Origin: a virus | Lineage: Duplodnaviria > Heunggongvirae > Uroviricota > Caudoviricetes | DNA length: 33,615 bases | Strand: one strand, 5' to 3' | IMG/VR virus record: IMGVR_UViG_2563366821_000007 | Shown here: piece by piece, positions 1-33,615 of the stretch | How the letters are laid out: each line of letters begins with the position of its first letter | How positions within the stretch are numbered: position 1 is the first letter of the stretch | Notes under the pieces: model-generated | The model's input: only the letters and a program-made list of their open reading frames with translations | Database searches by the model: none | Told to the model about the DNA's origin: nothing | Made by a program: the position numbers and the translations under genes

Positions 1-74
1 TCCGTAACGCCTCTGCCACGCGCGTAACGTGACAGGGATTAAGGGTAAACTAACTGATTTTACAAGTTTTTATT

Positions 75-1361
75 TTACCCCACTTTCTTATGGGGCATAC
101 ATGGGACACTTTCAGATAGTCTTTTGTTAAGGAGTTCTATCTGTTCGTGATTGTTGTCTTTCATCCATGCTCCGTAAACATTGAATACCATTTGTGCGTT
201 TGTGTGGCCCATCTGGCTTGCGATAAAACTAGGATTAGCTCCAGCGGCAAGTGACCAGCATGCATAAGTATGCCTGGATTGGTACGATTTTCTGTGTCTC
301 AGACCTGCGCGTTTTAAGATACTTGTCCATGACTCCCTGATGGAGTCAACCTTATAGTGCGGTCCGGAAAACTGCCGCTGTTTTATTACCTGAGGACTAA
401 AAACAAAAGTGCATTTATGCACAGTACTTCTCCCATATTCCCTCTGCTTTACCTCTACAGAATGTTGCTTTCCAAGCATGGTCATTTCCGCCTGACTTTT
501 AAGAGCATCAATAGCTGGTTGAACCAGATGAATTGTCCTTCCGGTGCCAGCATCGGTTTTTGGTGGAGTGAATTCGCCAAGTTTTGTATAATTCCTACGG
601 ATGGTTATAGTCCTTGCTTTAAGATCTATATCTTCCCATGCCAGCGATACCAGCTCCCCGTGACGAATACCCGTGTATACAGCGAGAATCCACAGGTTTT
701 TTGTTTGTTGATGACGGCAAGCCTCAATAAAACGAATAAATTCGTCACGGGTGAGAGGATCTGGTTTTACCTTGGACTTTTTTAAGGGAGCCAGACCGTT
801 AAATGGGTTTCCTGAGGTATAACCATTATCTGTTGCAAATTGAAACATTCCAGCTATGGTTGTCATATAGTAGTTTACCGTGACCACTGAGCGCCCTTTT
901 ATGGAAGAAATCTTTCCATTAGAAAGCTTTTGGTAACCGGTCAACAAATCTCTCCTTGCGAAAAGTAAATCCTCTTTTGTTATGGATGAAACCAGTTTTT
1001 TCTCACCCAACATAGGCAACATGTTTTTAATTACTGACTGGTAACGATTAAGTGCATTCGCACAAATCTCAATTTTCTTAAGGTCCAACCATTTTTCCGA
1101 AAGTGCCTTAACGGTTATCTCTCTTTTTCCCAGACCAAAGTGTTTCAGGTTAGGGGAATTAGGGAACTGTGTGGCGTAGTCGAAACTCCCCATTCTGATT
1201 GCAAAACAAACGGAAGTGCGAAGTTCACCTGCGATCTTCCGGTTTTTGGCGGTGTCAGGAACACCGAGGTTTTCTCTGACACGTTTGCCATTATAGTGAA
1301 ACCATATACGGAGTGATCCTCCATGGTTTTCAACGCCTGTCGGGTATGATACGTTACTCAT
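75..1361 (-). CDS. int: Tyrosine-type site-specific integrase
   Basis: 428-aa ORF with C-terminal tyrosine-recombinase signature (Arg in TGIRHGE, H-x-x-R in SRHTYA, catalytic Tyr in VYGAWM); lies at the extreme left of a lambdoid gene order. Recognised by eye, no search run. Confidence 0.88.
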   Translation of the reverse strand: MSNVSYPTGVENHGGSLRIWFHYNGKRVRENLGVPDTAKNRKIAGELRTSVCFAIRMGSFDYATQFPNSPNLKHFGLGKREITVKALSEKWLDLKKIEICANALNRYQSVIKNMLPMLGEKKLVSSITKEDLLFARRDLLTGYQKLSNGKISSIKGRSVVTVNYYMTTIAGMFQFATDNGYTSGNPFNGLAPLKKSKVKPDPLTRDEFIRFIEACRHQQTKNLWILAVYTGIRHGELVSLAWEDIDLKARTITIRRNYTKLGEFTPPKTDAGTGRTIHLVQPAIDALKSQAEMTMLGKQHSVEVKQREYGRSTVHKCTFVFSPQVIKQRQFSGPHYKVDSIRESWTSILKRAGLRHRKSYQSRHTYACWSLAAGANPSFIASQMGHTNAQMVFNVYGAWMKDNNHEQIELLNKRLSESVPCMPHKKVG

Positions 1362-1394
1362 TAAACCTCCCAGACGTCCAGGAGCATTAACAGG

Positions 1395-1649
1395 TTAACC
1401 GGAACTTGCATTTTTGGCACCTGGTTGTTTCTGGTTTTCGATCCATCGCATAATTTCTTCGATGTTGTACAGGCATTCACTGTAATGCCCAGGATCACCT
1501 TCTACAGCGTAATGGCGGTATTCTTTTCCCTGCATCCATGACTTTCTCCTGGCCCGCTCGATGGTGCCGGGCTTTAGCCCTGTTGATGCAATAAGGACTC
1601 TCTCCGTACACCATTTGCTGGGGGTTATCTGATAGATGATTGTCTGCAT
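1395..1649 (-). CDS. Putative excisionase / small DNA-binding protein (Xis-like by position)
   Basis: 84-aa ORF immediately upstream of int on the same strand, ATG start at 1647-1649; assignment is by position and size only. Confidence 0.45.
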   Translation of the reverse strand: MQTIIYQITPSKWCTERVLIASTGLKPGTIERARRKSWMQGKEYRHYAVEGDPGHYSECLYNIEEIMRWIENQKQPGAKNASSG

Positions 1650-1667
1650 GCCAACCTCATAAAACTT

Positions 1668-1802
1668 TCATCCACGGCAGTGGCACCACACGTCAAACAT
1701 TCGCTTCACAACTTCACGACAGTAGAAACCGTCACCATCTTGCGTCAGGTCATAGCGATTGCCGTAACGCTGGTGGACCCATCGTTCAAATGCTTTATTC
1801 AT
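1668..1802 (-). CDS. Small hypothetical protein (44 aa, Cys/His-containing)
   Basis: Not in the ORF track (under 60 aa); ATG at 1800-1802 preceded by AGGAAG about 7 nt upstream, tightly packed after the stop of the gene at 1806; translates MNKAFERWVHQRYGNRYDLTQDGDGFYCREVVKRMFDVWCHCRG. Confidence 0.3.
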   Translation of the reverse strand: MNKAFERWVHQRYGNRYDLTQDGDGFYCREVVKRMFDVWCHCRG

Positions 1803-1805
1803 TCT

Positions 1806-2048
1806 TTACTTCCTTTTTATGGCTCGTAATTTTTTCAGGTGCTTTTCCTGCTCAGTATCCGCGAGAATTTTGCGGTACTCCTGGTGGTCAATATGTTCGA
1901 ACAGGCTGTTGAACTCAGTGATGCGTACCCGCCCGGAGCGCCCGTCCATCCTCCGAAAGAATACCGAGTGAACAGTACTGCGAGTAATTTTTACCGGGTA
2001 GCCAGCACTATCGGTGTATATCTGCCCGCGTTGAATCAAAGCGAACAT
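1806..2048 (-). CDS. Hypothetical phage protein (80 aa)
   Basis: Track ORF 1806..2084 begins at a TTG; first ATG (2046-2048) gives MFALIQRG... with a charged C-terminus; same strand as the left operon. The overlapping plus-strand ORF 1839..2315 was rejected. Confidence 0.45.
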   Translation of the reverse strand: MFALIQRGQIYTDSAGYPVKITRSTVHSVFFRRMDGRSGRVRITEFNSLFEHIDHQEYRKILADTEQEKHLKKLRAIKRK

Positions 2049-2132
2049 GTGGTTATCCCCATCGACAAATCGAGAACACAACAAACGCTGCTGCGAATAC
2101 CACCCCCAGAGTTACGATTGCATCAGGCCAGC

Positions 2133-2678
2133 TCATTGATTCACCTCCTGCGGCGGTTCTGGCAGCGGCATCCAGTGGGTTACCTCCTTGAGATACAGGT
2201 CTTCGCCATCACCGTCATCCCAAGTGGGCTTGCCATCATTAAACCAGTCGCCATATACGCCGACCTGAGTGTTGGGGATGTTTGGTGGGTAGTTGTTTTT
2301 AAAGTCAGCAGCTAACACATAGCATTGTCGCTCTCCCATTTCTGGCATTCGCTCACTACAGCTTATCCAACTCTCCGGAGTTACCGGAGAGTTGCCAGCC
2401 TCATACGCCACACGCATCCAGTGCATAAGCGTTTCAGTGCTCACACAGCCGCAATCAACATCAATTTTGCCGTGCTGCTGTTCCAGCCATTGCTCAAAAG
2501 TTAACTTGTAAGTTTGGCTTACAGGTTCTGCACTATCAGCTTCGCGCCGCTTCTGTAGCTCTGCTGCCATCGCTCTCACGACTTCAACTGGTGCCCTTGC
2601 CGCAAACTCTATGTTGGTGATCAGCTCATTAAGATATTGCTCGCCTGGATACTGTTTCTTATCGGTTATAGTGGTCAT
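2133..2678 (-). CDS. DUF551-like phage protein
   Basis: 181 aa; C-terminal THWMPLPEPP motif characteristic of DUF551 family proteins of lambdoid early regions; ATG overlaps the upstream stop (ATGA). Confidence 0.6.
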   Translation of the reverse strand: MTTITDKKQYPGEQYLNELITNIEFAARAPVEVVRAMAAELQKRREADSAEPVSQTYKLTFEQWLEQQHGKIDVDCGCVSTETLMHWMRVAYEAGNSPVTPESWISCSERMPEMGERQCYVLAADFKNNYPPNIPNTQVGVYGDWFNDGKPTWDDGDGEDLYLKEVTHWMPLPEPPQEVNQ

Positions 2679-3190
2679 GCTGCGTTTCCTTCTTTCTTAT
2701 TAACAATTACACCGTCATATATTTCATTAAGGTGTCCTCTTAGCTCCATGCGCCTTAATGCAGATAACATGTAATCGCATTCAACCTGCTTATTCCCAGT
2801 AAATGGCTTATCGTCAGAATTACCCCAACAGCAATTACCCCTGGGCCATCCATGTACTTTCCGTACTCTTCCGTTAACAACGTGAAGTAATCCCCAGCCG
2901 GGAGGTAAATCCTCAACTGAAATAATTTCCGGCTCACTAATAAAGAATCGCCAGTCGCCCATGCCAAGTGAGGGATTTTTACGGAAACGCTTTTTTCTAT
3001 CTGCCAACAAGTCAGCACGAGAACACTTCGCCTCTATCAGGCATGATGCTGAATTTCTGAATCCCATAGCATCTGGCTGTTCTCCGGTACTGGTTACAGC
3101 AACAAAGCGGTCATGAAAGCAAACCTTGAACCCGTTGCGCTTAAGGAACTTGTACGCAATCTGACAGAGTTCGTGGTGTGTTAACGCCAT
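2675..3190 (-). CDS. Hypothetical protein with PD-(D/E)xK-like nuclease motif
   Basis: Start reset to ATG 3188-3190 (MALTHHEL...), preceded by the conserved AAAGGAGAGTGAT junction; contains QPDAMGF...LIEAKCS resembling a PD-x(n)-E-x-K nuclease core. Function is inferred from the motif only. Confidence 0.5.
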   Translation of the reverse strand: MALTHHELCQIAYKFLKRNGFKVCFHDRFVAVTSTGEQPDAMGFRNSASCLIEAKCSRADLLADRKKRFRKNPSLGMGDWRFFISEPEIISVEDLPPGWGLLHVVNGRVRKVHGWPRGNCCWGNSDDKPFTGNKQVECDYMLSALRRMELRGHLNEIYDGVIVNKKEGNAA

Positions 3191-3191
3191 A

Positions 3192-3632
3192 TCACTCTCC
3201 TTTCCCATGAAGCATGGCGGCGCGGCAGGCGTTCCATATTTCGGCAGCAATATCGCGCTCGCTATCGGTTAATTTGTACGTGGAAACATAGCCAGAGAGC
3301 ATTTCTACGTTTTCCGGAGTTGCTTCTTCCGGCACTACCGGCGCTGGCAAGGCAGCGTGATAGTAGAGTGGCATAGTTTTGTACAGTGGTTCGCCAGGAC
3401 TTCCGTCAACCTGATTCCATTCTTCAACCCAGGCATCAACAACCGCTTTGCTGGTTGATACATGTTCTTCTGAATCTACATTTTGTCCTGATATACAGAA
3501 CATAACTGCTTCTGCTTCCAGCGATGCCAGTGCGATTTCATAAGCCCGACGCTCAATATTGTCTCGGACGTCCAGGCTGCCTATACGCTCTTTGATTTCT
3601 TTAATCAGTTCTTTGTCGGTTAAAGTGGTCAT
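3192..3632 (-). CDS. Hypothetical phage protein (146 aa, acidic)
   Basis: ORF-track entry, ATG start at 3630-3632; ends ...HGKGE immediately before the conserved junction sequence; no recognisable domain. Confidence 0.55.
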   Translation of the reverse strand: MTTLTDKELIKEIKERIGSLDVRDNIERRAYEIALASLEAEAVMFCISGQNVDSEEHVSTSKAVVDAWVEEWNQVDGSPGEPLYKTMPLYYHAALPAPVVPEEATPENVEMLSGYVSTYKLTDSERDIAAEIWNACRAAMLHGKGE

Positions 3633-3838
3633 TTGTTAATCCTCAAAACTTTATGCCCGGGCGCAAAAGCACGCGTTTTGTCTTTGCTTATTCGCCAGCC
3701 ATCCTTGCGCGCCTCTTTTGCACAACCAGACCATGACGTACCGATATACTCACCGAAGTCTGGCGACTTATATTTGCCATCTGTACACTGGAGGCAGTCA
3801 CAATAGAGATGCATGGTGTAACTTGCGGCAATAGCCAT
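3629..3838 (-). CDS. Hypothetical small Cys-rich protein (69 aa)
   Basis: Start reset to ATG 3836-3838 (MAIAASYTMHLYCDCLQCTDGKY...), preceded by the conserved junction with AAGGAG Shine-Dalgarno. Confidence 0.5.
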   Translation of the reverse strand: MAIAASYTMHLYCDCLQCTDGKYKSPDFGEYIGTSWSGCAKEARKDGWRISKDKTRAFAPGHKVLRINK

Positions 3839-3839
3839 A

Positions 3840-4034
3840 TCACTCTCCTTTAGTGCGCAAATGGTTTTTCCAGCGGTTTTGCGCCGCGCTGGGCTTTTTG
3901 CAAAAACCACAATCCATCATCCCGTAATATTTCATCAACCCCATCCGTCGGTTGCTGAGTCTCACCCACTGCCAGACGCCAGGAGCGTTTCTACGAACTA
4001 ACAGAATCTTTGCTTTACGGTTGTTGGTTGCCAT
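3840..4034 (-). CDS. Hypothetical small basic protein (64 aa)
   Basis: ATG at 4032-4034 preceded by the same conserved junction; ends ...RTKGE. Confidence 0.5.
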   Translation of the reverse strand: MATNNRKAKILLVRRNAPGVWQWVRLSNRRMGLMKYYGMMDCGFCKKPSAAQNRWKNHLRTKGE

Positions 4035-4035
4035 A

Positions 4036-4635
4036 TCACTCTCCTTTGATGCGAATGCCAGCGACGCGTAATGCGTGTTCTAGGTCAATCAGGTAAAGCC
4101 AACTGCCATTTTCTTTAGGTATCATGACATGTCGCTCATCTGCATTTATCGGGTGTCCATATCGAAGGTCGTAGCGAGTCGGTAATTGAACTTCCCGCGC
4201 TTCCAGTTCAGCAATACGCTTGCACCCATCAGAGATAACTCCCTCGTAATACTCGCGCTGCTCGTTGAGTTTTGATTTTGCTGCTTCAAGCTCAACGAGC
4301 AGCTTCCCAACCGTAAGCGCAATATCCTCGTTCTCCTGGTCGCGGCGTTTGATGTATTGCTGGTTTCTTTCCTGTTCATCCAGCAGTGCCAGCACGGTAG
4401 CCGGGTTAGCCTCTGCTATGAATTCAGCGTTTGCATAAGCCTGAGCATCTGATTCAATCAGGCAGTTAACATGACATTCCGCAATCACGCCACCGGGTTC
4501 TCCTTTCCATTTTTGACAAACAAAAACTCCTGTTAAATTGCCGTGCTGGTTAACAGATGTATGCCCTACGATGTAGCTTCCTTTAGTTGCTTTCTCTGCC
4601 TTTTCACGCAGTGCCTGATAGTTAATCTCGCTCAC
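4036..4635 (-). CDS. Ead/Ea22-like phage protein
   Basis: 199 aa, GTG start with GGAGG 7 nt upstream; N-terminal INYQALREKAEKAT and central coiled-coil resemble Ea22-like proteins of lambdoid early-left regions; paralogous to 4853..5440. Confidence 0.65.
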   Translation of the reverse strand: MSEINYQALREKAEKATKGSYIVGHTSVNQHGNLTGVFVCQKWKGEPGGVIAECHVNCLIESDAQAYANAEFIAEANPATVLALLDEQERNQQYIKRRDQENEDIALTVGKLLVELEAAKSKLNEQREYYEGVISDGCKRIAELEAREVQLPTRYDLRYGHPINADERHVMIPKENGSWLYLIDLEHALRVAGIRIKGE

Positions 4636-4856
4636 TCTTCATCCTCCAAGTCGGCAACGGCGTCCATCACATCAGAACCGCGAATAACCTCAAAAGCACG
4701 GCAGGCCATTTGAAATACCAGTTGCTCTTGCGGGTGAGGAGACTCCCAATATTTGAAGCCTGGGCGATGCGTGTACCCCATCATTGAATAAAAATCACCA
4801 GCAAGCTTAATCGCGGCATCGACAAGCTCTCTGTTAGTCATTCTTTTTCCGCTCAC
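4632..4856 (-). CDS. Hypothetical small acidic protein (74 aa)
   Basis: GTG start overlapping the upstream stop (GTGA); ORF-track entry; no domain recognised. Confidence 0.5.
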   Translation of the reverse strand: MSGKRMTNRELVDAAIKLAGDFYSMMGYTHRPGFKYWESPHPQEQLVFQMACRAFEVIRGSDVMDAVADLEDEE

Positions 4857-5440
4857 TGGTTGCCTCCTTTGCGAAGCTGGGCGGCTAACTCATCACATAT
4901 GTGCGTCAAAGAACAAAGTTTGATTGATGGATGTTCGCGCATCATCTCTACCCCCTGCGCCCGCACTTCAGACAGGAAAGCATCGGTGGCTGGCATATTT
5001 CCTGTTGCCTTCATTGCTTCCAAAATAACCAGAACGCCATCTCGCCCAATCTCCTCGCAGATAACCTCGGTGCTGTCGCCAACAACATCGCAAAATGCCT
5101 GAACTGCTTTACGAGCCAGCGCATTCTCCGCCACCAGCGCCGCGAGATTAGTCTCAAGCTCTGCAATTCGACACATAGCATCAATATTTGTGTCCTCCAG
5201 GCGCTTAATTTCACCAAGCAGCTCCAGTGCAACCTTTGGGTTGAACGCGGCAACATGACGAGCGTTGTTCTCTGCATTTTTCTGTCCATCAAAGCCGGTC
5301 CATTTGATAACGTCTTCACATCGTTCATCACCGGGCGTGTGCACCGCATAAGTACCAGTATCCGTCGAAATAAATGCGACCCATTCGTCTGGTGTTGCCT
5401 TTTCTGCCGCCTCACGCAGTACCTGATAGTCAATTGTCAT
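4853..5440 (-). CDS. Ead/Ea22-like phage protein (paralog)
   Basis: Start placed at ATG 5438-5440 (MTIDYQVLREAAEKAT), which aligns with the paralog N-terminus and overlaps the upstream stop (ATGA); coiled-coil middle. Confidence 0.65.
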   Translation of the reverse strand: MTIDYQVLREAAEKATPDEWVAFISTDTGTYAVHTPGDERCEDVIKWTGFDGQKNAENNARHVAAFNPKVALELLGEIKRLEDTNIDAMCRIAELETNLAALVAENALARKAVQAFCDVVGDSTEVICEEIGRDGVLVILEAMKATGNMPATDAFLSEVRAQGVEMMREHPSIKLCSLTHICDELAAQLRKGGNQ

Positions 5441-6081
5441 TCTCGCCATCCTTCACAGTTGTAATCACTACAGCCTTCAAAATCATATGGGCTGTACTGC
5501 CAGGTTATTTTTCCGCAATGCGGACAATTCCAACGCACCTTCCCGCTTCGCGACTTCTTTCTTCTGTTCTGCTCTTTCAACCAGTCAGGCATGACCAAAC
5601 CTGCGCCCTGAACCATTGTTCTGCGGTTAAAGTTATTGATATTGAACGTCCGGCGCTTTGCTGCATCAGCAATGGAAAATGGCAACCAAACTATTCCTGG
5701 TTCGTTTTTGTTGGCGACGCTAAAGATGGTCGCTTTACTGAAGTCATCTGTTGGCAATCCACCGTGTTGAAGCCAGTAAACATCATTGCCGTTCCAGCTA
5801 CCTTTTTTGTAGGCCACATACGCAGTGCAATCTGACTCAATCAGGCTTTCTGTAGGGATGTACTGGCAATCAACGTGCCACACTGCCATTGCATCCACGC
5901 TATCCGCGCAAACAGGCTGATCGATATCTCGCCCACAATTCCAGGCTTTTTGGGCTTCTTCCAGCGTGTAAACATGAGCGCGATCGATATCAGAACTGTA
6001 ACCATTGCCGTTATGGCAATGGAATGAGGCGTTATTACCCACAGTTTCACGCAAGCACATCATGTAAAAACGGTTACTCAC
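5437..6081 (-). CDS. Hypothetical Cys-rich protein with C-terminal zinc-ribbon-like motif
   Basis: GTG start at 6081 six nt after AAGGAGG; C-terminus NCPHCGK...CSDYNCEGW suggests a Zn-ribbon; function unknown. Confidence 0.55.
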   Translation of the reverse strand: MSNRFYMMCLRETVGNNASFHCHNGNGYSSDIDRAHVYTLEEAQKAWNCGRDIDQPVCADSVDAMAVWHVDCQYIPTESLIESDCTAYVAYKKGSWNGNDVYWLQHGGLPTDDFSKATIFSVANKNEPGIVWLPFSIADAAKRRTFNINNFNRRTMVQGAGLVMPDWLKEQNRRKKSRSGKVRWNCPHCGKITWQYSPYDFEGCSDYNCEGWRE

Positions 6082-6317
6082 TGGATGCCTCCTTGGTGGA
6101 GTTGCGCTGCGATGCACGAAAAAAAAGACTCCCGTGTATGACTGTTAAGAGCTGGTGCGAACGCCTCGTTAAGAACGGCGGCATCACAGCCGTCATCAAT
6201 ATAGAGCGCAATTTTTTTCTCCAGGCGCGCTTTGGCTTCCTGCAACTGCATACCCCGGCACGCACGCGGGATATAATCAGCAATTTGAGCGATAGCTTTT
6301 TCGTTCTGTTTAAACAT
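6078..6317 (-). CDS. Hypothetical small protein (79 aa)
   Basis: ATG at 6315-6317; stop overlaps the next start (GTGA); ORF-track entry. Confidence 0.5.
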   Translation of the reverse strand: MFKQNEKAIAQIADYIPRACRGMQLQEAKARLEKKIALYIDDGCDAAVLNEAFAPALNSHTRESFFSCIAAQLHQGGIQ

Positions 6318-6513
6318 GCTTCACCTCGATAGGCTTGATGGTGTCTAACAGCAGTCGGCGGCGCGTATTTTCTGCAAAATGGCGGCGTCCAGTTTCTTTG
6401 TGGTAAAACTCGTTTTTGCCAACGACCCACATCCGCTTTGTCTGGTGCAGTTTTTTTACCTGCGGACCGTCTCGGGTGATAACAATTCCTGTATGAGTTT
6501 TTATCACGCTCAT
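6310..6513 (-). CDS. Hypothetical small basic protein (67 aa)
   Basis: ATG at 6511-6513 overlapping the upstream stop (ATGA); ORF-track entry. Confidence 0.5.
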   Translation of the reverse strand: MSVIKTHTGIVITRDGPQVKKLHQTKRMWVVGKNEFYHKETGRRHFAENTRRRLLLDTIKPIEVKHV

Positions 6514-6872
6514 TTTTTATTCTTCGGTGCTTTCGGCATTACTGCCCAGTGAGTGATATTGACGTTTTCAAGGTCCCCGACCTGAAATGTCCACAGCCAT
6601 TCTCCGGTTTCTTTTTGTCCCCAGGTGTACCAGAGAGAACGCCAGCCAATTAGCCAGCCTTCTCCGTTAGCATCAAATAACAGAACACTTTCATTTGCTG
6701 GCGGCAGTTCAGCTGACACTGGTATTATTTTGTTTTCCAGTGCCGCACATTTAGCTTCAAGCGCATCGAATTTACGTACCAGGTACTCAGCATTTGTTTC
6801 ATTCACTTTCAGATCTCGTGGTACACATTTCCCGCGAAGAACCCCTTCCATTTCGAAAACATTCATGCGCAT
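6510..6872 (-). CDS. DUF551-like phage protein (second copy)
   Basis: 120 aa; C-terminal ITHWAVMPKAP resembles the DUF551 C-terminal signature seen in 2133..2678. Confidence 0.55.
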   Translation of the reverse strand: MRMNVFEMEGVLRGKCVPRDLKVNETNAEYLVRKFDALEAKCAALENKIIPVSAELPPANESVLLFDANGEGWLIGWRSLWYTWGQKETGEWLWTFQVGDLENVNITHWAVMPKAPKNKK

Positions 6873-7399
6873 TTGCGTAACTCCGATAACTCGTTAAAAC
6901 GTTCCATAAACATCCCGTAGGCATGGCTCGGAGCCAGTGGAATAACTTTGAACATTTCTGTTGCCGGGATACCTTCCAGTACTGGCCAGAAAGAGCCATC
7001 ATCAAGCCCGAGATCGCGGCGTTCGGTTGCCAGCATGATGAGATCGGCATATTTCACAGGCGTGCGCATAACCGGGGGTAACCCGTATTTCTCACGGATT
7101 ACGGCGTCTATTTTTTCTTCCATCCGTTTATAGTCAGGAAGAAGGCGTTTCAGTGGAGCGGGAATATCCTGGCAATACGCTTCTGTTGCATCATGCATTA
7201 ACGCTTCAAAAGCAAATTCCTGCGGCACCAGCTGGCTGCAAAGCACCGCATGCTGGGCGACACTGTAGAAGTGTGAAAGATGTCCTGCAAAGCGACAGAT
7301 ATTTGAAAGGGAAACCGCGATATCGTTAATCACGATGTCGTCTTTATTTATCTTGTCATAATAAAAATGCTTCCCGGAAAAAGTTTTAATAAATGACAT
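6863..7399 (-). CDS. HD-domain phosphohydrolase (YfbR/YfdR-like 5'-deoxynucleotidase family)
   Basis: Start reset to ATG 7397-7399 (MSFIKTF...) with GGAG upstream; motifs FAGHLSHFYSVAQHA and ALMHDATEAY fit the HD metal-binding H...HD pattern. Confidence 0.65.
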   Translation of the reverse strand: MSFIKTFSGKHFYYDKINKDDIVINDIAVSLSNICRFAGHLSHFYSVAQHAVLCSQLVPQEFAFEALMHDATEAYCQDIPAPLKRLLPDYKRMEEKIDAVIREKYGLPPVMRTPVKYADLIMLATERRDLGLDDGSFWPVLEGIPATEMFKVIPLAPSHAYGMFMERFNELSELRKCA

Positions 7400-7442
7400 T
7401 TCGTTCTCCACTTTATATGCGCTGCACCGCTCTGAATTTTGG

Positions 7443-7491
7443 TTGCAGCAATCCAGCCCATTTGACATGGGATGATTGCTGCAATTTTTTT
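7443..7491 (+). terminator. Intrinsic-terminator-like hairpin (11-bp perfect stem, T7 tail on plus strand)
   Basis: TTGCAGCAATC (7443-7453) and GATTGCTGCAA (7474-7484) are perfect reverse complements, followed by TTTTTTT; lies between the rdgC-like stop and the HD gene start, oriented to stop rightward (antisense) transcription. Confidence 0.4.
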
Positions 7492-8407
7492 AAGTTGTTG
7501 GATTTTGGCTTTTATCTTCTTTGTAAGAAAGAAGGTCACACATCAAATTAACTACCTTGCTGAATTGGAAAAGGTCAGCGCCAGTCTGATGACGCCACTG
7601 GAATGCTTTATCATCTTCATCATTAAATGTCTGAGATTGAGTATTGATGCGCGAAAAATGGAAATTTTCGGTAAGAATGAAGGTCACACCGCAACCGGAT
7701 AACTCCATTTTATCAGCAGTGAAACTACTACTAAGGCTATCGGCCAGTTCGCTTTGAATTGACTCATGCTCAGCTGAGTAGCGAATAATTTCCTTTTGAT
7801 CTGCGTAGCGTGATAGCTGAATATAATTTCCGACAGTGAATCCTTCAAATGCATTGGCTGCACCATTGATGTAGTTATTCAGGCGTGTAGTCAGTCCATT
7901 CTTGATATCACTGATGTTGATTGTTTCTGTTTTCACTGAACCGACAACCTTAATCAGCATTGCGCATACCATACCGGCTATTATTTTATTGGTTGTGTTG
8001 ATTACCAATAATTTCTCATCAGTGCTGTACAATGCAAGAATCAGAGTAGACTTAACAAATGCCTGTTTGCATAGATCTACTCGTACGTTATCAATAATGG
8101 CCAGTCGTTCGGCACGCTTTAATTTATTCCCGGACATATTTTCGGTTGTTTGGATTCGAGAATTAGCTTCTTTCATGACGACATGTCGGGGAATTATTTT
8201 CTGATCATGACGGATTACCATTGCGTACCCACCAGATATCGGAGTTACCAGTTCACCAGTGACAGGATTCTCTACAAAAGAGGACCGTGAAAATTCTGTT
8301 TCCCCGATTTCAGAATAAGGGAGTTCGAGAAGATGACCTTCAATAGCCTGTATACTAGGTAATGTTGCTCGGTACACAATTGCGTTACGAAATTTTGGTA
8401 ATTTCAT
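7490..8407 (-). CDS. rdgC: RdgC-like recombination-associated protein
   Basis: Start reset to ATG 8405-8407 (MKLPKFRNAIVYRATLPS), resembling the RdgC N-terminus (MLWFKNLMVYRL...); about 305 aa as expected for the family; AT-rich. Confidence 0.6.
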   Translation of the reverse strand: MKLPKFRNAIVYRATLPSIQAIEGHLLELPYSEIGETEFSRSSFVENPVTGELVTPISGGYAMVIRHDQKIIPRHVVMKEANSRIQTTENMSGNKLKRAERLAIIDNVRVDLCKQAFVKSTLILALYSTDEKLLVINTTNKIIAGMVCAMLIKVVGSVKTETINISDIKNGLTTRLNNYINGAANAFEGFTVGNYIQLSRYADQKEIIRYSAEHESIQSELADSLSSSFTADKMELSGCGVTFILTENFHFSRINTQSQTFNDEDDKAFQWRHQTGADLFQFSKVVNLMCDLLSYKEDKSQNPTT

Positions 8408-8441
8408 TCTATTTTCCTCTGCACAATGTATTAGTTTCTCC

Positions 8442-8530
8442 ACAAAACAGAGAAGAACACCTGCGGTGGCAGCCGCCCGGATGGATTGGGTTATGAGCCC
8501 GTCGTCCGGTGATGCTCTTCTCTGTTTTGT
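8442..8530. repeat. Inverted repeat with 15-bp perfect arms and 59-bp spacer
   Basis: ACAAAACAGAGAAGA (8442-8456) and TCTTCTCTGTTTTGT (8516-8530) are exact reverse complements; the spacer has its own CCGGA/TCCGG stem; located just upstream of rdgC in a non-coding stretch. Confidence 0.5.
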
Positions 8531-9050
8531 AAAAAGAGCGGTACCAGCCGGAAGCAAGTGTACAAACTGGTACCGCCAAAGCAGTGGCTGTTGTGGTGGG
8601 GTTGTCACTCAGGCGTATGGTCAACCTGACAACCCGGTGTCCTCAACGGGGAAAGAGTAACCCCGCCATACTTACCGCCGCGCCATTTCGCGGATTACCA
8701 CAACGCTGAGAGCACTTAGCCAGTTACGGCACCACACTTTGTCGCGGTTCCATAAATGCCCTCATCGTTGCACCCTGGTCTCTTCCCAGGCGTCAAACCG
8801 AATCGCCACGCTGGTTAGGCGTCTTATCAGCATCCTCATTGACTTGCACATTCCGGCTATCTGGTTTGTTTGCCCGAGCAAGGAGTGGATTGTCCCCTTT
8901 AACGTCCCCAGACCGCTAACGACGCATGTGCCATACGCCGTGTTACAACCAAATTTTGTTAGTACCTTGTTTGTAGGTCTGGAGAGAAAGATAAAATGAA
9001 GTTGCGCATTATGCAAGTGTTTTATTGCGAGATAAGCAATTTGGTGGGTA

Positions 9051-9073
9051 ATGAAAAGCCACCTTCTGGTGGC
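9051..9073 (-). terminator. Rho-independent terminator downstream of the cI-like gene
   Basis: GCCACC-TTCT-GGTGGC hairpin (9058-9073); on the minus strand it is followed by a U-rich tract (UUUUCAUU); sits 23 bp after the cI stop. Confidence 0.5.
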
Positions 9074-9095
9074 TAATTGATGTTGAGGTAGGGGG

Positions 9096-9788
9096 TTAAT
9101 TGTGTCGCTTAAGGGTCTGTGACTGACTGATTAAGACCTTTCCAAAGACCATAAACCGGTGTTCGTTTTCGCTGGTAATTCCCCATTCGCGGTAAATCTG
9201 ATTATCAGAAATTACCAGCAGTTTATCAGGTATCATTTGCAGTCGTTTGACGTAAATTTTATCATCAAAACCAAATACATATATACCATCCCCATCAAAC
9301 TGATTGATACTGATATCAACGAAGATGAGATCTCCTGGCTCAATGGTTGGACACATACTGTCCCCACGAACGTTGATAACTTTAATGTGATTTGCTGGTC
9401 GTCCACCAAACATCGATACAGCATTATCAGTTCTGTATTCAATGGCATGAATCACATCAATGACATCACCGCCCTGGATAAGGCCATTTCCCGCACTGGC
9501 ACTGACATCCAGCATTTCAATACGGAATACATCCTTCACCTGCGTAACATCCTCACTAATACTGTTTTTACATACAGTATTACTTTTGAGGTCTGAGGTA
9601 AAGAGATCAGCAATATCAACACCTAAGCTCCTGGCAATATTACTCAGGGCTTGTTCAGTGAATTGTTTCTGCTTACCTGTTTCGAGGCGCGAGATATTCG
9701 CCGCATCCACTCCTATTGCTTCAGCGAGATCGGCGATTTTCATGTTCTTCGCCTGGCGAAGTTGTCTGACTCGATTTCCTATGTTCAT
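9096..9788 (-). CDS. cI: CI-type prophage repressor (HTH_XRE N-terminus, S24 LexA-like peptidase C-terminus)
   Basis: 230 aa; N-terminal helix-turn-helix (IADLAEAIGVDAANISRLETGK); C-terminal S24 signature with catalytic Ser in GDSMCPT and Lys in YVKRL; divergent from a cro-like gene. Confidence 0.85.
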   Translation of the reverse strand: MNIGNRVRQLRQAKNMKIADLAEAIGVDAANISRLETGKQKQFTEQALSNIARSLGVDIADLFTSDLKSNTVCKNSISEDVTQVKDVFRIEMLDVSASAGNGLIQGGDVIDVIHAIEYRTDNAVSMFGGRPANHIKVINVRGDSMCPTIEPGDLIFVDISINQFDGDGIYVFGFDDKIYVKRLQMIPDKLLVISDNQIYREWGITSENEHRFMVFGKVLISQSQTLKRHN

Positions 9789-9808
9789 GCGTTTATTACA
9801 TTTCTTTA

Positions 9809-9871
9809 TTGCGCGTTAAGCAAATCAACTTGCGCAAAATATTTGCGTGAAATAATATGCTCATCACGCAA
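9809..9871. promoter_or_regulatory. Divergent immunity promoter/operator region (OR-like)
   Basis: Between cI and cro starts: repeated TTGCGY half-sites (TTGCGCGTTAAGCAA at 9809-9823, TTGCGCAAAATATTTGCGTGA at 9830-9850) and palindromic TTGCGTGA...TCACGCAA (to 9871); AT-rich spacers fit -10 elements. Confidence 0.5.
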
Positions 9872-9885
9872 TATGTGGAGGTTAT

Positions 9886-10146
9886 ATGCAATCACCATTA
9901 CGGAATGTGCGTAAGGCGCACGGATTTACTTTGCAGCATGTTGCTGCGGGCGTTCAGGTCAATCCAGCGACGCTGAGTCGTATTGAAAGACTGGAACAAA
10001 TTCCATCTATCGATCTTGCAGAACGTCTGGCCAATTTTTTTAAGGGTGAAATCAGCGAAATGCAGATTCTTTATCCGGCACGTTTTCAATCTAGCCAAAA
10101 CCAGAATGGGTTTAAACCACAGGAACAGGAGGTAAGCCGTGGGTAA
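9886..10146 (+). CDS. cro: Cro-like HTH_XRE regulator
   Basis: 86 aa; ATG 9886 with GGAGG upstream; HTH (FTLQHVAAGVQVNPATLSRIERLEQ); first gene rightward of the operator. Confidence 0.65.
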   Translation: MQSPLRNVRKAHGFTLQHVAAGVQVNPATLSRIERLEQIPSIDLAERLANFFKGEISEMQILYPARFQSSQNQNGFKPQEQEVSRG

Positions 10147-10696
10147 GCATCATTGGAAAGTGGAAAAACAACCTGAGTGGTACGTGAAAGCTGTCAGAAA
10201 AACTATCGCGGCATTGCCTGGGGGTTACGCTGAAGCTGCTGACTGGCTGGATGTAACAGAGAACGCTTTATTCAACCGCCTTCGTGCAGATGGCGATCAG
10301 ATTTTCCCGCTGGGATGGGCAATGGTTTTACAGCGCGCGGCTGGCACTCACTACATTGCGGATGCTGTCGCACAATCTGCTGGTGGGGTGTTCGTATCGC
10401 TTCCTGAAATTGAGGAAGTAGAGAACGCCGATATAAACCAGCGCCTGCTGGAAGTCATCGAACAGATCGGGAATTACTCAAGGCAGATTCGTTCGGCAAT
10501 CGAAGATGGGGTCGTGGAGCCACACGAGCAGACAGCAATTAATGATGAGTTGTATCTGTCAATTTCGAAGCTCCAGGAGCATGCAGCACTGGTCTACAAA
10601 ATCTTTTGCGCTCCAGAAAAGAGTGACGCCCGCGAGTGTGCAGCTCCGGGCGTCGTGGCGTCGATTGCTTCTGGTTGTGGAGAAACTAACGCATGA
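10139..10696 (+). CDS. Putative CII-family phage regulatory protein
   Basis: 185 aa; GTG start after AGGAGG, overlapping cro end; position (third gene of the right operon) and the ALFNRLRADGDQIFPLGWAMVLQRAAGTHY segment recall phage regulatory CII-family proteins; identity not verified. Confidence 0.4.
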   Translation: MGKHHWKVEKQPEWYVKAVRKTIAALPGGYAEAADWLDVTENALFNRLRADGDQIFPLGWAMVLQRAAGTHYIADAVAQSAGGVFVSLPEIEEVENADINQRLLEVIEQIGNYSRQIRSAIEDGVVEPHEQTAINDELYLSISKLQEHAALVYKIFCAPEKSDARECAAPGVVASIASGCGETNA

Positions 10697-11841
10697 ACAG
10701 TTTAACGGCAAATAACCGTTTGTCGCAACAGCTGGTGGTCAGCGTCGCTGAACACCTGTTGTTACGGCATGAATGCAGATTACCAAATCACCTGGCTGTA
10801 AGTAACCACAGAGAACTTTACCTGACTGTGGGGGGCGAGTTGTGCAGGAACTTAACCGCTGGTTTCGTGACGGAAGAGGACTTTATGTTCATGTTATTCG
10901 TTGGGAGCCAGAAACACAGCGCGTTATCTATCTTCGCAAAGACTACCAGCATGAGTGCTTTAGTCCTTTGTGGAAATTCAGGCGTGATTTTGTTGAGTGT
11001 GAAGGACCACCAGCACATTGATTCTGCCATTCCGGGACGTTACACTGTTCAGGCACCTTATAAAGCGGGTGTCGGGATTGGCGTCCTGGAATTGCATACG
11101 GCGACAATTGGCGCGTTAGCGTCTTTTTTGTTGCTACAACTCAGCTATACCCAAATTATGGTGGGCTGGGTGGGGGCACCGAAAGGTGCGCCGGTTTCCG
11201 TATGCGCCGGTTACGCCAACCCTGCTCAGTTCACCACCAGCGAAATTGGCGTTTCCGGTGGTGGAAGTTATCCATTGCATACGGAGGCTGCCATCATGGC
11301 TACGATCCCAACCCTCACTCAACCTGAAATTGCCATCGTTGATGGTCAGGCTGTTACTTCATCCCTGGCTGTTGCCAACTTCTTCTCCAAACGTCATGAC
11401 GATGTACTGAAAAAGATCCGCACGCTTGAATGTTCCGCATCATTCACTGCCCGCAATTTTTCGGTGAGTGATTACACCGATTGCACAGGCCGCAAACTAC
11501 CTTGCTATCAAATAACCCGCGACGGCTTTGCGTTTCTTGCTATGGGTTTCACGGGTAAACGTGCTGCCCAGTTCAAAGAGGCATACATCAATGCCTTTAA
11601 CCAGATGGAGAAACAGCTTTCAAAGCCCGCTGTACCGAGCGACGTTGCACATAACGCCAGCGTTCTCTATTCCTACATTTCATCAATTCATCAGGTCTGG
11701 CTGCAGCAGCTTTATCCTATGTTGGCAAAAGCCGAATCTCCGCTGGCTGTTAGCTTGTATGACTATATTAATGATGCTTCGGCGCTGGCCTGCCTCATAA
11801 ATTTGTCGCTGAATCCTTCAGAGGTAAGGGGGCGTAAATGA
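10693..11841 (+). CDS. Rha-family phage regulatory protein (N-terminal extent uncertain)
   Basis: Rha-like signature GQAVTSSLAVANFFSKRHDDVLKKIRTL begins after ATG 11296 (GGAGG 8 nt upstream). The track frame is open from ATG 10693 (ATGA-coupled to the CII-like stop), but the upstream 600 nt contains an overlapping 59-codon alternative frame (10842..11021) and a terminator-like hairpin (11110-11129). Confidence 0.55.
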   Translation: MNSLTANNRLSQQLVVSVAEHLLLRHECRLPNHLAVSNHRELYLTVGGELCRNLTAGFVTEEDFMFMLFVGSQKHSALSIFAKTTSMSALVLCGNSGVILLSVKDHQHIDSAIPGRYTVQAPYKAGVGIGVLELHTATIGALASFLLLQLSYTQIMVGWVGAPKGAPVSVCAGYANPAQFTTSEIGVSGGGSYPLHTEAAIMATIPTLTQPEIAIVDGQAVTSSLAVANFFSKRHDDVLKKIRTLECSASFTARNFSVSDYTDCTGRKLPCYQITRDGFAFLAMGFTGKRAAQFKEAYINAFNQMEKQLSKPAVPSDVAHNASVLYSYISSIHQVWLQQLYPMLAKAESPLAVSLYDYINDASALACLINLSLNPSEVRGRK

Positions 11842-12719
11842 TCCGGAATATTTTCAAACTGTTTACCAATCGCCACCAGCATATTGATTCTGCAATTCCG
11901 GGACGTTACACTGTTCAGGCACCTTATAAAGCGGGTGCCGGGATTGGCGTCCTGAAATTGTCAACGGCGATGTATGACGCGCCAGCGTCTTTTTTATCGT
12001 CCGCATTTGCTCACATCCAGATTATGGTGGGCTGGGCGGGGGCACCGAAAGGTGCGCCGGTCTCCGTTGACGCCGGTTACGCCAACCCCGTCCAGTTCAC
12101 CACCAGTGAAATTGGCGTTTCCGGTGGTGGAAGTTTTTCACTGTCAACGGAGGCTGCCATCATGGCTACGATCCCAGCCCTCACTCAACCTGAAATCACC
12201 ATTGACAACGGCCAGGCCGTTACCACTTCTTTGGCTGTTGCCAACTTCTTCTCCAAGCGTCACGACGATGTGCTGAAAAAGATCCGCACTCTGGATTGTT
12301 CCCCTGAGTTTTGTGCCCGCAATTTTGCGGAGACATCGATTTCGGTAAATCAACCGAACGGTGGTACACGCAAGCTCCTTTGCTATCAAATCACACGAGA
12401 CGGTTTTGCGTTTCTTGCTATGGGTTTCACGGGTAAACGTGCTGCCCGGTTCAAAGAGGCATACATCAATGCCTTTAACCAGATGGAAAAACTGCTTTCA
12501 AAGCCATCCACGCTGAGCGATGCCGCAGATAACGCCAGCGTGCTTTACTCCCACCTGTCGGTAATCCACAAGGTCTGGCTGCAGCAGCTTTATCCCATGT
12601 TGGCAAAAGCCGAATCCCCGCTGGCTGTAAGTCTGTATGACCGCATCAACGACGCGGCGCTACTGGCCAGTCTCATAAATTTGTCGCTGAACCCTTCAGA
12701 GGTAAGGGGGCGTAAATGA
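11838..12719 (+). CDS. Rha-family phage regulatory protein (tandem paralog)
   Basis: 293 aa; ATG overlaps the upstream stop (ATGA); C-terminal 185 aa paralogous to 11296..11841 (Rha-like motif GQAVTTSLAVANFFSKRHDDVLKKIRTL); 5' 320 nt conserved with the upstream copy; alternative start ATG 12162. Confidence 0.6.
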   Translation: MIRNIFKLFTNRHQHIDSAIPGRYTVQAPYKAGAGIGVLKLSTAMYDAPASFLSSAFAHIQIMVGWAGAPKGAPVSVDAGYANPVQFTTSEIGVSGGGSFSLSTEAAIMATIPALTQPEITIDNGQAVTTSLAVANFFSKRHDDVLKKIRTLDCSPEFCARNFAETSISVNQPNGGTRKLLCYQITRDGFAFLAMGFTGKRAARFKEAYINAFNQMEKLLSKPSTLSDAADNASVLYSHLSVIHKVWLQQLYPMLAKAESPLAVSLYDRINDAALLASLINLSLNPSEVRGRK

Positions 12720-12940
12720 TCCGGAATATTTTCAAACGGTTTACCAATCATACTTTCCGTTGTCCTCGTCCGGGTCAGTGGTACACCACGCCTGCAGGGC
12801 ATGTTCTACGTGTTAGCCTGGTTGACCGTGAATGTCAGAAGGTGATTTGTGAACCGCTGGGCCGTAATTACCGCGTCAGTATGCCGCTTATAGCCTTTCG
12901 CTCCGGAAAAAACATGAAGCATCTCGGAGGTGCTGCATGA
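12716..12940 (+). CDS. Hypothetical small protein (74 aa)
   Basis: Shares its first 11 codons (MIRNIFKRFTN) and upstream junction with 11838..12719, then diverges; ATGA-coupled at both ends. Confidence 0.45.
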   Translation: MIRNIFKRFTNHTFRCPRPGQWYTTPAGHVLRVSLVDRECQKVICEPLGRNYRVSMPLIAFRSGKNMKHLGGAA

Positions 12941-13755
12941 GTATGGAGTTGATGGTTAAAGCGATGAAAATTCGAGTGGGAAATCCATTGCGAAAACTGG
13001 TTCTGATTAAGCTGGCTGATAATGCCAGCGATCAGGGTGAGTGCTGGCCCAGCTACCAGCATATTGCTGACCAGTGCGAGATTAGCAAACGTTCTGTGAT
13101 GAATCATATTGCGGCCCTTTGTGAGTCCGGGCTGGTAAAAAAAGTCACCCGGAAAGGTGAAAAAGGTAACTCAAGTAATATCTATCTCCTTCATCTTGAT
13201 GGTGCAGGAGATTCACTAGGGGGTAGTGCAAATAATTCACTATCTGGTGCAGCAAATTCACCAGGTAGTGCAGGAGTTGCACCAGGGGGTAGTGCAGGAG
13301 ATTCACCCAGAACCAGTCACTCTTTTGAACCAGTCAAAGAACCAGTCAATGAACCAATAGCTGTTGGTGCATCTGCTGATGAGTCTGTGCGAGTTCGTTC
13401 AAACCGACCGGAATACTCTCCGGAGTTTGAGCAGGCATGGCTGGCCTATCCAAAACGTGCTGGTGGCAATTCAAAATCTGCAGCCTTCAAAGCCTGGAAA
13501 GCCCGTTTGAATGAGGGGGTAAACCCCGAAACCATGCTGGAAGGTGTGAAACGCTACGCGGGCTGGGTATCTGCGATGGGTAACAGCGGCACACAATTTG
13601 TGAAACAGGCTGTCACGTTCTTTGGCCCGGATCGTCATTTCGAAGAATCCTGGGAAGTTCCTGCGGTATCTGCAGTCAGACGCGAGGACCCGTACTTCAA
13701 AGCCAGTTACGACAACGTGGACTACAGCCAGATCCCGGAAGGATTCAGGGGGTGA
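12937..13755 (+). CDS. Replication initiation protein (lambda O-like, N-terminal HTH)
   Basis: 272 aa; N-terminal LVLIKLADNASDQGECWPSYQHIADQCEISKRSVMNHIAAL resembles phage replication-initiator HTH domains; a Gly/Ser/Ala-rich linker coincides with iteron-like DNA repeats, as in lambda O. Confidence 0.6.
   Translation: MSMELMVKAMKIRVGNPLRKLVLIKLADNASDQGECWPSYQHIADQCEISKRSVMNHIAALCESGLVKKVTRKGEKGNSSNIYLLHLDGAGDSLGGSANNSLSGAANSPGSAGVAPGGSAGDSPRTSHSFEPVKEPVNEPIAVGASADESVRVRSNRPEYSPEFEQAWLAYPKRAGGNSKSAAFKAWKARLNEGVNPETMLEGVKRYAGWVSAMGNSGTQFVKQAVTFFGPDRHFEESWEVPAVSAVRREDPYFKASYDNVDYSQIPEGFRG
13198..13360. repeat. Iteron-like direct repeats (candidate replication origin) inside the O-like gene
   Basis: Five imperfect ~19-bp repeats of consensus GGT(AGT)GCAGGAGATTCAC at 13201, 13221, 13246, 13264 and 13288, followed by GAACCAGTCAA x2 (13327-13350). 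Confidence 0.5.
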
Positions 13756-13757
13756 TC

Positions 13758-14246
13758 ATGAGTCTTTTGAATGAAGTTCAGAAATTCATTGAAGCCCATC
13801 CGGGCTGTACTTCCGGAGACATTGCGGATGCTTTTGCTGGTTACTCACGGCAGCGCGTTCTGCAGTCAGCAAGCAAGTTACGTCAGAGTGGGCGTGTGGC
13901 TCACCGTTGTGAAGGAGATACACGCAGACATTTCCCACGCCTGACTGAGAGAGCGCAGGATCCGGAACCACAACCAGTTCGTGAAACCAGACCTGTGCGC
14001 AATTTCTATGTCGGCACTAACGATCCCCGTGTGATTTTGTGCCTGACCCGCCAGGCTGAAGAACTGGAGTCCAGGGGCTTATACCGTCGTGCTGCAACGG
14101 TGTGGATGGCGGCATTCCGTGAAAGCCACTCCCAGCCAGAACGAAACAATTTTCTGGCACGTCGTGAGCGGTGCTTACGGAAAAGCAGCAAGCGCGCTGC
14201 ATCGGGTGAAGAGTGGTATCTGTCAGGGAATTTCGTGGGGGCTTAA
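13758..14246 (+). CDS. PerC/Pch-like transcriptional regulator (putative)
   Basis: Start placed at ATG 13758 (MSLLNEV...) 6 nt after GGGGG; C-terminal GLYRRAATVWMAAFRESH...RRERC resembles the PerC-family core motif (GLWRRAA.RW...RRR.C); N-terminal 80 aa unassigned. Confidence 0.4.
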   Translation: MSLLNEVQKFIEAHPGCTSGDIADAFAGYSRQRVLQSASKLRQSGRVAHRCEGDTRRHFPRLTERAQDPEPQPVRETRPVRNFYVGTNDPRVILCLTRQAEELESRGLYRRAATVWMAAFRESHSQPERNNFLARRERCLRKSSKRAASGEEWYLSGNFVGA

Positions 14247-14899
14247 TGAGTAATAAATATTGCCAGGCGCTGGTGGAACTGCGGAACAAACCAGCCCATG
14301 AACTGAAGGAAGTGGGCGATCAGTGGCGCACGCCGGACAACATTTTCTGGGGAATTAACACCCTGTTTGGCCCGTTTGTTCTGGATCTGTTCACTGACGG
14401 TGATAACGCCAAATGTGCTGCGTATTACACGGCGGAAGACAACGCGCTGGCGCATGACTGGTCTGAACGTCTTGCGGAGCTTAAAGGTGCTGCCTTTGGT
14501 AATCCCCCGTACAGCCGCGCCAGTCAGCATGAGGGGCAATACATCACCGGCATGCGTTACATCATGAAACATGCCAGTGCCATGCGTGATAAAGGCGGGC
14601 GCTATGTTTTCCTGATCAAAGCTGCCACCAGCGAAGTGTGGTGGCCGGAAGATGCAGATCATATTGCTTTTATTCGCGGGCGTATTGGTTTTGAACTGCC
14701 TGCCTGGTTTATCCCGAAAGACGAAAAGCAGGTGCCAACAGGTGCTTTCTTCGCTGGTGCTATTGCTGTTTTCGACAAGACCTGGAAGGGACCGGCAATC
14801 AGCTACATAGGGCGCGATGAACTTGAGGCATGTGGTGAGGCGTTTCTGGCGCAGGTTCGCCAGCAGGCGGAAAAACTGGTCAGGGAGATGGCGGCATGA
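14246..14899 (+). CDS. Phage DNA N6-adenine methyltransferase (Dam-like)
   Basis: Start at ATG 14246 (MSNKYCQALVELRN...); contains the NPPY catalytic motif (FGNPPYS); size and nin-region position typical of phage Dam family. Confidence 0.75.
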   Translation: MSNKYCQALVELRNKPAHELKEVGDQWRTPDNIFWGINTLFGPFVLDLFTDGDNAKCAAYYTAEDNALAHDWSERLAELKGAAFGNPPYSRASQHEGQYITGMRYIMKHASAMRDKGGRYVFLIKAATSEVWWPEDADHIAFIRGRIGFELPAWFIPKDEKQVPTGAFFAGAIAVFDKTWKGPAISYIGRDELEACGEAFLAQVRQQAEKLVREMAA

Positions 14900-15222
14900 C
14901 GACGTTAACTCAATGCCAGCAGCAGGTGCTGGATATGCTGATTTCTTATCAGAAAGAACGTGGCTTCCCGCCAACCAATCAGGAGGTGGCAACCATGCTG
15001 GGATACCGTTCGGTGAATGCAGCGGTGGAGCATCTTCGCGCACTGGAGAAAAAAGGCGTCATCACGATAAAGCGTGGCGTGGCCCGGGGGATAACGCTTC
15101 ATACTGCGATGAAGGACGACGACAGCGAGGCGGTCGGGATTATCCGCGCACTGCTTGCCGGTGAGGAAAACGCAAGGCTGCGTGCAACCCACTGGTTACA
15201 TGAGAGGGGCCTGAAAGTATGA
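14896..15222 (+). CDS. LexA N-terminal DNA-binding-domain homolog lacking the S24 peptidase domain
   Basis: 108 aa; LTQCQQQVLDMLISYQKERGFPPTNQEVATMLGYRSVNAAVEHLRALEKKGVITIKRGVARGITL aligns by eye with E. coli LexA residues ~5-70 ([65 protein letters not shown]); the protein ends about 40 aa later with no Ser/Lys protease module. Confidence 0.7.
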   Translation: MTTLTQCQQQVLDMLISYQKERGFPPTNQEVATMLGYRSVNAAVEHLRALEKKGVITIKRGVARGITLHTAMKDDDSEAVGIIRALLAGEENARLRATHWLHERGLKV

Positions 15223-15614
15223 AGCTAATACTGCCTTTTCCGCCCAGCGTGAACACGTACTGGCGACACCCCAACAAAGGGGCGTTTGCTGGTAAGAGCC
15301 TGATAAGCGCGGCGGGGCGAAAATTCCAGAGCGCGGCGTGTGCAGCAATAGTTGAGCAGTTACGTCGTCTGCCGAAACCAACGTCGGCACCTGCTTCAGT
15401 GGAGATCGTGTTGTTTCCTCCGGATAACCGGATCCGCGATCTGGACAACTATAACAAGGCGCTGTTTGACGCCCTGACCCACGCGGGTGTGTGGGAAGAC
15501 GACAGTCAGGTGAAAAGAATGCTGGTGGAGTGGGGACCGGTTATCCCGGAGGGGAAGGTCGAGATCACTATCAGTAAGTACGAAAAAGCGAGTTGCAAAT
15601 TAGCAACTCGGTAA
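15219..15614 (+). CDS. rusA: RusA-family Holliday junction resolvase
   Basis: 131 aa; LPFPPSVNTYW and IRDLDNYNKALFDALTHAGVWEDDSQV match the RusA signature (catalytic Asp cluster DLDN). Confidence 0.8.
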   Translation: MKLILPFPPSVNTYWRHPNKGAFAGKSLISAAGRKFQSAACAAIVEQLRRLPKPTSAPASVEIVLFPPDNRIRDLDNYNKALFDALTHAGVWEDDSQVKRMLVEWGPVIPEGKVEITISKYEKASCKLATR

Positions 15615-15659
15615 CGGAATTGAGCAACACCCTAAATTTGGGTATTACCTCGTTAAAGA

Positions 15660-15679
15660 TACTGTATTTATGAACAGTG
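15660..15679. promoter_or_regulatory. LexA-type SOS box
   Basis: TACTGTATTTATGAACAGTG fits CTGT-N8-ACAG with an AT-rich spacer; lies about 100 bp upstream of the KilA-N gene and 45 bp after RusA. Confidence 0.6.
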
Positions 15680-15776
15680 TATCCTTGATAACTATTAAAA
15701 ATCGCAGTAAGTTCATCCTGCATCAACGAAAAGGGAGTGCAGTCCCGCTCGTGGATAAAAATTTGTGGAGAAACCA

Positions 15777-16592
15777 ATGAATCAGTTGCTTGTAATTGAT
15801 GGCGTTTCTGTGCGCCAGTACTTCGAATCTAACTACTGTCTTAACGACCTTCAGAAAGCAGCTCTTCTTGCCGCTGGTGAGAATCGCTCCTCCCGTTCGC
15901 TGGAAGTTCACGAGTTTATGCGTCGTCCTGAAACGAAGGCTCTTGTGGAATTATTGGAAGAAGAAACTACGGGAGATTCCCGTAGTATTCCTGTCATCAC
16001 CATTCAGGGGCGCAATGGTGGGACGTATGTCTGTAAAGAGCTGGTCTATGCATATGCAATGTGGATCAGCCCGGCATTCAGCTTAAAAGTGATACGTACT
16101 TTTGATGCGCTTCATAATTCATCACCAGAAGAAACCACATCCGACAAAATTAAATCCGGGGTCATTCTGCTTGAATCAGCAGCAAAGACTCTAAATCTGT
16201 CAAACTCCTCGAAACTTGGTGCATACCAGAAATTATCAAAGGTAGCTGGTCTTCCTGAACTTATGCCGATCTATGCCATTGATGCACCTGCTGATGCGCC
16301 AGATGGTTCAAGCCGCCCTACGCTGTCGCTGAGTGCACTGCTGAAGCAGTATGGTATCCGCCTGACGGCTAATCAGGCATATCACCAGATGGCGAAGCTG
16401 GGGATCGTTGAACAACGCGAACGATACAGCCGTACCGCGATTAACAACATCAAAAAATTCTGGTCGCTGACCGCGAAAGGCTGCATGTTCGGCAAGAACA
16501 TCACCAGTCCTGCAAATCCGCGCGAGACGCAGCCGCATTTCTTCGAATCCCGATTTCCTGAGCTGTTAAAGCTGCTCGATACCGTTCATTGA
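15777..16592 (+). CDS. KilA-N domain protein (antirepressor-like)
   Basis: Start at ATG 15777 with GGAG 6 nt upstream; N-terminal KilA-N pattern (GTYVCKELVYAYAMWISPAFSLKVIRTFD); preceded by the SOS box. Confidence 0.7.
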   Translation: MNQLLVIDGVSVRQYFESNYCLNDLQKAALLAAGENRSSRSLEVHEFMRRPETKALVELLEEETTGDSRSIPVITIQGRNGGTYVCKELVYAYAMWISPAFSLKVIRTFDALHNSSPEETTSDKIKSGVILLESAAKTLNLSNSSKLGAYQKLSKVAGLPELMPIYAIDAPADAPDGSSRPTLSLSALLKQYGIRLTANQAYHQMAKLGIVEQRERYSRTAINNIKKFWSLTAKGCMFGKNITSPANPRETQPHFFESRFPELLKLLDTVH

Positions 16593-16593
16593 G

Positions 16594-17589
16594 GTGACTG
16601 TGAGAGCACTACTGACCCCTGAAATTGCCCCGCGTATGGGGATCGTATTGTTCAGGCCAGGTTCAGAGCTGATGCCCCTGTTTATGCAGGGGCGTGTCCT
16701 GCTGGAGCCTGAGCCGGAGCGTTATTCATCTTTCGCCAGTGGTGCCGTTCCGGCGGCATCACAACCGCTGGCGGATGATCCTGCCGTTCGGGCCGTGTTC
16801 CGCCATGAGGCAGTGATCCGTCGTGCTGGTGGCGTGGAATGTCTTGAAAGCTGGTTACTTCGTGAAAAAGGCTGCCAGTGGCCTCATTCCGGATGGCACA
16901 GCGAGAACATGACCACAATGCGACACGCTCCGGGTGCAATCCGTCTGTGCTGGCACTGCGATAACCAGCTGCGCGATCAGTTCACGGAACGGCTGGAATC
17001 AATGGCAACGGATAACTGTGCCCGCTGGGTGTTGTCTGTTGTGCGTCGGGATCTCGGTTTTGATGACAGTCACGTTGTGACAATGCCGGAACTGTGCTGG
17101 TGGCTGATTCGTAATGACCTGGCGGATGCCTTACCGGAAAGTGCAGCCCGTAAGGCACTGAGATTACCGAAGCCTGTTGTGCCGTCTGTCACCCGGGAAA
17201 GTGACCTTGTGCCTTCGGTTCCTGCCACCAGCATCATCCAGGATAAAGCGAAAAAGGTGCTGGCGCTGAAAGTGGATCCGGAGTCGCCGGAGTCTTTTAT
17301 GTTACGCCCCAAACGTCGCCGCTGGGTTAATGAAAAGTACACGCGCTGGGTTAAGACGCAGCCGTGTGCATGTTGTGGAAAGCCTGCTGATGATCCCCAC
17401 CACCTGATAGGCCACGGTCAGGGGGGAATGGGTACAAAAGCGCATGACCTCTTCGTGCTGCCTTTGTGCAGAAAGCATCACGACGAGCTGCATGCGGATA
17501 CCGTGGCATTTGAAGAGAAGTATGGCTCCCAGCTGGAGCTGATATTTCGTTTTATCGATCGTGCGCTGGCAATAGGCGTGCTGGCCTGA
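16594..17589 (+). CDS. DUF968-like phage protein with C-terminal HNH-like Cys/His cluster
   Basis: 331 aa; C-terminus CACCGKPADDPHHLIGHGQGGMGTKAHDLFVLPLCRKHHDELH as in DUF968 proteins of nin regions. Confidence 0.6.
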   Translation: MTVRALLTPEIAPRMGIVLFRPGSELMPLFMQGRVLLEPEPERYSSFASGAVPAASQPLADDPAVRAVFRHEAVIRRAGGVECLESWLLREKGCQWPHSGWHSENMTTMRHAPGAIRLCWHCDNQLRDQFTERLESMATDNCARWVLSVVRRDLGFDDSHVVTMPELCWWLIRNDLADALPESAARKALRLPKPVVPSVTRESDLVPSVPATSIIQDKAKKVLALKVDPESPESFMLRPKRRRWVNEKYTRWVKTQPCACCGKPADDPHHLIGHGQGGMGTKAHDLFVLPLCRKHHDELHADTVAFEEKYGSQLELIFRFIDRALAIGVLA

Positions 17590-17606
17590 TTTTGTGGAGA
17601 AAGTTG

Positions 17607-17978
17607 ATGCGTGATATTCAAATGGTTCTTGAACGTTGGGGGGCATGGGTGGCAAATAATCACGAGGATGTGGAATGGTCATCTGTTGCTGCAGGTTTTA
17701 AGGGATTAATTCCTTCGAAAGTAAAATCCCGCCCGCAATGTAGCGATGACGATGGCCTGATCATTAGCTCTGCGATGACAGTTCTTAAGAAAAAGGAACC
17801 GTATCAATACGAATTACTGGAAATGTATTATGTGTATGGGGTTACATTACGGGTGTTGGGGGTAAAACTGGGGATATCACTTAATCAGGTTGTTATCAGA
17901 CTGCAGAAAGCTGAAGGGTTTATTGACGGTTGTCTGGCAATGTTGGGGGTATCTTTAGAAATTGATTGTTACATATAG
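17607..17978 (+). CDS. Q: Late-gene antiterminator Q
   Basis: Start at ATG 17607 after GGAGA; MRDIQMVLERWGAWVANNHEDVEWSSVAAGFKGLIPSKVKSRPQC matches the Q antitermination family; last regulatory gene before the lysis region. Confidence 0.7.
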   Translation: MRDIQMVLERWGAWVANNHEDVEWSSVAAGFKGLIPSKVKSRPQCSDDDGLIISSAMTVLKKKEPYQYELLEMYYVYGVTLRVLGVKLGISLNQVVIRLQKAEGFIDGCLAMLGVSLEIDCYI

Positions 17979-18053
17979 TAATAAATTCAATCAAAGTAAA
18001 TAATCATATTTTATTATAACCTCCTGATGATACCTGTTCATTGGGAGGTTATT

Positions 18054-18671
18054 ATGGATAAAAATGTAGAGCATGTATTAGTTGATGCAATTGAAAATAA
18101 GCAATCTTTAACAGTCGTTTACTTAGGAGGGAGCCAGCCCGGAACATTAAGGAATATTTCTCCGATTAGTATAAATGGGGATAAATTGCGGGCAAGATGC
18201 CATAGTTCTGGAGCAGTAAAGGTTTTCAATCTTGGGAAAATACAGTTACCCAGTGACTCCTGCGCGGTATCTATGCACTATGGAGATTTAGAAGTTAAAG
18301 CTTATGAGACGATGCAGAGCGTAAATGACAACTTTCATGCCCTTTATCCTGAAGGACGATGGGGTGTTGATTTTAATGAGCATCGCTTTGCTTTATTTGA
18401 TTTTTTTAAAAACGGGAAACGAAAAAAAACGGCATTTATGGCAATTGAGTTCAGGGAAAGAGATGAAGAGAAAATAATAACAGGTGTAACAATTGATATT
18501 GGTATATCTGGAACAGTGATTTCTGAGAAGTCCCGAATCCCAAAAAGACGACCATGGGTAGTGGTTGGTCCCGAACACGGAGAATACAGTACTTATTCAA
18601 CTTTGGACAAGGCTGCTACAGCGTTTTTTGAGAGGCTTTCGTTGATAGCATCCGGCCTGGAAGATAATTGA
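18054..18671 (+). CDS. AT-rich cargo gene of unknown function (possible WYL-like beta-barrel pattern)
   Basis: 206 aa; ATG 18054 six nt after GGAGG; clearly lower GC than flanks; first gene after Q. Segment LTVVYLGG...LRNISPISINGDKLRARCHSSGAVKVFNLGKIQ loosely follows the WYL-domain pattern; very tentative. Confidence 0.55.
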   Translation: MDKNVEHVLVDAIENKQSLTVVYLGGSQPGTLRNISPISINGDKLRARCHSSGAVKVFNLGKIQLPSDSCAVSMHYGDLEVKAYETMQSVNDNFHALYPEGRWGVDFNEHRFALFDFFKNGKRKKTAFMAIEFRERDEEKIITGVTIDIGISGTVISEKSRIPKRRPWVVVGPEHGEYSTYSTLDKAATAFFERLSLIASGLEDN

Positions 18672-18800
18672 TTTTATGTTTGGTATTCAGAGTTCGCCGT
18701 GCTTAAGAAAGTCAAGATTCTAAAAATACTGAATGAGCTACTTGTGTTATAACAAAAATGCTATTAGTGTGTTAAGAGTGGTTACTTCGCCACACAACTT

Positions 18801-18825
18801 AAACCCGCCACTGAGCGGGTTTTTT
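18801..18825 (+). terminator. Rho-independent terminator
   Basis: AAACCCGC-CACT-GAGCGGGTTT hairpin followed by TTTTTG, about 130 bp after the cargo gene stop. Confidence 0.6.
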
Positions 18826-18949
18826 GTACCTGTAAACTTGGTGCAGTACAGTAAACACGCTGGTGGTCGTGAATACTGGCTTTTTATCTTGCTGGCTTTT
18901 TAGACAAGAGTTATTGGTATGTCACGTTAACCGGAAAGGGTAAAAAGAC

Positions 18950-19147
18950 ATGCTGAAACAGCAGGATATGACAGAAACCGCCAGAGTTGTGTTTGATGAA
19001 TTAAGCGTTACCGAACCGGCGACAGTCGGGGAGATTGCGCAGAATACTTACCTTTCACGCGAACGCTGCCAGTTAATACTGACCCAGCTTGTTATGGCGG
19101 GTCTGGCAGACTATCAGTGCGGTTGTTACAGACGCCTTCAGTCCTGA
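18950..19147 (+). CDS. Hypothetical small protein (65 aa)
   Basis: ORF-track entry; ends within a terminator hairpin; ATVGEIAQNTYLSRERCQLILTQL could be a small winged-helix; unverified. Confidence 0.4.
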   Translation: MLKQQDMTETARVVFDELSVTEPATVGEIAQNTYLSRERCQLILTQLVMAGLADYQCGCYRRLQS

Positions 19148-19160
19148 AGGCTTTTTATTT
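19134..19160 (+). terminator. Rho-independent terminator
   Basis: GCCTTCA-GTCC-TGAAGGC hairpin followed by TTTTTATTT. Confidence 0.5.
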
Positions 19161-19281
19161 GTGGTGAATGGGCGGCTGGTGGGGGGGCGACACCTGTCAG
19201 TCCTTTGCTTATGTGTTGATGATAATTTACCTTTTGGGGCTATAATTGAGCTAACCAATTGCTAATGAAAGTAAAATTATA

Positions 19282-19995
19282 ATGGCTGTTGTCTGTTCAG
19301 TTATCATGGTTTGCTCCCCAATTAATATTTTTCTTGAAAAGGATACGTTGTCACTTAAGCCAGGCTCAGTTGTTCTGGCCACCAAATGCATCAGGGAGCT
19401 TTTCCTTATGCATTATGGCAAAGTTAAAATTGTCGATATAAGCGAATCCGTCGTAAGTCAATATCTGGAAAGTCAGCATAAGCTGACGAGGACTCGTCTG
19501 ACTGACATTCCGCTTTACCTGTTGCTGGAACCCAACAATCCTGCGTTGGCTGCGGCTTTAATTACCAGCCAGGGATTTTCCGGAGAGGCCACGGATATGT
19601 TTCTTATGATGGCCTGCCTGTCTCTGTTTGAAACAGATGAACGGATGTCATTGTTTTTAAGTGGATGTTTATCCAGCATAAGTGCCAAAGTCAGGGCGAT
19701 AATTCAGACAGATATATCAGCAAGCTGGACGCTTGGTGCGATTGCTCTACAGTTGCATATGAGTGAGAGTTTGTTAAAGACAAAACTGAAAAATGAAGGG
19801 GGCATGTTCAGTCGCTTGTTGCTGGAAGAGCGGATGCGTGTTGCTGTAAATATGTTATGTTCCCGGCATGGATATGGACAGGCTATAGCAGAAAAATGCG
19901 GTTATTCAAGCAGGTCCTACTTTATTTCTGTATTTCACCGCTATTATGGCTTCCCGCCAGACAGATATGTATCCAGGCAAGGGCTTGATTATTGA
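19282..19995 (+). CDS. AraC-family transcriptional regulator
   Basis: 237 aa; C-terminal dual HTH_AraC signature (WTLGAIALQLHMSESLLKTKLK... and GYGQAIAEKCGYSSRSYFISVFHRYYGFPP); AT-rich relative to phage backbone. Confidence 0.75.
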   Translation: MAVVCSVIMVCSPINIFLEKDTLSLKPGSVVLATKCIRELFLMHYGKVKIVDISESVVSQYLESQHKLTRTRLTDIPLYLLLEPNNPALAAALITSQGFSGEATDMFLMMACLSLFETDERMSLFLSGCLSSISAKVRAIIQTDISASWTLGAIALQLHMSESLLKTKLKNEGGMFSRLLLEERMRVAVNMLCSRHGYGQAIAEKCGYSSRSYFISVFHRYYGFPPDRYVSRQGLDY

Positions 19996-20023
19996 TTTTC
20001 ATCTGATTATTATTTTTTGGCTC

Positions 20024-20099
20024 GGCCCTTTAGCTCAGTGGTGAGAGCGAGCGATTCATAATCGCCAGGTCGCTGGTTCAAATCCAGCAAGGGCCACCA
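20024..20099 (+). tRNA. tRNA with CAT anticodon (Met or lysidine-modified Ile2-type)
   Basis: Cloverleaf read by eye: 7-bp acceptor stem GGCCCTT/AAGGGCC, anticodon stem GCGAT/ATCGC with loop TCATAAT (anticodon CAT), T-loop GGTTCAAATCC, 3' CCA encoded. Confidence 0.8.
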
Positions 20100-20106
20100 T
20101 CACATA

Positions 20107-20183
20107 CCGCCATTAGCTCATCAGGATAGAGCGCCAGCCTTCGAAGCTGGTTGCGCGGGGTTCGAGTCCTCGATGGCGGTCCA
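20107..20183 (+). tRNA. tRNA-Arg (anticodon TCG as read)
   Basis: Acceptor CCGCCAT/ATGGCGG, U8, D-stem GCTC/GAGC, anticodon stem CCAGC/GCTGG with loop CTTCGAA (anticodon TCG), T-loop TTCGAGT, CCA encoded; C1:G72 base pair is unusual and the anticodon should be confirmed computationally. Confidence 0.7.
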
Positions 20184-20196
20184 TTATCTGTACCCT

Positions 20197-20273
20197 GCGT
20201 TATTAGCTCAGCCGGACAGAGCAATTGCCTTCTAAGCAATCGGTCACTGGTTCGAATCCAGTACAACGCGCCA
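20197..20273 (+). tRNA. tRNA-Arg (anticodon TCT)
   Basis: Acceptor GCGTTAT/ACAACGC (one mismatch), anticodon stem ATTGC/GCAAT with loop CTTCTAA (anticodon TCT), T-arm ACTGG-TTCGAAT-CCAGT, CCA encoded. Confidence 0.8.
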
Positions 20274-20289
20274 GACTTATTTTTCCCGG

Positions 20290-20318
20290 CTCGCTTTTGC
20301 GGGCTTTTTTTTAAATGT
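20290..20318 (+). terminator. Rho-independent terminator after the tRNA cluster
   Basis: GCTCGC-TTTT-GCGGGC hairpin (one G-U pair) followed by T8. Confidence 0.6.
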
Positions 20319-20765
20319 CTCACAATTCAGACGGTTGACAGTTGTCTGTTTTGCGGGGAGTTTGTTAAAAGAAACTGGCATGGTGAATCCCCCTGTGCGG
20401 AGGGGCAATCAGCAACTGGTGTTTTGTCACCGACCCTTATCCTTTCTGTGCGGGTTCAGGTGCTGATACTGAACTCACCGGGAGGCACCCGGCATCATGT
20501 GCATGATGATACAGATACGCGGCTTTAGCCCCTCTCCGGAGGGGCTTTCTTGTGGGCAAAAAAAAGCCCGAGTGGGTTCGGGCAACAGCATGAGATATAC
20601 ATTTTTATAATCGAATGGATTTTAACCAGAATTCATAAGGCTGCGCAACTGCGCGGTCTTTTTCGAATTGCGGGCTGTCGTCTCTCTTCTGCCATTGTCC
20701 TGTAACTTCCGGACTTCAGCCCGCTCCTTATTTTACTCACAATATTATCCCGGCCGGGAGGATTC

Positions 20766-22727
20766 ATGGCATTTAAACACTATGACGTGGTCAGGGCGGC
20801 ATCGCCGTCAGACCTTGCGAAACGACTGACACAAAAACTGAAGGAGGGGTGGCAGCCATTTGGCAGTCCGGTGGCCATCACGCCTTATACCCTGATGCAG
20901 GCCATTGCGGCGGAAGGTGATGTCACCACACCTGTGGTGGTGAAGCCGTCGGATGGAGAAGGCGCAGTTATCAGCACTACCAGCAACCCGGAGTATTACT
21001 TTGTTGTTGCCCTGGCCGGGCAGTCAAACGGTATGGCGTATGGTGAAGGGCTTCCGCTGCCGGAGACATATGACCGTCCGGACCCGCGTATTAAACAGCT
21101 GGCGCGTCGCAGCACTGTCACGCCGGGTGGTGCGTCCTGTAACTACAATGACATTATTCCTGCGGACCACTGCCTGCATGATGTTCAGGATTTGAGTAAG
21201 TTTTCACACCCGAAAGCCAGCGCAGCTCAGTATGGATGCGTGGGGCAGGGATTACATATCGCGAAGAAATTGTTGCCGTTTATTCCGGCGAATGCCGGTA
21301 TTCTTCTGGTTCCGTGCTGCCGTGGTGGTTCTGCATTTTTGGCGGGCGATGAAGGTACCTTCAGCGAATCCACCGGCGCAAGCGAGACCTCGGCACGCTG
21401 GGGTGTAGATAAGCCACTGTACAAGGACCTGCTTACCCGTACTCAGGCCGCACTGAAGGCCAACCCTAAAAATATTCTGCTTGCAGTGGTCTGGATGCAG
21501 GGCGAGTTTGATTTGAAACAGGGTGCATACGCCACTCAGCCGGGGCTGTTTGATTCCATGGTGGAAAAATATCGTTCTGACCTGTCGGAATTCGGAGGTC
21601 AGTGTCTCGGGGGCTCTCCGTCATCAGTTCCCTGGATTTGTGGCGACACGACCTACTACTGGAAGCAGACTTATTCTTCGCAATACGATGCGGTGTATGG
21701 TGCATATAAGACGAAATCCGCAAAAAAAATTTTCTTTGTGCCGTTTATGACGGATGAAAACGGGCGAAATGTGGGTACCAACGAGCCGTCAGAAGATCCG
21801 GATGTTGCGGATATTGGGTATTACGGAGCCGGTGGTCGAACGGACGCCAAAACCTGGACGACGGCTGACCGTAAAACGCATTTTGGATCATGGGCACGTC
21901 GTGGGATTATTTCCGACCGTCTGGCAACGGCGATTCTTGTGCATGCCGGGAGAACCGCTGAATTCATTACCGGAAAACAGCCTGATACGGTGAAGCCCAC
22001 CGGACCTTCCGGTGAAGGTACGGAGAGAGAGCCGGAAGGTCCGGTCAGTAACCGAACCCTGATGAGTCTGCTGGCGTCCGGCGAAGACCTGGCATCACAG
22101 GGCTGGCGCTATTATCACAAACCGGCGAGCGGAGACAATGTTAACAAAAACATTGCTGAAGCGGTGGTCAGTGATGCGGGGGCTACGGGAGGTAAGGCCC
22201 TGCAACTGAATAAACCGGAAAACCACATCTGGTTTCTGGAGCATGATGCAGCCGGGCAGGGGGCAGAGTTGCTGAAGAAAGGAGGACGTGTGAGCGTACG
22301 GTTTAAGTTGCCGGGTTCACTGGTGCCGAATCAGTTTGCCCTGGGCATTTACTGGCAGTTGTCGTCCCTGCCGGAGGGAGTGACGCTGGCAGAGGAAGGC
22401 AACGACATGCTGATGTCCTTCTTCCTGCAGACGGATGCGACGAACCTGAACGCGATGCACCACAAGAAGCCGAATGCGAAGCTGGATACGTTCGGGGTCT
22501 TTGATAACGGATGGCACACACTGGCTTTTGAGTTTGCCGGAAACAACAGCATTCAGGTGACGCCGGTACTGGATGAGAAACGGGGGACGCCGTTCACACT
22601 GGTGAAATCTCCGGCATCAGGGGCGGCGGACAAACTGCAACTGACAGGCATATCAAAGGCGGCGACATATACGCTGCTGATTGACAGTGTGAAGGTGGAA
22701 GTGAACAACGCGGATGCCGCGGCATGA
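20766..22727 (+). CDS. Prophage sialate O-acetylesterase (NanS-p-like; N-terminal DUF1737 plus SGNH hydrolase)
   Basis: 653 aa; N-terminus MAFKHYDVVRAASPSDLAKRL typical of DUF1737; SGNH block I (VALAGQSNG) follows; GGGAGG Shine-Dalgarno; located downstream of the tRNAs as in Stx-type lambdoid phages. Confidence 0.75.
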   Translation: MAFKHYDVVRAASPSDLAKRLTQKLKEGWQPFGSPVAITPYTLMQAIAAEGDVTTPVVVKPSDGEGAVISTTSNPEYYFVVALAGQSNGMAYGEGLPLPETYDRPDPRIKQLARRSTVTPGGASCNYNDIIPADHCLHDVQDLSKFSHPKASAAQYGCVGQGLHIAKKLLPFIPANAGILLVPCCRGGSAFLAGDEGTFSESTGASETSARWGVDKPLYKDLLTRTQAALKANPKNILLAVVWMQGEFDLKQGAYATQPGLFDSMVEKYRSDLSEFGGQCLGGSPSSVPWICGDTTYYWKQTYSSQYDAVYGAYKTKSAKKIFFVPFMTDENGRNVGTNEPSEDPDVADIGYYGAGGRTDAKTWTTADRKTHFGSWARRGIISDRLATAILVHAGRTAEFITGKQPDTVKPTGPSGEGTEREPEGPVSNRTLMSLLASGEDLASQGWRYYHKPASGDNVNKNIAEAVVSDAGATGGKALQLNKPENHIWFLEHDAAGQGAELLKKGGRVSVRFKLPGSLVPNQFALGIYWQLSSLPEGVTLAEEGNDMLMSFFLQTDATNLNAMHHKKPNAKLDTFGVFDNGWHTLAFEFAGNNSIQVTPVLDEKRGTPFTLVKSPASGAADKLQLTGISKAATYTLLIDSVKVEVNNADAAA

Positions 22728-23083
22728 TAAAAAAAGGCCGCCAGCGGCAGGAATGGAAGCTGGCGGAGGTAATCCCAATGGAGAATGTAAAGAAAAGATG
22801 CTTTCGTATATCGGTTTTTTAAATGAAAACAGTTCTCATTGTCAACCATAACGGTAAGAAATTATGACATTTATTCATCAGGTGATGCTGTACTTCTGTA
22901 CGGCAGTCTGTGTTATGTATCTTCTTTCGGGTGGGTACAGGGCAGTGCGCGATTTCTGGCGCAGGCAGATTGATAAAAGGGCCGCTGAGAGAATCAGCGC
23001 CAGTCAGTCAGCCGGAAGCAAACCCGAAGATCCGCTCATTCCGTAGTCACTTTCTTGACAACACCTTTCAACGAGAAAATCCC

Positions 23084-23329
23084 ATGTCAGAAATCACATC
23101 CCTGGTCACTGCTGAGGCAGTGAAGGAAGTCCTGCGCTCTGAAGAAGTCCTGAGCGCACTGAAACAGAAACTCCGCCAGAACCTTGAGGCGCGTCTTGAT
23201 GCAGAAGTGGATGCCATTCTGGATGAGCTGCTGGGCGTACCAGCGGTTCTGGAGCCGGAAGGTATCGCGGGTGACGGGAGTGCTTCAGATGGCGGTGAAC
23301 CCACACCTGACAGCGAAATGATGATGTAA
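23084..23329 (+). CDS. Hypothetical acidic protein (81 aa)
   Basis: ATG 23084 inside track ORF 22910..23329; helical, acidic C-terminus; no domain recognised. Confidence 0.4.
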   Translation: MSEITSLVTAEAVKEVLRSEEVLSALKQKLRQNLEARLDAEVDAILDELLGVPAVLEPEGIAGDGSASDGGEPTPDSEMMM

Positions 23330-23404
23330 CCATGCGCAGGGGGTGTCGGTGTGAGCTGATGCCCCACTTGTTGTTGTGAGCTTCCGGATTGCGGGAGACG
23401 GGGT

Positions 23405-23620
23405 ATGTACCAGATGGAAAAAATCACAACAGGTGTGTCATACACCACGTCAGCGGTGGGAACGGGCTACTGGTTCCTGCAGTTGCTGGACAGGGTTTCC
23501 CCGTCTCAGTGGGCGGCAATAGGCGTGCTGGGGAGTCTGCTGTTTGGGCTGCTGACATATCTGACTAACCTGTATTTCAAAATCAGAGAGGACCGTCGTA
23601 AGGCTGCACGGGGAGAGTAA
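23405..23620 (+). CDS. S: Class II holin (phage 21 S-like pinholin)
   Basis: 71 aa; dual-start motif MYQM; two hydrophobic helices (GYWFLQLL...[23 protein letters not shown]) and charged tail [13 protein letters not shown] typical of S21-type pinholins. Confidence 0.8.
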
Positions 23621-23624
23621 TTCA

Positions 23625-23969
23625 ATGACTCAAAACTATGAACTGATTGTGAAAGGGATCCGCAATTTTGAGAATAAAGTTACGGTAACTTTAGCGTTAC
23701 GGGACAAAAAACGCTTTGACGGTGAAATTTTTGACCTGGACATCTCGCTGGACCGTGTTGAAGGTGCCGCGCTGGAGTTTTATGAGGCAGCAGCCAGAAG
23801 GAGCATCAGACAGGTCTTCCTGGATGTTGCTGCCGGGTTATGTGAAGGGGATGAGCAGTCGCCGGAAAAGCGCCCCGTAATTTTAGAGGCGCAGGATGTG
23901 TTGATAACCTACAAAGGAAAGCTACCGGGAAGAATTACTGGTTCTCTGAAGACTCCACCGCTGGGCTGA
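23625..23969 (+). CDS. Hypothetical protein between holin and endolysin
   Basis: 114 aa; ATG 23625 8 nt after GGGGAGAG; no recognisable domain. Confidence 0.5.
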   Translation: MTQNYELIVKGIRNFENKVTVTLALRDKKRFDGEIFDLDISLDRVEGAALEFYEAAARRSIRQVFLDVAAGLCEGDEQSPEKRPVILEAQDVLITYKGKLPGRITGSLKTPPLG

Positions 23970-24019
23970 AGACTTAACATATCCAGGTATTCGGAACCGA
24001 TAAATCCTGATAAATATCC

Positions 24020-24553
24020 ATGAACGCAAAAATCAGATACGGCCTGTCGGCTGCCGTTCTGGCGCTGATTGCCGCAGGTGCGCCTGCGCCTGACATTCTC
24101 GACCAGTTTCTGGATGAAAAGGAAGGCAACCACACCACGGCATACCGTGATGGTGCGGGTATCTGGACTATCTGCCGCGGTGCCATCCTGGTGGATGGCA
24201 AACCTGTCGTTCCGGGCATGAAGTTGTCGAAGGAAAAATGCGACCAGGTTAACGCCATTGAGCGTGATAAAGCGCTGGCGTGGGTGGAGAAAAACATCAG
24301 AGTGCCGCTGACCGAACCCCAGAAAGCGGGGATCGCGTCATTCTGTCCGTACAACATTGGTCCCGGTAAGTGTTTCCCGTCGACGTTTTACAGACGAATT
24401 AATGCAGGTGATCGAAAAGGTGCCTGCGAAGCGATTCGCTGGTGGATTAAGGACGGTGGCAGAGACTGCCGTATCCGCTCAAATAACTGTTACGGTCAGG
24501 TATCCCGTCGTGACCAGGAGAGCGCGCTGGCGTGCTGGGGTATCGACAGATAA
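24020..24553 (+). CDS. R: SAR endolysin (T4-lysozyme-type muramidase, GH24)
   Basis: 177 aa; N-terminal signal-anchor-release segment (LSAAVLALIAAGAPA) then catalytic E...D...T arrangement (FLDEKEGNHTTAYRDGAGIWTICRG); pairs with the pinholin. Confidence 0.85.
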   Translation: MNAKIRYGLSAAVLALIAAGAPAPDILDQFLDEKEGNHTTAYRDGAGIWTICRGAILVDGKPVVPGMKLSKEKCDQVNAIERDKALAWVEKNIRVPLTEPQKAGIASFCPYNIGPGKCFPSTFYRRINAGDRKGACEAIRWWIKDGGRDCRIRSNNCYGQVSRRDQESALACWGIDR

Positions 24554-24712
24554 GCAGAATATTTTGCTGAAAAATAAGGCATGGCCACGCGGGCGGATAA
24601 CATGAAATCCTGCGAACTGGCGAAACGTAAGTGAATAAAAGTAAAAACCCCGTTTGTTGGCACCAAGCGGGGTTTTGTGTTTCCTGACTCCGGAAAAGTC
24701 AAAGGAGAAAGT

Positions 24713-24850
24713 GTGTTTGATTTTAGCAAACTGATTCGGGAGATTCGAGTGATGGCTGAAAAATTATCCACCTGGAAGTTCATTCTTATCTGGCTGGTGT
24801 TTGTGATTATGGCCTCCGGTTATTTCATCGGTCAGATACGCTGGTGGTGA
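24713..24850 (+). CDS. Possible small membrane protein (33-46 aa)
   Basis: Not in the ORF track; GTG 24713 after AAAGGAGAAA or ATG 24752; hydrophobic core WKFILIWLVFVIMASGYFIG; ends 1 nt before Rz start. Confidence 0.3.
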   Translation: MFDFSKLIREIRVMAEKLSTWKFILIWLVFVIMASGYFIGQIRWW

Positions 24851-24851
24851 A

Positions 24852-25289
24852 ATGAACCGCGTACTGTGCGTGGTCATCATTGCCCTGCTGGTGGCCTGTG
24901 GTGCGCTTAGTCTGGGGCTGAATCATTACCGTGATAACGCCATGACCTACAAAGAGCAGCGCGATAAAGCCACATCCATCATCGCTGATATGCAGAAGCG
25001 TCAACGTGATGTAGCAGAACTCGACGCCAGATACACAAAGGAGCTTGCTGATGCTAACGCGACTATCGAAAGTCTCCGTGCTGATGTTTCTGCTGGTCGT
25101 AAGCGCCTGCAAGTCGCCGCCACCTGTGCAAAGTCAACGACCGGAGCCAGCAGCATGGGCGATGGAGAAAGCCCAAGACTTACAGCAGATGCTGAACTCA
25201 ATTATTACCGTCTCCGAAGTGGAATCGACAAGATAACCGCGCAGGTTAACTACCTGCAGGAGTACATCAGGACGCAATGCCTGAAATAA
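24852..25289 (+). CDS. Rz: Rz-like i-spanin
   Basis: 145 aa; N-terminal TM helix, coiled-coil periplasmic domain; immediately downstream of endolysin. Confidence 0.8.
   Translation: MNRVLCVVIIALLVACGALSLGLNHYRDNAMTYKEQRDKATSIIADMQKRQRDVAELDARYTKELADANATIESLRADVSAGRKRLQVAATCAKSTTGASSMGDGESPRLTADAELNYYRLRSGIDKITAQVNYLQEYIRTQCLK
25045..25236 (+). CDS. Rz1: Rz1-like o-spanin lipoprotein (embedded in Rz in another frame)
   Basis: Embedded ORF with signal peptide and lipobox (LLVVSAC) followed by a Pro-rich segment (SPPPVQSQRPEP), the classic Rz1 arrangement. Confidence 0.7.
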   Translation: MLMLTRLSKVSVLMFLLVVSACKSPPPVQSQRPEPAAWAMEKAQDLQQMLNSIITVSEVESTR

Positions 25290-25490
25290 TTTTTTTGCAA
25301 ATCACAAAGTCAATTTAATGAGCCTCGCGATGCGGGGCTTTTTGCAATAAATGCGTACCGCAACGCATGTTTTTTACACCGAACCTGCCCCTTTGGAATG
25401 GGCCTTTGAGGATACCAGTTAGTGCTGGCGAGCCTCGGTGGGCTGGTTTCCTATGCGGCAAAGGTTCATTTCAAATGGTAGGTAAACGTT

Positions 25491-26012
25491 ATGAATATCG
25501 TGCCACTTAATTACAAAGGTGAAATTGTCAGTTTCAACACTGATGGTTGGATCAACGTCACAGGTGTTGCTGAGAGATTTGGAAAACGCATTGATAACTG
25601 GATGCGTTTGGCAGAAACGCTTGAATACGTTCGTGCTTTAGACGAAGCGTTGACCGGGAAAGAATCTCAAATTTTACATCCCTCACAATCGAGGTATGTA
25701 AAAACCAGCAAGGCACGAAAGGACAGGGGTGGTGGTACGTGGCTACATCCAAAACTTTCAGTTGCATTTGCCCGTTGGTGTGATGCTCGTTTTGCTGTGT
25801 GGTGCGACCTGCACATTGATAGTCTGCTTCGCGGTGAACTGACTGAGCAGCAGAAATATGAGCAAGCATGTCGCATTCGCGATGACCGGAAATCAAAAGC
25901 CAGCAATGGGGCAAGAGAGATGGCTCGCTGGCGATGGGATAAGCCGGTTATTGAAGCAAATGTTGAGTACTGGCGCGAGCAACTGCAGTTGACTCTCGAT
26001 ATCGCGTGCTGA
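25491..26012 (+). CDS. KilA-N domain protein (second copy)
   Basis: 173 aa; KilA-N-like core GGTWLHPKLSVAFARWCDARFAVWCDLHIDSLL. Confidence 0.65.
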   Translation: MNIVPLNYKGEIVSFNTDGWINVTGVAERFGKRIDNWMRLAETLEYVRALDEALTGKESQILHPSQSRYVKTSKARKDRGGGTWLHPKLSVAFARWCDARFAVWCDLHIDSLLRGELTEQQKYEQACRIRDDRKSKASNGAREMARWRWDKPVIEANVEYWREQLQLTLDIAC

Positions 26013-26561
26013 TGGCAAACGCAAAACTGCGTTATCGGAAAAATCAAAGCATTACGAGAACTGAGCAACGGCTATCCATTACAAAGCCCATCTACGGGTG
26101 GGCTTGATAATGAAACCGGAATTTATTCTTGGCAACCAGTTACGGCAGTACCACGAAACAACCCAAGCCAGTAAGTGGGGAAATAACACTGGCAGCCACT
26201 GAAAGATGAAGCTCCTGCCTTAAGGCAAAAAAGATTCTTTGTGGTGGCGGACTGATGGAAAGACATCGGTTATTGCAGAGGCCATTCAATGAGTGGTCTC
26301 GACAATGGCTTATACCCTACACGGGATAACTTAACTGATATCCCTTTTAAAGGATAAAGGTATTCAAGCCTGACACATCATGCGCTGTATCGTCGCCGTA
26401 TTCCTGCATTAACAGAGACCGCAGCCCGACGGGGAACTCCTCTGCGCGAGTGTGCGGGGATAATCAAAAACGATACACACCGGGGTTTACCGCGTTAACG
26501 GAGCGCGGCGTTGTCCCCTCATGGTCGCTGGTCCGGTGCGATGGTGGAAGAAACCGAACGT

Positions 26562-26762
26562 TCATTTCTCGTTATTTGTCATGCTGGTCGGGCGCAGATG
26601 CGTTGCATCTGTTGCCAGCCTTCTCCTGCAGGCTTCAATAACCCACGCTGAAAAGTTACCGGACCCTTTATGCTCAAGGGCTATGTTGATTTGTTCAATT
26701 ATGTGATTGGGGAAACGGATATTGCGGGTTGTGGTTCTGCGGGTCCGGTTTTTCGATGACAT
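26562..26762 (-). CDS. YlcI/YnfO-family small protein (DUF3950-like)
   Basis: Start reset to the internal ATG (MSSKNRTRRTTTRNIRFPNHIIEQINIALEHKGSGNFSAWVIEACRRRL), matching the YlcI/YnfO pattern. Confidence 0.5.
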   Translation of the reverse strand: MSSKNRTRRTTTRNIRFPNHIIEQINIALEHKGSGNFSAWVIEACRRRLATDATHLRPTSMTNNEK

Positions 26763-26803
26763 ATTTATTTCCTTTACTGATTGCCATATGACGGGGATTT
26801 TAC

Positions 26804-27169
26804 ATGGCTGAGCTTCGTACACTCCAGAGCAGAATCAAAACACTGAATACCCGACGGGTGAATATTCTGAAGGGGGAACTGCGTCGTGTCAGTGGCAGTG
26901 CACGTGTTTCCCTCAAGCGTCATATCTGGCTGAGGGACGCCGGGCAGTGCTGTATCTGTGGTCGTGTGGTTGACCTCTGTGACAGTGAACTCGATCACCG
27001 AATTGCACTTCAGTTCGGTGGTGGTAATGAGGAGACGAATCTCTGGACGCTCTGTACCGAATGCCATCGACAAAAGTCTGCTCGTGAAGCGGCGGGTGGT
27101 ATGCCGGACCCGACGCTGCCGGAGGTGTCCGGAGGTAGTGGCAGAGCGGACGACATCATCGGACTGTAA
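26804..27169 (+). CDS. HNH endonuclease (terminase-associated)
   Basis: 121 aa; HNH motif CCICGRVVDLCDSELDHRIALQFGGGNEETNLWTLCTECH; immediately upstream of cos-like repeats and terminase genes. Confidence 0.8.
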   Translation: MAELRTLQSRIKTLNTRRVNILKGELRRVSGSARVSLKRHIWLRDAGQCCICGRVVDLCDSELDHRIALQFGGGNEETNLWTLCTECHRQKSAREAAGGMPDPTLPEVSGGSGRADDIIGL

Positions 27170-27261
27170 CCCGACCCGGGGGGGGGTATCATCCGGCGTA
27201 AAAAACGATCGCTTTGGACACCGCGCCCCCTCTCACGCAGAGAAAAAATTCCCGTTTCAGG

Positions 27262-27390
27262 CCAGTTAACATGTTAACTGGCTGCCCGGGCATTTTTGCG
27301 GTTTTTATCTTTATTATTCAGTTTGTTGTGCGAAAAAATGTTAACTGGCTTTTTCAGAAAATGTTAACCAGGCAGCAGTTAACATTTGCG
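27262..27390. repeat. Cluster of GTTAAC-centred palindromic repeats (candidate cos / terminase-binding region)
   Basis: Perfect 20-bp palindrome CCAGTTAACATGTTAACTGG (27262-27281) plus three further copies of AAAATGTTAAC(Y)(W)GG or its complement at 27338, 27361 and 27377; lies between the HNH gene and the terminase small subunit. Confidence 0.45.
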
Positions 27391-27459
27391 GCATGAGACG
27401 CCGGGAAAAATGGGCTGAACCATACCCGGCTGAGTGCGTTCTGGACCCGGGAGGAGGCT

Positions 27460-28023
27460 GTGCTGACAACGCAAAAACGAAAATTTGCGCTGGCGCTCAT
27501 GTCCGGGAAAAACAAAACAGCGTCAGCCATTGCCGCCGGTTATTCGGCGAAGACCGCCAGGGTTAAAGGCTCGCAGCTGGCAAAAGATCCGGAGGTGCTC
27601 GCGTTTATAGCCCGTAAACAGTGCGAAACGGTGGAGGTGGATGAGGTTCCTGTTTACCGGCAGAAAAAATCAGAGCAGGAGGATAAACCCCGTCGCCGTG
27701 AGGCGGCTGCAATACCACAGCCGGACGAAAACAATCCGGAGATGCCACCGCCCGCGGTGATGTCTCATGGTATTGAATATATGGAGGATGGTCTTCCCGA
27801 TCCGGTGAAAGCTATGGGGCAGATCCTGGTGGAAAACCTCAGCATTGATCCGAAACTGGCACTGGATGCGGCCTGGCGACTGGCGCAGTTCACACACCAT
27901 AAAAAAGGCGATGCCGGTAAAAAATCGGCAAAAGGTGATGCCGCGAAAAAAGCGGCTAACCGTTTTGCGGTGCCACCGCCACCCCGACTGGTGGTGAATA
28001 ACGATAATGAGGGCAACGGATGA
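27460..28023 (+). CDS. Terminase small subunit
   Basis: 187 aa; GTG start after GGAGGAGG; N-terminal KRKFALALMSGKNKTASAIAAGYSAKTARVKGSQL matches the phage terminase small-subunit HTH signature. Confidence 0.75.
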   Translation: MLTTQKRKFALALMSGKNKTASAIAAGYSAKTARVKGSQLAKDPEVLAFIARKQCETVEVDEVPVYRQKKSEQEDKPRRREAAAIPQPDENNPEMPPPAVMSHGIEYMEDGLPDPVKAMGQILVENLSIDPKLALDAAWRLAQFTHHKKGDAGKKSAKGDAAKKAANRFAVPPPPRLVVNNDNEGNG

Positions 28024-29681
28024 TACCTGTATGGAGCACAGCCTGCCCGGACTGGGCAGAGCGCCTGAAAAAGGGGCTGTCGATTATTCCGGATCCGATT
28101 TATCCGGACGAGGCCGCACATGCCCTGGCGATTTTTAAACAACTGCGGATTGTGGATGCACCTGGTAGCCCGACGTTCGGGGAGTCCTGTGCACCGTGGG
28201 TGTTTGACCTGGTGGCGGCCCTGTTTGGCTCCTACGATGCGCAGACCGGTGTACGCCATATCAAGGAAGTTTTTATCCTTATCCCCAAGAAAAACTCGAA
28301 GTCCACGCTGGCCGCGGGGATCATGATGACTGCACTGTTACTGAACTGGCGGCAGGCGGCGGGTTACACGATTCTGGCCCCGACTGTGGAGGTGGCGGCC
28401 AACGCCTTCAACCCTGCCCGGGATATGGTACGACGTGACGATGATCTGGATGACCTCTGCCAGGTACAGACCCATATCCGGACCATCACCCACAGGGTGA
28501 CAGACACCACCCTGAAGGTGGTGGCAGCCGATCCGAATACGGTGTCCGGTATCAAGTCCGTGGGTACGCTGATTGATGAGTTGTGGCTGTTTGGCAAGCA
28601 GTGCAAGGCGGAGGACATGTTACGTGAAGCCATAGGCGGCCTTGCCTCCCGCCCGGAAGGGTTTGTGGTGTATACGACCACCCAGTCGAATGAACCGCCT
28701 GCCGGGGTGTTCAGACAGAAACTGCAGTACGCCCGGGATGTGCGCGACGGCAAAATTCATGATCCGCACTTTCTGCCGGTGATATTTGAACACCCTCCTG
28801 AAATGGTGGAAAGCGGGGCTCACCTGCTGATGGAAAACCTCGCCATGGTCAATCCGAATCTCGGCTATTCAGTGGATGAGGCCTTTCTGTACCGGGAGTA
28901 CCGTAAAGCCCGGGAAGCCGGTGAAGAGACATTCCGGGGGTTCATGTCAAAACACGCCAATGTGGAAATTGGCCTTGCCCTGCGCTCTGACCGCTGGGCG
29001 GGGGCTGATTTCTGGGAAGAGCAGGGCCGTTGTATCAGCCTGGACGATATCCTGCGTCGTGCTGATGTGGTGACGGTGGGGATTGACGGCGGAGGGCTGG
29101 ATGATCTGCTGGGGATGTATGTGATTGGGCGTGACCGGGAGACCCGCGAATGGCTGGGCTGGGGCCATGCCTGGGCGCATGAAACCGCGGTGGTCCGACG
29201 GAAGAGCGAGGCGTCCCGGTTTCAGGATCTTGTTGCCTGTGGAGATATGACCATTGTCCGGCGTGTCGGGGATGACACGGCGGAAGTGGCGGAATATGTG
29301 CGTCGCATTCATGAGGCTGAGTTACTGGACCATATCGGTATTGACCCGTCAGGGGTGGGGCAGATTCTGGATTCACTGGCGGAAGCCGGGATCCCCGACG
29401 GAATTGTGGTGGGGATAAGCCAGGGCTGGAAACTGGGCGGGGCCATTAAAACCACCGAGCGCAAGCTGGCTGAAGGGGTACTGGTGCATGGTGACCAGCC
29501 CCTGATGGCCTGGTGTGTCGGCAATGCCCGGGTGGAGCCTAAAGGTAACGCCATTCTTATCACCAAACAGGCCAGTGGACGGGGAAAAATTGACCCGCTG
29601 ATGGCGCTGTTCAATGCGGTCTCCCTGATGTCCCTTAACCCGGAACCGAAAAAGAAAGAATATGCGGTTTTTTTCATATAA
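28020..29681 (+). CDS. Terminase large subunit
   Basis: 553 aa; ATG overlaps the TerS stop; Walker A-like LIPKKNSKSTLAAG, Walker B LIDELW, C-terminal nuclease acidic residues (IGIDPSG). Confidence 0.88.
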   Translation: MIPVWSTACPDWAERLKKGLSIIPDPIYPDEAAHALAIFKQLRIVDAPGSPTFGESCAPWVFDLVAALFGSYDAQTGVRHIKEVFILIPKKNSKSTLAAGIMMTALLLNWRQAAGYTILAPTVEVAANAFNPARDMVRRDDDLDDLCQVQTHIRTITHRVTDTTLKVVAADPNTVSGIKSVGTLIDELWLFGKQCKAEDMLREAIGGLASRPEGFVVYTTTQSNEPPAGVFRQKLQYARDVRDGKIHDPHFLPVIFEHPPEMVESGAHLLMENLAMVNPNLGYSVDEAFLYREYRKAREAGEETFRGFMSKHANVEIGLALRSDRWAGADFWEEQGRCISLDDILRRADVVTVGIDGGGLDDLLGMYVIGRDRETREWLGWGHAWAHETAVVRRKSEASRFQDLVACGDMTIVRRVGDDTAEVAEYVRRIHEAELLDHIGIDPSGVGQILDSLAEAGIPDGIVVGISQGWKLGGAIKTTERKLAEGVLVHGDQPLMAWCVGNARVEPKGNAILITKQASGRGKIDPLMALFNAVSLMSLNPEPKKKEYAVFFI

Positions 29682-29744
29682 CCCTGTTCACACTGTAACC
29701 ATCACGAACCGCTCCGGCGGTTTTTTTATTTTCAGGAGGCTGAT

Positions 29745-31682
29745 GTGACTCTTAAACGGGCCTGTTCCCTGCTGACGGTGAAATCCTTCAGTGAGGATGA
29801 ACGGGTGATCACCGGGATTGCGTCAACGCCTTCTCCGGATCGGGATGGTGACATCCTGGAGCCGGAGGGCGCGGAGTTCGGCAGTGCGATCCCGTTTCTC
29901 TGGCAGCATGACCATTCCCGCCCGGTGGGGCAGTGTACGGTGCGCCGGGTCAGCGAAGGGCTGGAAATCACGGCAACACTGGTGAAGCCCGTACCGGATA
30001 TGCCGTCGCAACTGGCTGCCCGGCTGGATGAGGTCTGGGCGGCCATTAAGACCGGGCTGGTCAGGGGGCTGTCCGTGGGCTTCCGTCCCCATGAATACAC
30101 CTTTCTGGACGGAGGCGGACTGCATTTTCTGCGCTGGGAGCTGATGGAGGTGTCTGCCGTCACCGTGCCCGCGAATGCGGAATGCACCATCCGGACCATT
30201 AAATCTTACGACCGCCCGTTTTCTGCCGCGTCCGGCAACCGGAAACCGGTGGTGAAAATCGCATCTTCTGCCGGCGCTGCGGCACAGTCAACAACCGTTT
30301 TTCATAAGGAAAAGACCATAATGAATATTGGCGAACAGATTAAAAGTTTTGAAAACAAGCGTGCAGCGCTGGCAGCCTCCCTTGAGGAGGTCATGACCAA
30401 AGCCGCAGAGGAAGGGCGCACGCTGGATGTGGAGGAGGAAGAGCATTACGACAACACCGCAGCGGAAATCCGTCAGGTGGATGCGCACCTGAAGCGCCTG
30501 CGTGAACTGGAAGCCGGTAAGGCCGCCACGGCGCAGCCGGTGAAACAGGCCGGTAACGGGAATGTGGCCGCGGTGGCTTCTGCGCCGGTGATCCGTGTGG
30601 AGCAGAAACTGGATAAGGGGATTGGCTTCGCCCGCTTTGCCAAATCGCTGGCTGCGGCTAAAGGCGTCCGATCTGAAGCCCTGGAAGTGGCCCGTCGTCA
30701 GTATCCGGATGACAGTCGTCTGCATCATGTCCTGAAATCGGCAGTGGGCGCGGGGACCACCACGGATCCGCAGTGGGCAGGCAGCCTGTCTGAATATCAG
30801 GAATACGCACAGGACTTTATTGATTACCTGCGTCCGCAGACCATTATCGGGCGATTTGGTCAGGGCGGGATCCCTGCACTTCGTCAGGTGCCGTTCAATA
30901 TCCGTGTGCACGCCCAGGTGTCCGGCGGTGCTGCCGGCTGGGTGGGTGAGGGTAAGGCAAAACCCCTGACGAAGTTTGATTTTGAATCCATCACCTTCAG
31001 TCATGCGAAGGTGTCGGCCATTGCGGTACTGACGGAAGAATTGATCCGTTTTTCCAGTCCGGCTGCTGATGCACTGGTCCGTAATGCGCTGGCGGAAGCG
31101 GTGGTGGCGCGTCTGGATACAGACTTTGTGGACCCGAAAAAAGCCGCAGTGGCAGATGTCTCCCCGGCGTCCATCACCCATGATGTGAAGGGCACGGCAT
31201 CAACCGGTAACCCGGATGCGGATGCAGAGGCTGCGTTTGGACAGTTTGTGGCAGCAAACCTGCAGCCCACCGGTGCGGTCTGGCTGATGTCCAGCACCAA
31301 TGCCCTGGCACTGTCCATGCGTAAAAATGCGCTGGGTCAGAAGGAATACCCGGACATGACCCTGCTGGGTGGCTCCTTCCAGGGGCTGCCGGTGATTGTC
31401 TCCCAGTACGTGGGTGACCAGCTGGTGCTGGTGAATGCCCCGGATATTTATCTGGCGGATGACGGCGGCGTGGCAGTGGATATGTCCCGCGAGGCATCAC
31501 TGGAAATGCAGTCTGAGCCGGGCGGCGACAGTACCACGCCGTCCCCGGTGGAGCTGGTTTCCATGTTCCAGACAGGCAGCGTGGCCATCCGTGCGGAGCG
31601 CTGGATCAACTGGCGTCGTCGCCGTACCGCGGCGGTGGCGGTGATCACCGGAGTGAACTACGGCAGTGCGTCCGGCGGCTGA
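29745..31682 (+). CDS. Prohead protease (HK97-type) fused to major capsid protein (HK97 fold)
   Basis: 645 aa; GTG start after AGGAGG; N-terminal protease motifs (ITGIASTPSPDRDGDIL...LSVGF...MEVSAVTVPANAECTI), a coiled-coil linker, then a capsid-like domain; an internal in-frame ATG (30321) with AAGGA upstream lies at the domain boundary. Confidence 0.75.
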   Translation: MTLKRACSLLTVKSFSEDERVITGIASTPSPDRDGDILEPEGAEFGSAIPFLWQHDHSRPVGQCTVRRVSEGLEITATLVKPVPDMPSQLAARLDEVWAAIKTGLVRGLSVGFRPHEYTFLDGGGLHFLRWELMEVSAVTVPANAECTIRTIKSYDRPFSAASGNRKPVVKIASSAGAAAQSTTVFHKEKTIMNIGEQIKSFENKRAALAASLEEVMTKAAEEGRTLDVEEEEHYDNTAAEIRQVDAHLKRLRELEAGKAATAQPVKQAGNGNVAAVASAPVIRVEQKLDKGIGFARFAKSLAAAKGVRSEALEVARRQYPDDSRLHHVLKSAVGAGTTTDPQWAGSLSEYQEYAQDFIDYLRPQTIIGRFGQGGIPALRQVPFNIRVHAQVSGGAAGWVGEGKAKPLTKFDFESITFSHAKVSAIAVLTEELIRFSSPAADALVRNALAEAVVARLDTDFVDPKKAAVADVSPASITHDVKGTASTGNPDADAEAAFGQFVAANLQPTGAVWLMSSTNALALSMRKNALGQKEYPDMTLLGGSFQGLPVIVSQYVGDQLVLVNAPDIYLADDGGVAVDMSREASLEMQSEPGGDSTTPSPVELVSMFQTGSVAIRAERWINWRRRRTAAVAVITGVNYGSASGG

Positions 31683-31893
31683 GTCTGATAAGGAGGACGG
31701 GAGGCGTGCGCCTCCCGTAACAGGTTATGGCAAAGATCCGATATCTGCAGGGCACGCATGATGCCCGGGCCGGGGATATCCGTGATGTGGCACAGCCGTG
31801 TGCGGAGGTGCTGGTTCGCCTGGGAAAGGCGGAGTACATCACGGTGCGACGTCCGGCAGGTCAGAAAAAGAAACGTGATGCGGAGCATGGCGA

Positions 31894-33615
31894 ATGTGGA
31901 ACCTTTTACGGCGAACCCGAAAAAACCAGAAATCAGGACGTGACGTAAGAGAGGCGGGCTGGACCAGCCTGTTTCAGGCGGTGGCTGAGCCCTTTTCCGG
32001 CGCCTGGCAGCAGGGCGTGAAAGCCGATCCTGAAGCCGTCCTCTCCTTTCATGCGGTGTTTGCATGTATTTCGCTGATATCCCAGGATATCGCCAAAATG
32101 CGGCTGCGTCTTATGCAGACGGATGCGCATGGGATACGCAGGGAAACGCGCCGGGGGGATATTGCCCGCCTCTGTCGTCGTCCCAACGCCCAGCAGAACC
32201 GCATCCAGTTTTTTGAACTGTGGCTGAACGCCAAACTGCGTCACGGCAATACGGTGGTGCTGAAAATCCGTAATGCCCGGGGGCAGATCAAAGAACTGCG
32301 TATTCTGGACTGGAGCCGGGTTGAACCTCTGGTGGCGGATGACGGCGAGGTGTTCTACCGCATCACGCCGGACCGGAACTGCGGGATCACGGAGGCGGTG
32401 ACGGTGCCTGCCCGGGAAGTGATCCACGACCGGTTTAACTGTTTTTTTCATCCGCTTATAGGATTGCCGCCGGTGTATGCCGCCGGGCTGGCGGCCACGC
32501 AGGGGCATCATATTCAGGAAAATTCGACGTCTTTTTTCAGAAATGGTGGCAGGCCGTCCGGGGTGATTGAGATCCCCGGCAGTATTACGGAAGAAAATGC
32601 GAAAAAACTGAAGAGCAACTGGGACAGCGGGTATACAGGCGAAAATGCGGGGAAAACGGCCATTCTGAGCAACGGGGCAAAATACAACCCCACGACGTTT
32701 TCACCTGTGGATGCGCAGACGGTGGAACAACTGAAGATGACCGCTGAAATTGTCTGTTCGGTGTTCCGTGTCCCGGCCTACAAGATTGGCGTGGGACAAC
32801 CGCCTTCCAGTGACAACGTGGAGGCGCTGGAGCAGCAGTATTATTCCCAGTGCCTGCAGACGCTGATTGAGTCCATTGAACTGTTACTGGATGAGGCGCT
32901 GGAAACGGGGGAAAACGAGAGTACAGAATTTGATGTCACCACGCTGCTGAGAATGGACAGTGAGCGGCGCATGAAAACGCTGGGGGATGCGGTGAAAAAT
33001 ACGCTTCTCACGCCCAATGAGGCCCGTAAACGGGAGAACCTGCCGCCCCTGGCCGGCGGTGATGCACTGTATCTTCAGCAGCAGAACTACAGTCTGGAGG
33101 CGCTGTCCCGTCGTGATGCCCGTGAGGATCCGTTCTCGTCTGCCGGGAAAACAGTTTCATCACAGCTGCCTGACGGCGCATCTGACGGTAATAAGGCAAT
33201 CAGTGAAACAGAGCATGATGCGGTGAAAGCGATGTTCAGGGGGGATACTGAGAAAATGACGGAACGGGAACTGTCCATTATTCGTGCACTGGGAGAAGAA
33301 TTCTCCACAGTGCTGGCGGATTTACAGCGCACATTTGAGGGGAAGATGGCCTCGCAGGCACAAGCGTTTGAAGAGAAACTGACTTCCCTGTCGGCGGTAT
33401 TACAGAAGCATGTGACGGTGGATGAGGTGCGTCCGGTTCTGCAGGCGATGGTGGATGACGCTGTGGGGGCCATTCCGGTACCGCGTGATGGTCGTGATTA
33501 TGATCCGGATGTACTGCAGCAGGCGGTGAATGATGCGGTCGCAAATATTCCGCAGCCGGCGGACGGTAAAAGTCTCACCCCGGATGATGTGCGTCCGATG
33601 CTTGAACAGATGGTG
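31894..33615 (+). CDS. Portal protein (HK97-family), 3'-truncated by the window edge
   Basis: Frame open from ATG 31894 to the window end (574 codons, no stop, so absent from the ORF track); motifs AVFACISLISQDIAKMRLRL and FFRNGGRPSGVIEIPGSITEENAKKLKSNWDSGYTGENAGKTAILSNG fit phage portal proteins. Confidence 0.75.
   Translation, partial: MWNLLRRTRKNQKSGRDVREAGWTSLFQAVAEPFSGAWQQGVKADPEAVLSFHAVFACISLISQDIAKMRLRLMQTDAHGIRRETRRGDIARLCRRPNAQQNRIQFFELWLNAKLRHGNTVVLKIRNARGQIKELRILDWSRVEPLVADDGEVFYRITPDRNCGITEAVTVPAREVIHDRFNCFFHPLIGLPPVYAAGLAATQGHHIQENSTSFFRNGGRPSGVIEIPGSITEENAKKLKSNWDSGYTGENAGKTAILSNGAKYNPTTFSPVDAQTVEQLKMTAEIVCSVFRVPAYKIGVGQPPSSDNVEALEQQYYSQCLQTLIESIELLLDEALETGENESTEFDVTTLLRMDSERRMKTLGDAVKNTLLTPNEARKRENLPPLAGGDALYLQQQNYSLEALSRRDAREDPFSSAGKTVSSQLPDGASDGNKAISETEHDAVKAMFRGDTEKMTERELSIIRALGEEFSTVLADLQRTFEGKMASQAQAFEEKLTSLSAVLQKHVTVDEVRPVLQAMVDDAVGAIPVPRDGRDYDPDVLQQAVNDAVANIPQPADGKSLTPDDVRPMLEQMV

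Follow-up and report, generated by a model that had tools for sequence, protein, structure and literature searches.

Background

In λ, the early-left promoter PL is followed by a long untranslated leader, which carries an RNA element and an RNase III-sensitive structure and precedes the first early-left gene. Work on DicF, a small RNA that blocks cell division, spans 35 years and has treated it as a curiosity of a defective prophage. In E. coli K-12, the 5' end of the 190-nt "long DicF" is made by RNase III, and this processing influences how stable the upstream transcript is; an internal promoter for DicF was not found, and dicB is expressed via partial read-through of the DicF terminator, which gives transcripts of 1,146 nt and 1,608 nt (PMC10448788). 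In E. coli K1 RS218, an mEp460-like prophage specifies sRNA-17, a 193-nt RNA seen by RACE and Northern blot, and ArcA binds to a fragment upstream of sRNA-17 at protein concentrations of 20-80 µM (PMC7719688). The put RNA of HK022, taken here as the only known RNA antiterminator family in lambdoid phages, requires no phage protein and remains with the polymerase even once it has been cut from the transcript; zinc-binding-domain mutations in the β' subunit of RNA polymerase block its suppression of terminators in cis (PMC9378689).

The locus considered here lies in a 33,615-nt stretch of Caudoviricetes DNA (IMG/VR record IMGVR_UViG_2563366821_000007), the whole of which is called the window. 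An initial annotation had described a structured non-coding stretch at the place where an N-type antiterminator gene would be expected, and had proposed that it holds an antiterminator RNA or a regulatory small RNA.

Extent and folding of the gap

Positions 8409-9095 form a gap of ~690 bp, with no credible gene, between the cI-like repressor ORF (9096-9788, with its gap-side end at 9096) and the first early-left gene, an RdgC-like gene on the minus strand (7490-8407; start codon ATG at 8407-8405). The product of this gene matches phrog_724 (E 2.5e-76), and RefSeq annotates rdgC in an E. coli record that is 100% identical; a Shine-Dalgarno sequence, AGAGGAAAA, can be read together with the ATG at 8405-8420 (minus). 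For the minus-strand RNA of 8409-8990 the folding energy is -224.9 kcal/mol, compared with -190.6 ± 6.2 for shuffled sequences (z -5.55; 0 of 100 shuffles as good), and the plus strand of the gap gives a folding z of -3.8. The stretch is structured, as had been suggested; its RNA structure is real and conserved, and lies on the leftward strand. Its stems recur in related prophages with compensatory changes, a point on which the earlier proposal could have failed. Conserved RNA modules make up the gap as a mosaic: C, then B with a DicF-like RNA, then A, all on the minus strand and read leftward from PL. We hold the anatomy and homologies of these modules with high confidence.

The individual hairpins that had been noticed are present, although one had been misplaced. 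A repeat search finds an inverted repeat, I1, with arms of 25 nt at 8442-8466 and 8506-8530 (84% complementary), the outer part of which is the pair of perfect 15-nt arms reported at 8442-8456 and 8516-8530. Repeat I4, GCGGTACCAG/CTGGTACCGC, pairs 10/10 at 8538-8547/8567-8576. The 9-bp stem I7, GGGTTGTCA/TGACAACCC, also pairs fully (9/9), but at 8599-8607/8627-8635, ~7 nt off the reported 8606-8642. As candidates for an antiterminator these hairpins do not survive: 8538-8576 is an intrinsic terminator, 8599-8635 is a hairpin of the module upstream of DicF, and 8442-8530 is a separate three-way junction. An element of the small-RNA type is indeed present, in the form of a long DicF/sRNA-17 homologue. 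The reported hairpins fall in B, in the DicF-like terminator and in A, and none is in C; the candidate that could modify RNA polymerase is instead the pseudoknotted RNA at 8708-8948, which had not been singled out. A gathering-score scan of the whole window with Rfam 15 assigns no family to the gap, and the covariance-model search that the initial annotation had called for, run with Rfam 15 on 8200-9300 at E <= 10, returns noise only.

Directly after the cI-like ORF, a terminator scan finds the intrinsic terminator hairpin of the cI-like transcript, AGCCACCAGAAGGTGGCT followed by TTTTCATT (9057-9074, minus). A probable OL/PL region can be read from the sequence at 8988-9039 (minus). It contains two operator-like palindromes, TTGC-N7-GCAA, at 9039-9025 and 9016-9002, a motif that is seen again between the cI-like gene and cro, and a putative PL with a -35 element TTGCAT (9016-9011), a -10 element TATCTT (8993-8988) and a start near 8980. 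Since this PL is only a weak match to consensus and was not flagged by the consensus promoter scan, it is counted as a putative promoter. DNA homology with phages of other immunity types begins at 8960, which fits an immunity-specific promoter upstream of that position. Between the DicF-like terminator (T1) and rdgC the promoter scan shows no promoter-like site.

Module C: structure and covariation

Module C is a structured RNA of ~241 nt (8708-8948, minus) with six helices and two pseudoknots. Helix P1 (8940-8933/8927-8920) has the loop GGCAC, and P2 (8916-8909/8863-8856) encloses a variable insert. These are followed by an invariant strand, UAGCCGGAAUGUGCAAG (8859-8843), the variable hairpin P3, P4 (8822-8819/8811-8808, loop CUAACCA), P5 (8790-8786/8778-8774, loop GAAGAGA), and P6 (8763-8756/8715-8708), the last deduced by eye from the window, phiV10, L033 and L168 sequences. 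PK2 joins 8816-8813 to 8799-8796, and the proposed PK1 joins 8931-8928 to 8849-8846. A covariance model, R1, finds C once in the 33.6-kb window, at 8750-8948 (minus), with 150.2 bits (E 2.5e-44); the window sequence is itself one of those in the seed alignment. The window copy has every element by which the R1 family is defined (P1, P2, P4, P5, PK1, PK2 and the strand UAGCCGGAAUGUGCAAG).

In an alignment of 37 diverse members, 97.5% of the cells are paired, and pairing drops to 23-43% when the partners are slid by 1-3 columns. Double changes occupy 72 cells, compared with 22.5 ± 4.1 in shuffles (0 of 500 as high). G-U pairs are numerous in the helices and fit the minus strand only, two examples being U:G at columns 34:44 in 36 of 37 sequences and G:U at 56:121 in all 37. 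In PK2 one pair varies in a compensatory way, being C:G in 34 sequences and A:U in 3. The four pairs of PK1 are almost invariant, so covariation neither supports nor refutes them, and this pseudoknot is proposed from complementarity.

C is a real structured RNA family, and it is uncatalogued. Rfam returns noise only around the copy in Enterobacter locus L168 (E <= 5) and nothing but tRNAs at the P1 and phiV10 loci (gathering score), and a full-text literature search with four conserved strings of C retrieved no paper. Two smaller readings of conserved segments were rejected. A leader peptide at CAACGAUGAGAGCAUU fails because an AUG is lacking in many members that preserve the nucleotides, and because P6 has this segment as its 5' strand. 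An RfaH ops-like reading of GGGUAGCC fails because the window itself has AGAUAGCC.

Module C: distribution and neighbourhoods

An invariant 17-mer of C occurs in more than 120 viral contigs among the matches listed, a lower bound; these matches reduce to 115 unique sequences, which fall into 38 clusters at 92% identity. Among genome loci, 23 are confirmed by R1, of which 22 are from Enterobacterales and one is a 1.7-kb contig labelled Bacillota; independent genome loci score 119-197 bits. Non-enterobacterial matches to the 17-mer in genomes are negative with R1 and are set aside as chance, ~70 being expected by arithmetic. The family is large in enterobacterial temperate phages of the lambdoid, P1/P7 and epsilon15-like types, with members in P1, phiV10, the cdtI phage, mEp460, Ayreon and Stx2 phages. 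With members in P1, in epsilon15-like phages and in phages that are Stx2- or cdt-converting, it is directly accessible to genetic work.

The surroundings of C vary in an instructive way. A DicF-type terminator hairpin lies within 1 kb 3' of C in at least 68 of the 115 unique members listed (at least 59%), at a median distance of 283 nt; members in P1/D6 and others have C without such a hairpin downstream. Conversely, C is absent from the canonical dicBF phages Qin, PPompW and mEp460_ev081 when they are searched with R1 with filters off. In P1/D6, C is directly flanked by tRNA genes (tRNA-Ile lies upstream in P1); in P1 it is also far from the promoter, and a DicF-like terminator is located ~2 kb upstream of C, which therefore cannot serve it. 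In epsilon15-like phages, tRNA-Arg(UCU) is downstream. The order in phiV10 is C, tRNA-Arg, T1, T2 and an ORF, and since the U-run of T2 lies only ~17 nt before the start codon, this ORF can be expressed by read-through only; a consensus promoter scan upstream of C in phiV10 found none. By reading of the sequence, loci L034 and L114 have a promoter, TTGACA-18-TACATT, that would start the transcript a few nt before helix P1, and L011 has TTGACC-17-GATACT ~50 nt before it. The genes 3' of C are heterogeneous between members, which argues against a gene-specific riboswitch, and that candidate was dropped.

Module B and the DicF-like RNA

Module C adjoins an RNase III-type stem in the window, P6 directly abutting it. 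This stem, GUUGUGGU (8704-8697) with ACCACAAC (8597-8590), also found as repeat I14, closes module B, the structured region upstream of DicF (8599-8704, minus). Inside it are three hairpins, including the GGGUUGUCA/UGACAACCC hairpin at 8635-8627/8607-8599 seen previously. B (~106 nt) is ~90% identical to the K-12 Qin sequence just 5' of DicF (L006 3985-4107; 90% over 123 nt), and relative to K-12 the closing stem has one compensatory pair, U:A to C:G. By arithmetic, the boundary of homology with Qin coincides with the expected start of a 190-nt RNA that ends at the DicF terminator. The 3' part of the DicF-like RNA follows (8531-8598, minus; CACCACAACAGCCACUGCUUUGGCGGUACCAGUUUGUACACUUGCUUCCGGCUGGUACCGC, then UCUUUUU) and includes terminator T1, whose stem (8576-8567/8547-8538; -20.7 kcal/mol) leads into the U-tract UCUUUUU at 8537-8531.

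Together, B and the DicF-like RNA span ~174 nt (8704-8531, minus) and have the layout of a long-DicF-type precursor locus, that is, a stem-closed upstream module and then an intrinsic terminator, within an early-left operon. From sequence comparison, 8704-8531 is judged to be a homologue of K-12 long DicF and of sRNA-17. In the alignment with K-12 DicF, UUUGGCGGUA.CAGUUU is kept and 19 nt carrying the DicF seed are missing; the 5' seed UUUCUGGUGAC, which pairs with the ftsZ, xylR and pykA mRNAs, is absent from the window. The Rfam DicF model (RF00039) finds no match in 8200-9300 at E <= 10, while K-12 DicF, as positive control, scores 76.7 bits; consequently, ftsZ is probably not a target of the DicF-like RNA.

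The 3' 66 nt (8533-8598) are identical to the rows called "degenerative sRNA-17" in the supplement of PMC7719688, and the 5' part differs. The sRNA-17 rows in that supplement begin with gttgtggtg and end with ...ctggtaccgctctttt; by our own reading of them, sRNA-17 extends from the GUUGUGGUG stem to the U-tract of T1. The version of module B that forms its 5' part is a different one, and its authors would for that reason class the window copy as degenerative.

Module A

Module A (8442-8530, minus), which corresponds to repeat I1, is a long hairpin just before rdgC. Its 20-bp outer stem, ACAAAACAGAGAAGAGCAUC/GGUGUUCUUCUCUGUUUUGU, surrounds a three-way junction that has GGGCUCAUAACCCAAUC as a near-invariant loop. 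The module is conserved in SfV, SfII, ST64B and other phages, and its G-U pairs fit the minus strand only. In the diverged copies L095 and L022 the stems are kept through A:U to C:G and G:C to C:G changes, and the inner stem CCGGA/UCCGG has become CCAGG/CCUGG. Since its 3' arm ends in UGUUUUGU, A may be a second terminator or a processing site.

A possible role for C in terminator read-through

Our preferred reading, put forward tentatively and with somewhat less than even confidence as a whole, is that the gap is the untranslated PL-operon leader of a lambdoid prophage of the SfV/cdtI/mEp460 type, in which C acts in cis for read-through. Transcription would start at the putative promoter, near 8980, and proceed through C (8948-8708), the DicF-like RNA (8704-8531, ending at T1) and A (8530-8442) before it reached the rdgC ribosome-binding site. 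If processing resembles that of the dicBF transcript in K-12, RNase III would cut at the GUUGUGGU/ACCACAAC stem near 8704 and so free C from the DicF-like RNA. Transcripts would either end at T1, giving the small RNA, or continue into rdgC and the other early-left genes. C would act in cis on the transcribing complex, as HK022 put does, enabling polymerase that has started at PL to pass T1 and hairpin A. In this way C would stand in for the missing N protein.

This model draws support from the position of C, which is always 5' of the terminators, and from the lack of an N-like protein. It is also favoured by the phiV10 ORF behind T2, by the absence of a promoter-like site between T1 and rdgC in the promoter scan, by the promoters read before P1 in L034, L114 and L011, by the heterogeneity of the genes 3' of C and by a local resemblance to stem I of put. 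The ORFs overlapping the gap in a mechanical list are all short, and PHROGs scans of these and of 15 leftward ORFs between xis and rdgC, a set that stops short of the likely integrase ORF (75-1361), match no antiterminator family; the early-left matches are to RdgC, 5'-nucleotidase, excisionase and families of unknown function. The unrelated phage types that share C have a single host group in common, as would fit a conserved host target. On the other side, the leader RNA of the gap is G-rich and C-poor, so that protection from Rho may be unneeded, and PL matches the consensus weakly. C occurs once in the window and lacks a counterpart in the PR operon, neither covariance model links it to put, canonical dicBF phages do without it, the DicF-like terminator of P1 is out of its reach, and its neighbours, tRNA genes and an RNase III-type stem, suit an excised RNA at least as well.

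Alternative roles for C

Nearly as likely as action in cis is a reading with the same anatomy, in which C is a stable structured RNA released from the early transcript; RNase III would do the cutting here, and P1 and epsilon15-like phages would use tRNA processing. Its target, reached in trans beside the DicF-like sRNA and phage tRNAs, would be one of the host or of a defence system, and read-through of T1 would be leaky, as at K-12 dicF. The tRNA genes that directly flank C in P1/D6 and phiV10-like phages and the RNase III-type stem in the window point this way, as does the modular movement of C between unrelated phages, irrespective of gene neighbourhood. Its six helices, two pseudoknots and long invariant single strands are typical of RNAs that bind a partner, in P1 it is far from the promoter, and in K-12 partial terminator read-through expresses dicB without C (PMC10448788). 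However, a trans-acting RNA leaves unexplained the protein genes that follow two strong terminators so closely that a promoter would not fit.

It is distinctly unlikely that C has no function of its own and is a scaffold or leader for the folding, the RNase III/RNase E processing or the stability of the DicF-like precursor. Such a role would suit the linkage of C to DicF-type hairpins in at least 59% of the members listed, the contact of P6 with the processing stem, and the effect of RNase III processing on upstream transcript stability in K-12 (PMC10448788). Yet canonical DicF loci lack C, P1/D6 and other members have C without a downstream DicF-type hairpin, and the invariant single-stranded segments and pseudoknots exceed what a spacer needs.

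Far less probable still is a function at the level of DNA, such as a recombination hotspot at module junctions, an array of binding sites, or the promoter and ArcA site of sRNA-17. Module boundaries do coincide with mosaic junctions between phages, and ArcA does bind upstream of sRNA-17, with protein at 20-80 µM (PMC7719688), but the compensatory changes and the strong G-U excess on one strand indicate RNA, and work on K-12 detected no internal promoter for DicF (PMC10448788).

A coding role for the gap, in which it would specify one or several small proteins such as the product of a plus-strand ORF of the phrog_3651/cdtI gp40 type or an N analogue, has equally little probability. One ORF, 8466-8660 (+), antisense over the conserved RNA modules, matches phrog_3651, a family of unknown function, with E 4.9e-38; its frame stays open over ~45 codons in all diverged copies translated, and hypothetical proteins are annotated in the gap of cdtI, mEp460 and Ayreon. 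The annotated ORF boundaries disagree between phages, however, and the window ORF has a GTG start and covers only positions 88-162 of the 162 in the profile. The stretch is ~89-99% identical as DNA in the phages checked, so the match may add little beyond DNA conservation. In the diverged copies both stem arms change together, altering amino acids while RNA pairing is kept at the helix positions compared. The other mechanical ORFs in the gap have no PHROGs match, and the ORF list contains no Arg-rich peptide. We therefore judge the coding reading spurious, and the hypothetical proteins that gene callers have placed over the RNA modules (phrog_3651, cdtI gp40, mEp460 gp36 and gp37) probably need correcting.

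That the gap holds an antiterminator RNA of the HK022 put family is the least probable reading: it has in its favour a position just 3' of PL in an N-less lambdoid phage and short strings shared with putL (ACGGCG, CAUGCGUCG, AGCG), but the put covariance model gives only noise in the window and three put-invariant segments are missing from C.

Comparison with known systems

The leader resembles the λ N/nutL leader in layout; an N gene was not found here, and an unsystematic look at the window noticed no hairpin of the λ boxB type. It shares with the dicBF operon of Qin the lambdoid early-left location, and in both the 3' end of the DicF-type RNA is a terminator that starts UUUGGCGGUA.CAGUUU. 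DicF of Qin differs in having the 19 nt with the seed UUUCUGGUGACG, which the window copy lacks, and in the 3' half of the terminator hairpin; furthermore, the place upstream that C occupies in the window phage is taken in Qin by the small genes ydfA, ydfB and ydfC. The locus shows DicF precursor architecture in intact-looking phages, joined to a far more elaborate RNA. sRNA-17 comes from the same locus in a sister phage. PMC7719688 treats it as an independent ArcA-controlled gene, and mentions neither kinship with DicF nor the upstream C; it is best read as a member of the long-DicF family.

The comparison with put was made with a covariance model, R2, built from six putL sequences. In control searches R2 scores 98.2 bits on HK022 putL, 95.7 on HK639 putL and 37.3 on HK022 putR (E 2.7e-8). 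Its best score in the window, searched with filters off, is 9.5 bits (E 0.8) at 10694-10771, which is noise, and it finds nothing in 8410-9095. Since R2 finds both putL and putR and nothing in the gap, the gap contains no put element. In the reverse search, R1 with filters off scores -0.4 bits on HK022 putL. The put consensus consists of two stems and the invariant segments CGAACGGCGCG, UAAACCAUGCGUCGG, GGCGGG, UCAGG and CGGCAAU; C does not conform to it, the last three segments being absent. There is a local resemblance between C and stem I of put, CGGCG...CAUGCGUCG..AGCG; ~0.3 shared 9-mers are expected by chance in a comparison of this size (arithmetic). A literature search on put-like or RNA-mediated antitermination yielded nothing relevant. 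Because C does not match the put model, antitermination by C is argued from its position.

In that position, just after PL in a lambdoid phage without N, and in being a structured RNA with invariant unpaired bases, C is like put. It differs in size and complexity (~241 nt, six helices and two pseudoknots, compared with ~70 nt and two stems), in being present once in the window and missing from the PR operon, whereas HK022 has the paired sites putL and putR, and in also adjoining tRNA genes, as it does in P1 and epsilon15-like phages. If C acts in trans, the phage would be making an abundant early product directed at some host function. If C makes polymerase resistant to terminators, it would explain early-left expression in a large group of N-less lambdoid phages and provide a second natural example of antitermination by RNA only. 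Somewhat less likely than not, C represents a second class of phage RNA, unrelated to put in structure, that would reprogram the transcription complex of the host alone. Such an RNA, put-like in action, ~3x larger and pseudoknotted, would permit read-through in the early-left leaders of N-less lambdoid phages (including Stx2- and cdt-converting phages), in the P1 ban operon and in a small epsilon15-like cassette, settings in which C travels with tRNA genes and with DicF-like sRNAs of varied seed regions.

Setting and content of the gap

The window is a lambdoid E. coli prophage; it belongs to the SfV/cdtI/mEp460 type and has late features resembling those of Stx phages (tRNAs, STnc100, and AsxR near 20 kb). 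The first early-left gene is RdgC-like (7490-8407, minus strand), while a cI-like repressor gene (9096-9788, minus strand) and cro (9886-10146, plus strand) lie on the other side of the gap; thus, positions 8408-9095 separate the end of the repressor gene from the first gene of the PL operon, and we infer PL at about 9016-8988. A 100% identical match to this interval occurs in E. coli strain SCU-172. G+C content within the gap is 0.51-0.57, versus about 0.39-0.45 in the flanks, and since the plus strand is C-rich from 8650 to 8950, the leftward RNA is G-rich.

The initial annotation described a hairpin-rich, non-coding gap without an N gene, and this description holds. Its three inverted repeats are all present: 8442-8466/8506-8530, in which the outer 15 nt are perfect; 8538-8547/8567-8576; and 8599-8607/8627-8635, which had been placed about 7 nt too far to the right. 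Leftward RNA from 8409 to 8990 has a folding z score of -5.55 relative to dinucleotide shuffles (the rightward strand of the gap, -3.8). ORFs in the gap are short, mechanical ones, and PHROGs scans of these and of 15 early-left ORFs reveal no antiterminator family. Of the two functions then proposed, a regulatory small RNA fits the hairpins that had been listed; an antiterminator RNA is a reasonable but tentative idea that concerns another part of the interval.

Elsewhere in the window, Rfam detects three tRNA genes and STnc100 (131.7 bits), with AsxR on the opposite strand, at 20024-20613, the layout seen upstream of stx in Stx2 phages. Rfam also detects two tandem isrK plus C4 antisense-RNA modules (11053-11241 and 11919-12107; 59-81 bits), each within the 5' portion of a long mechanical ORF (10693-11841 and 11838-12719). 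These look like a duplicated control module of the phage P1 immI antirepressor type, and the N-termini of the two ORFs are probably not coding.

A leader built of separate modules

The gap specifies a conserved, structured leftward leader composed of an RNA element, C (8948-8708), a homologue of long DicF/sRNA-17 that consists of module B (8704-8599) and a DicF-like 3' part with terminator T1 (8598-8531), and hairpin A (8530-8442); it contains no N, put, or Rfam family. BLAST searches against phages find 8431-8960 again, about 99% identical, in phages whose repressor and downstream genes differ, including cdtI, Ayreon, 2H10, and Stx2c phages. More distant searches divide the gap into pieces with separate distributions: about 8431-8598 (A) in SfV, SfII, SfIV, and ST64B; about 8582-8704 (B) in PPompW, Evi, and an Actinobacillus phage; and about 8698-8954 (C) in phiV10, TL-2011b, P1, P7, D6, SJ46, and SPN1S. 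At least one piece is present in 4742 of 5426 complete E. coli genomes.

Hypothetical proteins (phrog_3651, cdtI gp40, mEp460 gp36 and gp37, and Ayreon ORFs) have been called over A, T1, B, and C at window 8466-8660 (plus strand) and in comparison loci L002 (2775-3230) and L001 (3036-3589), mostly on the opposite strand and with inconsistent boundaries. These are probably mis-called genes.

Module B and the DicF-like RNA

In K-12, the sequence matching B sits between ydfC and dicB of the Qin prophage, immediately upstream of DicF and on the same strand. Alignment shows about 90% identity across three hairpins up to GUGACAACCC; the 19 nt bearing the DicF seed are missing from the window, which retains UUUGGCGGUA.CAGUUU past this point and ends in its own hairpin followed by UCUUUUU, a strong intrinsic terminator (T1, dG -20.7 kcal/mol). 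Unlike K-12 DicF, the window RNA has no ftsZ-pairing seed, and the Rfam DicF model, which detects K-12 DicF as a positive control, does not match it.

Two forms of DicF occur in K-12, one of 53 nt with a 5' end made by RNase E and one of 190 nt with a 5' end made by RNase III, and no internal promoter was found (PMC10448788). Homology with the window stops 190 nt upstream of the DicF terminator (about 4107 in Qin locus L006, window 8704). At this boundary module B is closed by an 8-bp stem, GUUGUGGU/ACCACAAC (8704-8697/8597-8590), with one compensatory pair relative to K-12, and RNase III would cut near 8704. The sRNA-17 of E. coli K1, which comes from an mEp460-like prophage and was mapped as a 193-nt RNA with RACE and Northern blotting (PMC7719688), and the window's B plus DicF-like RNA appear to be the same unit; window 8533-8598 is identical to rows of the sRNA-17 supplementary alignment, in which some rows start gttgtggtg and some end ...ctggtaccgctctttt (PMC7719688). 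Given the K-12 boundary, the closing stem, and the identity of 8533-8598 to sRNA-17 rows, the window is predicted to encode a ~174-nt equivalent of long DicF/sRNA-17, from 8704 to about 8531. The DicF-like half of the gap is a variant of a known RNA type, with sRNA-17 already on record from a sister phage. T1 would both form the 3' end of this sRNA and gate the early-left genes.

Module A and access to rdgC

Module A comprises a 20-bp stem around two inner hairpins and a near-invariant loop, GGGCUCAUAACCCAAUC; outer and inner stems are kept through compensatory changes in diverged copies (L095, L022, L089, and L123). It ends in UGUUUUGU, with the rdgC ribosome-binding site ~20 nt further on. 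Since a promoter scan reveals no promoter-like site between T1 and rdgC, expression of rdgC and of the genes after it seems to require transcripts that extend past T1 and hairpin A.

Structure and distribution of module C

Alignment of the window with P1, phiV10, and mEp460 shows long invariant strings between hairpins that change sequence while keeping their pairing. Scanning viral contigs for the invariant 17-mer TAGCCGGAATGTGCAAG retrieved C from at least 120 contigs, with 115 unique sequences in 38 clusters (92% identity) among the matches listed. Across 37 representatives (alignment A2), helices P1, P2, P4, and P5 plus a candidate pseudoknot, PK1 (28 pairs in all), are 97.5% paired, and shifting the partners by 1-3 columns lowers pairing to 23-43%. 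Double changes occur in 11 pairs (72 cells, versus 22.5 +/- 4.1 in shuffles, 0 of 500 being as high); the four pairs of PK1 are nearly invariant and so carry no covariation signal. In a second pseudoknot, PK2, the P4 loop CACC pairs with GGUG 12 nt downstream, with a compensatory change from C:G to A:U in the window and two related sequences. Near-universal G-U pairs establish the minus strand as the RNA sense.

Helix P6, the sixth of the fold, sits 3' of the aligned block (GAGGGCAU/GUGCUCUC in the window; UAAGCAU/GUGCUUA in L033, and analogously in L168). The 5' arm of hairpin A (AACAGAGAAGAGCAUCA, 8530-8506) resembles the P6 5' strand of other members, such as L062 (CAACAGGUAAGAGCAUUG), and these repeated stems may be sites of recombination between modules.

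R1, the covariance model of the family, finds one copy in the window (8750-8948, 150 bits). Of 46 hits in species-representative genomes it confirms 23, namely 22 from Enterobacterales and one from a short contig with a Bacillota label; the remaining 23 loci (22 without a match, one marginal at 19.6 bits) are as many as expected by chance. Because Rfam 15 has no entry for C and none of the papers searched contains any of four conserved strings of C, this widespread, structurally elaborate family, found in model phages, appears to be undescribed.

Lambdoid phages carry C ~200 nt after the cI-like gene. As read from the sequence, L034 and L114 have a TTGACA-18-TACATT promoter that would place the transcript start a few nt before helix P1; L011 has TTGACC-17-GATACT ~50 nt before it. 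In epsilon15-like phages, C lies on the strand opposite to the terminase and portal genes, in the space between them. In phiV10, C is followed in turn by tRNA-Arg(UCU), a DicF-type terminator, a second strong terminator, an ORF, and a third terminator, and the small conserved ORF (Sf6 gene 66-like) starts ~17 nt after the second terminator. The tRNA-Arg(UCU), unannotated, begins 2-3 nt after P6 in phiV10 (L005 2428-2504, minus strand, overlapping hypothetical gene PhiV10p04 on the other strand), L010, L023, L027, and L098.

In phages P1 and D6, C directly follows tRNA-Ile or tRNA-Met(CAU) and precedes ban or another ORF; phage P1 also has module B and a terminator adjoining Pban, annotated as a "dicF-like region." Between C and ban (L004 about 2420-2475, minus strand), GAUUUUCUGGUGAUGAC directly follows C and resembles the DicF 5' seed UUUCUGGUGACG.

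A DicF-type terminator hairpin lies within 1 kb 3' of C in at least 68 of the 115 unique members (median 283 nt), with a varied upstream "seed." Enterobacter L168 has the full order: C, a GUUGUGGUG...CACCACAAC stem, DicF-like RNA, and terminator. These hairpins share GGCGGU...ACCGCC CUUUU (L005, L011, L023, L035, L065, L082, L095, L168, and others), and the 20-30 nt before them vary by phage group (e.g., GCUGUGUGUAGUCU, CACCACAACAGCCACUGC). Judged by sequence, they look like members of one DicF-like sRNA family whose seeds can be exchanged.

The canonical dicBF phages Qin, PPompW, and mEp460_ev081 have ydfABC-like genes instead of C, and R1 finds no C in Qin. Just 5' of B in Qin (L006 about 4108-4125, minus strand), GUGCGCUUCC GGUUGUGGC resembles the P6 3' strand as in L011 (GGAGUGCGCUUCCAGUUGUG), so Qin may once have carried a C RNA.

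Possible roles of module C

Two readings of C account for these contexts about equally well. Our tentative prediction is that C acts in cis as a read-through element: C is always 5' of terminators, ORFs lie directly behind two terminators, N is absent, and one element is conserved in unrelated phages of one host group. Proteins encoded downstream vary widely (RdgC, Ban helicase, ParB-like, integrase, and many of unknown function), with no N-like protein among them. That C is instead excised as a trans-acting RNA is possible, if somewhat more doubtful; C sits right beside tRNA genes and the RNase III stem, lies downstream of a DicF-like terminator in phage P1, and has no copy at PR, and read-through of the DicF terminator happens in K-12 without C. 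Weaker alternatives are that C is a processing scaffold, that the gap encodes small proteins, or that its conservation reflects a DNA-level function.

Comparison with HK022 put

For comparison with put of HK022, its putL was placed by means of the Nun gene and the PMC9378689 numbering and then confirmed by BLAST; HK75, O276, and HK639 have putL annotated at the matching place. The first hairpins of putL and C share ACGGCG, CAUGCGUCG, and AGCG; at this scale of comparison a shared 9-mer is not unlikely. With filters off, R1 scores putL at -0.4 bits. R2, a covariance model built from six putL sequences, recovers the non-seed HK022 putR (E 2.7e-8) and yields only noise in the window, with nothing inside the gap; its best window match (10694-10771, plus strand, 9.5 bits, E 0.8), at noise level, lies just after the cII-like gene. 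C failed both tests as a member of the put family, and membership is rejected; an analogy of function between C and put may still hold.

Follow-up and report, generated by a model that had tools for sequence, protein, structure and literature searches.

Tandem IsrK- and C4-type RNA modules ahead of two Rha-family genes in a lambdoid prophage

The conserved segment that precedes each of two neighbouring Rha-family genes in the window (the entire 33,615-nt stretch of Caudoviricetes DNA analysed here, IMG/VR record IMGVR_UViG_2563366821_000007) is a known two-RNA (IsrK + C4) phage immunity cassette, and not a protein domain. Each of the 0.87-kb units is very probably an antisense-RNA immunity cassette of the immI type, placed before a Rha-family antirepressor gene. 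The locus belongs to an already known kind of system, and its sole unusual feature is the presence, side by side, of two cassettes of different base-pairing specificity.

Organization of the two units

A preliminary description, made from the sequence alone, had reported two units of about 0.87 kb, each with a Rha-family domain and an upstream segment that is open in the protein frame and contains a hairpin followed by T6. All of the elements it listed were confirmed at their coordinates. The duplication is evident from direct repeats at offsets of 866 and 878 bp, which are 84-89% identical and far beyond chance; the long frames are open as stated, with Phage_pRha found by Pfam in both of them, and a terminator scan returned the two hairpins with T6, at 11110-11129 and 11976-11995, as the two top terminator-like sites of the region. 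The G-U versus A-U difference between the hairpins is real, the pair being A-U in 49 and G-U in 11 of 72 related modules. GGAGG sequences at 11283-11287 and 12149-12153 each lie 8 nt ahead of an ATG (11296 and 12162, respectively), and the second frame, noted at 10842-11021 as more protein-like, corresponds to a DUF4222 protein (Pfam 1.1e-13; PHROG 1343, 4e-36, full length).

Comparison with Rfam identified the conserved segment. The isrK model (RF01394, gathering score 50), which describes a pair of 5′ hairpins that a spacer separates from a terminator hairpin and its U-run, matches both units over its full length (positions 1-77 of 77) at 58.9 and 62.2 bits, and in each case the 3′ end of the match is the hairpin with T6 that had been flagged earlier. 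It is followed by a C4 antisense RNA (RF01695, clan CL00128, gathering score 45), a fold with a long closing stem around two hairpins, which scores 80.7 and 81.4 bits over the whole model (positions 1-87 of 87). The c4-a1b1 model (RF03163) reached only 20.4 and 21.6 bits in the two units, below its gathering score of 46.7, over the same stretch in which isrK passes. The order in each unit is promoter, a1/b1, leaky terminator, C4 with b′ and a′, and a2/b2, with b2 overlapping the GGAGG of the Rha gene in both.

Unit 1 occupies 11007-11872 and contains the following features:
11018..11046, + strand, putative promoter (TTGATT 11018-11023, 17-nt spacer, TACACT 11041-11046)
11053..11129, + strand, IsrK-like small RNA (Rfam isrK; terminator scan; helix co-variation)
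11078-11084, + strand, a1, putative decoy, TTGGCGT
11094-11101, + strand, b1, putative decoy, GCATACGG
11110-11129, + strand, weak terminator hairpin, GGCGCGTTAGCGTC plus T6
11154..11241, + strand, C4-type antisense RNA (Rfam RF01695, full model)
11158, + strand, ATG in the C4 region, counterpart of the first AUG of Gifsy-1 orf45
11197-11205, + strand, b′, recognition loop of C4, UCCGUAUGC
11213-11219, + strand, a′, single-stranded site of C4, ACGCCAA
11246..11287, + strand, target region (a2 and b2)
11246-11252, + strand, a2, TTGGCGT
11277-11285, + strand, b2, GCATACGGA, overlapping the Shine-Dalgarno GGAGG at 11283-11287
11296..11841, + strand, Rha-1, 181-aa Rha-family putative antirepressor, cargo of unit 1 (Pfam Phage_pRha, 1.7e-30)

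Unit 2 occupies 11873-12750; its features, with the junction and the gene downstream, are:
11838..11886, + strand, stacking junction (alignment of the units)
11884..11912, + strand, putative promoter (TTGATT 11884-11889, 17-nt spacer, TACACT 11907-11912), identical to that of unit 1 at an offset of 866
11919..11995, + strand, IsrK-like small RNA (Rfam isrK; terminator scan; octamer search)
11944-11950, + strand, a1
11960-11967, + strand, b1, GTCAACGG
11976-11995, + strand, terminator hairpin, GACGCGCCAGCGTC plus T6
12020..12107, + strand, C4-type antisense RNA (Rfam C4)
12062-12071, + strand, b′, loop of C4, CUCCGUUGAC
12079-12085, + strand, a′ of C4, ACGCCAA
12112..12153, + strand, target region (a2 and b2)
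12112-12118, + strand, a2, TTGGCGT
12143-12152, + strand, b2, GTCAACGGAG, overlapping GGAGG at 12149-12153
12162..12719, + strand, Rha-2, 185-aa Rha-family putative antirepressor (Pfam and PHROG matches)
12716..12940, + strand, intact downstream gene of 74 aa (PHROG 1153, function unknown, 4e-45, full length), a hypothetical protein in E. coli genome annotations

The putative promoter of unit 1 has the same sequence in unit 2, is conserved across the main group of modules, and lies 7 nt upstream of the 5′ end of the isrK match, so placed as to suggest a transcription start at about 11053. A consensus promoter scan made no call at this site, because only 8 of 12 positions match.

Rha-1 matches PHROG 821, 518, 373 and 63, named Rha-like regulator or anti-repressor; the PHROG families matched by the Rha genes include one named anti-repressor Ant, and several phage records label a Rha homologue an antirepressor. 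Rha-2 is 79% identical to Rha-1 by BLASTP. The same leader also precedes unrelated cargo, such as AnrP, which has no similarity to Rha-1, or the different and shorter ORF of phage Ayreon.

Pairing, co-variation and specificity

Both the structure and the loop targets co-vary in a set of 72 distinct related modules, drawn from IMG/VR, from E. coli and from the window itself. The intramolecular structure is 94% paired, with 27 of 49 pairs changing on both sides. Helices 1 and 2 of isrK are 98-99% paired, also with changes on both sides, while pairing reaches 96-100% in the long stem and hairpin 1 of C4, where 14 of 22 pairs have changed on both sides. Loop b′ is paired with b2 at 94.6% (7 of 9 pairs co-vary), and b1 with the C4 loop in 96.6% of cells (7 of 8 pairs); in controls with the partner slid by 1-3 columns, pairing was 30-49% for b′-b2 and 30-52% over both pairings. 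Conservation within the leader coincides exactly with the RNA stems, target sites and promoter.

In unit 1, b′ UCCGUAUGC is complementary to GCAUACGGA, which overlaps GGAGG, and a′ ACGCCAA to UUGGCGU; in unit 2 the corresponding pairs are b′ CUCCGUUGAC with GUCAACGGAG and the same a′ with UUGGCGU. Three positions distinguish the C4 loops of the two units, with matching changes in b1 and b2, so that b1, b′ and b2 each differ by 3 nt between the units while the a sites are the same in both. The specificity octamer of a unit is present at exactly three places in the window, all of them inside that unit; GCATACGG, for example, is found only as b1, as b′ (on the complementary strand) and as b2. Cognate loop-b2 duplexes have energies of -21.6 and -23.8 kcal/mol, as opposed to -13.4 and -15.5 kcal/mol for the non-cognate ones, b2 of unit 2 giving -23.8 kcal/mol with its own loop versus -13.4 with that of unit 1. 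The 3-nt differences therefore predict units that do not cross-react, and the identical a sites make some cross-talk possible. Among the related modules there are at least 21 loop classes, with an exact 8-10-nt complement at a fixed position over the Shine-Dalgarno sequence in 16 of them.

The leader had been thought to be a possible attenuator or leader RNA. Its nature as a regulatory RNA leader stands, the hairpin with T6 being the IsrK terminator, but it is more than an attenuator, namely a two-RNA antisense cassette whose sites co-vary with the C4 loop. A plain cis attenuator, in which the hairpin would stop transcription before Rha unless overcome by an antiterminator or by upstream translation, and in which no antisense RNA takes part, is highly improbable: it would fit the conserved terminator-like hairpin with T6 between promoter and Rha in both units, as well as the premature termination by which the homologous P4 system works (PMC4825925), yet it leaves unexplained the 88-nt C4 structure with its 14 co-varying pairs, the three-way co-variation that ties the loop to two distant sites, and the position of b2 over the Shine-Dalgarno sequence.

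Coding status of the leader

Differences between the two units are spread evenly over codon positions in the leader (13/16/14, P=0.85), whereas those between the adjoining Rha-1 and Rha-2 genes show a third-position excess (23/16/53, P=3e-6); variable leader columns across the family are distributed as 29/28/25. Protein-type constraint on the Phage_ASH segment, in the form of a third-position excess and indels in threes, was looked for and was not found. Terminator-to-C4 spacing varies from 60 to 109 nt among related modules, with length changes that are not multiples of 3 and break the frame, and between the two units 62% of the 24-nt linker differs. The suggestion of a modular N-terminal domain is thus not upheld.

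It is accordingly improbable that the long ORFs are genuine and represent an “Ash” N-terminal domain fused to Rha, a modular two-domain regulator in which the RNA features would be secondary. In its favor are the matches of Pfam Phage_ASH (PF10554), obtained over the full profile at nt 11041-11328 (2.9e-17) and 11907-12194 (8.8e-21), and PHROG 821 and 995 also take in the leader. However, the match in unit 1 spans the -10 box, runs through the RNA leader and ends within the first Rha codons, and what this family hits in P4 is not epsilon but the obsolete cI ORF, drawn over the CI RNA; the Phage_ASH match on the leader is a translation of the RNA region. PGAP likewise annotates the long ORFs, as “Rha family phage regulatory protein”, in a region for which it lists protein-coding genes only; each Rha gene, however, has a strong Shine-Dalgarno sequence and an ATG of its own.

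A frame open over the 243-nt leader alone is within chance, arising for any given frame in 7-17% of dinucleotide shuffles, which weighs against the fusion, while an uninterrupted frame over all of 10693-11295 greatly exceeds the expectation from shuffles (P<0.001). Among 28 distinct close relatives there are no stop sites in the Rha frame of the leader, compared with 14 polymorphic ones in the other two frames (nominal P about 0.003, for sequences that are not independent), so that translating the leader may have some importance. In Gifsy-1, translation of orf45, which overlaps the C4 region, is documented (PMC4825925); its frame over the 3′ half of C4 is not that of the window ORF. On balance, the 382-aa and 293-aa ORFs are in all likelihood annotation artefacts of a stop-poor leader, the real starts being most likely ATG 11296 and ATG 12162, possibly with the orf45-like in-frame ATGs 11158 and 12024 in addition.

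Comparison with known systems

Cassettes of the isrK/C4 type, with the same order of parts, are found upstream of antirepressor or derepression genes in P1, P4 and Gifsy-1. In immI of P1/P7 (c4, icd, ant1/ant2), the order is likewise promoter, a1, b1, C4, a2, b2 over the ribosome-binding site, and start codon, and the P1 record annotates a1, b1, c4, a2 and b2, followed by icd and ant. As in immI, a′ and b′ of the window are complementary to a2 and b2, b2 lies over the ribosome-binding site, and a1 and b1 are upstream of C4. The a2, b2 and ATG positions after C4 are +1, +30 and +48 nt in P1 and +5, +36 and +55 nt in the window, so that the geometry of unit 1 agrees with the annotated a2, b2 and icd start of P1. 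With the Rfam C4 model P1 scores 68.8 bits, versus about 81 bits for the window. The a1/b1 part of the window, with its clear intrinsic terminator, is of the isrK type, while P1 reaches only 35 bits with that model; conversely, c4-a1b1 gives 51 bits in P1 and 48 bits in Gifsy-1, above the low window values already mentioned. The regulated product is an antirepressor in P1, whereas the cargo in the window is a Rha-family putative antirepressor and not P1 Ant. Unlike P1, the window cassette forms part of the early-right operon in a lambdoid prophage, where it separates the cII-like gene from the replication gene, and is present as two tandem cassettes. P1 also has icd between C4 and ant, and ant expression requires its translation, while a small ORF of the icd type with its own stop between C4 and cargo was not found in the window, where b2 and the Shine-Dalgarno sequence belong directly to the cargo gene and are followed at once by the Rha start, and the orf45-like frame from ATG 11158 enters Rha in frame. 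In the absence of a separate icd or orf45 frame, the translational coupling of P1 and Gifsy-1 cannot operate here in the same form.

The Gifsy-1 locus isrK-orf45-anrP-isrJ, the mechanism of which was described by Hershko-Shalev et al. 2016 (PMC4825925), shares with the window an isrK with a leaky terminator, then a C4-family RNA (in Gifsy-1 the orf45/STnc1160 region), and last an antirepressor-like gene. Both have an AUG at about +106 from the transcription start, within the 5′ strand of C4 and in the context AAUUAUGGUGGG, and in both b2 overlaps the Shine-Dalgarno sequence of the cargo gene. In Gifsy-1, however, orf45 ends in an AUGA overlap with anrP, whereas the equivalent frame in the window is stop-free into Rha (46 codons); AnrP and Rha-1 are unrelated proteins, isrJ is absent from the window, and the Gifsy-1 cassette adjoins the late-gene regulator Q, as opposed to the early region. 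Orthology of the window with the Gifsy-1 locus was rejected, as there is no orf45 stop before Rha and Rha-1 has no similarity to AnrP, although the RNA parts are present and the two loci would work alike.

In P4 (seqA, CI RNA, seqC), isrK scores 60.8 bits on seqA and C4 74.9 bits on CI, in the same order as in the window, and in both cases Phage_ASH matches an ORF drawn over RNA. The P4 region is upstream of the derepression gene epsilon, and CI acts via premature transcription termination of a long operon (PMC4825925); its cargo is the whole replication and derepression operon, unlike the Rha gene that follows in the window. A recent classification of Stx phages describes “Rha/Ash proteins” in Eru6, Eru7 and Eru9, with Ash as a domain of unknown function (PMC8951638), and Stx2a_WGPS2, an Eru6 reference phage, is a close relative of this region. 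Pfam describes PF10554 as a “Bro network” domain, although it is the same sequence as the RNA cassette of the window and shows no protein-type constraint here.

Origin and distribution of the tandem

The junction GTAAGGGGGCGTAAATGATCCGG and the MIRNIFK(L/R)FTN leader are indeed present at both 11838 and 12716. The first 34 nt of the downstream gene at 12716..12940 constitute the segment duplicated into the junction: its first 11 codons (MIRNIFKLFTN) begin at ATG 11838, which shares the sequence ATGA with the Rha-1 stop, and at 11872/11873 they give way to the left end of unit 2 (CCACCAGCATATTG). The recurrence of leader and junction simply marks where tandem stacking interrupted the PHROG 1153 gene, 11 codons from its start. 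The two whole units share only about 88% identity, as opposed to 98-99% between either of them and single-copy alleles from other prophages; the units are therefore stacked alleles, which were probably joined by recombination between phages carrying different alleles.

The earlier idea of a recombination junction generating paralog diversity holds insofar as the junction marks the stacking event, but each unit is a pre-existing allele that is single elsewhere, and it is extremely improbable that the junction is an active recombination site shuffling Rha paralogs. Such activity might be read from the same 34-nt gene start and junction sequence in front of two different bodies, from tandem loci with another unit 1 and the same unit 2 and junction, and from the 12-nt motif ACCAGCAYATTG, which forms the left end of each unit and occurs again in the replication gene. 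Yet among 5426 complete E. coli genomes only 8 contain the tandem junction at 100% identity, with no variation between them, as expected from a single ancestral event, and neither a recombinase gene nor inverted repeats were found flanking the units.

Proposed regulation and its implications

In the most probable reading, a constitutive promoter would start transcription at about 11053 in unit 1 and 11919 in unit 2, and most transcripts would end at the weak 5-bp hairpin and U6, yielding a 77-nt IsrK-like RNA with the decoys a1 and b1. The C4 RNA of P1 is a substrate of RNase P, which frees it from a precursor, and represses in trans; the C4-type RNA contained in read-through transcripts would probably be excised in the same way; the conserved CCA located 3′ of the C4 long stem (CACCAC-CAG) fits a tRNA-like substrate. 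Loop b′ and the single-stranded a′ would then pair with b2 and a2 just downstream, and, since b2 overlaps the Rha ribosome-binding site, this pairing is predicted to block Rha translation in the lysogen; as in P1, it may also permit early transcription termination. An incoming phage of matching specificity would have its copy of the gene silenced by C4 as well. Because the target sequences are also present on the IsrK-like RNA, this RNA could compete for C4 and turn the system on, as was shown for Gifsy-1 (PMC4825925). The two units are predicted to form two independent locks on two paralogous antirepressors.

Whether the tandem is a functional two-key hierarchical switch, as opposed to neutral stacking, is doubtful. 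If it were, the two C4 RNAs would give immunity to antirepressor expression by phages of two specificity classes, and translation in the frame from 11838, or from the ymfL stop at 10693, would override the locks. The frame from ATG 11838 has an AGGGGG Shine-Dalgarno sequence and is stop-free through IsrK-2 and C4-2 into Rha-2; ribosomes ending Rha-1 might translate unit 2, unfold its lock and produce a 293-aa extended Rha-2, so that release of lock 1 would free both genes, and release of lock 2 just Rha-2. Similarly, the stop-free frame from the ymfL stop could let early-operon translation override the RNA lock in lytic growth.

These findings leave the known mechanism unchanged. The at least 21 loop specificities with matching targets amount to a large natural collection of RNA locks that presumably act independently, and the tandem pair offers a natural test case for the independence of two of them. 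Pfam and PHROG families currently cover the leader as protein; once “Ash” is seen as an IsrK/C4 cassette, these widespread genes acquire a testable role, in which RNA-gated antirepressors may influence prophage induction and hence the stability of Shiga-toxin phages.

RNA families in the two tandem units

A scan of the window against Rfam returned four matches exceeding the gathering scores, two to isrK and two to C4 antisense RNA. They lie in the leaders of the two tandem units of the preliminary description, which proved to be direct repeats with an offset of 866-878 bp and 84-89% identity; mutual alignment places their limits at 11007-11872 (unit 1) and 11873-12750 (unit 2). The terminator-like hairpins were found where they had been reported (11110-11129 and 11976-11995), and, since the isrK matches stop exactly at each hairpin and its T6 run, the putative attenuator or leader-RNA hairpin is the IsrK terminator. 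Rha domains were recovered in both units (Pfam Phage_pRha, 1.7e-30 and 4.4e-27), and each Rha gene has start signals of its own, with GGAGG 8 nt 5′ of the ATG at 11296 or 12162. The Rha-1 and Rha-2 proteins share 79% identity, and both cargo proteins appear intact. The 59-codon ORF at 10842-11021, also singled out earlier, codes for a DUF4222 protein matching PHROG 1343 over its full length.

Element names follow P1 nomenclature as used in the P1 record, in which the variable loop site is “b”. Most elements of unit 2 are found at +866 from their counterparts in unit 1. The putative promoters were placed by conservation and by position relative to the isrK 5′ end, since a consensus promoter scan of 10600-13100 called no promoter.

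Elements of the two cassettes on the strand presented (unit 1; unit 2)
Putative promoter: TTGATT 11018-11023, 17 nt, TACACT 11041-11046; 11884-11889 and 11907-11912
RNA start: about 11053; about 11919
isrK (RF01394, gathering score 50): 11053-11129, 58.9 bits; 11919-11995, 62.2 bits
a1, decoy target site: TTGGCGT 11078-11084; 11944-11950
b1, decoy target site: GCATACGG 11094-11101; GTCAACGG 11960-11967
IsrK terminator: 11110-11129; 11976-11995
C4 antisense RNA (RF01695, gathering score 45): 11154-11241, 80.7 bits; 12020-12107, 81.4 bits
b′, hairpin-2 loop of C4: UCCGUAUGC 11197-11205; CUCCGUUGAC 12062-12071
a′, single-stranded site in C4: ACGCCAA 11213-11219; 12079-12085
a2, target before Rha: TTGGCGT 11246-11252; 12112-12118
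b2, target before Rha: GCATACGGA 11277-11285; GTCAACGGAG 12143-12152
Shine-Dalgarno (SD): GGAGG 11283-11287; 12149-12153
Rha start codon: ATG 11296; ATG 12162

Base-pairing and co-variation

Scanning IMG/VR with a C4-core pattern yielded 120 loci, whose loops fall into at least 21 sequence classes. In 16 of 21 classes, 8-10 nt that exactly complement the loop lie over the SD at a fixed position, and in 15 of 21 the IsrK part contains a 7-9-nt complement. Pairing was counted on 72 distinct modules from IMG/VR, E. coli and the window (alignment A2): the intramolecular structure has 94% of cells paired, with 27 of its 49 pairs changed on both sides, the loop-b2 pairing 94.6% (7/9 pairs), and the b1-loop pairing 96.6% (7/8 pairs). 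For each of these three pairings, none of 500 shuffles matched the observed percentage of paired cells or the covariation score, and controls in which the partner was slid by 1-3 columns gave 30-52% paired. Each of the octamers GCATACGG and GTCAACGG has exactly three occurrences in the 33.6-kb window, as b1, as its complement in the loop and as b2, all inside the octamer's own unit. Family identity, architecture and co-variation are established by these data, and the base-pairing is under selection.

Several clades in A2 (for example those of loci L013, L034, L071 and L011) have an insert of 38-44 nt after the IsrK terminator and before C4 (columns 111-154), which includes a T-run of its own and a possible hairpin (e.g. 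ATTTTCCGGGCTGTGGTG...CACCATGG).

The leader as RNA or as protein domain

Long ORFs of 382 and 293 aa run through the leaders into Rha, and the leader could be read as an N-terminal protein domain. The frame-by-frame comparison of both copies, suggested as a check in the preliminary description, gave opposite outcomes for the two parts of the unit: the 243-nt leader has 43 differences without codon-position bias (13/16/14, P=0.85), whereas the Rha genes have 92 differences that are clearly biased (23/16/53, P=3e-6). Variable leader columns among 28 distinct close relatives are distributed as 29/28/25 by codon position. The 24-nt linker from terminator to C4 (11130-11153 and 11996-12019), which is unpaired in the RNA model, differs by 62% between the units, and its length in the wider family lies between 60 and 109 nt, changing by amounts not divisible by three. 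The leader has no coding signature.

Pfam Phage_ASH matches the leader (2.9e-17 and 8.8e-21), the match in unit 1 (nt 11041-11328) covering the -10 box, the RNA leader and the first Rha codons. This family (PF10554) is listed as a domain of unknown function in Stx phages (PMC8951638), and served as the epsilon profile in one paper (PMC8628076). The statement in one paper that P4 epsilon is the Ash protein is not borne out by current Pfam, where epsilon has a separate family, PF25738, and Ash corresponds to the old cI ORF. In phage P4, PF10554 matches the obsolete “cI gene product” ORF (8168-8584, minus strand), which overlies the CI RNA (Rfam C4 match 8420-8507). Because the P4 match lies over the CI RNA and not over epsilon, “Ash” is best read as a translation of the RNA cassette, and PF10554 appears to model an RNA gene as if it were a protein.

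A selected open frame in the leader was also considered. The Rha frame has no stop site in the 28 close relatives, while the other two frames have 14 polymorphic stop sites (nominal P about 0.003, for sequences that are not independent), a count that is suggestive and leaves such selection as a minority possibility. After dinucleotide shuffling, any given frame of the leader is open in 7-17% of cases; the openness itself is unremarkable (P=0.07-0.17), and on that ground the candidate was rejected.

The stretch 10693-11295 is open beyond chance (shuffles, P<0.001), and part of it is read in a different frame as the DUF4222 gene. The 382-aa ORF's frame begins at an ATGA overlap with the stop of a ymfL/cII-like gene and is open for 120 codons 5′ of the RNA start. 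Within 10693-11021, codon-position variation is 6/11/14 before DUF4222 and 4/4/9 inside the gene in the DUF4222 frame, both being small counts from relatives that are 98-99% identical. The ATGA overlaps at 10693 and 11838 are possible entry points from which ribosomes might translate through the RNA locks.

Comparison with P1, P4, Gifsy-1 and Ayreon

The Rfam models from the window scan were also run on three experimentally studied phages, P1, P4 and Gifsy-1, all of which have the same RNA pair in the same order before a gene that inactivates a repressor. The P1 record annotates promoters, a1, b1, the 77-nt c4 RNA, a2, b2, icd and ant1/ant2; the P4 matches, upstream of epsilon, are those of isrK and c4-a1b1 to seqA and of C4 to the CI RNA; and the order in Gifsy-1 is isrK, C4, AnrP, isrJ. 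After C4, the sites a2 and b2 and the start codon follow at +5, +36 and +55 nt in the window, and at +1, +30 and +48 in P1.

In P1 and Gifsy-1, coupling is provided by a small ORF that ends at a stop of its own (icd and orf45). The window has none; because its orf45-like ATGs (11158 and 12024) share the Rha frame, they could yield no more than an isoform extended at the N-terminus. The loop of Gifsy-1 is shorter than that of the window by 4 nt, so that its translated orf45 reads the C4 3′ half in a different frame from the window's ORF. According to published work on Gifsy-1, IsrK is made by transcripts stopping at its terminator, a read-through fraction enters orf45-anrP, the stable RNA STnc1160 comes from the orf45 region, and orf45 is conserved in nucleotides but not in amino acids (PMC4825925). 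AnrP of Gifsy-1 is unrelated to Rha-1. As a module, the RNA cassette is portable and precedes different cargo genes.

In phage Ayreon (MF807953, 2689-3525), a leader 100% identical to that of unit 1 (11005-11300) is followed by a different, much shorter cargo ORF, and the record annotates the long ORF as “immunity region”. Loci with a downstream ORF of 264 nt also exist.

Specificity and origin of the tandem pair

The two units share their a sites and have three-base differences in each of b1, b′ and b2 (in the loop, GUAUGC against GUUGAC). Loop-only duplexes with b2 have energies of -21.6 and -23.8 kcal/mol for cognate and -13.4 and -15.5 kcal/mol for non-cognate combinations; those with b1 have about -17 and -7 to -11 kcal/mol, respectively. 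Given these differences and energies, the units are predicted not to cross-react, an arrangement reminiscent of P1/P7 heteroimmunity. Duplexes of full-length C4 with full-length targets had similar energies in cognate and non-cognate combinations, in a calculation that ignores intramolecular structure, and specificity was judged instead by the loop-only duplexes and the co-variation counts.

Unit 1 is 98.4% identical to the single-copy module L092, and unit 2 is 99.3-99.4% identical to the single-copy modules L002, L023 and L029, while identity between the two units is only about 88%. Duplication in situ followed by divergence is ruled out by these single-copy relatives, and, since each unit is closer to single-copy alleles than to its neighbor, the pair arose by stacking of two existing alleles rather than through a local duplication that then drifted apart. 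At its right end the unit extends 34 nt into the next gene (PHROG 1153), which accounts for the earlier observation, borne out here, that the junction and the MIRNIFK leader are present twice in front of different bodies.

The exact junction is found in 8 of 5426 complete E. coli genomes, and a related module in about 1900. Tandem pairs among the fetched loci are of two kinds, with the same unit 2 and different unit 1 loops, and the two loops differ within every pair. One IMG/VR locus (IMGVR_UViG_2541047739_000008, 7531-9274) matches the window at 100% identity across both units, and may represent the same prophage. No complete E. coli genome matches the whole finding at more than 93.8%, since the tandem loci there have another unit 1 (loop GGTCATGTGCGA).

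The 12-mer ACCAGCAYATTG has three copies in the window (11009-11020, 11875-11886 and 13055-13066; 0.01 expected). Two mark the left edges of the units, and the third is situated about 115 nt inside the replication (HTH_36) gene. Single-module loci (among L003-L122) have it on both sides of the cassette: one copy precedes the C4 core by 181 nt, and another follows the core by 683, 987 or 999 nt, within the replication gene. The 12-mer may mark module boundaries, serve in recombination or bind a protein.

Other features of the window

Inside the replication-protein gene, at 13202-13296, there are four copies of a repeat of about 29 nt, spaced 21-24 nt apart (GTGCAGGAGATTCACTAGGGGGTAGTGCA and variants), which may be origin iterons or repetitive linker coding (GGSA/GSAG). 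Three tRNA genes (20024-20096, 20107-20180 and 20197-20270) are followed by STnc100 (20349-20557, 131.7 bits) and AsxR (20561-20613, minus strand, 63 bits), the same arrangement (20024-20613) that precedes stx in Stx phages. The next long ORF after AsxR codes for 653 aa (20766-22727), and no stxA- or stxB-sized pair was seen in the window's ORF list. The window resembles an Stx-phage relative lacking stx.

Proposed mechanism and significance

By analogy with P1, P4 and Gifsy-1, the promoter would be active in the lysogen, with most transcripts ending as IsrK and read-through yielding C4. A conserved CCA follows the C4 closing stem, and suggests that C4 is processed by RNase P. C4 would pair with a2 and b2, hiding the SD, so that no Rha is made; IsrK, carrying a1 and b1, would compete for C4 and turn the system on. 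Rha would then work as an antirepressor, a role suggested by PHROG and record names; the repressor of this prophage lies at 9096-9788 on the minus strand.

Both RNA families, their target sites and the regulatory logic have long been known, and the Rfam models detect them above threshold. What is new is a version from a lambdoid early region whose b2 directly gates a gene of the Rha type, together with the rare tandem pair with different specificities. The main practical value of the finding lies in correcting the “Ash-Rha fusion protein” annotation.

Follow-up and report, generated by a model that had tools for sequence, protein, structure and literature searches.

A phage-borne LexA-type DNA-binding protein and a nearby SOS box ahead of kilA-N in the nin region of a lambdoid prophage

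The early-right (nin) region of the prophage analysed here encodes a 108-residue protein homologous to LexA's DNA-binding domain and, about 440 bp downstream of that gene, carries a strong LexA box ahead of a kilA-N gene. The best explanation, in which we place an even measure of confidence, is that these are two independent features lying side by side, namely a LexA-derived phage regulator gene and an operator for the LexA of the host. The gene is widespread in E. coli prophages. The spacer with the box, in contrast, was added rarely and is specific to one E. coli/Shigella lineage. The window, that is, the whole stretch of DNA that was analysed, has 33,615 nucleotides.

Results

The genes of the region are arranged as follows.

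14213-14899, plus strand: dam, a phage N6-adenine methyltransferase of the Dam family (Pfam PF05869, E = 1.1e-45)
14896-15222, plus strand: lexA-like gene, 108 amino acids, ATG start, GGAG 9 nt upstream
Product of 14896-15222: residues 1-68, LexA-type DNA-binding domain; residues 71-75, flexible linker; residues 75-103, two-helix hairpin
15219-15614, plus strand: RusA Holliday-junction resolvase (PF05866, E = 6.4e-15), with a 4-nt overlap with the lexA-like gene
15777-16592, plus strand: KilA-N domain protein, 271 amino acids (PF04383, E = 1.3e-15), ATG at 15777, conserved GGAG

The first-pass annotation, the coordinates of which were all correct, had described the product of 14896-15222 as a homologue of LexA's DNA-binding domain that lacks the S24 autocleavage domain, and both statements hold. 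Residues 1-65 correspond to positions 1-65 of the 65 in the Pfam profile LexA_DNA_bind (PF01726; E = 2.9e-19, 69 bits, with the cut-off at 23.7). Residues 2-70 align with the residues of the same numbers in E. coli LexA (1lea, 3jso; phmmer against the PDB, E about 1e-15), and the segment SVNAAVEHLRAL falls within this alignment. No Peptidase_S24 domain was found in the ORF by Pfam search, and the ORF ends at residue 108; nor is such a domain hidden downstream, because the next ORF is RusA. The lexA equivalog TIGR00498 gave 70.4 bits, under its curated cut-off of 110.95, and only positions 1-91 of its 203 were matched. PHROG 362, on the other hand, matches the protein over its full length (E = 1.2e-59).

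The structure prediction that had been proposed as a check agrees with this assignment. The AF2 model of the monomer (pLDDT 84, pTM 0.57) superposes on DNA-bound LexA, 3jso, with an rmsd of 0.9 Å over 68 residues, at 50% identity. The segment LLAGEE, which aligns with VAAGEP of LexA, does not count as an Ala-Gly autocleavage site; close relatives have Asn or Lys in place of its Gly, the motif is gone in distant ones, and the segment is predicted to be helical in the model. The C-terminal helical hairpin of the model may serve as a dimerisation module. With a pN/pS against orthologues of ~0.35/0.7, sequence comparison indicates that the gene is under purifying selection, and that its tail motif is conserved at 40-50% identity.

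The stop codon of dam and the start codon of the lexA-like gene overlap in ATGA, as do the stop of the lexA-like gene and the start of rusA. The upstream neighbour is variable: distant relatives have other methylases or a replication gene in the slot of dam. The pair formed by the lexA-like gene and rusA is constant among relatives while the outer neighbours vary, and this synteny holds at 44-50% identity. The last ~9 codons of rusA differ from the SfII allele.

The DNA contacts of LexA, taken here from secondary citations, are Ser39, Asn41, Ala42, Glu44 and Glu45 (PMC3091678). Four of these five are kept in the LexA-like protein (Ser39, Asn41, Ala42 and Glu45), and Glu44 is replaced by Val. 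Lys53, Gly54 and the RGI of the wing are also kept in this allele, and Arg28 is replaced by Asn. Judged from these retained residues, binding of an SOS box by this allele may be possible. Of 13 full-length LexAs, 12 have Glu at position 44, a residue never found there in family members that have the C-terminal tail. In Enterobacterales phages, positions 44-46 of the helix read VEH, ADH, TAH, ATV, RDT, FEH or AEH. Members whose hosts have a single SOS box in common differ in the recognition helix, and this variation speaks against a conserved mimicry of SOS boxes; together with the loss of Glu44, it weakens the earlier proposal of a LexA mimic.

A search for an operator of the LexA-like protein found none: no alternative spacing of CTGT/ACAG half-sites is enriched, and among other 4-mer palindromes none stands out except TTGC-N7-GCAA, which corresponds to the CI operators. 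Palindromes internal to kilA-N were considered as operators and rejected, since the proteins of the window and of SfII are nearly identical while their palindromes differ, and since ST64B has the palindrome and lacks the gene.

Of 5426 complete E. coli genomes, 2233 (~41%) carry the lexA-like gene, at 2855 places and always immediately 5' of rusA in the early-right (nin) block, whereas the box-bearing spacer occurs in 186 E. coli genomes (204 places). The gene is therefore ~14 times more frequent without the kilA-N box than with it. In the SfII, Stx2k, Stx2c and Stx2a phages, rusA is followed after ~20 nt by kilA-N, with no box, and orthologues at 44-50% identity retain the order lexA-like gene, rusA, antirepressor-type gene, also with no box. 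The same kilA-N lineage is found in six other genera, in which the box is absent and the lexA-like gene is present in five. Among 64 IMG/VR loci that share the same cI and span the nin region, 63 have the lexA-like gene and only 9 have the box, all of them with a kilA-N allele of 99-100% identity; as these loci, retrieved by CI, are only 99-100% identical copies, they inform on co-occurrence and not on divergence. Related phages that lack the lexA-like gene carry other host-type SOS boxes. A functional pairing of gene and box, as first supposed, is not supported by the count of 2233 against 186 genomes and the gene order kept without the box in relatives. The gene family itself is common and already annotated (PHROG 362; 'LexA family transcriptional regulator' in PGAP), and literature searches found no functional study of this enterobacterial family.

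The spacer between rusA and kilA-N, with the end of rusA, contains the following features.

15586-15659, plus strand: mosaic scar with two palindromes that are otherwise internal to kilA-N alleles; frame 3 reads SELQISNSVTELSNTLNLGITSLKILYL and a stop
15620-15648, plus strand: weaker promoter alternative, TTGAGC-N17-TATTAC, 6.05 bits
15660-15679, no strand assigned: SOS (LexA) box TACTGTATTTATGAACAGTG, an exact CTGT-N8-ACAG
15685-15713, plus strand: best sigma-70 promoter guess, TTGATA-N17-TAAGTT, 9.25 bits in our own matrix scan
15727-15751, plus strand: conserved leader hairpin CGA-AAA-GGGA-GTGCAG-TCCC-GC-TCG, 5' of kilA-N

The pattern CTGT-N8-ACAG occurs three times in the window, against 0.40 expected. 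A position weight matrix was trained on 21 E. coli SOS boxes described in the literature; these boxes score between 12.9 and 27.0 bits. The site at 15660-15679, which has an AT-rich spacer between its half-sites, scores 21.7 bits; the best site per shuffle averages 11.5 bits and reaches at most 17.7 (200 shuffles). The score lies inside the range of genuine E. coli boxes, and the site is the strong match it had been taken for. It is located in the nin region, 98 nt upstream of the kilA-N ATG.

Every variant of the spacer from E. coli and Shigella retains the box. SfIV and AZ187 have a G-to-A substitution in the box, which then ends in ACAGTA, scores 23.8 bits and is a better palindrome; AZ187 has nine further substitutions, all outside the box. 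In the six other genera the box is absent or degenerate, and in Kluyvera and Kosakonia the degenerate relatives overlap the rusA stop. In the Kluyvera-type allele, 15 of the 20 box positions are already present at the rusA stop codon. The palindromes of the adjoining scar are of SfII type (15589-15610) and of ST64B type (15629-15645). By blastn, the scar matches nt 150-176 of the SfII kilA-N (27 nt, 92.6% identity, E = 1.3e-6) and nt 229-245 of the ST64B kilA-N (17 nt, 94%).

Under the best promoter guess the box would lie at about -60 to -41, and under the weaker alternative at about +6 to +25; in the matrix scan that yielded these guesses, 33 window positions score at least 8 bits. A stricter consensus scan gave no promoter, and no convincing candidate overlaps the box. 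An SOS-induced antisense small RNA, running from the box to a minus-strand terminator-like hairpin at 15610-15589, was considered and dropped because no minus-strand promoter scores above 6.5 bits. No Rfam match was found in 14800-16200.

In the KilA-N protein, an N-terminal KilA-N domain is followed by a helical middle part and then by a C-terminal alpha/beta domain. It matches PHROG 129, 'transcriptional regulator' (E = 4e-109). Its AF2 model (pLDDT 75.6) gave no fold match in the PDB with E below 0.4 by Foldseek, Pfam found no ANT/KilAC domain, and NCBIfam gave no match. The gene had been called antirepressor-like: the KilA-N domain is confirmed by PF04383, but the antirepressor part finds no counterpart in an ANT/KilAC domain or a PDB match, and the label, which derives from the KilA-N domain only, is putative and unproven. 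The leader hairpin stands at the same place in the six other genera, with the loop GTGCAG identical in five and GTTGCAG in Kosakonia, and with different stems. The fold of the 216-nt kilA-N leader has a z-score of -2.6. PADLOC returned weak or domain-level matches only.

The prophage CI (9096-9788, minus strand) consists of an HTH domain and a Peptidase_S24 domain (E = 6e-19) with GDSM and KR motifs, and is of the cleavable type, as had been supposed. The part of cI that codes for the linker contains a second SOS box, outside the coordinates of the first-pass annotation.

9560-9579, no strand assigned: SOS box TACTGTTTTTACATACAGTA, 25.8 bits, within cI

This box is stronger than the kilA-N box (25.8 against 21.7 bits). 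It is conserved across genera, being kept as CACTG[TG]-N8-ACAGTA or TACTGT-N8-ACAGTA in cI homologues of 69-76% nucleotide identity, the flanks of which diverge; these are found in ST64B, Klebsiella Kp4871-1, Citrobacter phiNP and Flotzy, and also in locus L091. Expression of a truncated CI from an SOS promoter within cI was rejected because no in-frame Met is conserved downstream. On the sense strand, TTTAC[CA]-N17-TACTGT is positionally conserved in five of six cI sequences and coincides with conserved codons.

Discussion

From the homology, fold, distribution and synteny of the lexA-like gene we infer how its product may dimerise and what DNA it may bind. The protein would have arisen from the N-terminal part of a LexA, keeping the winged helix-turn-helix and losing the S24 protease/dimerisation domain, in place of which the ~35-residue helical hairpin probably forms an oligomerisation module of its own. 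The gene would share the early-right (PR, nin-region) transcript with dam and rusA and be translated along with them; the protein would thus be made in lytic growth or infection, and it would be beyond the reach of RecA-stimulated cleavage. It presumably binds a palindromic operator via helix 3. Since Glu44 and often other helix-3 residues are replaced, this operator is more likely phage-specific or only similar to a LexA box, which would parallel GIL01 gp6.

The strength and conservation of the box similarly suggest where the promoter may lie, how kilA-N may be regulated and what part the KilA-N protein may play. The 20-mer at 15660-15679 would be an operator for the host's own LexA, set in a mosaic spacer of ~160 nt, and most likely places a spacer promoter under SOS control, so that DNA damage could switch on transcription of this kilA-N allele while the prophage is repressed. 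Co-transcription may extend to the DUF968/HNH and Q genes downstream, as there is no strong terminator between. Such logic would be that of the Gifsy dinI-antirepressor operon. As the box is not conserved beyond E. coli/Shigella, it could also be a recent, functionally neutral by-product of recombination. We assign a low probability to the reading that it came about by chance when recombination assembled the spacer and that, even with LexA bound to it, it regulates nothing. In favour of this reading, the spacer represents the scar left by an older kilA-N allele, 15 of 20 positions pre-exist at a Kluyvera-type rusA stop, the box is missing in six genera and no promoter overlaps it. However, it scores as real SOS boxes do and higher than any of the 200 shuffles, the sole substitution within it improves the palindrome while the nine others in AZ187 lie outside, and the module is kept in 186 genomes.

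The LexA-like protein could instead be a non-cleavable LexA surrogate that acts on canonical SOS boxes once host LexA is cleaved, a private SOS brake; we consider this unlikely. On this equally doubtful view it would target the regulon of the host as well as the boxes ahead of kilA-N and inside cI, and it is improbable that such an SOS-proof surrogate dimerises via its own helical tail and re-occupies SOS boxes after host LexA has been destroyed. The 50% identity to the E. coli LexA DNA-binding domain, the 0.9 Å superposition on DNA-bound LexA, the retained Ser39, Asn41, Ala42, Glu45, Lys53, Gly54 and wing, the missing cleavage domain, the place in an early lytic operon and the two strong SOS boxes of this prophage all fit a surrogate. 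Yet Glu44 is never kept, Arg28 is lost, helix 3 varies among hosts that share one SOS box, the gene is ~14 times commoner without the kilA-N box than with it, and the cI-internal box is also found in phages without the gene. A dimerisation module unlike that of LexA also means that the spacing of half-sites need not be N8. A lesser likelihood still attaches to the protein not being a transcription factor at all, and being a DNA-binding helper for RusA or for phage recombination or replication, which might target or modulate junction resolution. In its favour, rusA is the sole invariant neighbour across 44-98% identity, always with the 4-nt overlap, and a variable recognition helix fits loose sequence specificity; but gene overlaps are the rule in nin regions regardless of function, the rusA of Pantoea L098 is preceded by an unrelated 156-aa gene, and RusA acts alone in known systems. 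Very unlikely, in our estimation, is a gp6-like activator that works at or beside 15660-15679 and turns on kilA-N and the genes downstream after LexA leaves. The box is centred ~50 bp upstream of the best predicted start (-60 to -41), which is unusual for a repressor, and the site from which gp6, itself a truncated LexA homologue, activates is at -43.5 (PMC6182141). Against this, such a site is lacking in the majority of carriers of the gene, readthrough from PR reaches kilA-N in lytic growth in any case, the promoter guess is weak and there is no pairwise similarity to gp6.

The lexA-like gene is among the commonest E. coli prophage genes and is found in Stx-converting, Shigella serotype-converting and O104:H4 prophages. 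If its product touches SOS boxes, the response of lysogens to DNA-damaging antibiotics would be altered, and hence the induction of prophages and of Shiga toxin. If it has its own operator, as we favour, it would be an unrecognised regulator of the lambdoid early-right operon. Should the surrogate reading be true, infecting or induced lambdoid phages (the gene is in ~41% of complete E. coli genomes) would re-silence the host SOS regulon, and genes under LexA control in rival prophages, colicins and defence systems would be covered too, together with the phage's own boxes. The kilA-N box illustrates how LexA-controlled entry into early or late genes may arise at a recombination scar. The cI-internal box may matter more; it points to a widespread cI family whose immunity region receives a direct input from host LexA.

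Compared with E. coli LexA (1LEA, 3JSO), the LexA-like protein has the same winged helix-turn-helix fold (50% identity over 68 residues, 0.9 Å). Unlike LexA, it has no S24 domain or Ser/Lys dyad, a helical hairpin replaces the linker and protease, and the gene is phage-borne, in an operon with dam and rusA. With PHROG 362 and the NCBI 'LexA family transcriptional regulator' (SfII gp44, WP_000210151) it shares both family and dam-rusA position; there is no difference, and the gene of this window is an ordinary member. The 271-aa KilA-N protein has its N-terminal KilA-N domain in common with P1 KilA (36.8% identity), while its C-terminal two thirds bear no relation to P1 KilA or to other KilA-N proteins.

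As a precedent, gp6 of the Bacillus tectivirus GIL01 comes closest to the LexA-like protein; gp6 is a truncated LexA homologue with changed specificity and a proven activator with the operator GaCACAnnTGTGaC (PMC6182141). Both are phage-encoded and early, have only the LexA_DNA_bind domain (gp6 matches PF01726 with E = 7.9e-14) and no protease, and occur alongside host LexA boxes. They differ in that gp6 has 66 residues and no tail, whereas the LexA-like protein has 108 residues with a tail. BLASTP gave no alignment between the two with E up to 100; this lack of detectable similarity indicates independent derivations.

For the box, the nearest precedent is the antirepressor operon of the Gifsy prophages, which LexA controls. 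LexA-controlled prophage loci include the dinI-gfoA/gftA operon of Gifsy-1/2/3, 186 tum and N15 antC, and Gifsy is an example of lambdoid prophages with a LexA box in their nin region, where a hairpin precedes it (PMC3121763). The present locus resembles these in having a strong LexA box in the nin region, after the replication genes, with a palindrome before it and a regulator- or antirepressor-type gene after it. It differs in that the product is a 271-aa KilA-N protein and not a small antirepressor of GfoA or Tum type, in that the box is confined to one lineage, and in that the CI of this prophage has an S24 domain and should cleave itself. In Fels-1, a cognate repressor that does not self-cleave is not strictly required for a LexA-controlled antirepressor (PMC3121763).

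Results

The window is a lambdoid prophage, and the genes on which the analysis bears are arranged as follows.

9096-9788, minus strand: CI, with an HTH and an S24 peptidase domain
Between CI and dam in the gene list: CII-like gene, two Rha/Ash genes, replication gene, PerC-like gene
14213-14899, plus strand: Dam methyltransferase
14896-15222, plus strand: LexA-like ORF
15219-15614, plus strand: RusA
Between RusA and the KilA-N gene: spacer of 162 nt
15777-16592, plus strand: KilA-N gene
After the KilA-N gene, plus strand: DUF968/HNH gene, then antiterminator Q

ATGA overlaps are found at both ends of the LexA-like ORF, joining the dam stop to its start and its stop to the rusA start, which therefore place it in the early-right operon without a promoter region of its own. 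Between the CII-like and replication genes, two adjacent paralogous genes (10693-11841 and 11838-12719) each comprise Ash (PF10554) and Rha (PF09669). The palindrome TTGC-N7-GCAA, present seven times in the window against 1.5 expected, is found on both flanks of cI (9002-9016, 9025-9039 and 9809-9823), where it probably represents the CI operators OL and OR; between cI and OL lies a minus-strand hairpin resembling a terminator (9055-9078).

The 108-residue LexA-like protein covers the full 65-position profile of Pfam LexA_DNA_bind (E 2.9e-19), while the Pfam search found no S24 domain in it. It matches positions 1-91 of the 203 in the NCBI lexA equivalog model, with 70 bits against a cut-off of 111, and phmmer against the PDB aligns its residues 2-70 to residues 2-70 of E. 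coli LexA. In the AlphaFold2 model (pLDDT 84), residues 6-68 form the three helices and the two-strand wing of LexA, followed by a low-confidence linker (71-75) and by helices 75-88 and 93-103. The model aligned to DNA-bound LexA (3jso) with a deviation of 0.9 Å over 68 residues, at 50% identity. Profile search and structure prediction agree with the first-pass annotation, which had described a LexA DNA-binding-domain homologue lacking S24. The C-terminal tail is not noise, because its length and the pattern EA..IIRALLAGE..A..RA..WL...G are kept in relatives at 40-50% identity; across the gene, non-synonymous substitutions run at about half the synonymous level. Relatives do not conserve the segment LLAGEE, the apparent remnant of the Ala-Gly cleavage site of LexA, and a helix is predicted there; at most, the segment is a vestige of that site. 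Two tandem LexA_DNA_bind domains without S24 occur in metagenomic proteins of 140-330 residues from the homologue search (P0132, P0133, P0147, P0153, P0154, P0155 and P0161).

Over its full length the protein falls into PHROG 362, "transcriptional repressor" (E 1.2e-59), and in GenBank/PGAP it goes by the names "LexA DNA binding domain protein", "LexA family transcriptional regulator" or "repressor, lexA family". Annotated carriers of the gene include SfII, SfIV, mEp460, PhiR49_1 and phages Stx2a, Stx2c and Stx2k, and 2233 of 5426 complete E. coli genomes contain it, at 2855 places. No functional study of the family was found in the literature searched. Its sole invariant neighbour is rusA, which follows immediately downstream and overlaps it by 4 nt; this holds for members with as little as 44-50% identity and for those from prophages of Citrobacter, Kluyvera, Leclercia and Kosakonia. 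The gene on the 5' side varies among relatives (Dam, other methylases or a replication gene), as does the gene after rusA (KilA-N or Rha/ANT).

The SOS box preceding the KilA-N gene, TACTGTATTTATGAACAGTG (15660-15679), is an exact CTGT-N8-ACAG, a motif found three times in the window against 0.4 expected. Scored with our own matrix, a reconstruction based on 21 E. coli boxes known from the literature and not a curated one, it reaches 21.7 bits. This falls within the 12.9-27.0 bits of the training boxes and above 17.7 bits, the maximum over 200 shuffled versions of the window. The site thus fits a LexA box, as had been proposed. The surrounding 201 nt (15600-15800) recur in PhiR49_1, SfIV and 186 E. 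coli genomes, in each case with rusA on one side and this kilA-N allele on the other. The most divergent spacer copy, AZ187 (90% identity), has nine substitutions outside the box and a single one within it, ...ACAGTG to ...ACAGTA, giving a better palindrome. A marginal SOS-like site, AAGTGGATGTTTATCCAGCA (19659-19678, 15.4 bits), inside an AraC-family gene (19282-19995), is probably due to chance, its score being attainable by shuffles.

A strict consensus scan of 15400-15900 found no promoter. A weight matrix gave two candidates: TTGATA-N17-TAAGTT (15685-15713, 9.25 bits), which would place the box at about -60 to -41, and TTGAGC-N17-TATTAC (15620-15648, 6.05 bits), which would place it at about +6 to +25. 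No convincing minus-strand promoter was seen at the spacer. There is no strong plus-strand terminator between kilA-N and Q, and a putative spacer promoter could therefore feed Q too.

The kilA-N start at 15777 is backed by a GGAG conserved across genera. The first-pass annotation had called the gene KilA-N antirepressor-like. The N-terminal KilA-N domain was found, and the protein falls into PHROG 129, "transcriptional regulator"; it has no ANT/KilAC domain and no NCBIfam match. A PDB search with its AlphaFold2 model (pLDDT 75.6) gave no match with E < 0.4. Because Rha/ANT antirepressor-type genes fill this slot in distant phages, "antirepressor-like" is a sensible guess, but no more than that. 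The leader carries a hairpin (15727-15751, CGA-AAA-GGGA-GTGCAG-TCCC-GC-TCG) 25-50 nt 5' of the ATG, with neither a following U-run nor an Rfam match. It is found at the same place in relatives from six other genera, with varying stems (GGGC/GCCC in Leclercia, TCAC/GTGA in Pantoea) and the loop GTGCAG kept in five and GTTGCAG in Kosakonia.

The spacer itself is composite. In SfII, Stx2k and ST64B, the gap from rusA to kilA-N is only 17-20 nt. The left part of the window's spacer (15586-15659) contains two palindromes otherwise found inside SfII- and ST64B-type kilA-N alleles, and reads SELQISNSVTELSNTLNLGITSLKILYL* in one frame, a scar of an older kilA-N. In its right part the spacer shows homology to the end of rusA, the leader and the kilA-N gene of a lineage that also occurs in Citrobacter, Kluyvera, Pantoea, Leclercia, Kosakonia and one more enterobacterial contig (L097, whose KilA-N protein NCBI lists also from Cedecea davisae), with KilA-N identities of 72-80%. 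All these relatives lack an SOS box; in Kluyvera and Kosakonia a degenerate relative, which shares 15 of the 20 positions and scores 7.7 and 9.4 bits, respectively, lies across the rusA stop codon. The box is thus an acquisition specific to one lineage, at or near a recombination joint.

Perfect palindromes with 9-bp arms, ACTACGGGA-GAT-TCCCGTAGT, CGAGTTGCA-GATT-TGCAACTCG and GATACCCAA-AAT-TTGGGTATC, differ among three kilA-N alleles, and all fall within one and the same variable loop of the domain. Palindromes of this type lie at 15966-15986, 15589-15610 and 15629-15645 in the window and, in related loci, at 3066-3088 (L001) and 14796-14817 (L007). Two of the three thus have copies in the window's spacer, at the latter two window positions, and two resemble intrinsic terminators on the minus strand.

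A second SOS box, TACTGTTTTTACATACAGTA (9560-9579), is near-perfect and, at 25.8 bits, stronger than that before kilA-N. It lies in the linker-coding part of cI and no mention of it was found in the literature searched. The box is retained, with identical codon choices (ACT GTA ... C AGT), in L091 and in cI homologues whose nucleotide identity is 69-76%, from Salmonella ST64B and from Klebsiella, Citrobacter and E. coli phages, while the flanks and the linker protein sequence diverge. The copies in related loci lie at 9468 (L007), 7696 (L008), 9364 (L009), 9462 (L010) and 836 (L091). A sense-strand motif, TTTAC[CA]-N17-TACTGT, is positionally conserved there. The ST64B, Klebsiella, Citrobacter and Flotzy phages have no lexA-like gene within 9 kb of cI; L091 has one. 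In related lambdoid phages, a strong SOS box overlaps a late-region DNA methyltransferase gene at its first codons, and in phage Flotzy strong boxes adjoin dinI-like and umuD-like accessory genes. These additional boxes lie at 1670-1689 in L017 (and in 19 other IMG/VR loci), 17360-17379 in L009, and 1646 and 2454 in L010. Predicted host-LexA boxes are frequent in the lambdoid phage group related to the window.

Discussion

The observation of a LexA-like ORF near an SOS box was correct as such. The proposal built on it, in which the protein mimics LexA and forms with the box a private SOS control over kilA-N, is disfavoured on both counts. LexA reportedly contacts DNA through Ser39, Asn41, Ala42, Glu44 and Glu45 (PMC3091678) and through Arg52-Lys53-Gly54 (PMC8607333). 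The window's protein retains Ser39, Asn41, Ala42, Glu45, Lys53 and Gly54, and carries substitutions at 44 (Val), 52 (Lys) and LexA position 28 (Asn). In an exhaustive search, position 44 was Glu in 12 of 13 full-length LexAs and Val, Ala, Thr, Phe or Tyr in every tail-bearing family member. The hosts of Enterobacterales prophages have a single SOS box in common, yet positions 44-46 are VEH, ADH, TAH, ATV, RDT, FEH or AEH in these prophages; in a protein selected for occupying host SOS boxes, this stretch would be expected to vary as little as in LexA. Such variation, and a putative dimerisation module unlike that of LexA, speak for an operator that has drifted or is specific to the phage, for which sequence scans gave no candidate.

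As to the pairing of gene and box, the lexA-like gene lies upstream in every box copy examined, but is about 14 times commoner without the box than with it. Of the 64 IMG/VR loci that share this cI and extend across the nin region, 63 carry the gene and only 9 the box, all 9 with a 99-100% identical kilA-N allele. The box travels with the kilA-N allele, not with the lexA-like gene. By these distributions the two are unlinked; their adjacency is incidental, and each belongs to a known kind, within which it is unremarkable.

The nearest characterised counterpart of this very common LexA-derived protein is GIL01 gp6, a truncated LexA homologue of 66 residues that binds its own palindrome and activates the late promoter (PMC6182141). 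Both match Pfam LexA_DNA_bind; however, they have no pairwise similarity and gp6 is without the tail, and the two are independent derivations. For the box, the nearest analogue is the LexA-controlled dinI-antirepressor operon in the Gifsy nin region, with 186 tum and N15 antC, which are likewise under LexA control (PMC3121763). The window differs from these systems in that the product is KilA-N, CI is, from its sequence, apparently of the self-cleaving type, and the box is not conserved beyond one lineage.

Follow-up and report, generated by a model that had tools for sequence, protein, structure and literature searches.

We wanted to define what is encoded directly behind the antiterminator gene Q in a viral stretch of 33,615 nt (hereafter the window) and whether its position tells when it is expressed. 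The initial annotation had described there a low-GC cargo gene, suggested to lie on a short constitutive late transcript. The features discussed below are the following, with coordinates of the window.

17607..17978, plus strand: antiterminator Q of the Q21 family (PF06530, E 8.8e-47; PDB 6jnx/6p18, E 5.5e-10)
17979..18053, plus strand: AT-rich spacer between Q and the ORF (25% GC)
18010..18058, plus strand: predicted RNA hairpin sequestering the Shine-Dalgarno sequence (SD) and start codon (core stem 18016-30/18038-52, outer stem 18010-14/18054-58)
18054..18671, plus strand: gene of an HTH-less WYL protein (205 aa and stop codon)
18742..18770, plus strand: putative late promoter pR' (-35 TTGTGT 18742-47; -10 TAGTGT 18765-70)
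18748-64, plus strand: putative Q-binding element (QBE) in the 17-nt spacer of pR', with a core CAAAAA common to the aligned lineages
18801..18825, plus strand: intrinsic terminator, putative tR' (stem 18801-08/18815-22, dG -12 kcal/mol, T-run to 18825)
18950..19147, plus strand: backbone gene, 65-aa winged-helix (TrmB-like) protein (phrog_331, E 6e-37; weak TrmB match)

The gene at 17607..17978 is labelled 'antiterminator Q family protein' by PGAP and is related to the Q21 structures 6jnx and 6p18. Its PF06530 match bears out that the ORF lies directly downstream of Q. The frame 18054-18671 is open, as first described, and is preceded by the SD GGGAGG at 18043-48; the 206 aa given for it are 205 aa plus the stop codon. 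E. coli S88 carries its RefSeq counterpart, WP_000360285.1, and shows 100% identity with the window over 17979-18825. The markedly lower GC of the ORF was also correctly noticed: it is 39.6%, and 25% in the 75-bp spacer 5' of it, against 50.4% for the window, and just 2.9% of 618-nt windows are as low as the ORF. GC content already drops within Q, from about 17700 on, and the 3' half of Q is a low-GC allele always co-occurring with the downstream WYL ORF. Of 5426 E. coli genomes, 52 carry the segment 17780-18100, every copy being full-length and at least 99% identical. Altogether, the Q allele, the WYL gene and the putative promoter co-occur in 52 + 22 of these genomes (about 74, ~1.4%), while the block downstream is present in 2228, meaning that most Q21-family cassettes are devoid of the gene. 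The WYL ORF co-diverges with Q, nucleotide identity being 83% for Q and 76% for the ORF, with an identical QBE region. Compared with a variant of 71% identity, the ORF showed a dN/dS of 0.21 at dS 0.84, which indicates purifying selection. We conclude that 18054-18671 is a real, low-GC accessory gene directly 3' of Q.

The N-terminal third of the protein had been described as loosely WYL-like, and structure and profile searches confirmed a true WYL domain, a fold associated with the control of defence systems. An N-terminal helix and a WYL Sm-like barrel (~aa 1-66, nt 18054-18251) are followed by a linker and by a C-terminal alpha/beta domain (~aa 87-205, nt 18312-18668) that is specific to the family and for which no relatives could be recognised. 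The barrel, of the Sm/SH3-like five-stranded fold, begins at about residue 17, after one helix. Pfam WYL (PF13280) matched the protein with E 0.0085 and 16.5 bits, below the cut-off of 21.8 bits; of 134 family members, 48 matched it at E<=0.01, with a best E of 4.8e-8. The W-Y-L tripeptide is absent, with L45-R46-A47 instead, within K-L-R-A-R-C; the tripeptide is also degenerate in bona fide WYL members, being NYL in DriD and WHV in CapW. The family profile 'YhGGSqPGavReI' aligned to 'YEGGSTPGRTREV' of DriD, so that Y23, S27 and R33 are the equivalents of DriD Y168, S172 and R178. These residues are conserved in 100%, 92% and 100% of the 134 members, respectively. K56 and F58 stand at the place of the R-x-W strand, and the pocket residues are 92-100% conserved. 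In DriD, Y168, S172 and R178 touch the ssDNA phosphates, and activation is lost in the Y168A and R176A/R178A mutants (PMC10853764), while CapW and BrxR hold ssDNA in the same pocket (PMC11662680). The WYL protein thus keeps the ssDNA-contact residues of DriD, CapW and BrxR, and the ligand of its pocket is rather probably a single-stranded nucleic acid.

The known wHTH-WYL-WCX regulators (BrxR, CapW, DriD and PafBC) have ~290-330 aa. In contrast, the WYL protein has 205 aa, lacks the N-terminal winged HTH and the linker helices, and has a C-terminus that is not recognisably WCX. No winged HTH was matched in Pfam or NCBIfam, and there are no extra N-terminal residues. With this HTH-less build, a role as a DNA-bound repressor or activator is not possible. 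Moreover, no catalytic motif is conserved, and a typical family member carries no catalytic or membrane effector domain; therefore, the executing mechanism cannot be named.

The late promoter was placed by analogy with the cassette annotated in phage 21 and by comparing seven phages. In phage 21, the prototype of this Q family, the -35, QBE, -10, TSS, pause element and terminator are annotated within 91 nt after the Q stop, the -35 starting 7 nt past this stop, and the leader RNA is ~50 nt. The same compact module is seen in the window 3' of the ORF, at 18742-18825. The putative pR' begins 71 nt 3' of the ORF stop, and its predicted TSS at ~18777 would give a leader RNA of ~49 nt (18777-18825). 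In cargo-free relatives, the distance from the Q stop to the end of the terminator is 92 nt, as compared with the 91 nt of phage 21. Five phage lineages with otherwise unrelated upstream sequence have a TAnnnT -10 at the same register, and CAAAAA is likewise aligned in 5 lineages. Within a diverged flank, the L054/L056 lineage, whose Q is of the same type, retains the 17-mer TTGTGTTATAACAAAAA unchanged, and the -35 with the first 11 spacer bases is 100% conserved only between the two lineages with this Q allele. Overall, the window holds the parts of a Q21-family cassette, namely a PF06530 Q, a promoter with a putative Q element, a short leader and a terminator. Against the promoter call stand a weak -35 and the lack, in the window, of both a clear direct-repeat QBE and a good sigma-dependent pause element. 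An 8-bp tandem direct repeat like the QBE of phage 21 is present in the L002/L082 lineage (AGTATGTC followed by AGTATGTT) and perhaps in phiP27 (AATTCCAA followed by AAATCCGA), but none in the window is convincing. As a pause element past the predicted TSS, the candidate TAAGAG (18773-78), which is like TAAGCT of phage 21 but misses the final T and has an ambiguous register relative to the TSS, was rejected.

The first terminator on this strand is indeed the one reported at 18801-18825, with its stem and T-run, and SfV carries a homologous element annotated as a terminator. The consensus terminator scan did not call it because stem extension had consumed the T-run. The block 18740-18960 is the one matched in 2228 of 5426 E. 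coli genomes, one junction class beginning at 18802. The first gene after tR', 18950..19147, is also there in phages without the WYL ORF; it is conserved backbone, outside the cargo.

These results do not agree with the late promoter proposed in the 75-bp spacer right after Q, from which the gene would be carried on the constitutive pR' RNA, expressed in the lysogen and terminated at 18801-25. A lambda-like pR' normally adjoins Q, as in phage 21, the spacer is AT-rich with -10-like hexamers, and no terminator lies between it and 18801, all of which fit that proposal. Nevertheless, the spacer is unlike the post-Q region of cargo-free relatives, the conserved element specific to the Q allele sits 3' of the ORF, and the -10 in register with ~49 nt to the terminator matches the phage 21 cassette downstream. 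In addition, the slot is filled in PhiR40_1 and Stx2a_1447 by cargo on the minus strand, and a pR' located in front of such cargo could not transcribe it. The promoter scan found no plus-strand promoter-like site in the spacer, its sole match there (18027-18055) having a -10 that overlies the start codon. We thus consider a spacer-borne pR' improbable, and the late promoter probably lies downstream of the WYL ORF (~18742-70), as judged by sequence comparison. By analogy, the constitutive RNA expected would be the ~49-nt leader, without the ORF. According to the comparative evidence, the ORF lies upstream of tR' but not downstream of the late-promoter TSS. Since the gene is upstream of the predicted pR', its position does not imply expression in the lysogen.

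We then looked at the leader of the ORF. The spacer 17979-18053 holds only weak promoter-like hexamers, CATATT (18006-11) and TATTAT (18012-17), and no convincing -35 was seen in it. In a variant with 73% identity, ATATTTTA of the spacer is kept and no -35 is; yATATT (18006-11) is the sole -10-like hexamer conserved in both lineages. An own promoter of the WYL ORF in the spacer is therefore possible. The hairpin predicted at 18010-18058 has an MFE of -23 kcal/mol and a z-score of -5.4, none of 200 shuffles folding equally well, and would bury both the SD at 18043-48 and the start codon. The 73% variant keeps it despite one mismatch, three further substitutions being pair-compatible. An IS10-style fold-back, in which the anti-SD arm is solely on read-through RNA and the RNA of an own promoter starts inside this arm, was rejected since yATATT predicts a TSS at ~18018, 5' of the anti-SD arm. 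No Rfam family was found across the WYL ORF, its leader or the pR'-tR' RNA.

The family comprises 954 clusters at 50% identity, nearly all of ~190-205 aa and from several phyla, and the full-length architecture and the pocket residues are conserved across ~950 clusters. Related loci were searched with a 5-sequence alignment. In one locus (L004), a distant homologue lies beside a PD-T4-2/NsnA-like gene together with HEPN, AAA_15, FRG and NERD genes; in another (L071), the homologue adjoins Mrr-nSTAND3; in a third (L074), it is near a PADLOC dGTPase match and OLD/GajA-like matches, as seen in pooled neighbours. In three prophages (L061, L069 and L076), the homologue is located between a CI-like repressor and the early-left operon, once inverted. 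Short CI-like repressors of 138-152 aa, with the CI HTH as the only Pfam domain, abut the gene in other phages. Other homologues were found on an ICE and on integrase-bearing elements, and one (L007) amid ordinary metabolic genes. Their position within phages is variable, for instance beside terminase. Clear defence islands make up only 3 of the ~16 independent contexts outside E. coli. When 56 neighbours taken from different loci were compared all against all by BLASTP, no recurrent neighbour family emerged, which suggests that the WYL gene works on its own. The fusion partners seen in homologues, namely TM helices, zinc ribbons, SWIM and a 160-aa extension (no PDB match), are uninformative. 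PADLOC-DB v2.0 gave no system-specific match, only generic Cas-associated WYL models (E 1.4e-3 and 6.6e-3), and the literature gave nothing specific on the protein accession, on HTH-less or phage WYL proteins or on a Q-proximal hotspot.

Taken together, the explanation that fits best, to which we give an even chance, is that of a stand-alone WYL conflict factor encoded between Q and pR'. The late-gene switch would be ordered Q, WYL gene, the cognate promoter and binding site of Q at 18742-70, and tR' at 18801-25. The WYL gene may be transcribed either as an extension of the delayed-early Q RNA, by read-through, or from its own weak promoter, and the conserved hairpin over the SD and AUG would throttle its translation. 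The WYL mRNA would end at tR', which would terminate the leader of ~49 nt and any ORF transcript that is not antiterminated; Q-dependent readthrough of 18801-25 would depend on TATAACAAAAA. In this reading, ssDNA or ssRNA would bind in the pocket, and the C-terminal domain would pass on the effect, probably via oligomerisation or partner binding, an output proposed because no catalytic motif is conserved. The protein would thus sense single-stranded nucleic acid and act, as the product of one gene, in conflicts between phage and host or between phages. A role in defence or exclusion against other phages comes somewhat short of an even chance. A co-oriented position after Q without a convincing own promoter argues for lytic rather than lysogen expression, and with expression in lytic growth a counter-defence or replication-linked role fits at least as well as defence.

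Counter-defence would mean that the protein, made with Q in lytic growth, sequesters the ssDNA alarm or binds the sensors, so that the host systems repressed by WYL proteins, BREX (BrxR), CBASS (CapW) and DdmDE, remain repressed. Consistent with such a decoy, the ssDNA-contact residues are conserved while the HTH output domain is missing, and the gene is co-oriented and stably linked to Q at the end of the delayed-early operon. It is also known that ssDNA induces CapW and BrxR and that derepression matters against phage (PMC11662680, PMC13622015). However, chromosomal defence islands and the vicinity of prophage repressors also harbour homologues, once independently oriented, and such positions typify lysogen-expressed defence genes and not anti-defence genes. 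Furthermore, a stoichiometric sponge needs high expression whereas the RBS lies in the -23 kcal/mol hairpin, and a small number of the homologues carry fused transmembrane segments. A decoy of this kind is unlikely, and slightly more so in its particular form of a 'headless' WYL protein competing with BrxR, CapW and the DdmDE regulator for their ligand in lytic growth.

The gene lies between Q and the putative site of Q, co-diverges with Q, and has homologues that abut short CI-like repressors elsewhere. This would also suit a regulator internal to the phage, which would sense ssDNA from replication or damage and, through binding to the repressor, Q or RNA polymerase, adjust either induction or the moment of the late switch. 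DriD and PafBC, damage regulators activated by ssDNA, provide a precedent. The gene is, however, missing from most Q21-family cassettes (~74 against 2228 genomes), homologues are in islands outside phages that have neither Q nor CI close by, and their position in phages varies, which together make such a regulator improbable. A selfish or neutral passenger, with no gain for phage or host, could explain the patchy distribution in E. coli and the frameshifted copies (P0003 and P0006). It appears very improbable in view of the dN/dS of 0.21 over dS 0.84, the architecture and pocket conserved across phyla, and the conserved translational hairpin.

The stand-alone conflict factor that we favour can be compared with known systems. 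The cassette resembles that of phage 21 by the same Pfam Q family, a Q element between -35 and -10, a leader of ~50 nt and an intrinsic terminator. It differs in that 763 bp with a gene interposed separate the Q stop from the -35, instead of 7 nt, and in the Q recognition helix. In phiP27, the same Q-to-pR' slot holds a PD-Lambda-1 homologue (L22; PADLOC E 2e-89), also a single gene in the same orientation and variable among similar lambdoid prophages. It encodes an unrelated T5orf172/GIY-YIG-type protein of 409 aa and is preceded by a good sigma-70 promoter candidate, unlike the WYL gene. The defence phenotype of PD-Lambda-1 is experimentally shown, whereas for the WYL gene a defence role is proposed from its genomic contexts. 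Distant homologues hold the place of lambda rexAB, between a CI-like repressor and the early-left operon, although there is no sequence or fold relation and the gene of the window is after Q, outside the immunity region. The low-GC ORF 7490-8608 of the window was also considered as a rex-like moron and rejected, being a common phage exonuclease-like gene. Finally, the predicted ~49-nt RNA would be, like StxS, a by-product of antitermination control, StxS coming from a 258-nt leader and a different Q type.

WYL domains are currently viewed as ssDNA-sensing switches on DNA-binding heads, controlling BREX, CBASS, DdmDE and damage regulons. The present protein belongs to a large family that keeps the sensing pocket, swaps every output domain for an unrecognised fold, and travels as a single gene via prophages, ICEs and defence islands. 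For annotation, the lesson is that a gene right after a Q21-type Q is not automatically on the late or constitutive leader transcript. The function of the family, once known, would widen the range of outputs to which WYL sensing can be coupled. Such work would also show whether lambdoid and Stx-type prophages generally use the gap between Q and the late promoter as a hotspot for cargo or defence genes; phiP27 has PD-Lambda-1 there, and Stx2a_1447 and PhiR40_1 have other cargo. If the decoy reading were true, it would be a counter-defence aimed at the regulators of immunity and not at its effectors.

The window is a lambdoid prophage, and within it, the stretch 17979-18825 occurs with 100% identity in E. 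coli S88 (NC_011742) and in about 20 other complete genomes. The genes and elements around the ORF, the gene that follows the antiterminator gene Q, are listed below in their order on the + strand.

Features around the ORF in the window
first in the local order, upstream of the DUF968/HNH gene, +, KilA-N protein
between the KilA-N gene and Q, +, DUF968/HNH protein
17607-17978, +, Q (PF06530, E 8.8e-47)
18054-18671, +, the ORF, directly after Q
18742-18770, +, putative late promoter pR' placed by comparison of lineages: -35 TTGTGT at 18742-47, 17-nt spacer, -10 TAGTGT at 18765-70
18801-18825, +, intrinsic terminator, putative tR'
18950-19147, +, 65-aa winged-helix gene
19282-19995, +, AraC/YdeO-like regulator
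20024-20273, +, tRNA-Met, tRNA-Arg, tRNA-Arg
20766-22727, +, NanS-p-type esterase, followed by lysis genes

As the initial annotation had stated, the ORF lies directly downstream of Q and is low in GC (39.6% against 50.4% for the window, with only 2.9% of equal-size windows as low). The low-GC tract starts already within Q. Its product has 205 residues and not 206, and it is preceded by a strong ribosome-binding site (GGGAGG, 18043-48). Compared with the 71%-identical variant of another lineage, its dN/dS was 0.21 at a dS of 0.84; purifying selection acts on it. Some E. coli copies (P0003 and P0006) are frameshifted or truncated; the gene is therefore decaying in some lineages. The terminator at 18801-18825 also proved genuine, with an 8-bp stem, a dG of -12 kcal/mol and a T-run; a consensus terminator scan overlooked it because its stem extension consumes the T-run.

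The initial annotation suggested that the ORF may lie on a short constitutive transcript from the late promoter, an interpretation that is decided by where this promoter lies. The window Q belongs to the Q21 family. In the curated phage 21 record (OL657228), the Q stop is at position 1932, the -35 of pR' (TTGACA) at 1939-44, two 8-bp Q-binding subsites at 1947-62 between -35 and -10, the transcription start at 1974, a pause element at 1975-81 and the terminator at 1976-2023, so that the entire switch fits within 91 nt and yields a leader RNA of about 50 nt. In cargo-free relatives of the present phage (Stx2a phage LC567818, and PhiR5_1), 92 nt separate the Q stop from the end of the homologous terminator. 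We aligned the window with four lineages that differ after Q (LC567818/PhiR5_1, PhiR40_1, phiP27 and Stx2a_1447). The block from GTTAAGAGTGGTTAC to the terminator is common to them all. Just before it, in register, each carries a TAnnnT-type hexamer (TAGTGT, CAGTAT, TATGCT, TATCCT, TATCGT), with a CAAAAA tract 7 nt 5' of it, and further upstream they are unrelated. The most telling comparison is that with the L054/L056 lineage, which shares the Q type of the window and carries an ORF variant of 71-73% identity: its 3' UTR has diverged and contains a 41-nt indel, yet the 17-mer TTGTGTTATAACAAAAA, which spans the -35 and the 11 spacer bases after it, matches the window exactly. For the Q-binding element, the phage 21 paradigm predicts just such a Q-allele-specific element between -35 and -10. 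Phage SfV has a different Q family and shares with the window only the terminator and what follows, from 18802. Among 2228 E. coli genomes, junction classes fall at about 18753, 18770 and 18802.

Judged from these alignments, pR' probably lies downstream of the ORF, with a predicted start near 18777 and an RNA that would measure 49 nt and end at 18825. The constitutive leader would thus be this 49-nt RNA rather than an 850-nt mRNA, and the ORF would lie enclosed by Q and the site on which Q acts. The lineage comparison argues against the ORF being carried on the constitutive pR' transcript, which we now consider quite unlikely.

The predicted leader (18777-18825, +) forms two hairpins in folding and has a U-run end, like an Hfq-type sRNA, and would be the Q21-type counterpart of StxS; no Rfam family matched it. 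In the cargo-free lineage (L002 3422-3437, with the same sequence in L082), a perfect tandem 8-bp direct repeat, AGTATGTC followed by AGTATGTT, overlaps the putative -10 of pR'. Possibly this repeat serves the product of that Q allele as its binding element, although it is shifted about 10 bp downstream relative to the element of phage 21.

In 5426 complete E. coli genomes, the 3' half of the window Q allele was never found without the ORF (52 genomes, all full-length, at least 99% identity), and the variant module occurred in 22 further genomes; the downstream block is present in 2228 genomes against these 52 and 22. Between the two modules, Q has 83% and the ORF 76% nucleotide identity, and the promoter element is identical. 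Q, the ORF and the promoter element have thus diverged as a single module.

No terminator is present between Q and the ORF, and an N-type antiterminated delayed-early transcript should therefore extend into the latter. The ORF may also have a promoter of its own: the spacer before it is 25% GC and contains CATATT at 18006-11 (TATATT in the variant), with no -35 conserved between window and variant. Whichever promoter is used, the mRNA is predicted to form a hairpin (MFE -23 kcal/mol, z-score -5.4) with a core stem at 18016-30/18038-52 and an outer stem pairing with AUGGA, burying both the ribosome-binding site and the start codon. The variant lineage retains this hairpin, its substitutions being compatible with pairing. 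Proteins that do harm in excess are typically translated at a low, gated level, and the hairpin gives a hint, but only a hint, that this holds here.

The initial annotation had noted a weak visual likeness of the N-terminal third to WYL domains, and both profile search and structure prediction bore it out. The Pfam WYL match was below threshold (E 0.0085), PADLOC gave only generic Cas-associated WYL models (about 1e-3), NCBIfam a match no better than chance (E 0.16, 11.9 bits where the cut-off is 93.8) and the PDB no match by sequence; phrog_8498, which was matched, is of unknown function. When 1.84 billion cluster representatives were searched with a profile, a large family emerged: 954 clusters at E<=1e-3, of which 608 reach <=1e-10 and 191 reach <=1e-30. 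Almost all family members measure 185-210 aa and match end to end. An AlphaFold model built on 134 family members was confident (pLDDT 86): residues 1-66 form a helix and a five-stranded Sm-like barrel, 67-86 a poorly predicted linker, and 87-205 a helix, a beta-sheet and a long C-terminal helix. Profile alignment placed the family motif Y-h-G-G-S-q-P-G-x-x-R-e-I onto Y168-E-G-G-S172-T-P-G-R-T-R178-E-V of the regulator DriD, in which Y168, S172 and R178 contact ssDNA phosphates and both Y168A and R176A/R178A destroy the activating function (PMC10853764). The same pocket serves the regulators CapW and BrxR (PMC11662680, PMC13622015). In the family, the positions that correspond to the three DriD residues, Y23, S27 and R33, are conserved at 100%, 92% and 100%, and K56 and F58 at 100% and 94%, and the ligand pocket looks intact. 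The conserved C-terminal residues (W103, K119-N-G121, K125, R166-P-W168, A187, F191) are basic or aromatic, not catalytic. By fold and pocket, the product has a WYL domain, but it is outside the wHTH-WYL-WCX regulator family, since it lacks the HTH of those proteins and has no recognisable WCX domain. Rare fusions in the family add N-terminal transmembrane helices, C-terminal zinc ribbons with transmembrane helices, or a SWIM finger. In one gammaproteobacterial MAG (L010 611-1159), a SWIM zinc finger and coiled coil are fused to the family's WYL barrel without the C-terminal domain.

The slot between Q21-type Q genes and the promoter block varies in content. It is empty in LC567818 and PhiR5_1, and holds a minus-strand unknown 148-aa gene in PhiR40_1 (L003 3466-3912) and two minus-strand unknown genes, of 179 aa (membrane-like) and 343 aa, in Stx2a_1447 (L083 862-2425). 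In phiP27 it holds L22, a homologue of PD-Lambda-1 (PADLOC E 2e-89; T5orf172 domain; L065 234-1463), a defence gene found experimentally. Distant homologues of the ORF (25-36% identity, same length) occur in several settings. On a Leucothrix contig, one directly follows a PD-T4-2/NsnA-like gene and a HEPN gene, near an AAA_15 ATPase, an FRG protein and a NERD protein; another is preceded by an AAA_13 ATPase and an Mrr-nSTAND3 NTPase, and another is flanked by an HD-domain protein and an OLD-like TOPRIM ATPase. In three related prophages the homologue sits between a CI-like repressor and the early-left operon, the position of lambda rexAB; in one of them it is inverted, which implies a promoter of its own. 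An ICE and integrase-bearing islets carry further homologues, others adjoin terminase genes, and one (L007) lies among ordinary metabolic genes. PADLOC on 56 pooled neighbours matched dGTPase (2e-118), PDC-S06 (2e-268), PDC-S73, Old, GajA, AriA and TIR-type models, the dGTPase and Old/GajA matches being most probably the HD-domain and OLD-like genes. No neighbour family recurred across the homologue loci, which indicates that the gene acts alone. Mobile conflict genes usually show contexts of this kind, which do not indicate the side that such a gene takes.

We propose that the WYL pocket binds single-stranded nucleic acid, which we consider rather likely, and that the signal would pass through the C-terminal domain by assembly or the binding of a partner rather than by catalysis, making the product a single-gene factor in phage conflict. 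Of the individual readings, we favour defence or exclusion, tentatively and at somewhat less than even chance, on account of the defence islands, the rex position and the PD-Lambda-1 slot. The main alternative is that the product acts in counter-defence, as a decoy for the ssDNA that signals to BrxR/CapW-type repressors; its headless architecture and presumed co-transcription with Q would suit this. It is unlikely, however, with homologues in chromosomal defence islands and a throttled ribosome-binding site. That it serves the phage itself as a timing or induction sensor is less probable still, and a neutral passenger is very unlikely.

Several other elements were observed in the window. The AraC-family regulator, located in the late operon after tR', has its greatest similarity to YdeO/GadX (NCBIfam E 4e-31, which is under the equivalog cut-off), and it resembles the prophage-encoded Psr/PatE acid-resistance regulators of EHEC; the same gene lies upstream of stx2k in phiSTEC1575-Stx2k. 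At exactly the matching position, Stx phages carry the same tRNA trio, Met(CAT)/Arg(TCG)/Arg(TCT), then stx, then nanS-p; this part of the window is an stx-less relative of these late regions, its esterase being of DUF1737-SASA-DUF6645 architecture. Between tRNA and esterase genes lie the sRNA STnc100 (20349-20557, +; Rfam, 131.7 bits, E 6.6e-30) and an AsxR/AgvB-type prophage anti-sRNA (20559-20613, -; Rfam, AsxR 63.0 bits, exactly the gathering score). A second low-GC tract (6863-8608, -, about 39-41% GC) lies to the left of the gene for the CI-like repressor (9096-9788). The 372-aa ORF in this tract was ruled out as a rex-like moron, being a common phage exonuclease-like protein, and neither of the tract's two ORFs had a PADLOC match.

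PADLOC v2 gave no system-specific defence model for the ORF product, which newer PGAP annotations label 'WYL domain-containing protein', and we found no paper on the family or on a Q-proximal hotspot. A WYL moron by itself would not astonish a specialist. This family is, however, a widespread stand-alone WYL architecture, found here at an uncommon location within the Q switch; it is large, unstudied and cheap to test, and the corrected promoter map alters the expression to be expected of the ORF.

Follow-up and report, generated by a model that had tools for sequence, protein, structure and literature searches.

The closest described relative of the locus reported here is psrB of Escherichia coli O157:H7, the name given to Z2104 in two reviews (PMC10877973; PMC8565820). 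According to one of them, PsrB binds the hdeA promoter, between positions -132 and -45, and the gadE promoter, and raises acid resistance (PMC10877973). PsrB and PsrA, which are 90% identical according to the reviews, are also described as repressors of type III secretion that act via GadE and YhiF (PMC10877973; PMC8565820), a statement echoed elsewhere (PMC10057817). Type III secretion in EDL933 changed little when psrB was deleted, and PsrB was active only in trans (PMC10877973, PMC8565820). The reviews place psrA (z1789) in O-island 50 / CP-933N, and psr genes are reported to co-occur with Pch regulators on EHEC prophages (PMC10877973). PatE, another prophage-encoded activator of acid resistance, targets the same hdeA promoter region as PsrB (PMC10877973), and the regulators YdeO, GadW, GadX and AppY act on gadE and the AR2 acid-resistance system (PMC10057817).

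A psr locus in a lambdoid prophage

The window, meaning the whole stretch of 33,615 nucleotides that was analysed (IMG/VR record IMGVR_UViG_2563366821_000007), carries the gene set of a lambdoid prophage, with an integrase, a CI-like repressor, Q, a lysis region and terminase-like ORFs. The whole window was found in no complete genome of the collection, where the best match covered 89% at 97.7% identity; the complete genomes closest to it were human isolates, the S88 lineage among them. An earlier, sequence-only reading had described positions 18950-19995 as regulatory cargo between Q and the tRNA genes, made up of two ORFs. Both ORFs were found in the ORF list as described, on the plus strand at 18950..19147 (65 aa) and 19282..19995 (237 aa), and their position was also as stated, with the Q gene upstream at 17592..17978 and the tRNAs downstream at 20024..20273, followed by a gene for a SASA-family esterase. 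The Q product was recognized as an antiterminator by PF06530 (160.8 bits) and matched the Q21 structures 6jnx and 6p18 with E = 5e-10. The two ORFs had also been said to be low in GC; this holds for the 237-aa gene (0.438) and fails for the 65-aa ORF, which at 0.505 is level with the window mean of 0.504.

Another gene, which was absent from the earlier description, also lies between Q and the 65-aa ORF. It occupies 18027..18671, has a GC content of 0.395 and encodes a 214-aa WYL-like protein with a weak WYL match that falls in phrog_8498, where no function is assigned. Its position looks like a second variable cargo slot. In an O157 prophage its place is taken by a CPBP protease gene, and at the same position in O104:H4 and the Stx2a phage WGPS2 there are two reverse-strand genes, one of which encodes a nucleoid-associated protein. 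A PADLOC search gave only sub-threshold matches for the 65-aa and WYL-like proteins and had no model for the 237-aa protein.

The 237-aa gene is an allele of psrB

The assignment of the 237-aa protein to the AraC family was borne out by its C-terminal double helix-turn-helix, which was recognized by HTH_AraC (PF00165) at 50.3 bits (cut-off 26.6) and by HTH_18 (PF12833) at 39.8 bits (cut-off 33.6). The DNA-binding domain matched the GadX structure 3mkl with E = 7e-19. Within the AraC/XylS family the protein belongs to the YdeO/GadW/AppY/PatE subgroup. Its best full-length profile was that of YdeO, followed by GadX, and both were far under their equivalog cut-offs: the YdeO equivalog (NF007407) gave 108.5 bits over residues 1-229 against a cut-off of 348, and the GadX equivalog (NF007432) gave 87 bits over the C-terminal half only, against a cut-off of 500. 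Cluster names for the protein were generic labels only, and an Rfam search returned nothing significant inside 18950-19995.

The sequence-only reading had placed the gene with prophage-borne AraC regulators that rewire acid-resistance or virulence regulons, and comparison with characterised prophage AraC regulators showed that it is an allele of one of them. To identify Z2104 in a sequenced O157 locus (L004), we relied on locus-specific primers published for O-island 57 of EDL933 (PMC4763077), which cover the region Z2100-Z2109. The primers for Z2100, Z2101, Z2102 and Z2104 hit the locus mismatch-free and with one constant offset, and this colinear mapping identifies the AraC gene at L004 9001-9714 as Z2104. 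The window protein was 98.7% identical to its product over 237 aa, with the differences A103V, H196Y and I202V. The Z2104 primer pair also matched the window exactly, and the predicted amplicon of 158 bp (19542-19699) was of the published size. The psr locus in the window is thus an ordinary one, and the 237-aa gene is already known as psrB.

The gene is both common and conserved. A DNA search found psrB in 830 of 5426 complete E. coli genomes, with an identity of at least 99% in 595 of them, including O157:H7, O145, O111 and O104:H4 strains, and the identical protein sequence was present on at least 1000 contigs. Comparison with other psr alleles gave pN/pS values of 0.24-0.43, which indicates purifying selection. 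The psrB of E. coli S88 (L001 4783-5490) carries a 6-bp in-frame deletion that removes Tyr-Gly from ...SRHGYGQ... and is otherwise the same as in the window.

Comparison with PsrA, PatE and the K-12 regulators

EDL933 PsrB (Z2104, O-island 57 / CP-933O region) and the window protein are both 237 aa long with the AraC double helix-turn-helix, and the Z2104 locus has the same flanks as the window, with a small, probably helix-turn-helix-encoding ORF upstream and Ile/Arg tRNAs and the SASA esterase downstream. The prophage backbone differs, as the window has a Q21-family Q and the WYL-like gene, whereas the O157 Z2104 locus has a DUF1133 Q-like gene. A second paralogue in O157:H7 was 90.7% identical to the window protein (22 substitutions) and 91% identical to Z2104. 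It lies at the same place upstream of tRNAs, in a lambdoid prophage that also has a PerC-family gene. This paralogue is probably PsrA, since 91% identity to Z2104 fits the reported identity between PsrA and PsrB. No AraC gene was annotated between Q and the esterase when CP-933N was inspected in ATCC 43894 (L005, 1625001-1675000). The 91%-identical paralogue was seen in another prophage, at 1.18 Mb in the O157 strain 27_141091 (L006). The mismatch in the location of psrA could reflect a difference in prophage assembly or recombination.

The window protein was 37% identical to the product of Z0321 / Sakai ECs_0287, which falls short of the high identity that would mark it as an orthologue of PatE; ECs_0287 was taken to be PatE from its position in Sp1. 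Both proteins belong to the same subgroup and share an M-x-x-x-C-S-V-I N-terminus and the AraC DNA-binding domain. The PatE gene lies at the end of the degraded prophage Sp1, whereas the psrB of the window lies between Q and tRNAs. Among the K-12 relatives, full-length identity to the window protein was 35% for GadW, 31% for YdeO and 29% for AppY, and GadX reached 41% over the DNA-binding domain only. YdeO, GadW, GadX and AppY, which are chromosomal or in DLP12, have the same domain plan as the window protein.

psr is a cassette in a defined slot of the late operon

The window was aligned with two O157 prophages, the Stx2k phage phiSTEC1575-Stx2k, SfV, mEp460 and the Stx2a phage WGPS2. The seven loci share a conserved block that runs from the terminator at 18801 through the small gene and its terminator to an invariant 17-mer and ends near 19225. 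Past this point the loci split into a psr class (the window, the two O157 prophages and the Stx2k phage) and a DNA methyltransferase class (SfV, mEp460 and WGPS2). Homology between the two classes returns about 15 bp before the first tRNA. Judged from these two breaks, psr is a discrete cassette that can be exchanged in a fixed slot and spans some 780 bp (roughly 19225-20005), and the backbone includes the small gene. A small ORF followed by psr, the Ile/Arg tRNAs and the SASA esterase was found at Z2104, in the second O157 prophage and in O104:H4, which has the gene order of the psr class and was left out of the seven-locus alignment. In phiSTEC1575-Stx2k (L002 4262-6943) the psr allele was 91.6% identical to the window protein, and the order was small ORF, psr, three tRNAs and directly next stx2kAB. 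Since stx2kAB directly follows the tRNAs there, psr must be co-transcribed with the toxin genes upon induction.

The sigma-70-like site ATGATA-16-TATAAT at 19219..19246 on the plus strand, 36 bp before the ATG of psrB and with 10 of 12 matches, was the top-scoring promoter-like site on that strand in a scan of 17900-20800. The scan found 7 such sites, compared to 5.0 expected from shuffled sequences, and the site is a match to the consensus only. Its -10 hexamer, which falls within psr-specific DNA at the left end of the cassette, was identical in all four aligned psr loci, and the site is predicted to act as a promoter of psrB. Another promoter-like site on the plus strand, TTGATT-17-TATTAT at 19985..20013, overlaps the psrB stop codon just 5' of the first tRNA, and of this site only the TTATTA part was common to a methyltransferase-carrying phage. 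No convincing terminator was found between psrB and the tRNAs (z +0.43).

The 65-aa gene belongs to the phage backbone

The 65-aa gene (18950..19147, plus strand) comes first after the late terminator and belongs to the SfV orf47 / phrog_331 family. The match to the phrog_331 profile covered residues 1-64 with E = 6e-37, and no function is assigned to phrog_331. Homologues were found in 55 phage records, with identities as low as 48%, and in 295 protein clusters from Escherichia, Shigella, Salmonella, Klebsiella, Citrobacter and Buttiauxella. The pN/pS values were 0.12-0.2 in four of five related loci and 0.44 when compared to the nearly identical O104:H4 copy; pS relative to SfV was 0.41. The values of 0.12-0.2 mark the ORF as a real gene.

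The product is probably a small helix-turn-helix protein. An AlphaFold2 model (pLDDT 80.7) has four helices, and the top Foldseek matches, with TM scores of 0.5-0.65 and E of about 1, include the winged-helix domains of MarR, PcaR, Z-alpha and PefI, none of them a significant match; the same list, at E of about 1, also holds proteins without a winged helix-turn-helix, among them methyltransferases and complexes of WhiB with sigma region 4. TrmB (PF01978), the PGAP label of this ORF, gave 17.8 bits (E = 0.003), under the gathering score of 25.6, and other winged-helix Pfam models also matched under threshold only. A profile search of the PDB returned nothing below E = 0.1, and a search of NCBIfam gave no match.

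The idea that the 65-aa ORF is cargo or a partner of the regulator found no support. The GC content equals the window mean, and the gene is kept in lambdoid phages of several genera that lack psr, including SfV, mEp460, phiP27, the cdtI phage and many Stx2 phages. In one O157 strain it is frameshifted beside an intact psr paralogue. On these grounds the gene is a part of the lambdoid phage backbone rather than cargo, and it is a separate unit that opens the late operon of many lambdoid phages. The comparison with SfV illustrates this arrangement: orf47 of SfV is 92% identical to the 65-aa protein and has the same place directly after the late terminator downstream of Q, and is followed by a DNA methyltransferase and then the lysis genes, without psr and without tRNAs.

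Probable late promoter, terminators and Chi sites

As the earlier reading had proposed, the 65-aa ORF is flanked by intrinsic terminators, with hairpins at 18801-18822 and 19134-19151, each with z -3.1. The upstream one is a tR'-like terminator on the plus strand (18801..18828) with an ACCCGCC/GGCGGGU stem followed by T6 and a folding energy of -12.0 kcal/mol. It was kept in 7 of 7 aligned loci, where it forms the start of the conserved block, and the equivalent site is annotated as a rho-independent terminator in the SfV record. The downstream one (19134..19160, plus strand, -10.5 kcal/mol) has a GCCUUCAG/CUGAAGGC stem followed by U5, overlaps the stop codon of the 65-aa gene and was conserved in the aligned loci. 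In both mEp460 (L011) and the Stx2k phage (L002), an ORF of about 420 bp has been inserted between two copies of the late terminator AACCCGCC..GAGCGGGTTTTTT, which in mEp460 lie at about 1672-1700 and about 2380-2410. The late terminator is suggested to be a recurrent insertion point for extra genes.

The late promoter and leader (pR'/qut) for the Q21-family antiterminator are probably located at 18730..18800 on the plus strand, a segment that was not flagged by the promoter scan. Tentative hexamers are TTGTGT (18742-18747) and TAGTGT (18765-18770) with a spacing of 17 nt. This placement follows from two observations. The segment just 5' of the terminator is common to four loci with a Q21-family Q despite different genes inserted after Q, their Q proteins being 44-92% identical to each other, and in WGPS2 and O104:H4 a promoter would not fit next to Q, since the reverse-strand genes border on it or overlap it. 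The placement for the window is based on these four Q21-family loci only. The WYL-like gene would then have been inserted between Q and pR'. A more general rule, that the segment upstream of the terminator tracks the Q type in all phages, proved too simple when SfV and mEp460 were considered. In the group with a 250-aa Q, the promoter-terminator unit lies directly 3' of Q.

A Chi site, GCTGGTGG, lies 5' of the 65-aa ORF at 18859..18866 on the plus strand. A hairpin at 18859-18880 was considered as a further terminator and rejected, since it was no better than shuffled sequences (z -0.99) and the Chi site is the better explanation. The invariant 17-mer AATGGGCGGCTGGTGGG (19167..19183, plus strand) includes another Chi site at 19175-19182. 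It was identical in 8 loci, whichever gene comes next, and was intact in mEp460 though the adjoining small protein is only about 50% identical; it is more conserved than the adjacent coding sequence. The 33.6-kb window contains 19 copies of Chi, 13 of them on the plus strand, compared to 1.5 expected and a maximum of 5 in shuffled sequences. An abundance of Chi in lambdoid phages has already been described (PMC12315714, PMC3784561).

The tRNA cluster, small RNAs and the PerC-domain gene

The tRNA cluster downstream of psrB (20024..20273, plus strand) is a homologue of ileZ-argN-argO and was called by ARAGORN as Met(CAT), Arg(TCG) and Arg(TCT). The first tRNA (20024-20099) is one base off ileZ (tRNA-Ile2) of phage WGPS2 and O157 prophages, with a T for a C two bases 5' of the CAT anticodon. 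Annotators are inconsistent in naming this tRNA. The cluster is followed by a strong intrinsic terminator on the plus strand (20288..20312; -11.5 kcal/mol, z -2.7, then T8). Between the last tRNA and the esterase gene there were two Rfam matches, a full-length STnc100 sRNA at 20349-20557 on the plus strand (131.7 bits, gathering score 47) and the prophage anti-sRNA AsxR at 20561-20613 on the minus strand, where the 63 bits equal the gathering score and AgvB gave 43 bits. The EvrS sRNA of EDL933 has been mapped between z1789 and the esterase gene z1793 (PMC11774850) and may correspond to the sRNA region of the window at 20349-20613.

A PerC-domain gene of 164 aa lies in the early region at 13752..14246, between a replication-like gene and Dam. 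The PerC domain is C-terminal (36.1 bits, cut-off 22.6) and the protein falls in phrog_1324, labelled 'transcriptional activator'. Its identity to a 104-aa PerC-family protein of O157 was 41% over 44 residues only, and compared with the EHEC Pch proteins it is longer, with a likeness at the domain level only. The earlier reading had proposed that this gene may act together with the AraC regulator, and such cooperation is a speculative possibility.

A model for psrB and its alternatives

We consider it likely that the window gene, as an allele of psrB, acts as a prophage regulator of acid resistance as first described in O157:H7. From the gene identity, domains, synteny, cassette limits and terminators observed here, we infer how the promoter would be used, how psrB would be expressed in the lysogen and that it would have the same targets in the host. 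In the lysogen, psrB would be transcribed from its own promoter-like site within the cassette of about 780 bp, and the two upstream intrinsic terminators would shield it from the late promoter pR'. Upon prophage induction, Q-modified RNA polymerase would read through the small gene, psrB and the tRNAs. The C-terminal double helix-turn-helix of PsrB would bind AT-rich promoter DNA and activate gadE and hdeA of the host, so that the lysogen would gain acid tolerance, in line with reports on the O157 allele. In LEE-positive hosts, type III secretion would in addition be repressed indirectly through GadE and YhiF. The closest complete genomes may lack the LEE, in which case only the acid-resistance arm of the model would apply.

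The alternative to which we give most room, while still judging it unlikely, is that psrB is an intact passenger without a phenotype, either silenced, for instance by H-NS on AT-rich DNA, or redundant with GadX, GadW and YdeO. Such a state would agree with the low GC of the gene (0.438), with promoter evidence that consists of a consensus match only, with the three related AraC regulators that the host already directs at gadE (PMC10057817), and with the small effect of a psrB deletion on type III secretion in EDL933 according to the reviews. Against it stand the purifying selection across psr alleles, the presence of the gene in 830 complete genomes, the occurrence of the exact protein sequence on at least 1000 contigs and the acid-resistance phenotype reported for PsrB (PMC10877973). 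It is far less probable that PsrB mainly controls functions of the phage, such as the late genes, the neighbouring tRNAs or the sRNAs further downstream, instead of host genes. The gene does abut the tRNA cluster without a terminator in between, and it is rich in AUA, AGA, AGG and CGA codons, with 4.6 per 100 compared to 0.6-2.4 in the other large genes counted (DUF968, SASA, large-terminase-like, capsid-like and Dam). However, PsrB is reported to target the hdeA and gadE promoters of the host directly (PMC10877973), and sister phages with the same tRNAs have an unrelated methyltransferase in the slot, which argues that the phage does not need psr.

An equally slight chance is given to the proposal that the 65-aa protein, a probable helix-turn-helix protein, and the AraC regulator form one cooperating cargo module. 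All psr loci examined have the two genes side by side on one strand, but the small gene is found without psr in the phages named above, shares its GC content with the backbone and is frameshifted next to an intact psr paralogue. Moreover, a terminator separates the two genes, and the psr cassette is marked off by a break in homology near 19225, past the end of the small gene. The 65-aa protein could instead be an uncharacterised regulator that serves as a checkpoint for transcription into the cargo slot, where psr or a methyltransferase is followed by the tRNAs and then by stx2 in Stx2k, Stx2a and Stx2e phages. This role is suggested by the position of the gene as the first past the late terminator, with a terminator of its own and the invariant Chi-bearing 17-mer next to it, and we regard it as improbable. 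The preferred reading remains that of psrB as a host-directed acid-resistance regulator, carried in a cassette that is separate from the small gene.

The role of psrB in acid resistance and in the control of type III secretion has already been described in EHEC, and the locus carries little weight as a discovery. A single slot in the late operon of lambdoid phages takes either the psr cassette or a DNA methyltransferase, and the psrB allele family is widespread beyond O157, in O104:H4, in the S88-like ExPEC lineage and in an Stx2k phage. If the checkpoint role of the 65-aa protein were true, the expression of Shiga toxin and of morons would be under a second regulator in addition to Q.
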